NCBI GenBank assembly: GCA_022560555.1
Contig: JADFSZ010000085.1
Span: forward strand, 1-7,592
Direction of reading: 5' to 3'
DNA length: 7,592 bases
Source: PVC group bacterium
Lineage (GTDB): Bacteria; GCA-001730085; JADFSZ01
Positions 1-7,592 of the stretch are shown piece after piece. The first letter of the stretch is position 1, and every line of letters starts with the position of its first letter. Below the pieces are notes generated by a model. That model was not told where the DNA came from. It did no database searches and saw only the letters and a program-made list of their open reading frames with translations. Position numbers and translations under genes: made by a program.

Positions 1-2
1 CT

Positions 3-533
3 TGCCCTCCTTATGAAACATTGGAAATAATTGTTCAATCACCTTGGATGACTTCAAAGATAAACCCGAAAACAGGGGAAGTGAAAGTTACAGATAAACG
101 GCAAGATACTCCCTATGACGAAGATGATTTCCGGGCCCTTGATCCTTTAAATCACACACGGCTCTTTATCGCGAATCATGATTTAAAGATCCTGGATGAT
201 CTTACCGTTCAGCAAATCTATGTAATTGAGGGTATCTCCCAGATTGATGCGTCCGGGTATCATCGTGTTCGATTGACGGTGGGATATGAATACGGACTCC
301 TTTATTCTATTGAACGTTTTGATGAAAAAAATAACCTGATTGAGAGAATAGAATATGGCGCGTATCAGGAAATTTTTACGGGCTTCTGGTTCCCCTCTAG
401 CAAAATCAAATATTTCAGGGAGCCCGATGGAGGGACTTTGAAAATAGAGACAATCTATTTCCATATTCGCGTCAATATTGGGCTTGATGAACGGGATTTT
501 GAGGCGAGAAAGATTTTGGATTCAATGAGATAG
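3..533 (+). CDS. Hypothetical protein, probably 5'-truncated by the window edge; possible LolA-like / outer-membrane lipoprotein-sorting beta-barrel fold
   Basis: The frame is open from nt 3, with no stop before the TTG at 21 that the ORF track uses as start. The TAG stop is at 531-533. The sequence looks beta-rich and ends ...GFWFPSSKIKYF...IYFHIRVNIGLDERDF, a pattern I associate with LolA-like proteins. The functional call is by eye only and is weak. Confidence 0.6.
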   Translation, partial: CPPYETLEIIVQSPWMTSKINPKTGEVKVTDKRQDTPYDEDDFRALDPLNHTRLFIANHDLKILDDLTVQQIYVIEGISQIDASGYHRVRLTVGYEYGLLYSIERFDEKNNLIERIEYGAYQEIFTGFWFPSSKIKYFREPDGGTLKIETIYFHIRVNIGLDERDFEARKILDSMR

Positions 534-560
534 AACAGGAATAATCATGGAGGTGCTGTT

Positions 561-1001
561 ATGGCAAAAACGTTTATAATTCTAAGTCTTGCAATGGGGC
601 TCATGTTCGTATGTCCGGGGTTTGCCGAGGAAGCCGGGGAAGAGATCCCGGAAGTTCCGCCTATTCCTCAGGAATGGAAGGAAATATCCGGGTTTGGGAC
701 CATAAAGATTATTTATATGTCTTCGACGGGTTTAGAAGACGAAAAATATGTTGAAAAATTCTTAAAGAAAATGGTTAAAAAGGATGTTCCTCTTACACTC
801 TGGATTTTTGATGATGAGGCGACCACTCCCTTTGCTATGCCTTTTACGGATGTTCACAAGAAACACTGGAAGGCCCAATATACATATGATCCCGAAAATA
901 AGAGCGAAGAATTTTCTTTTATTGAACCCATAGATCCTGATAAAATCCCGATTGAACTTAGAGAAATCGAATCGGATATTAAAACGGGTTATTTTGACTG
1001 A
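561..1001 (+). CDS. Secreted hypothetical protein with an N-terminal signal peptide
   Basis: GGAGG at 549-553 lies 7 nt upstream of the ATG at 561. The N-terminus MAKTFIILSLAMGLMFVCPGFA|EEAGEE has a basic start, a hydrophobic core and an A-x-A-like cleavage site, followed by an acidic mature N-terminus. I recognise no family motif. Confidence 0.7.
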   Translation: MAKTFIILSLAMGLMFVCPGFAEEAGEEIPEVPPIPQEWKEISGFGTIKIIYMSSTGLEDEKYVEKFLKKMVKKDVPLTLWIFDDEATTPFAMPFTDVHKKHWKAQYTYDPENKSEEFSFIEPIDPDKIPIELREIESDIKTGYFD

Positions 1002-1017
1002 TGATTATTGGAGCCAT

Positions 1018-1686
1018 ATGAAGGGTAGACTGTATGCCGTCAAAAGTATTTTTGCGTTGCTCATTGTGTGCGCATTGATGGGAATGTTTTATATGAATCA
1101 GCGCAAGGGGACGGCTCAAAATCCTGTTTTGGATAGCGTCATGACTTTGGAGGAGGCCCTCGAGGGGCTTCATCCCGATTGTCCAAAAGAGATTAAAAAC
1201 CAACAGGTTCTCATTGATGTCACGTATTATGGTTTGGATCAATTGATTCATCAGGGACAAATTGTGCTTGATCGGGATCTCAGGCAAGATATCAAACATG
1301 TTTTTCAAATTATGTTAAAAGAACGATTCCCTTTGGCCAGTGTTATTCCTGTTTCAGATCCAAAGTTCCGTTCGGACCGCATATGGGATGATGAATTGTC
1401 CATGGCGCAAAATAATACATCCGGGTTTAATTACCGGTTTATAACGGGTCAAAAGAAAATCTCGGAACACGCGTTAGGACATGCGATTGATATTAATCCC
1501 CTTTTTAATCCGTATATAAAAGGGGCGCTGGTGCTGCCAACGAAGGCCGTATATGACATGAATCAAAGCGGAACTTTGTATAAAGGGCATCCTGTGGTAG
1601 AGACATTTAAATCTTTAGGCTGGACGTGGGGCGGGGATTGGGTCAGCCTGAAGGATTATCAGCATTTTGAGAAAGAAATCCTTTAA
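1018..1686 (+). CDS. M15 family zinc metallopeptidase (VanY / D-alanyl-D-alanine carboxypeptidase-like), N-terminally membrane-anchored
   Basis: It carries the M15 zinc-binding signature SxHxxGxAxD as SEHALGHAIDINP, plus a distal His in DYQHFE. A hydrophobic anchor (SIFALLIVCALMGMFYM) follows the ATG at 1018. I prefer ATG 1018 (GGAG at 1010-1013) to the track start at 952, which would overlap the upstream gene by 50 nt and add a non-hydrophobic extension. Confidence 0.8.
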   Translation: MKGRLYAVKSIFALLIVCALMGMFYMNQRKGTAQNPVLDSVMTLEEALEGLHPDCPKEIKNQQVLIDVTYYGLDQLIHQGQIVLDRDLRQDIKHVFQIMLKERFPLASVIPVSDPKFRSDRIWDDELSMAQNNTSGFNYRFITGQKKISEHALGHAIDINPLFNPYIKGALVLPTKAVYDMNQSGTLYKGHPVVETFKSLGWTWGGDWVSLKDYQHFEKEIL

Positions 1687-1695
1687 AAATCCTGG

Positions 1696-1724
1696 TTGAG
1701 AGAAGCAGGAAAATTTTGTACAAT
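1696..1724 (+). promoter_or_regulatory. Sigma70-type promoter upstream of the zinc-ribbon and histone genes
   Basis: -35 TTGAGA (1696-1701, 5/6 to TTGACA), exact 17-nt spacer, -10 TACAAT (1719-1724, 5/6 to TATAAT). It sits in the 83-nt gap after the M15 gene and about 45 nt upstream of the ATG at 1770. Confidence 0.55.
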
Positions 1725-1769
1725 AGATGCGGATCATTTTGATAGGGGTTACTGTCTAAGAAAGGGATC

Positions 1770-1979
1770 ATGGCCGATAATTATTATCAAAAATTTGTCG
1801 GAAGAAATGCTTCATACGAATGTCCTGGTTGTCACCAGACAAATATTGTCTATCTTGGTTCTTCGATGATACAAAAAAATGAATTTGAGGACGAATGCTA
1901 TGATTGTTCCCGTAAGAACGCGCTTATAGTCAAATTTGATTCCGAAGGACGACCCACTCTTAATCTTAAGACGGATTGA
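1770..1979 (+). CDS. Small zinc-ribbon protein (69 aa, CxxC...CxxC)
   Basis: AAAGGGA at 1761-1767 precedes the ATG at 1770. Two cysteine pairs, CPGC (residues 18-21) and CYDC (43-46), are spaced as in a zinc ribbon. After the second pair comes a beta-strand-like segment, NALIVKF. No catalytic motif is visible. Confidence 0.65.
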   Translation: MADNYYQKFVGRNASYECPGCHQTNIVYLGSSMIQKNEFEDECYDCSRKNALIVKFDSEGRPTLNLKTD

Positions 1980-2070
1980 GGAGTCTGAAAAAAGACTTGA
2001 AATATAACTCAAACCTATGTAAGGTAATTTACCGTTTCTCAATAATGATTTTAACTAAAGGGAGGCTTCT

Positions 2071-2259
2071 ATGGGTGATGATAAAGTGTTAGTTGTGGTT
2101 TCCAAGCTTAAAAATTATGTTCGAGAGAAATCAGGAATGAATACATCGGGCAATGTCGCGCCGAAGCTTTCTGAAAAAGTCCGGGAACTTTGTGACCAGG
2201 CGATTGAAGTCGCGAAGGCTGATGGGCGAAAAACAGTGATGGACAGGGATTTTCAATAA
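2071..2259 (+). CDS. Bacterial histone-fold DNA-binding protein (HBb / Bd0055-like singlet histone)
   Basis: A strong SD, AAAGGGAGG (2057-2065), lies 5 nt before the ATG. The 62-aa product is MGDDKVLVVVSKLKNYVREKSGMNTSGNVAPKLSEKVRELCDQAIEVAKADGRKTVMDRDFQ. The ...AKADGRKTVM.RD... block matches the L2/alpha3 GRKT(I/V)xxxD(I/F) motif of archaeal HMf histones. As I remember it, the whole protein is colinear with Bdellovibrio bacteriovorus Bd0055 (VLVVTSKVKK...GQMNTS...AKADGRKTVMARDI). Confidence 0.85.
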   Translation: MGDDKVLVVVSKLKNYVREKSGMNTSGNVAPKLSEKVRELCDQAIEVAKADGRKTVMDRDFQ

Positions 2260-2297
2260 AAGATTTCCTATGAATACGCTTGCAATTTTAAGCGGTC

Positions 2298-2364
2298 AAT
2301 CCCTCTTGCTTTATGGTTTTAGCGTGAAGAGCGTGAAAAATAAACAGCAAGAGGGATTTTTATT
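2298..2364 (+). terminator. Long hairpin plus U-tract after the histone gene; likely an intrinsic terminator or attenuator that also sequesters the downstream RBS
   Basis: A perfect 13-bp inverted repeat, AATCCCTCTTGCT (2298-2310) / AGCAAGAGGGATT (2346-2358), encloses a 35-nt loop and runs into TTTTTATT (2357-2364). The 3' arm contains GAGGGA (2351-2356), the only SD-like element before the GTG start at 2365. The loop holds a tandem AGCGTGAAG/AGCGTGAAA repeat (2321-2338). Confidence 0.5.
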
Positions 2365-3708
2365 GTGAAATCTCCGACAGTTTATAAGTCCCAAGGGCAG
2401 TTGCCGACAGGTTGGGATTGCAATGTGATTTTTATCGCGAACATCAACTCTTTGTTTTACGGCAATGAATTTGAAACAAATATTTTAAGGAATGAGATTG
2501 GCTCCATTGATACCTACGGGGGCCGGTTGGTTCCGTTTCTGAATCTTCTATTTGACAAATCTCAGAATCTTCTTGTTCTTGAAAGAACCCCTGATCCAAA
2601 GCTCCTGGAATATTTCAAAAAAGATTTAAAATTAAACCTGCCCGAACTATATATCTTAAGTCATGACGCTTATGATAAAATTACGAACTTCCAACAAGGA
2701 TATGAATGTAAGGAATTAAAAGTACTGCGAGACCACCCCGCAAGCCACCTTGATGGCTATGTGACGGATTCCGGCCTTGAAAACCTTGCTGAAAAAATTC
2801 AAAAATCCACCATTTCTACATCAGCCGGCAGCCGGAAGGGAAACAATAAACTCCTGTTACATGAGTTCCTAAAGCAACAGAACTTACCTGTTTTTGACAC
2901 ATTTATTGCCGAAGATAACCGTGCCGTTCAGAAGCATCTTCCTTTGTTAAAAAAAATGGGTTACTCTCGTGCTGTGGTTAAAGCCCAAATTGGAGCCTCC
3001 GGGATTGGGATGGTGCGTATGGATTTAAACCTCCCGCGGGAAATTCCCAAGTATTTATTTTATGAAGGAGCGTGTCTCGTCCAAGGCTGGTTGGATGAGG
3101 AAGTCCCGGGGATTGAACGCGTGGGTTCTCCGAGCATACAAATTTTTGTTAACCATGAAGGGATTTACCTCTGGGACATCACCGAACAAATATTAAGTCC
3201 TGAAAGCGTGCATGAAGGTAATGTGAGTCCGCCTCCTTATTTGGTCGCGATGGATGAAATTTGGACAGAGCTATTTCGTCAAGCCGAATGTGCCGGGCGA
3301 TGGCTCCATAGCCTGGGTTATCGTGGGACGGGCAGTATAGATTTTCTTGTCGTGAAACGTAATAAAAAAAATGAAGTGCGTATATGCGAAATCAATGCCC
3401 GTGTTACAGGAGCAACGTATCCGTCCATGTTGGCAAAACACTTCCTTCCTCACGGAGCATGGTTGATGAGAAATGTTCGATTTTCTCCCACACTTAACAG
3501 CGGCCGGATTTTTGACCGGCTCAAAAAGAAAAACTTACTTTTTTGCAAATCAGACAAAAAGGGAATTCTTCCGATTAATTTTAATCTCGACCGAAAGGAC
3601 CGGGTTTGCAAAGGGCAATTTTTAGCACTGGCAAATACTCATGATGAAGTGGTATCATTAATGGATAATTTTAAGTATGAAAACATAGGAGATTTTGATC
3701 GTGACTGA
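2365..3708 (+). CDS. ATP-grasp fold ligase (peptide/amide-bond-forming family) with an unassigned ~190-aa N-terminal domain
   Basis: ATP-grasp hallmarks appear in order. First comes the Lys plus Gly-rich loop AVVKAQIGASGIGMVRM, then the hinge LVQGWLD. The Mg/ATP-binding E-x-N motif follows, in GSIDFLVVKRNKKNEVRICEINARVTGATYPS. It uses a GTG start with no in-frame ATG nearby. Its stop (TGA, 3706-3708) overlaps the start of the next gene. Confidence 0.8.
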   Translation: MKSPTVYKSQGQLPTGWDCNVIFIANINSLFYGNEFETNILRNEIGSIDTYGGRLVPFLNLLFDKSQNLLVLERTPDPKLLEYFKKDLKLNLPELYILSHDAYDKITNFQQGYECKELKVLRDHPASHLDGYVTDSGLENLAEKIQKSTISTSAGSRKGNNKLLLHEFLKQQNLPVFDTFIAEDNRAVQKHLPLLKKMGYSRAVVKAQIGASGIGMVRMDLNLPREIPKYLFYEGACLVQGWLDEEVPGIERVGSPSIQIFVNHEGIYLWDITEQILSPESVHEGNVSPPPYLVAMDEIWTELFRQAECAGRWLHSLGYRGTGSIDFLVVKRNKKNEVRICEINARVTGATYPSMLAKHFLPHGAWLMRNVRFSPTLNSGRIFDRLKKKNLLFCKSDKKGILPINFNLDRKDRVCKGQFLALANTHDEVVSLMDNFKYENIGDFDRD

Positions 3709-4831
3709 GAATGAACATGATGACCGTATACTGGACCGGCTTGTCGCGTTAACGCGTGATCTGATCCTGATCCCGAGCATCCCGAGCCGTCCCGAAGATA
3801 GACGAAGATGCTATGAATTTGTACGGAATCACTTGGAGGCCATTGAAAACGTTGAAGTTTTTGAGTATGAACATCATGGAATTCCTTCTCTCGTTGCAAT
3901 GCCGGTGAATGTGCGTGAACCGGAAGTCTTGATGTGCGGCCATTTGGACGTCATCACTCATCCGGATGTGTATTCCTATCGATCGTATATCGAAGACGGA
4001 AAGATTTATGGTCCCGGAGCGGGGGATATGAAGGGCGCTCTCGCGATTATGTTGGAAATTCTTCGGGATTTTCACACCAAACATCCAGGAGTATCCCTTG
4101 GTCTTGCCGTGACAGCGGATGAAGAAACAGGCGGAAAAGCGGGTATCGGATACCTTTTTGGAAACACAAATCTTCGATGCGGGGCCGCTTTGATTCCGGA
4201 TGGAGGATCCTTAAACGAAATCACCATTGAGGAAAAGGGGATTCTACATATCAAAATACGCTGCCAAGGAAGAGCGGCACATGCCGCGCGCCCCTGGCTA
4301 GGGGATAATCCGATTGAAAAGTTGATGGATCGTCTGAGCAATTTACAAAAATATTTTTCATCATTTAAACGTGATGAAGATCATTGGTTTCCGACATGCT
4401 CTATTACCATTATCGGCACCGAGAATCAAACGATCAATAGAGTTCCTTCTAACTGTGAAGCTATTTGCGATATCCGCTTTCCTTCTCCTTTTACGATTCA
4501 GGAAATTATGGATAAAACCAGGGAGGTTTTGGGCGCCGATGTCGAAATCGAAGTTGTGATTAGCGCGGAGCCGACTCATTTATCGCCTGATCCGCTGTAT
4601 CAACAAGTCACGGAGGAGATTACAGGAGAGCCGGCCGCGCTCGTTCGAGAGCATGGGGGGAGTGATGCGCGTTTTATTTATGCGGGTGGCGTTCCGATTA
4701 TGATGTCCCGTCCTATTGTCGGGAATTTGCATGCTGAAAACGAATGGATTAATATTCAATCTATGATAAAATACTATAGAATTTACGAGAAATATTTAAC
4801 AATAAAACTCCTAAAAAAATCGAAATCTTAA
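3695..4831 (+). CDS. M20 family metallohydrolase (ArgE/DapE/acylase/carboxypeptidase-type amidohydrolase)
   Basis: M20 metal and catalytic motifs are present: HxD in LMCGHLDVITH, bridging Asp in GPGAGDMKGALA, the Glu-Glu pair in VTADEETGG, and the late HAARPWLGDNPIEK and GGSDARF blocks. The start is ambiguous. TTG 3695 (ORF track) or GTG 3701 is possible, and AGGAG at 3687-3691 gives GTG 3701 the better 9-nt spacing. Either start overlaps the ATP-grasp stop, which suggests translational coupling. Confidence 0.85.
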   Translation: MIVTENEHDDRILDRLVALTRDLILIPSIPSRPEDRRRCYEFVRNHLEAIENVEVFEYEHHGIPSLVAMPVNVREPEVLMCGHLDVITHPDVYSYRSYIEDGKIYGPGAGDMKGALAIMLEILRDFHTKHPGVSLGLAVTADEETGGKAGIGYLFGNTNLRCGAALIPDGGSLNEITIEEKGILHIKIRCQGRAAHAARPWLGDNPIEKLMDRLSNLQKYFSSFKRDEDHWFPTCSITIIGTENQTINRVPSNCEAICDIRFPSPFTIQEIMDKTREVLGADVEIEVVISAEPTHLSPDPLYQQVTEEITGEPAALVREHGGSDARFIYAGGVPIMMSRPIVGNLHAENEWINIQSMIKYYRIYEKYLTIKLLKKSKS

Positions 4832-4852
4832 AAAAGTAAAAAGGAGGGGGCA

Positions 4853-5029
4853 ATGGGACTTATCAGATTTATCGCGTGGGGATGTATGATGATAGGATTA
4901 GGCGGTTTTCTTCTGGATGCGCTTACGGGCATATCCGAAGGAATTTATCATGTGATTCCTTTTTTGCTTGTAGGAGTCGCCATGGAAGCTGTTTATCAAG
5001 AATTAAAGAAGATTCATTCAAAAATGTAA
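4853..5029 (+). CDS. Small membrane protein (58 aa, two predicted hydrophobic helices); not in the supplied ORF track
   Basis: A very strong SD, AAAGGAGGGGG (4840-4850), lies 2 nt before ATG 4853. Translation: MGLIRFIAWGCMMIGLGGFLLDALTGISEGIYHVIPFLLVGVAMEAVYQELKKIHSKM*, with TAA at 5027-5029. It has two hydrophobic segments and a basic C-terminus. It starts 21 nt after the M20 stop, so it likely belongs to the same operon. The overlapping track ORF 4876..5061 has no SD and an implausible Arg/Cys/Ser-rich product. Confidence 0.6.
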   Translation: MGLIRFIAWGCMMIGLGGFLLDALTGISEGIYHVIPFLLVGVAMEAVYQELKKIHSKM

Positions 5030-5057
5030 ATTTGATTTACACTCTCTTTCAAATTTT
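5028..5057 (+). terminator. Weak AT-rich hairpin at the end of the small membrane-protein gene (possible operon terminator)
   Basis: An 8-bp inverted repeat, AAATTTGA (5028-5035) / TCAAATTT (5049-5056), has a 13-nt loop. The stem has only one G:C pair and the trailing T-run is short, so this is marginal. Confidence 0.25.
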
Positions 5058-5242
5058 CTAAGAGATCTTAGATTATTTTGGTAGTTTGTGTATTGTGGAC
5101 TTGATGAAGCCCTTCCGTGGTGATGAGGCAGGATGCATGTTTGTTGAGTCCTGAAAAGTTGTTCCGGATCAGGAATTTTCATAAGTTATTGTTTTTGTTT
5201 CGATTAGGACTCATTCAGCAAAAAAAACTCGCCATTTCTAGT

Positions 5243-5270
5243 TCGACCGCTATAATAACCCTATTATAAT
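5243..5270 (+). promoter_or_regulatory. Candidate sigma70 promoter for the thioredoxin-fold gene
   Basis: -35 TCGACC (5243-5248, 4/6), 16-nt spacer, perfect -10 TATAAT (5265-5270). A second TATAAT at 5251-5256 lacks a credible -35. It lies about 35 nt upstream of ATG 5305. Confidence 0.35.
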
Positions 5271-5304
5271 TATACTGTTACAGTGAAGGTTTTTGGAGGT
5301 TGAT

Positions 5305-5922
5305 ATGAAGGCCAGAACCCCGGTTGTTCTATCTTTGGCTCTTGTCCTGCTTTTATTTGGCACCAAGCTCCTTGTGGCTGAGCCGCTTGTCGCCGAAAAG
5401 GCTCCTGATTTTACGCTGACGGATACGAACGGTGTTTCCCATACGCTTTCGGATTATCAAGGGCGCTATGTTGTCTTGGAATGGGTCAATTATGATTGCC
5501 CTTTCGTTCGTAAACATTATAAGTCGGGAAATATGCAGGACCTGCAAAAGGAGTACACGCAAAGGGAAGTTGTTTGGCTTTCCATATGTTCTTCCGCCGA
5601 AGGGAAGCAGGGCCAATTTTCCAATGCGGAAATCAAGAATCGTATGGACGAATATGACGCGTCGCCGACACATTATTTGAATGATCTAGACGGATCTGTG
5701 GGCAGGCTCTATCAAGCGAAAACGACGCCGCACATGTTTATCATAAATCCCGAGGGCATTTTGGTCTATCAGGGAGCCATTGATAATCACCCGTTTTTTT
5801 GGGAAAAAGGCCTGTTTGATGCCACGAATTATATCCGTGAAGCTTTGGATTATGCCATGAATGGCCAGTCTGTTGCCGTGACAAATACAAAGTCTTACGG
5901 GTGTTCGGTAAAATATAAATAA
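5305..5922 (+). CDS. Secreted thioredoxin-fold (redoxin / AhpC-TSA-like) protein
   Basis: GGAGG (5295-5299) lies 5 nt before ATG 5305, which I prefer to the track's TTG at 5293. The signal peptide is MKARTPVVLSLALVLLLFGTKLLVA. The thioredoxin-fold core is APDFTLTDTNGVSHTLSDYQGRYVVLEWVNYDCPFVRKHY, with a single active-site Cys (CPFV, not CxxC). It also has TPHMFIINPEGILVYQGAID and a C-terminal YGCSVKY, features I recall as typical of a widespread periplasmic redoxin family. Confidence 0.8.
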   Translation: MKARTPVVLSLALVLLLFGTKLLVAEPLVAEKAPDFTLTDTNGVSHTLSDYQGRYVVLEWVNYDCPFVRKHYKSGNMQDLQKEYTQREVVWLSICSSAEGKQGQFSNAEIKNRMDEYDASPTHYLNDLDGSVGRLYQAKTTPHMFIINPEGILVYQGAIDNHPFFWEKGLFDATNYIREALDYAMNGQSVAVTNTKSYGCSVKYK

Positions 5923-5956
5923 AGCAGAAAAGTTAGAGAGGAATGAAAGGCTAAGC

Positions 5957-6802
5957 ATGGCGCAAGAAAAAACAAATACCGATTCAACCGCACAAGCAAC
6001 GTGGTGGAGTGAATATGAATTTCTTAATCCTGGTATAAAGCTCTCTCTGAAAATGAAATTGCTCCATGAAGAAAAAACTCCTTTTCAGAAATTGGAGATT
6101 TATGATCACAAATACTTAGGTCGGGTTCTTGTTCTTGATAGTGTTGTGCAGACAACAGAAGAGGATGAATTTATATACCATGAGATGTTAACACACGTTC
6201 CGTTGATGGGGCGCAAAAACGCGGGCAAAGAAAGTTCGAGTGTTCTGATTATCGGGGGCGGAGACGGAGGAATGTTACGGGAAGTGCTCAAACATGAATG
6301 GGTAAGCCGGGCTGTGATGGTTGAGCTTGATCAGGCCGTTGTCACATCATGCGAGAAATTTCTTGGATTTAACGGGGATTACAATGACTCCCGTGTCAAA
6401 CTCATTTTTGGTGACGGAGCTGCCTATGTGGCGAGCGAAGAAGCCAAAAATAATCCCTTTGATGTGGTGATCATTGATTCGACGGATCCCATTGGTCCGG
6501 GTGAGATTCTTTTTAGCGAAGAGTTTTGTCAAAATGTTCATAATTGTTTAACCCCCACGGGAGTCATGGCGCGTCATCTTGGTGTTATGGCGTTTCAAAA
6601 AAGCGTCATGCCGGATGGACATAAAAAACTGACAAAAATTTTTGGCAACGCACAGGCTTTTCGAGCGGCTGTTCCAACCTATATCGGCGCGGATATGGTT
6701 TTTATGCTGGCAAGCAAGGATGGGCACGATTGCCGAAAGCCGTGTCTTGAATTTTCGGGTAAATATTATAATCCGGATGTTCATTCCGATTCATTCGCCT
6801 AG
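5957..6802 (+). CDS. speE: Spermidine synthase (polyamine aminopropyltransferase), with an apparently truncated C-terminal motif
   Basis: It is colinear with E. coli SpeE as I remember it: VLDSVVQTTEEDEFIYHEMLTHVPL, the signature VLIIGGGDGGMLREVLKH, DVVIIDSTDPIGPGEILF, and YYNPDVHSDSFA at the end. The TAG stop at 6800-6802 falls inside the conserved FALP motif (see findings). Confidence 0.9.
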   Translation: MAQEKTNTDSTAQATWWSEYEFLNPGIKLSLKMKLLHEEKTPFQKLEIYDHKYLGRVLVLDSVVQTTEEDEFIYHEMLTHVPLMGRKNAGKESSSVLIIGGGDGGMLREVLKHEWVSRAVMVELDQAVVTSCEKFLGFNGDYNDSRVKLIFGDGAAYVASEEAKNNPFDVVIIDSTDPIGPGEILFSEEFCQNVHNCLTPTGVMARHLGVMAFQKSVMPDGHKKLTKIFGNAQAFRAAVPTYIGADMVFMLASKDGHDCRKPCLEFSGKYYNPDVHSDSFA

Positions 6803-6835
6803 CCCACATGGTGGCAGGATAGCTTATCCAGTTAG

Positions 6836-7271
6836 GCAATACATCCGTACAAAATTATTTTTTTCAATTTCCACCTTTCAAAACCTCCTTGATATTAATC
6901 AATGATTTTATTACTCCAGATTTGTAATGTTTTGCAAATTCGAGAGCGACCATGTGAGAACTAGAAGCAAGTTGTGTATCTCCTCCAAAAAATTTTATTA
7001 TTCTCAAAATTTCCAACATCAAAAAAAAGTAATGATTTCGTCCGTAAAAAGACATGATATTCATGAATACTTGAGTAATGTGAAGCATGCAAACAGTACA
7101 TTAGAACAAGTCTCGAGAAAAATAGTATTAATACTTCAATACCTATGAAAAATATAAAGCAATAAAGTTTTTGATCATTACGATTCTTTCAAACAATTGT
7201 GAAGTTCAATCATTTATTAAAAAATAGAAGGTTATGTACAAATATTTTAAAAATGAATGTTTTGTATTTAT
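6836..7271. other. AT-rich region without a convincing gene; compositional junction between the bacterial gene array and the actin gene
   Basis: The region is visibly richer in A/T runs than 1-6835 (for example TTATTTTTTTCAATTT, CAAAAAAAAG, TTATTAAAAAATAG). The only ORFs, 6864..7088(-) and 6927..7148(+), overlap each other, lack SD motifs and have no recognisable motifs. It contains a 12-bp perfect palindrome, AGTATTAATACT (7124-7135). Confidence 0.5.
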
Positions 7272-7592
7272 TTAGAAGCATTTTCTGTGAACAATGCCAG
7301 GTCCAGATTCATCATATTCTTTCTTAGAAATCCACATTTGTTGGAAGGTTGATAAAGATGCCAAAATCGATCCACCAATCCAGACAGAGTATTTTCTTTC
7401 AGGAGGAGCAACAATTTTGATTCTCATGGTATCAGGTGCCAAAGCAACGATTTCTTTGTTCATTCTTTCGGTAATTCCTTCAAACATAGTAGTTCCACCA
7501 GACATAACAATGTTACCATACAAATCTTTTCTGATATCGACATCGCATTTCATGATGGAGGTATAAGTAGTAAGGTGAATACCATCTTGTTC
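7272..7592 (-). CDS. Actin, conventional eukaryotic type: C-terminal 106 codons plus stop, with the 5' part outside the window
   Basis: The minus-strand frame is open to the window edge. Translation: [106 protein letters not shown], with TAA at 7272-7274. It matches the canonical actin C-terminus almost residue for residue ([57 protein letters not shown]). It is far too similar to be MreB, ParM or FtsA. Confidence 0.95.

Follow-up and report, generated by a model that had tools for sequence, protein, structure and literature searches.

A bacterial histone of the HBb/Bd0055 type predicted in an uncultured PVC-group bacterium

Bd0055 (HBb) of Bdellovibrio bacteriovorus is a highly abundant, nucleoid-localised protein, and an S-K motif, a short alpha2 and an RKTV loop are diagnostic of the bacterial singlet histones (Hocher et al. 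2023, PMC10627809). In alpha3-truncated histones, alpha3 comprises 3-4 residues and alpha2 is 4-5 residues shorter than that of the nucleosomal histones; "bacterial dimers", which are HBb-like by sequence clustering, are set apart from the face-to-face (FtF) tetramers (Schwab et al. 2024, PMC11390915). The mode in which HBb binds DNA in vitro is disputed, with end-on coating (PMC10627809) on one side and HU-like bending by dimers (PMC11390915, PMC11317129) on the other. Using crystal structures and MD, Hu et al. 2024 (PMC11317129) ranked ten DNA contacts of HBb, namely N22, R57, S9, T53, T8, S24, K10, K12, K52 and K16, and D49 reinforces the RD clamp of this protein (PMC11317129). The FtF histone HLp needs R49, N53 and R55 to form tetramers, and the predicted tetrameric FtF histones conserve these residues (PMC12701072). 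The published list of hosts already contains Planctomycetota and Chlamydiota of the PVC group (PMC10627809, PMC11390915).

The locus described here lies in a stretch of 7,592 nucleotides from a PVC group bacterium (GCA_022560555.1, JADFSZ010000085.1:1-7592), which was analysed at its full length and is referred to as the window (Table 1). An initial annotation, made from the sequence, had proposed that a 62-aa ORF of this window encodes an HBb-like histone. The ORF itself stands: it is bounded by ATG and TAA, its translation is MGDDKVLVVVSKLKNYVREKSGMNTSGNVAPKLSEKVRELCDQAIEVAKADGRKTVMDRDFQ, and NCBI lists the identical protein, under the PVC group bacterium, as "hypothetical protein IID04_05270". 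The same protein is also encoded on three other contigs, one from GCA_022561295.1 and two from ENA assemblies, and the flanking genes are shared.

Table 1. Features of the 7,592-nt window. Positions are nucleotides of the window, or residues of the 62-aa product where marked aa.
Feature	Position	Strand	Description
CPXCG gene	1770-1979	+	69 aa, Cys-rich; 91 nt upstream of the histone gene
Weak promoter candidate	1997..2025	+	TTGAAA, 17-nt spacer, TAAGGT; 8/12 matches; found by eye
Shine-Dalgarno (SD) AAAGGGAGG	2057-2065	+	5 nt before ATG; duplex with generic anti-SD -11.3 kcal/mol
Histone CDS	2071..2259	+	ATG start, TAA stop; 62 aa; predicted singlet alpha3-truncated "bacterial dimer" (HBb/Bd0055) type
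Predicted alpha1	aa 10-21
Predicted L1	aa 22-28
Predicted alpha2	aa 29-50
Predicted L2	aa 51-57
Predicted alpha3	aa 58-60		one turn
Cys41 codon	2191-2193	+	mid-alpha2
Intrinsic-terminator-like element	2298..2364	+	RNA fold; putative terminator
Stem of this element	2298-2310 with 2346-2358	+	13 bp; 35-nt loop with small inner hairpin
AGAGGGA	2350-2356	+	putative SD of the ATP-grasp gene
T-tract TTTATT	2359-2364	+
GTG start of ATP-grasp gene	2365	+
speE stop TAG	6800-6802
Actin fragment	7272-7592	-	encodes the C-terminal end (106 residues) of a conventional eukaryote-type actin; E=9e-46 with Pfam Actin

Among all PDB sequences, the best phmmer matches are 8fvx and 8cmp, both HBb/Bd0055 of B. bacteriovorus (E=4e-13), and residues 5-61 align to these chains without a gap, as the initial annotation had stated for Bd0055. 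The comparison with Bd0055 and the Leptospira histones, to which that annotation had also pointed, gave 54% identity to Bd0055 by BLASTP (52 bits) and 39% to HLp of Leptospira perolatii (9qt0; 30 bits, phmmer E=7e-6). The archaeal HTkC (9f2c) is matched by phmmer at 5e-3 and the archaeal nucleosomal histones of the PDB at 0.1-1. With a profile of 42 homologues, the E-values are 1e-19 for HBb, 2e-9 for HLp, 3e-7 for HTkC and 0.02-0.07 for the archaeal nucleosomal histones (0.035 for HMfB). The curated models stay under their cut-offs. Pfam CBFD_NFYB_HMF reaches 20.3 bits where 21.4 are required (E=7e-4, only residues 33-60 covered), and NCBIfam archaea_histone (NF043032) reaches 19.7 bits where 50 are required. 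These models represent mainly archaeal and eukaryotic sequences, yet the HBb entries of the PDB are named CBFD_NFYB_HMF. The support for a histone therefore comes from the comparison with HBb and not from those HMMs, and the weak scores of the curated models account for the label "hypothetical".

The single-chain AlphaFold2 model was built on a diverse alignment of 53 sequences (A3) and has a pLDDT of 92.7 and a pTM of 0.72. An earlier AlphaFold2 run with 42 close homologues, a shallow alignment, reached a pLDDT of 67.9 and yielded nothing meaningful in Foldseek; a good model thus depends on alignment depth. Compared with the PDB by Foldseek, the 53-sequence model matches the HBb structures with TM 0.87-0.90 (rmsd 0.6-0.8 Å), HLp with TM 0.84 and HTkC with TM 0.82 (each about 1.0 Å), HMfB and HPhA with TM about 0.74 (about 2 Å), and HMfA and the Asgard HHoB with TM 0.60-0.66 (2.7-3.5 Å), and eukaryotic core histones and TAF/NF-Y proteins follow with lower TM. 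Among the matches listed, ranks 1-50 are all histones or histone-fold proteins. The predicted topology, helix-loop-helix-loop-short helix with a long central alpha2, is that of the histone-fold superfamily. The model (TM 0.90 to HBb) bears out the minimal histone fold with a short alpha3 that had been proposed, and the outcomes named beforehand as grounds for abandoning the proposal, a missing profile match or a missing fold, did not occur. Placed by its phmmer, profile and BLASTP matches, with the predicted structure in agreement, the product of 2071-2259 is a genuine bacterial histone of the HBb/Bd0055 type.

The assignment to this type is also seen in individual features. HBb is the top PDB match, and in the model an alpha2 of 22 residues is followed by the one-turn alpha3, with the chain ending at residue 62. 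S11-K12 stands at the start of alpha1 together with the basic residues K14 and R18, which are S9-K10, K12 and K16 in HBb (the numbering used here is the HBb numbering plus 2). The RKT motif of L2 and the Arg-Asp clamp with D60 are present, so that the "RKT...D" block pointed out initially is found as R53-K54-T55...D60; the clamp R51/D58 of HBb and its D49 correspond to R53/D60 and D51. Eight of the ten HBb DNA contacts are identical (N24, R59, S11, T55, S26, K12, K14 and K54), and the altered ones are K16, conservatively replaced by R18, and T8, replaced by V10. Among 53 diverse family members, S11, K12, A44, A48, R53, T55 and D60 are invariant, and K14, N24, T25, K54, V56 and R59 are at least 90% conserved.

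The HBb structures (PDB 8FVX, 8FW7, 8CMP, 9EZZ and 9F0E) and the predicted protein have in common a length of about 60 aa, the S-K motif, a short alpha2, a one-turn alpha3, the RKT loop, the RD clamp with its extra Asp, and a conserved cysteine in alpha2. They differ in the host, which is a member of the Bdellovibrionota for HBb and an uncultured PVC-group bacterium here, and in the N-terminus, which is acidic in the present protein (MGDDK). The query also sits in a tighter sub-cluster whose members are 66-82% identical across many phyla and of which HBb is a more divergent member. The cysteine in the middle of alpha2, Cys41, shows at least 90% conservation among HBb-type proteins; it is C39 in HBb and Ile in HLp, and its position is close to where the two alpha2 helices of the dimer are expected to cross. 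It may serve in packing, redox chemistry or metal binding. The main text of neither HBb paper mentions C39.

The archaeal histones HMfA and HMfB (PDB 1HTA, 1A7W and 5T5K) share the histone fold, the RKT motif of L2 and the RD clamp, with TM about 0.62-0.75, but their alpha2 is about one turn longer and their alpha3 has about 10 residues as against a single turn here. With the single-turn alpha3 and the shorter alpha2, the four-helix-bundle tetramer interface for (hyper)nucleosomes is absent from the predicted protein. Assignment to the nucleosomal (HMf/HTk) type was rejected on the seven residues that follow T55, the single-turn alpha3 and the marginal E-values (0.02-0.4). A DUF1931 pseudodimer was similarly rejected, as the protein is a singlet of 62 aa, has no match to the DUF1931 Pfam model and carries the RKT and clamp residues. 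The name "DUF1931" on PDB 9QT0 is that given by the depositors to HLp, an FtF singlet.

The ribosome-binding site had been described as very strong. Its duplex energy (Table 1) confirms that it is strong but not that it is exceptional: unk146 (-10.6 kcal/mol), a 58-aa ORF (-12.1 kcal/mol) and AhpC (-10.0 kcal/mol) have comparable SDs in the same window, and the histone SD is thus by itself no sign of exceptional expression. Among homologous histone genes strong SDs prevail: over 83 loci the median duplex energy is -9.4 kcal/mol, and 49 of the 83 reach -9 kcal/mol or lower (histone genes alone). A consensus promoter scan called nothing in the 91-nt spacer upstream of the histone gene, where the candidate noted by eye (Table 1) lies under the threshold. 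Co-transcription with the upstream CPXCG gene may be possible.

Downstream of the gene, the dedicated hairpin reported in the initial annotation is confirmed. The region 2257-2375 has an MFE of -39.2 kcal/mol (z = -5.4) that was equalled by none of 200 shuffles, and it contains the 13-bp stem of Table 1, which a simple terminator scan missed because of its long loop. The sequence 3' of the stem is TTTTTATT and includes the T-tract. The element is also found in the near-identical contigs L001 and L002, and Rfam and tRNA scans of the window, hairpin included, detected no known RNA. We infer that the hairpin and T-tract act as a terminator. The 3' arm of the hairpin holds the only SD-like motif of the downstream ATP-grasp gene, and the GTG start of that gene directly follows the T-tract; termination of the histone transcript and initiation of ATP-grasp translation would therefore overlap. 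This arrangement could permit attenuation, or occlusion of the RBS, of the ATP-grasp gene. With its strong SD and a terminator-like hairpin of its own, the histone gene appears to form a unit by itself, and both signals are compatible with high expression.

The family to which the protein belongs is large. A word-indexed search returned 1878 clusters (90% identity) that match at E<=1e-3, and the best 120 of the 1878 share 63-83% identity with the query within the part that aligns. An exhaustive family-profile search found 981 representatives (50% identity) at E<=1e-3, a set that includes doublets and N-terminally extended forms, and 487 at E<=1e-10. When one genome per GTDB species was scanned with motif seeds, at least 568 of at least 599 matching stretches were confirmed as relatives. 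Many of the top-scoring relatives (P0361-P0381 and others) are natural doublets, proteins of 120-270 aa in which two stretches match, or are extended at the N-terminus by 40-180 aa, which shows that the architectures around the HBb-type fold are considerably diverse. The titles of the 80 loci kept name Latescibacterota, Planctomycetota (among them the anammox genera Kuenenia, Scalindua and Anammoxibacter), Nitrospirota, Krumholzibacteriia, Eisenbacteria, Gemmatimonadota, Zixiibacteriota and Oligoflexia/Bdellovibrionota, along with some MAGs labelled Pseudomonadota, Gammaproteobacteria or Chromatiaceae. Homologues reside in complete or large bacterial chromosomes, for instance CP070763 of Latescibacterota and CP070758 of Gemmatimonadota. 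Their occurrence in bacterial chromosomes of many phyla indicates that the gene is bacterial and not a contaminant, and the product is an ordinary further member of the known, fairly widespread HBb family.

The neighbours of the gene had been called unusual. Most of them are ordinary metabolic genes, and they are not kept beside the homologous histones of 80 related loci. The window encodes a LolA-like protein, an M15 peptidase, an ArgE/DapE-family deacylase, a weakly RimK-like ATP-grasp ligase, a peroxiredoxin and a spermidine synthase, and the CPXCG protein upstream of the histone scores 21.7 bits with Pfam Cys_rich_CPXG against a cut-off of 25.2. When all window proteins were compared by tblastn with 80 homologous loci (about ±4 kb), no homologue of CPXCG, ATP-grasp, M20, AhpC or SpeE was found. 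All-against-all clustering of the ORFs of the 80 loci gave antisense artefacts and one lineage-restricted synteny, and nothing else. Small Cys-rich (CxxC) ORFs lie beside the histone in 3 of 81 loci and are unrelated. A functional link of the histone to the CPXCG zinc-ribbon gene, to the ATP-grasp/M20 pair or to speE was therefore rejected, since none of these is conserved in the loci compared. The pairing of CPXCG and histone recalls the ZZ-finger-histone fusions.

The lineage-restricted synteny occurs in six loci of Oligoflexia/Bacteriovoracia MAGs (L051, L061, L064, L068, L069 and L076). An FKBP-type isomerase gene lies directly upstream of the histone in these loci, and in L027 too, and a convergent gene of the topoisomerase VI subunit A/Spo11 type (TP6A_N and TOP6A Toprim, E=7e-37) lies downstream within about 3 kb in the same six. 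A bacterial-globin gene is found downstream of the histone in L051, L061, L068, L076, L027 and L052. This synteny of FKBP, topoisomerase VI A and globin genes may reflect just shared ancestry.

The actin that was listed among the neighbours is doubtful as such. NCBI labels the fragment at the right end of the contig "actin, cytoplasmic 2, partial [PVC group bacterium]", and its other best database matches, at 84-89% identity, are eukaryotic or unlabelled metagenomic sequences. The independent assembly L084 (ENA ERZ23486746) is 97.5% identical to positions 3872-6883 of the window and diverges at about 6884, roughly 80 bp past the speE stop. Beyond this point another bacterial ORF opens on the plus strand of L084, VKKYSFHDIERKW..., and resembles the N-terminus of LeuRS, whereas in the window 390 bp of DNA of 27% GC come next, followed by the actin fragment with which the contig ends. 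The divergence thus precedes the AT-rich DNA that leads to the actin. The nearby speE gene stops at a TAG where the 98%-identical homologue of L084 (P0241) has TTG and 11 more codons, and SpeE has 281 aa in the window against 292 aa in L084 and 283-296 aa in most homologues. The TAG may be a genuine nonsense variant, or it may have arisen as an error of sequencing or assembly near the point where the contigs diverge. Homologues of SpeE included no informative close relative with a taxon name, and for the host we keep the NCBI designation, PVC group bacterium. An exact look-up of the SpeE of the window gave no match, and exact-DNA scans of JGI metagenomes matched neither the speE-actin junction nor the 3' end of the actin. 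Codon usage does not discriminate the origin of the actin end.

The adjacency of the actin, which L084 does not reproduce, may stem from a chimera at the end of the contig or from an insertion or HGT specific to the strain, and the fragment is probably not a true neighbour of the histone. That it is a genuine bacterial actin is a minority reading to which we give some weight. A contig that is not chimeric is unlikely; if it were true, an uncultured deep-sea PVC bacterium would carry an HBb-type histone and, about 5 kb away, a conventional eukaryote-type actin gained by horizontal transfer, and one bacterium would combine a histone-fold chromatin protein with a true actin.

With regard to function, it is highly probable that the product, as a histone of the HBb/Bd0055 family, serves its uncultured PVC-group host as a nucleoid-associated protein without sequence specificity. 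We infer its DNA binding, dimerisation, abundance and role in vivo from its homology to HBb, the mechanism following the crystal structures and simulations of HBb. Two chains would form a head-to-tail homodimer through the antiparallel crossing of alpha2. The R53-D60 clamp would hold the L2 loop (R53-K54-T55), reinforced by D51, and the paired L1/L2 loops (N24, T25, S26, K54, T55 and R59) would contact DNA phosphates across minor grooves. The first turn of alpha1 (S11, K12, K14 and R18) would contact DNA phosphates as well. The outcome would be an HU-like bending of DNA or, at high density, the end-on coating of straight DNA.

Alternatively, the protein could be of the FtF type and form homotetramers that wrap DNA, like HLp and HTkC, in place of dimers that bend or coat it. 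HLp (L. perolatii; LA_2458 of L. interrogans) and HTkC (PDB 9QT0-2 and 9F2C) share with it the alpha3-truncated fold, the short alpha2 and the RD clamp, they are its next-best matches in both sequence and structure, and position 47, which corresponds to HLp R49, is Arg in many of its close homologues. Nevertheless, the residues aligned to HLp R49, N53 and R55 are V47, D51 and R53 in the present protein, so that the tetramer-interface residues V47 and D51 replace are absent, and its L2 loop reads KT where those of HLp and HTkC read TT. D51, which matches HBb D49, is invariant among 42 close homologues, and the similarity to HBb is clearly above that to HLp in bits as well as in identity. Tetramers that wrap DNA are, on this evidence, highly improbable. 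A histone fold could also be used in another role, with the protein acting as a specific regulator or with a protein partner in the manner of TAF/NF-Y and not in global chromatin organisation. Prokaryotic histone-fold proteins need not all organise genomes (Schwab et al. 2024, PMC11390915). Both the very high identity of 66-82% across many phyla and the near-invariant C41 of alpha2, which DNA binding does not explain, could reflect an additional constraint. A specialised role is quite improbable all the same, for the DNA contacts of HBb have been conserved, the 80 loci show no recurrent gene neighbour that would point to a partner, and the sole characterised member of the family is an abundant nucleoid protein. 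The tight sub-clade, with its identity of 66-82%, its spread over at least 10 phyla and its C41, could hint at a constraint that goes past binding DNA nonspecifically, for example through redox sensitivity of the dimer or dependence on an obligatory partner, or at a recent spread between phyla; we rank this reading as weaker than that of a non-chimeric contig carrying the actin.

The idea that the gene is an artefact, either a chance ORF or an archaeal or eukaryotic contaminant in a bacterial bin, is almost certainly wrong. Published work warns of contaminants among the bacterial "histones" (PMC10627809), and the right end of this very contig is possibly chimeric. Yet three further independent contigs have the gene between bacterial genes with the same flanks, its SD is bacterial, and its closest relatives are in complete or megabase-scale bacterial chromosomes, while the archaeal histones are just distant matches and the relatives at E<=1e-3 fill 1878 clusters. 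A nucleoid-associated histone of the HBb/Bd0055 family is the preferred account of the locus.

The study adds one more uncultured PVC-group lineage to the carriers of HBb-type histones. As the family was described in 2023-2024 and PVC hosts have already been published, the gain is incremental. The protein is missed by curated models and labelled "hypothetical" at NCBI, which indicates that histone genes of this kind are systematically under-annotated, and the apparent actin neighbour is a cautionary case of a possibly chimeric contig end. The core clade defined by the motif, found in at least 568 species genomes, is wider and more conserved than the single studied member suggests. The main value lies in the annotation of the gene and in added evidence that HBb-type histones are widespread and highly conserved.

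Follow-up and report, generated by a model that had tools for sequence, protein, structure and literature searches.

Actin is a highly conserved and abundant gene of eukaryotes. Eukaryote-like cell biology in bacteria of the PVC superphylum has long been debated.

One described system close to the locus analysed here is the actin ActM of Microcystis aeruginosa PCC 7806. ActM shares 65% identity with eukaryotic actin, is expressed, is paired with a profilin (PfnM), and was acquired by horizontal gene transfer (HGT)(PMC3254629). The strain is cultured and fully sequenced, and its ActM gene is part of a genomic island(PMC3254629). A first-pass annotation of the DNA studied here had named the actin/profilin pair of this strain as a precedent, and the published work confirms that the precedent is real(PMC3254629). 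A second kind of system offers a different comparison, namely the chimeric sequences that arise during metagenomic assembly, which are a recognised source of contamination in metagenome-assembled genomes (MAGs)(PMC8862208).

Here we analyse a contig of 7,592 nt deposited in the MAG of a PVC group bacterium (hereinafter designated the window), which carries bacterial genes and ends in an actin fragment. Like ActM, the actin in the window is of the conventional type and is attached to a bacterial genome record. Unlike ActM, it comes from the end of a single MAG contig, is absent at the locus in conspecifics, keeps a eukaryotic composition, and is 82–89% rather than 65% identical to eukaryotic actins. 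The locus also resembles the chimeras and contaminants described in MAGs(PMC8862208), in that it combines a foreign contig end, an abrupt switch in composition, a native continuation in conspecifics, and a eukaryotic gene annotated as bacterial. It differs from plain mis-binning, because here bacterial and eukaryotic DNA are joined within a single contig, with no long repeat shared between them. We put the probability that the contig is chimeric, with bacterial DNA misjoined to a scrap of protist DNA, at about 0.88.

Results

The window ends inside a conventional eukaryotic actin gene

The features of the window are listed in Table 1. The rightmost open reading frame runs open to the contig end, so that the contig stops inside actin. 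The first-pass annotation described it as the minus-strand C-terminal 106 residues of a true actin, and translation reproduces both the coordinates and the sequence that it quoted. The fragment is 100% identical to NCBI MCH7505027.1, which is annotated as "actin, cytoplasmic 2, partial [PVC group bacterium]" on a 7592-bp MAG contig; the product of the adjoining speE gene is MCH7505026.1.

Table 1. Coordinates of the features of the window and the evidence for each
Feature	Position	Strand	Evidence
Rest of bacterial gene array	1–5922	+	Pfam, NCBIfam; collinear with conspecific contigs
speE, polyamine aminopropyltransferase	5957–6802	+	PRK00811 (275 bits) and TIGR00417 (260 bits), NCBIfam, both above cutoff
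Mismatch-rich zone	6789–6883	+	Four-relative alignment, private-change counts, Fisher test
Remnant of the speE-leuS spacer	6839–6883	+	Alignable to L084–L087
Breakpoint	6883/6884	.	BLAST ends at 6872–6883 for four relatives; alignments
AT-rich non-coding DNA downstream of the actin stop	6884–7271	−	GC 0.268; no conspecific counterpart
Conventional eukaryotic actin 3' end, last 106 codons and TAA	7272–7592	−	Translation; Pfam Actin; PDB actins; identical to MCH7505027.1

The identity of this segment as actin is far beyond chance. Specifically, the Pfam profile PF00022 (Actin) matches the fragment with E=8.7e-46 and 156.7 bits (cutoff 27) over profile positions 304–410 of 410. Solved 375-residue actins in the PDB align to it at residues ~270–375 with E~1e-58, with Dictyostelium actin as the top match, and the canonical C-terminus IVHRKCF is present in the aligned region. 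The profile match above cutoff and the 82–89% identity to eukaryotic actins place the fragment among conventional eukaryotic actins, an assignment that applies to the C-terminal 106 residues.

The sole NCBIfam match of the fragment is NF040575, a bacterial actin family named syringactin (129.8 bits, E=9.6e-38), which would make the fragment bacterial and not eukaryotic. The score is below the 300-bit cutoff of that model, although the fragment spans just 98 of the 286 model positions. The sequences closest to the fragment are eukaryotic. Moreover, the same region of other actins scores comparably against NF040575, with 141 bits for fish, 139.4 bits for Penicillium, 130.6 bits for Capsicum and 128 bits for Paulinella. 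The match is thus generic to conventional actins, membership in the syringactin family is refuted, and the chance that the fragment belongs to it is vanishingly small. A search for literature on the name "syringactin" returned none. As for the model itself, NF040575 is an equivalog model against which the C-terminal third of conventional eukaryotic actins of any kind reaches 128–141 bits; when pieces of such actins turn up in bacterial assemblies, it will therefore be the one NCBIfam match that they show.

The actin resembles those of a rhizarian testate amoeba and environmental protists

The nearest non-self actins are 87–89% identical to the fragment and comprise the actin of Paulinella micropora (EukProt EP00808 P014031), a rhizarian testate amoeba, with 89% identity over 106 residues, and unnamed environmental sequences. 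Actins of animals, plants, fungi and amoebozoans are 82–84% identical. Apart from the fragment itself, the protein database contained no actin more than 89% identical to it.

The fragment has the signatures MFEGI(A/T)ERM and KE(I/V)... in common with the actins of Paulinella micropora and environmental protists, while ~11 private residues set it apart from actins of the Paulinella type. The first-pass annotation had noted that the fragment departs from textbook actin and had attributed the odd residues either to an unusual lineage or to evolution after transfer. Because the same residues are found in Paulinella micropora and environmental actins, they are signatures of a lineage and not the product of drift after transfer; the first of the two attributions stands and the second falls.

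At the nucleotide level, the closest environmental actins are 72–74% identical to the fragment, with a GC content of 57% versus 37% in the actin of the window, which points to an unsampled AT-rich protist as the donor. The donor appears rhizarian-like from the protein comparison, its placement in Rhizaria resting on one named neighbour. Scans of JGI metagenomes with the actin 3' end and with the 24-mer just right of the breakpoint gave 0 matches each.

The environmental actins that have the odd residues sit on contigs carrying actin paralogs only. Two of these are short JGI contigs of 57% GC, one with two tandem actin copies at 35–1554 (L088) and one with two convergent copies at 83–1553 (L089). 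They represent arrays with several actin copies in a protist group that has the FEGI/KIVAPP signatures. An intron in the actin locus of L088, the nearest environmental one, was considered and rejected, the arrangement being two tandem actin copies instead.

The left part of the window is an ordinary bacterial gene array

The array consists of ten open reading frames, all on the plus strand, which encode a LolA-like protein, a 146-aa secreted protein, an M15 peptidase, a CPXCG zinc-ribbon protein, an HBb-type histone, an ATP-grasp protein, an M20 deacylase, a 58-aa membrane protein, a redoxin and SpeE. All ten are intact apart from a truncation of speE.

For comparison we gathered conspecific contigs via identical histone proteins and the 90% cluster of speE, which gave seven contigs with 96.5–98.3% nucleotide identity to the window. 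L001 and L085 are from the NCBI MAG GCA_022561295.1, while L002, L003, L084, L086 and L087 are from ENA assemblies of other samples. L001 is 98.3% identical to the array over 563–3804, and L084 and L085 are 97.5–97.7% identical over 3764/3872–6883. The Pfam and NCBIfam matches and the conspecific contigs agree with the earlier view that the left part is bacterial.

SpeE has 281 aa in the window and 292 aa in 4/4 conspecific contigs. It is 98% identical to P0121, with a C-terminus 11 residues shorter. The difference is due to an in-frame TAG at 6800–6802 that is private to the window; the four conspecific contigs have TTG (Leu) at this position, and their frame stays open for a further 11 codons (LPTWWQDSLSS) until the ancestral stop, a TAG at 6836–6838. 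A scan of GTDB representative genomes for speE gave a best match of only 47% identity and no information on synteny.

In conspecifics the sequence continues from speE into leuS

Four independent conspecific contigs (L084, L085, L086 and L087; 97–98% identity; three other samples) span the 3' end of speE. In 4/4 the native order is speE, a spacer of ~60 nt, a GGAG motif and a GTG-initiated leuS. Specifically, the start of leuS on the native path reads ...TGGAG(A/G)AAAATCGG..GTG.AAAAATATTC, and the encoded protein begins V(E/K)KYSFHDIERKWRTFW.... Annotation and the domains tRNA-synt_1, tRNA-synt_1g and tRNA-synt_1_2 define this protein as leucine--tRNA ligase. A homology search with it retrieved the sister MAG copy, followed by ~63% identical proteins of Planctomycetota MAGs; this search brought up no leuS contig belonging to the MAG of the window.

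The window leaves this path within the spacer. At the breakpoint the window reads ...TTTCAAAA|CCTCCTTGATATTAATC... and the relatives read ...TTTTAAAA|TGGAGAAAAATCGG.... The BLAST ends and the alignment together place the breakpoint inside the speE-leuS spacer (Table 1), just upstream of the position where the relatives have the leuS ribosome-binding site (GGAG) and the GTG start. The first-pass annotation had ended the bacterial part at about 6835. This value does not hold as a boundary, because homology runs to 6883; it corresponds to the ancestral speE stop. The same annotation had proposed a search for a syntenic actin in related bacteria, and the outcome is negative, in that the four conspecific contigs carry speE-leuS without actin.

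One explanation for this arrangement is a genuine and very recent strain-specific HGT, in which a protist actin together with its native 3' flank was inserted in the speE-leuS spacer; leuS and the remainder of the insert would then lie past the contig end. Both parts are contiguous in the deposited contig, the breakpoint falls in a spacer between genes, where an insertion would be tolerable, and Microcystis aeruginosa PCC 7806 provides a precedent for actin transfer from a eukaryote to a bacterium(PMC3254629). We nevertheless consider such a transfer very unlikely. The actin is absent at the locus in four conspecific contigs of 97–98% identity, the foreign part is just 709 nt and lies at the contig end, and the fragment is much closer to eukaryotic actins than is the accepted precedent ActM. 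The transfer requires an event recent enough both for an unchanged composition and for absence from four relatives of 97–98% identity, and its positive support extends no further than contiguity in one short-read MAG contig.

Composition switches at the breakpoint

Right of the breakpoint, the 709 nt from 6884 to 7592 have no homology to L084–L087. Their composition differs from that of the bacterial part by several measures. The GC content is 0.313, versus 0.372–0.477 in bacterial windows of 709 nt, and the CpG observed/expected ratio is 0.63, versus 0.82–1.44. The tetranucleotide distance to the bacterial profile is 0.041, versus a maximum of 0.033 in the bacterial windows of the same size. 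A comparison of tetranucleotide profiles on the two sides of the junction had been suggested in the first-pass annotation, and it places the right segment outside all equal-sized bacterial windows.

The same annotation had called the codon use of the actin distinct. Its counts are correct, with all Arg codons AGA (5/5) and all Pro codons CCT (4/4), the corresponding fractions in the bacterial genes being 0.16 and 0.32. G-ending codons of four-fold boxes are rare in the actin, with 1/40 versus 250/851 in the bacterial genes (Fisher p=3.9e-5). By aggregate synonymous-codon likelihood, however, the actin is no outlier, with −1.58 versus −1.40 to −1.60 for the bacterial genes. Since the aggregate likelihood fails to separate the actin, its codon use is distinct only in the sense of G-ending codons and CpG.

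Between the breakpoint and the actin stop lie 388 nt of AT-rich DNA (Table 1), which are probably the 3' UTR of the actin and protist intergenic DNA. AATAAA hexamers occur 0 and 54 nt past the actin stop and are compatible with a eukaryotic 3' end, a weak sign in sequence this AT-rich. Two open reading frames in this spacer (6864–7088, minus strand; 6927–7148, plus strand) were considered as genes and rejected, as they have no Pfam match and a flat GC content by codon position. In length, the open stretches of 6884–7271 do not exceed those of shuffled sequence (p=0.057). Scans of this segment and of the junction detected no terminator, tRNA, Rfam element, integrase or other island hallmark.

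These properties argue against the insertion of a protist actin by HGT as well. GC content, CpG and codon use of the segment are unshifted towards bacterial values, and the actin is accompanied by a non-coding, eukaryote-like flank without a mobile-element, tRNA or integrase signature. Presence at the locus in the four conspecific contigs was not observed, nor were the signs that residence in a bacterium would leave, namely a composition or codon use shifted towards the host, bacterial expression signals such as a terminator, and divergence from eukaryotic actins.

The bacterial sequence becomes rich in private mismatches next to the breakpoint

Polarised by means of L084 and L085, 27 changes over 3.0 kb are private to the window. 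In an alignment with all four relatives, seven of these changes (6789, 6801, 6841, 6864, 6873, 6875 and 6879) lie directly in front of the breakpoint, in a stretch that is almost invariant among the relatives. The density is 7/95 nt in this zone versus 20/2917 nt elsewhere (Fisher p=1.3e-5), and among the seven is the TTG-to-TAG change by which speE loses 11 codons. Identity to the nearest relative drops to 96% and then to 89% in the last two bins.

The nonsense mutation and the clustered private mismatches beside the junction speak against HGT as the source of the actin. The raised divergence could instead be real and mark a recombination or insertion tract, as such a transfer might leave.

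The truncated speE and the private changes clustered near the junction also speak for a transfer in the opposite direction, in which the window would derive from a protist nuclear genome with a recent insertion of ~6.9 kb of DNA from a PVC bacterium (symbiont or prey) beside the host actin. Such an origin is likewise compatible with the contiguity of the two parts, yet we regard it as extremely improbable. The ten bacterial open reading frames are otherwise intact, and the bacterial part is collinear with ordinary bacterial contigs at 97–98% identity. Private changes in the window comprise 8 synonymous and 8 nonsynonymous substitutions (plus one stop), versus 19:17 and 7:8 in the free-living sister lineages, so that there is no sign of relaxed selection; the ratio is like that of the sister lineages, and the bacterial genes are thus without sign of decay. 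In addition, the breakpoint fits a pattern of contig-end artefacts that is seen also in L085.

Outside the mismatch-rich zone, five linked differences occur at 6723–6739 (GGGCAC..CCGAAAG versus AAC/GACCAC..CAGGAAA, including an Arg CGA/AGG double change). This cluster was considered as private to the window and rejected, as L086 has it too, unlike L084, L085 and L087, which makes it ordinary polymorphism. The block suggests recombination or old polymorphism among strains of the species.

A contig of the sister MAG also has a foreign end

The contig L085 (JADFRM010000098.1, GCA_022561295.1) begins with 290 nt (positions 1–290) of 65% GC that contain an open reading frame, in a genome of 42% GC. 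Within the M20 gene this foreign DNA gives way to native sequence, at a point corresponding to ~3770–3790 of the window. The join shows an 18-nt exact match, then ~9 mismatches in ~42 nt, and then ~99% identity. The native sequence across the join point is intact both in L001, which belongs to the same MAG, and in the window. The start of L085 is therefore contradicted by L001 and the window and probably represents another chimeric end among the contigs of this MAG series, in which foreign ends with mismatch-rich junctions thus recur. ENA assemblies of the same species are without such foreign ends. That the two NCBI MAGs come from a shared submission series is read from neighbouring MCH75xxxxx accessions and an identical organism label.

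This equivalent foreign end, contradicted by another contig of its own MAG, is a further point against HGT in the window.

Discussion

Of the two explanations that the first-pass annotation had offered for the actin, its headline reading, in which the bacterium acquired the actin of a host, is opposed by the presence of speE-leuS without actin in four conspecifics, the unshifted composition, the mismatch-rich junction and the analogous end of L085. The same observations, taken with the foreign composition right of the breakpoint, favour the second explanation, a chimeric contig. Consistent with a misjoin, composition switches at the breakpoint, the native continuation is the same in all four conspecifics, a contig of the sister MAG has a foreign end, and the foreign part is short and terminal. 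From the breakpoint, native continuation, composition switch and mismatch cluster seen in these sequences we infer that the join is artefactual, and the route by which it arose is likewise put forward as an inference from them.

In a chimeric contig, positions 1–6883, which end in the speE-leuS spacer, would genuinely belong to an uncultured bacterium of the PVC group related to Planctomycetota, and positions 6884–7592 would be a 709-nt scrap of a protist genome, comprising the last 106 codons of a rhizarian-like actin and its AT-rich 3' flank. The two may have been joined in silico, where the assembler took a wrong path through a short-read graph of low coverage that was tangled by strain variation, or in vitro, as a chimeric fragment from library preparation or amplification. 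The whole contig would then have been binned into the bacterial MAG, and the NCBI pipeline would have annotated the actin as bacterial.

A search for a long repeat behind a k-mer mis-join yielded only a 10-nt inverted match (4513–4531 / 6879–6897), which is too short. This result and the fade of bacterial homology through mismatches, in place of an end at a clean shared k-mer, count against a misjoin, as do the lack of a protist copy in the metagenome scans and of a leuS contig from the MAG of the window. The lack of a long shared repeat suggests a graph error at low coverage or an in-vitro chimeric fragment. The gradual, mismatch-rich fade at both junctions, that of the window and that of L085, points to paths of low coverage or with errors and speaks against a clean k-mer collision.

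Since the join is almost certainly an artefact, the fragment gives no grounds for crediting a bacterium with a eukaryotic actin. The record MCH7505027.1 most likely mislabels a protist gene, and MAG surveys for eukaryotic signature proteins in bacteria would take this actin as a false positive. Were HGT true, the window would be the second clear case of a bacterium with a conventional eukaryotic actin, in a histone-bearing, Planctomycetota-related marine bacterium, and would bear on eukaryote-like traits in PVC bacteria and on gene flow from eukaryotes to bacteria. A further actin fragment filed as bacterial (P0106) is on a contig of 742 bp recorded as Corynebacterium sp.

What is real and of greater biological interest in the window is on its bacterial side, an HBb-type histone of a deep-branching PVC lineage. 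Because the leucine--tRNA ligase of the host is nearest to those of Planctomycetota MAGs (~63%), the histone is assigned to a deep-branching PVC bacterium. The histone-fold protein (62 aa; 2071–2259, plus strand) matches the structures 8FVX and 8CMP of Bdellovibrio Bd0055 (HBb) over residues 5–61 with E=4e-13, while the histone models of Pfam and NCBIfam match it below their cutoffs only. An identical 62-aa protein is encoded on three other contigs from different samples.

Directly upstream of the histone gene is a Cys-rich open reading frame (69 aa; 1770–1979, plus strand), which is called as a gene in L001 too and has a sub-threshold match to the zinc-ribbon family Cys_rich_CPXG (E=1.9e-4). 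Further downstream, within 2365–4831 (plus strand), an open reading frame for an ATP-grasp-like protein of 447 aa, with sub-threshold matches to ATP-grasp_3 and the RimK family, overlaps the start of the gene for an M20 deacylase of the ArgE/DapE type by 14 nt, ~1.1 kb upstream of speE. The two proteins may form an uncharacterised amide-ligase/deacylase pair linked to polyamine metabolism.
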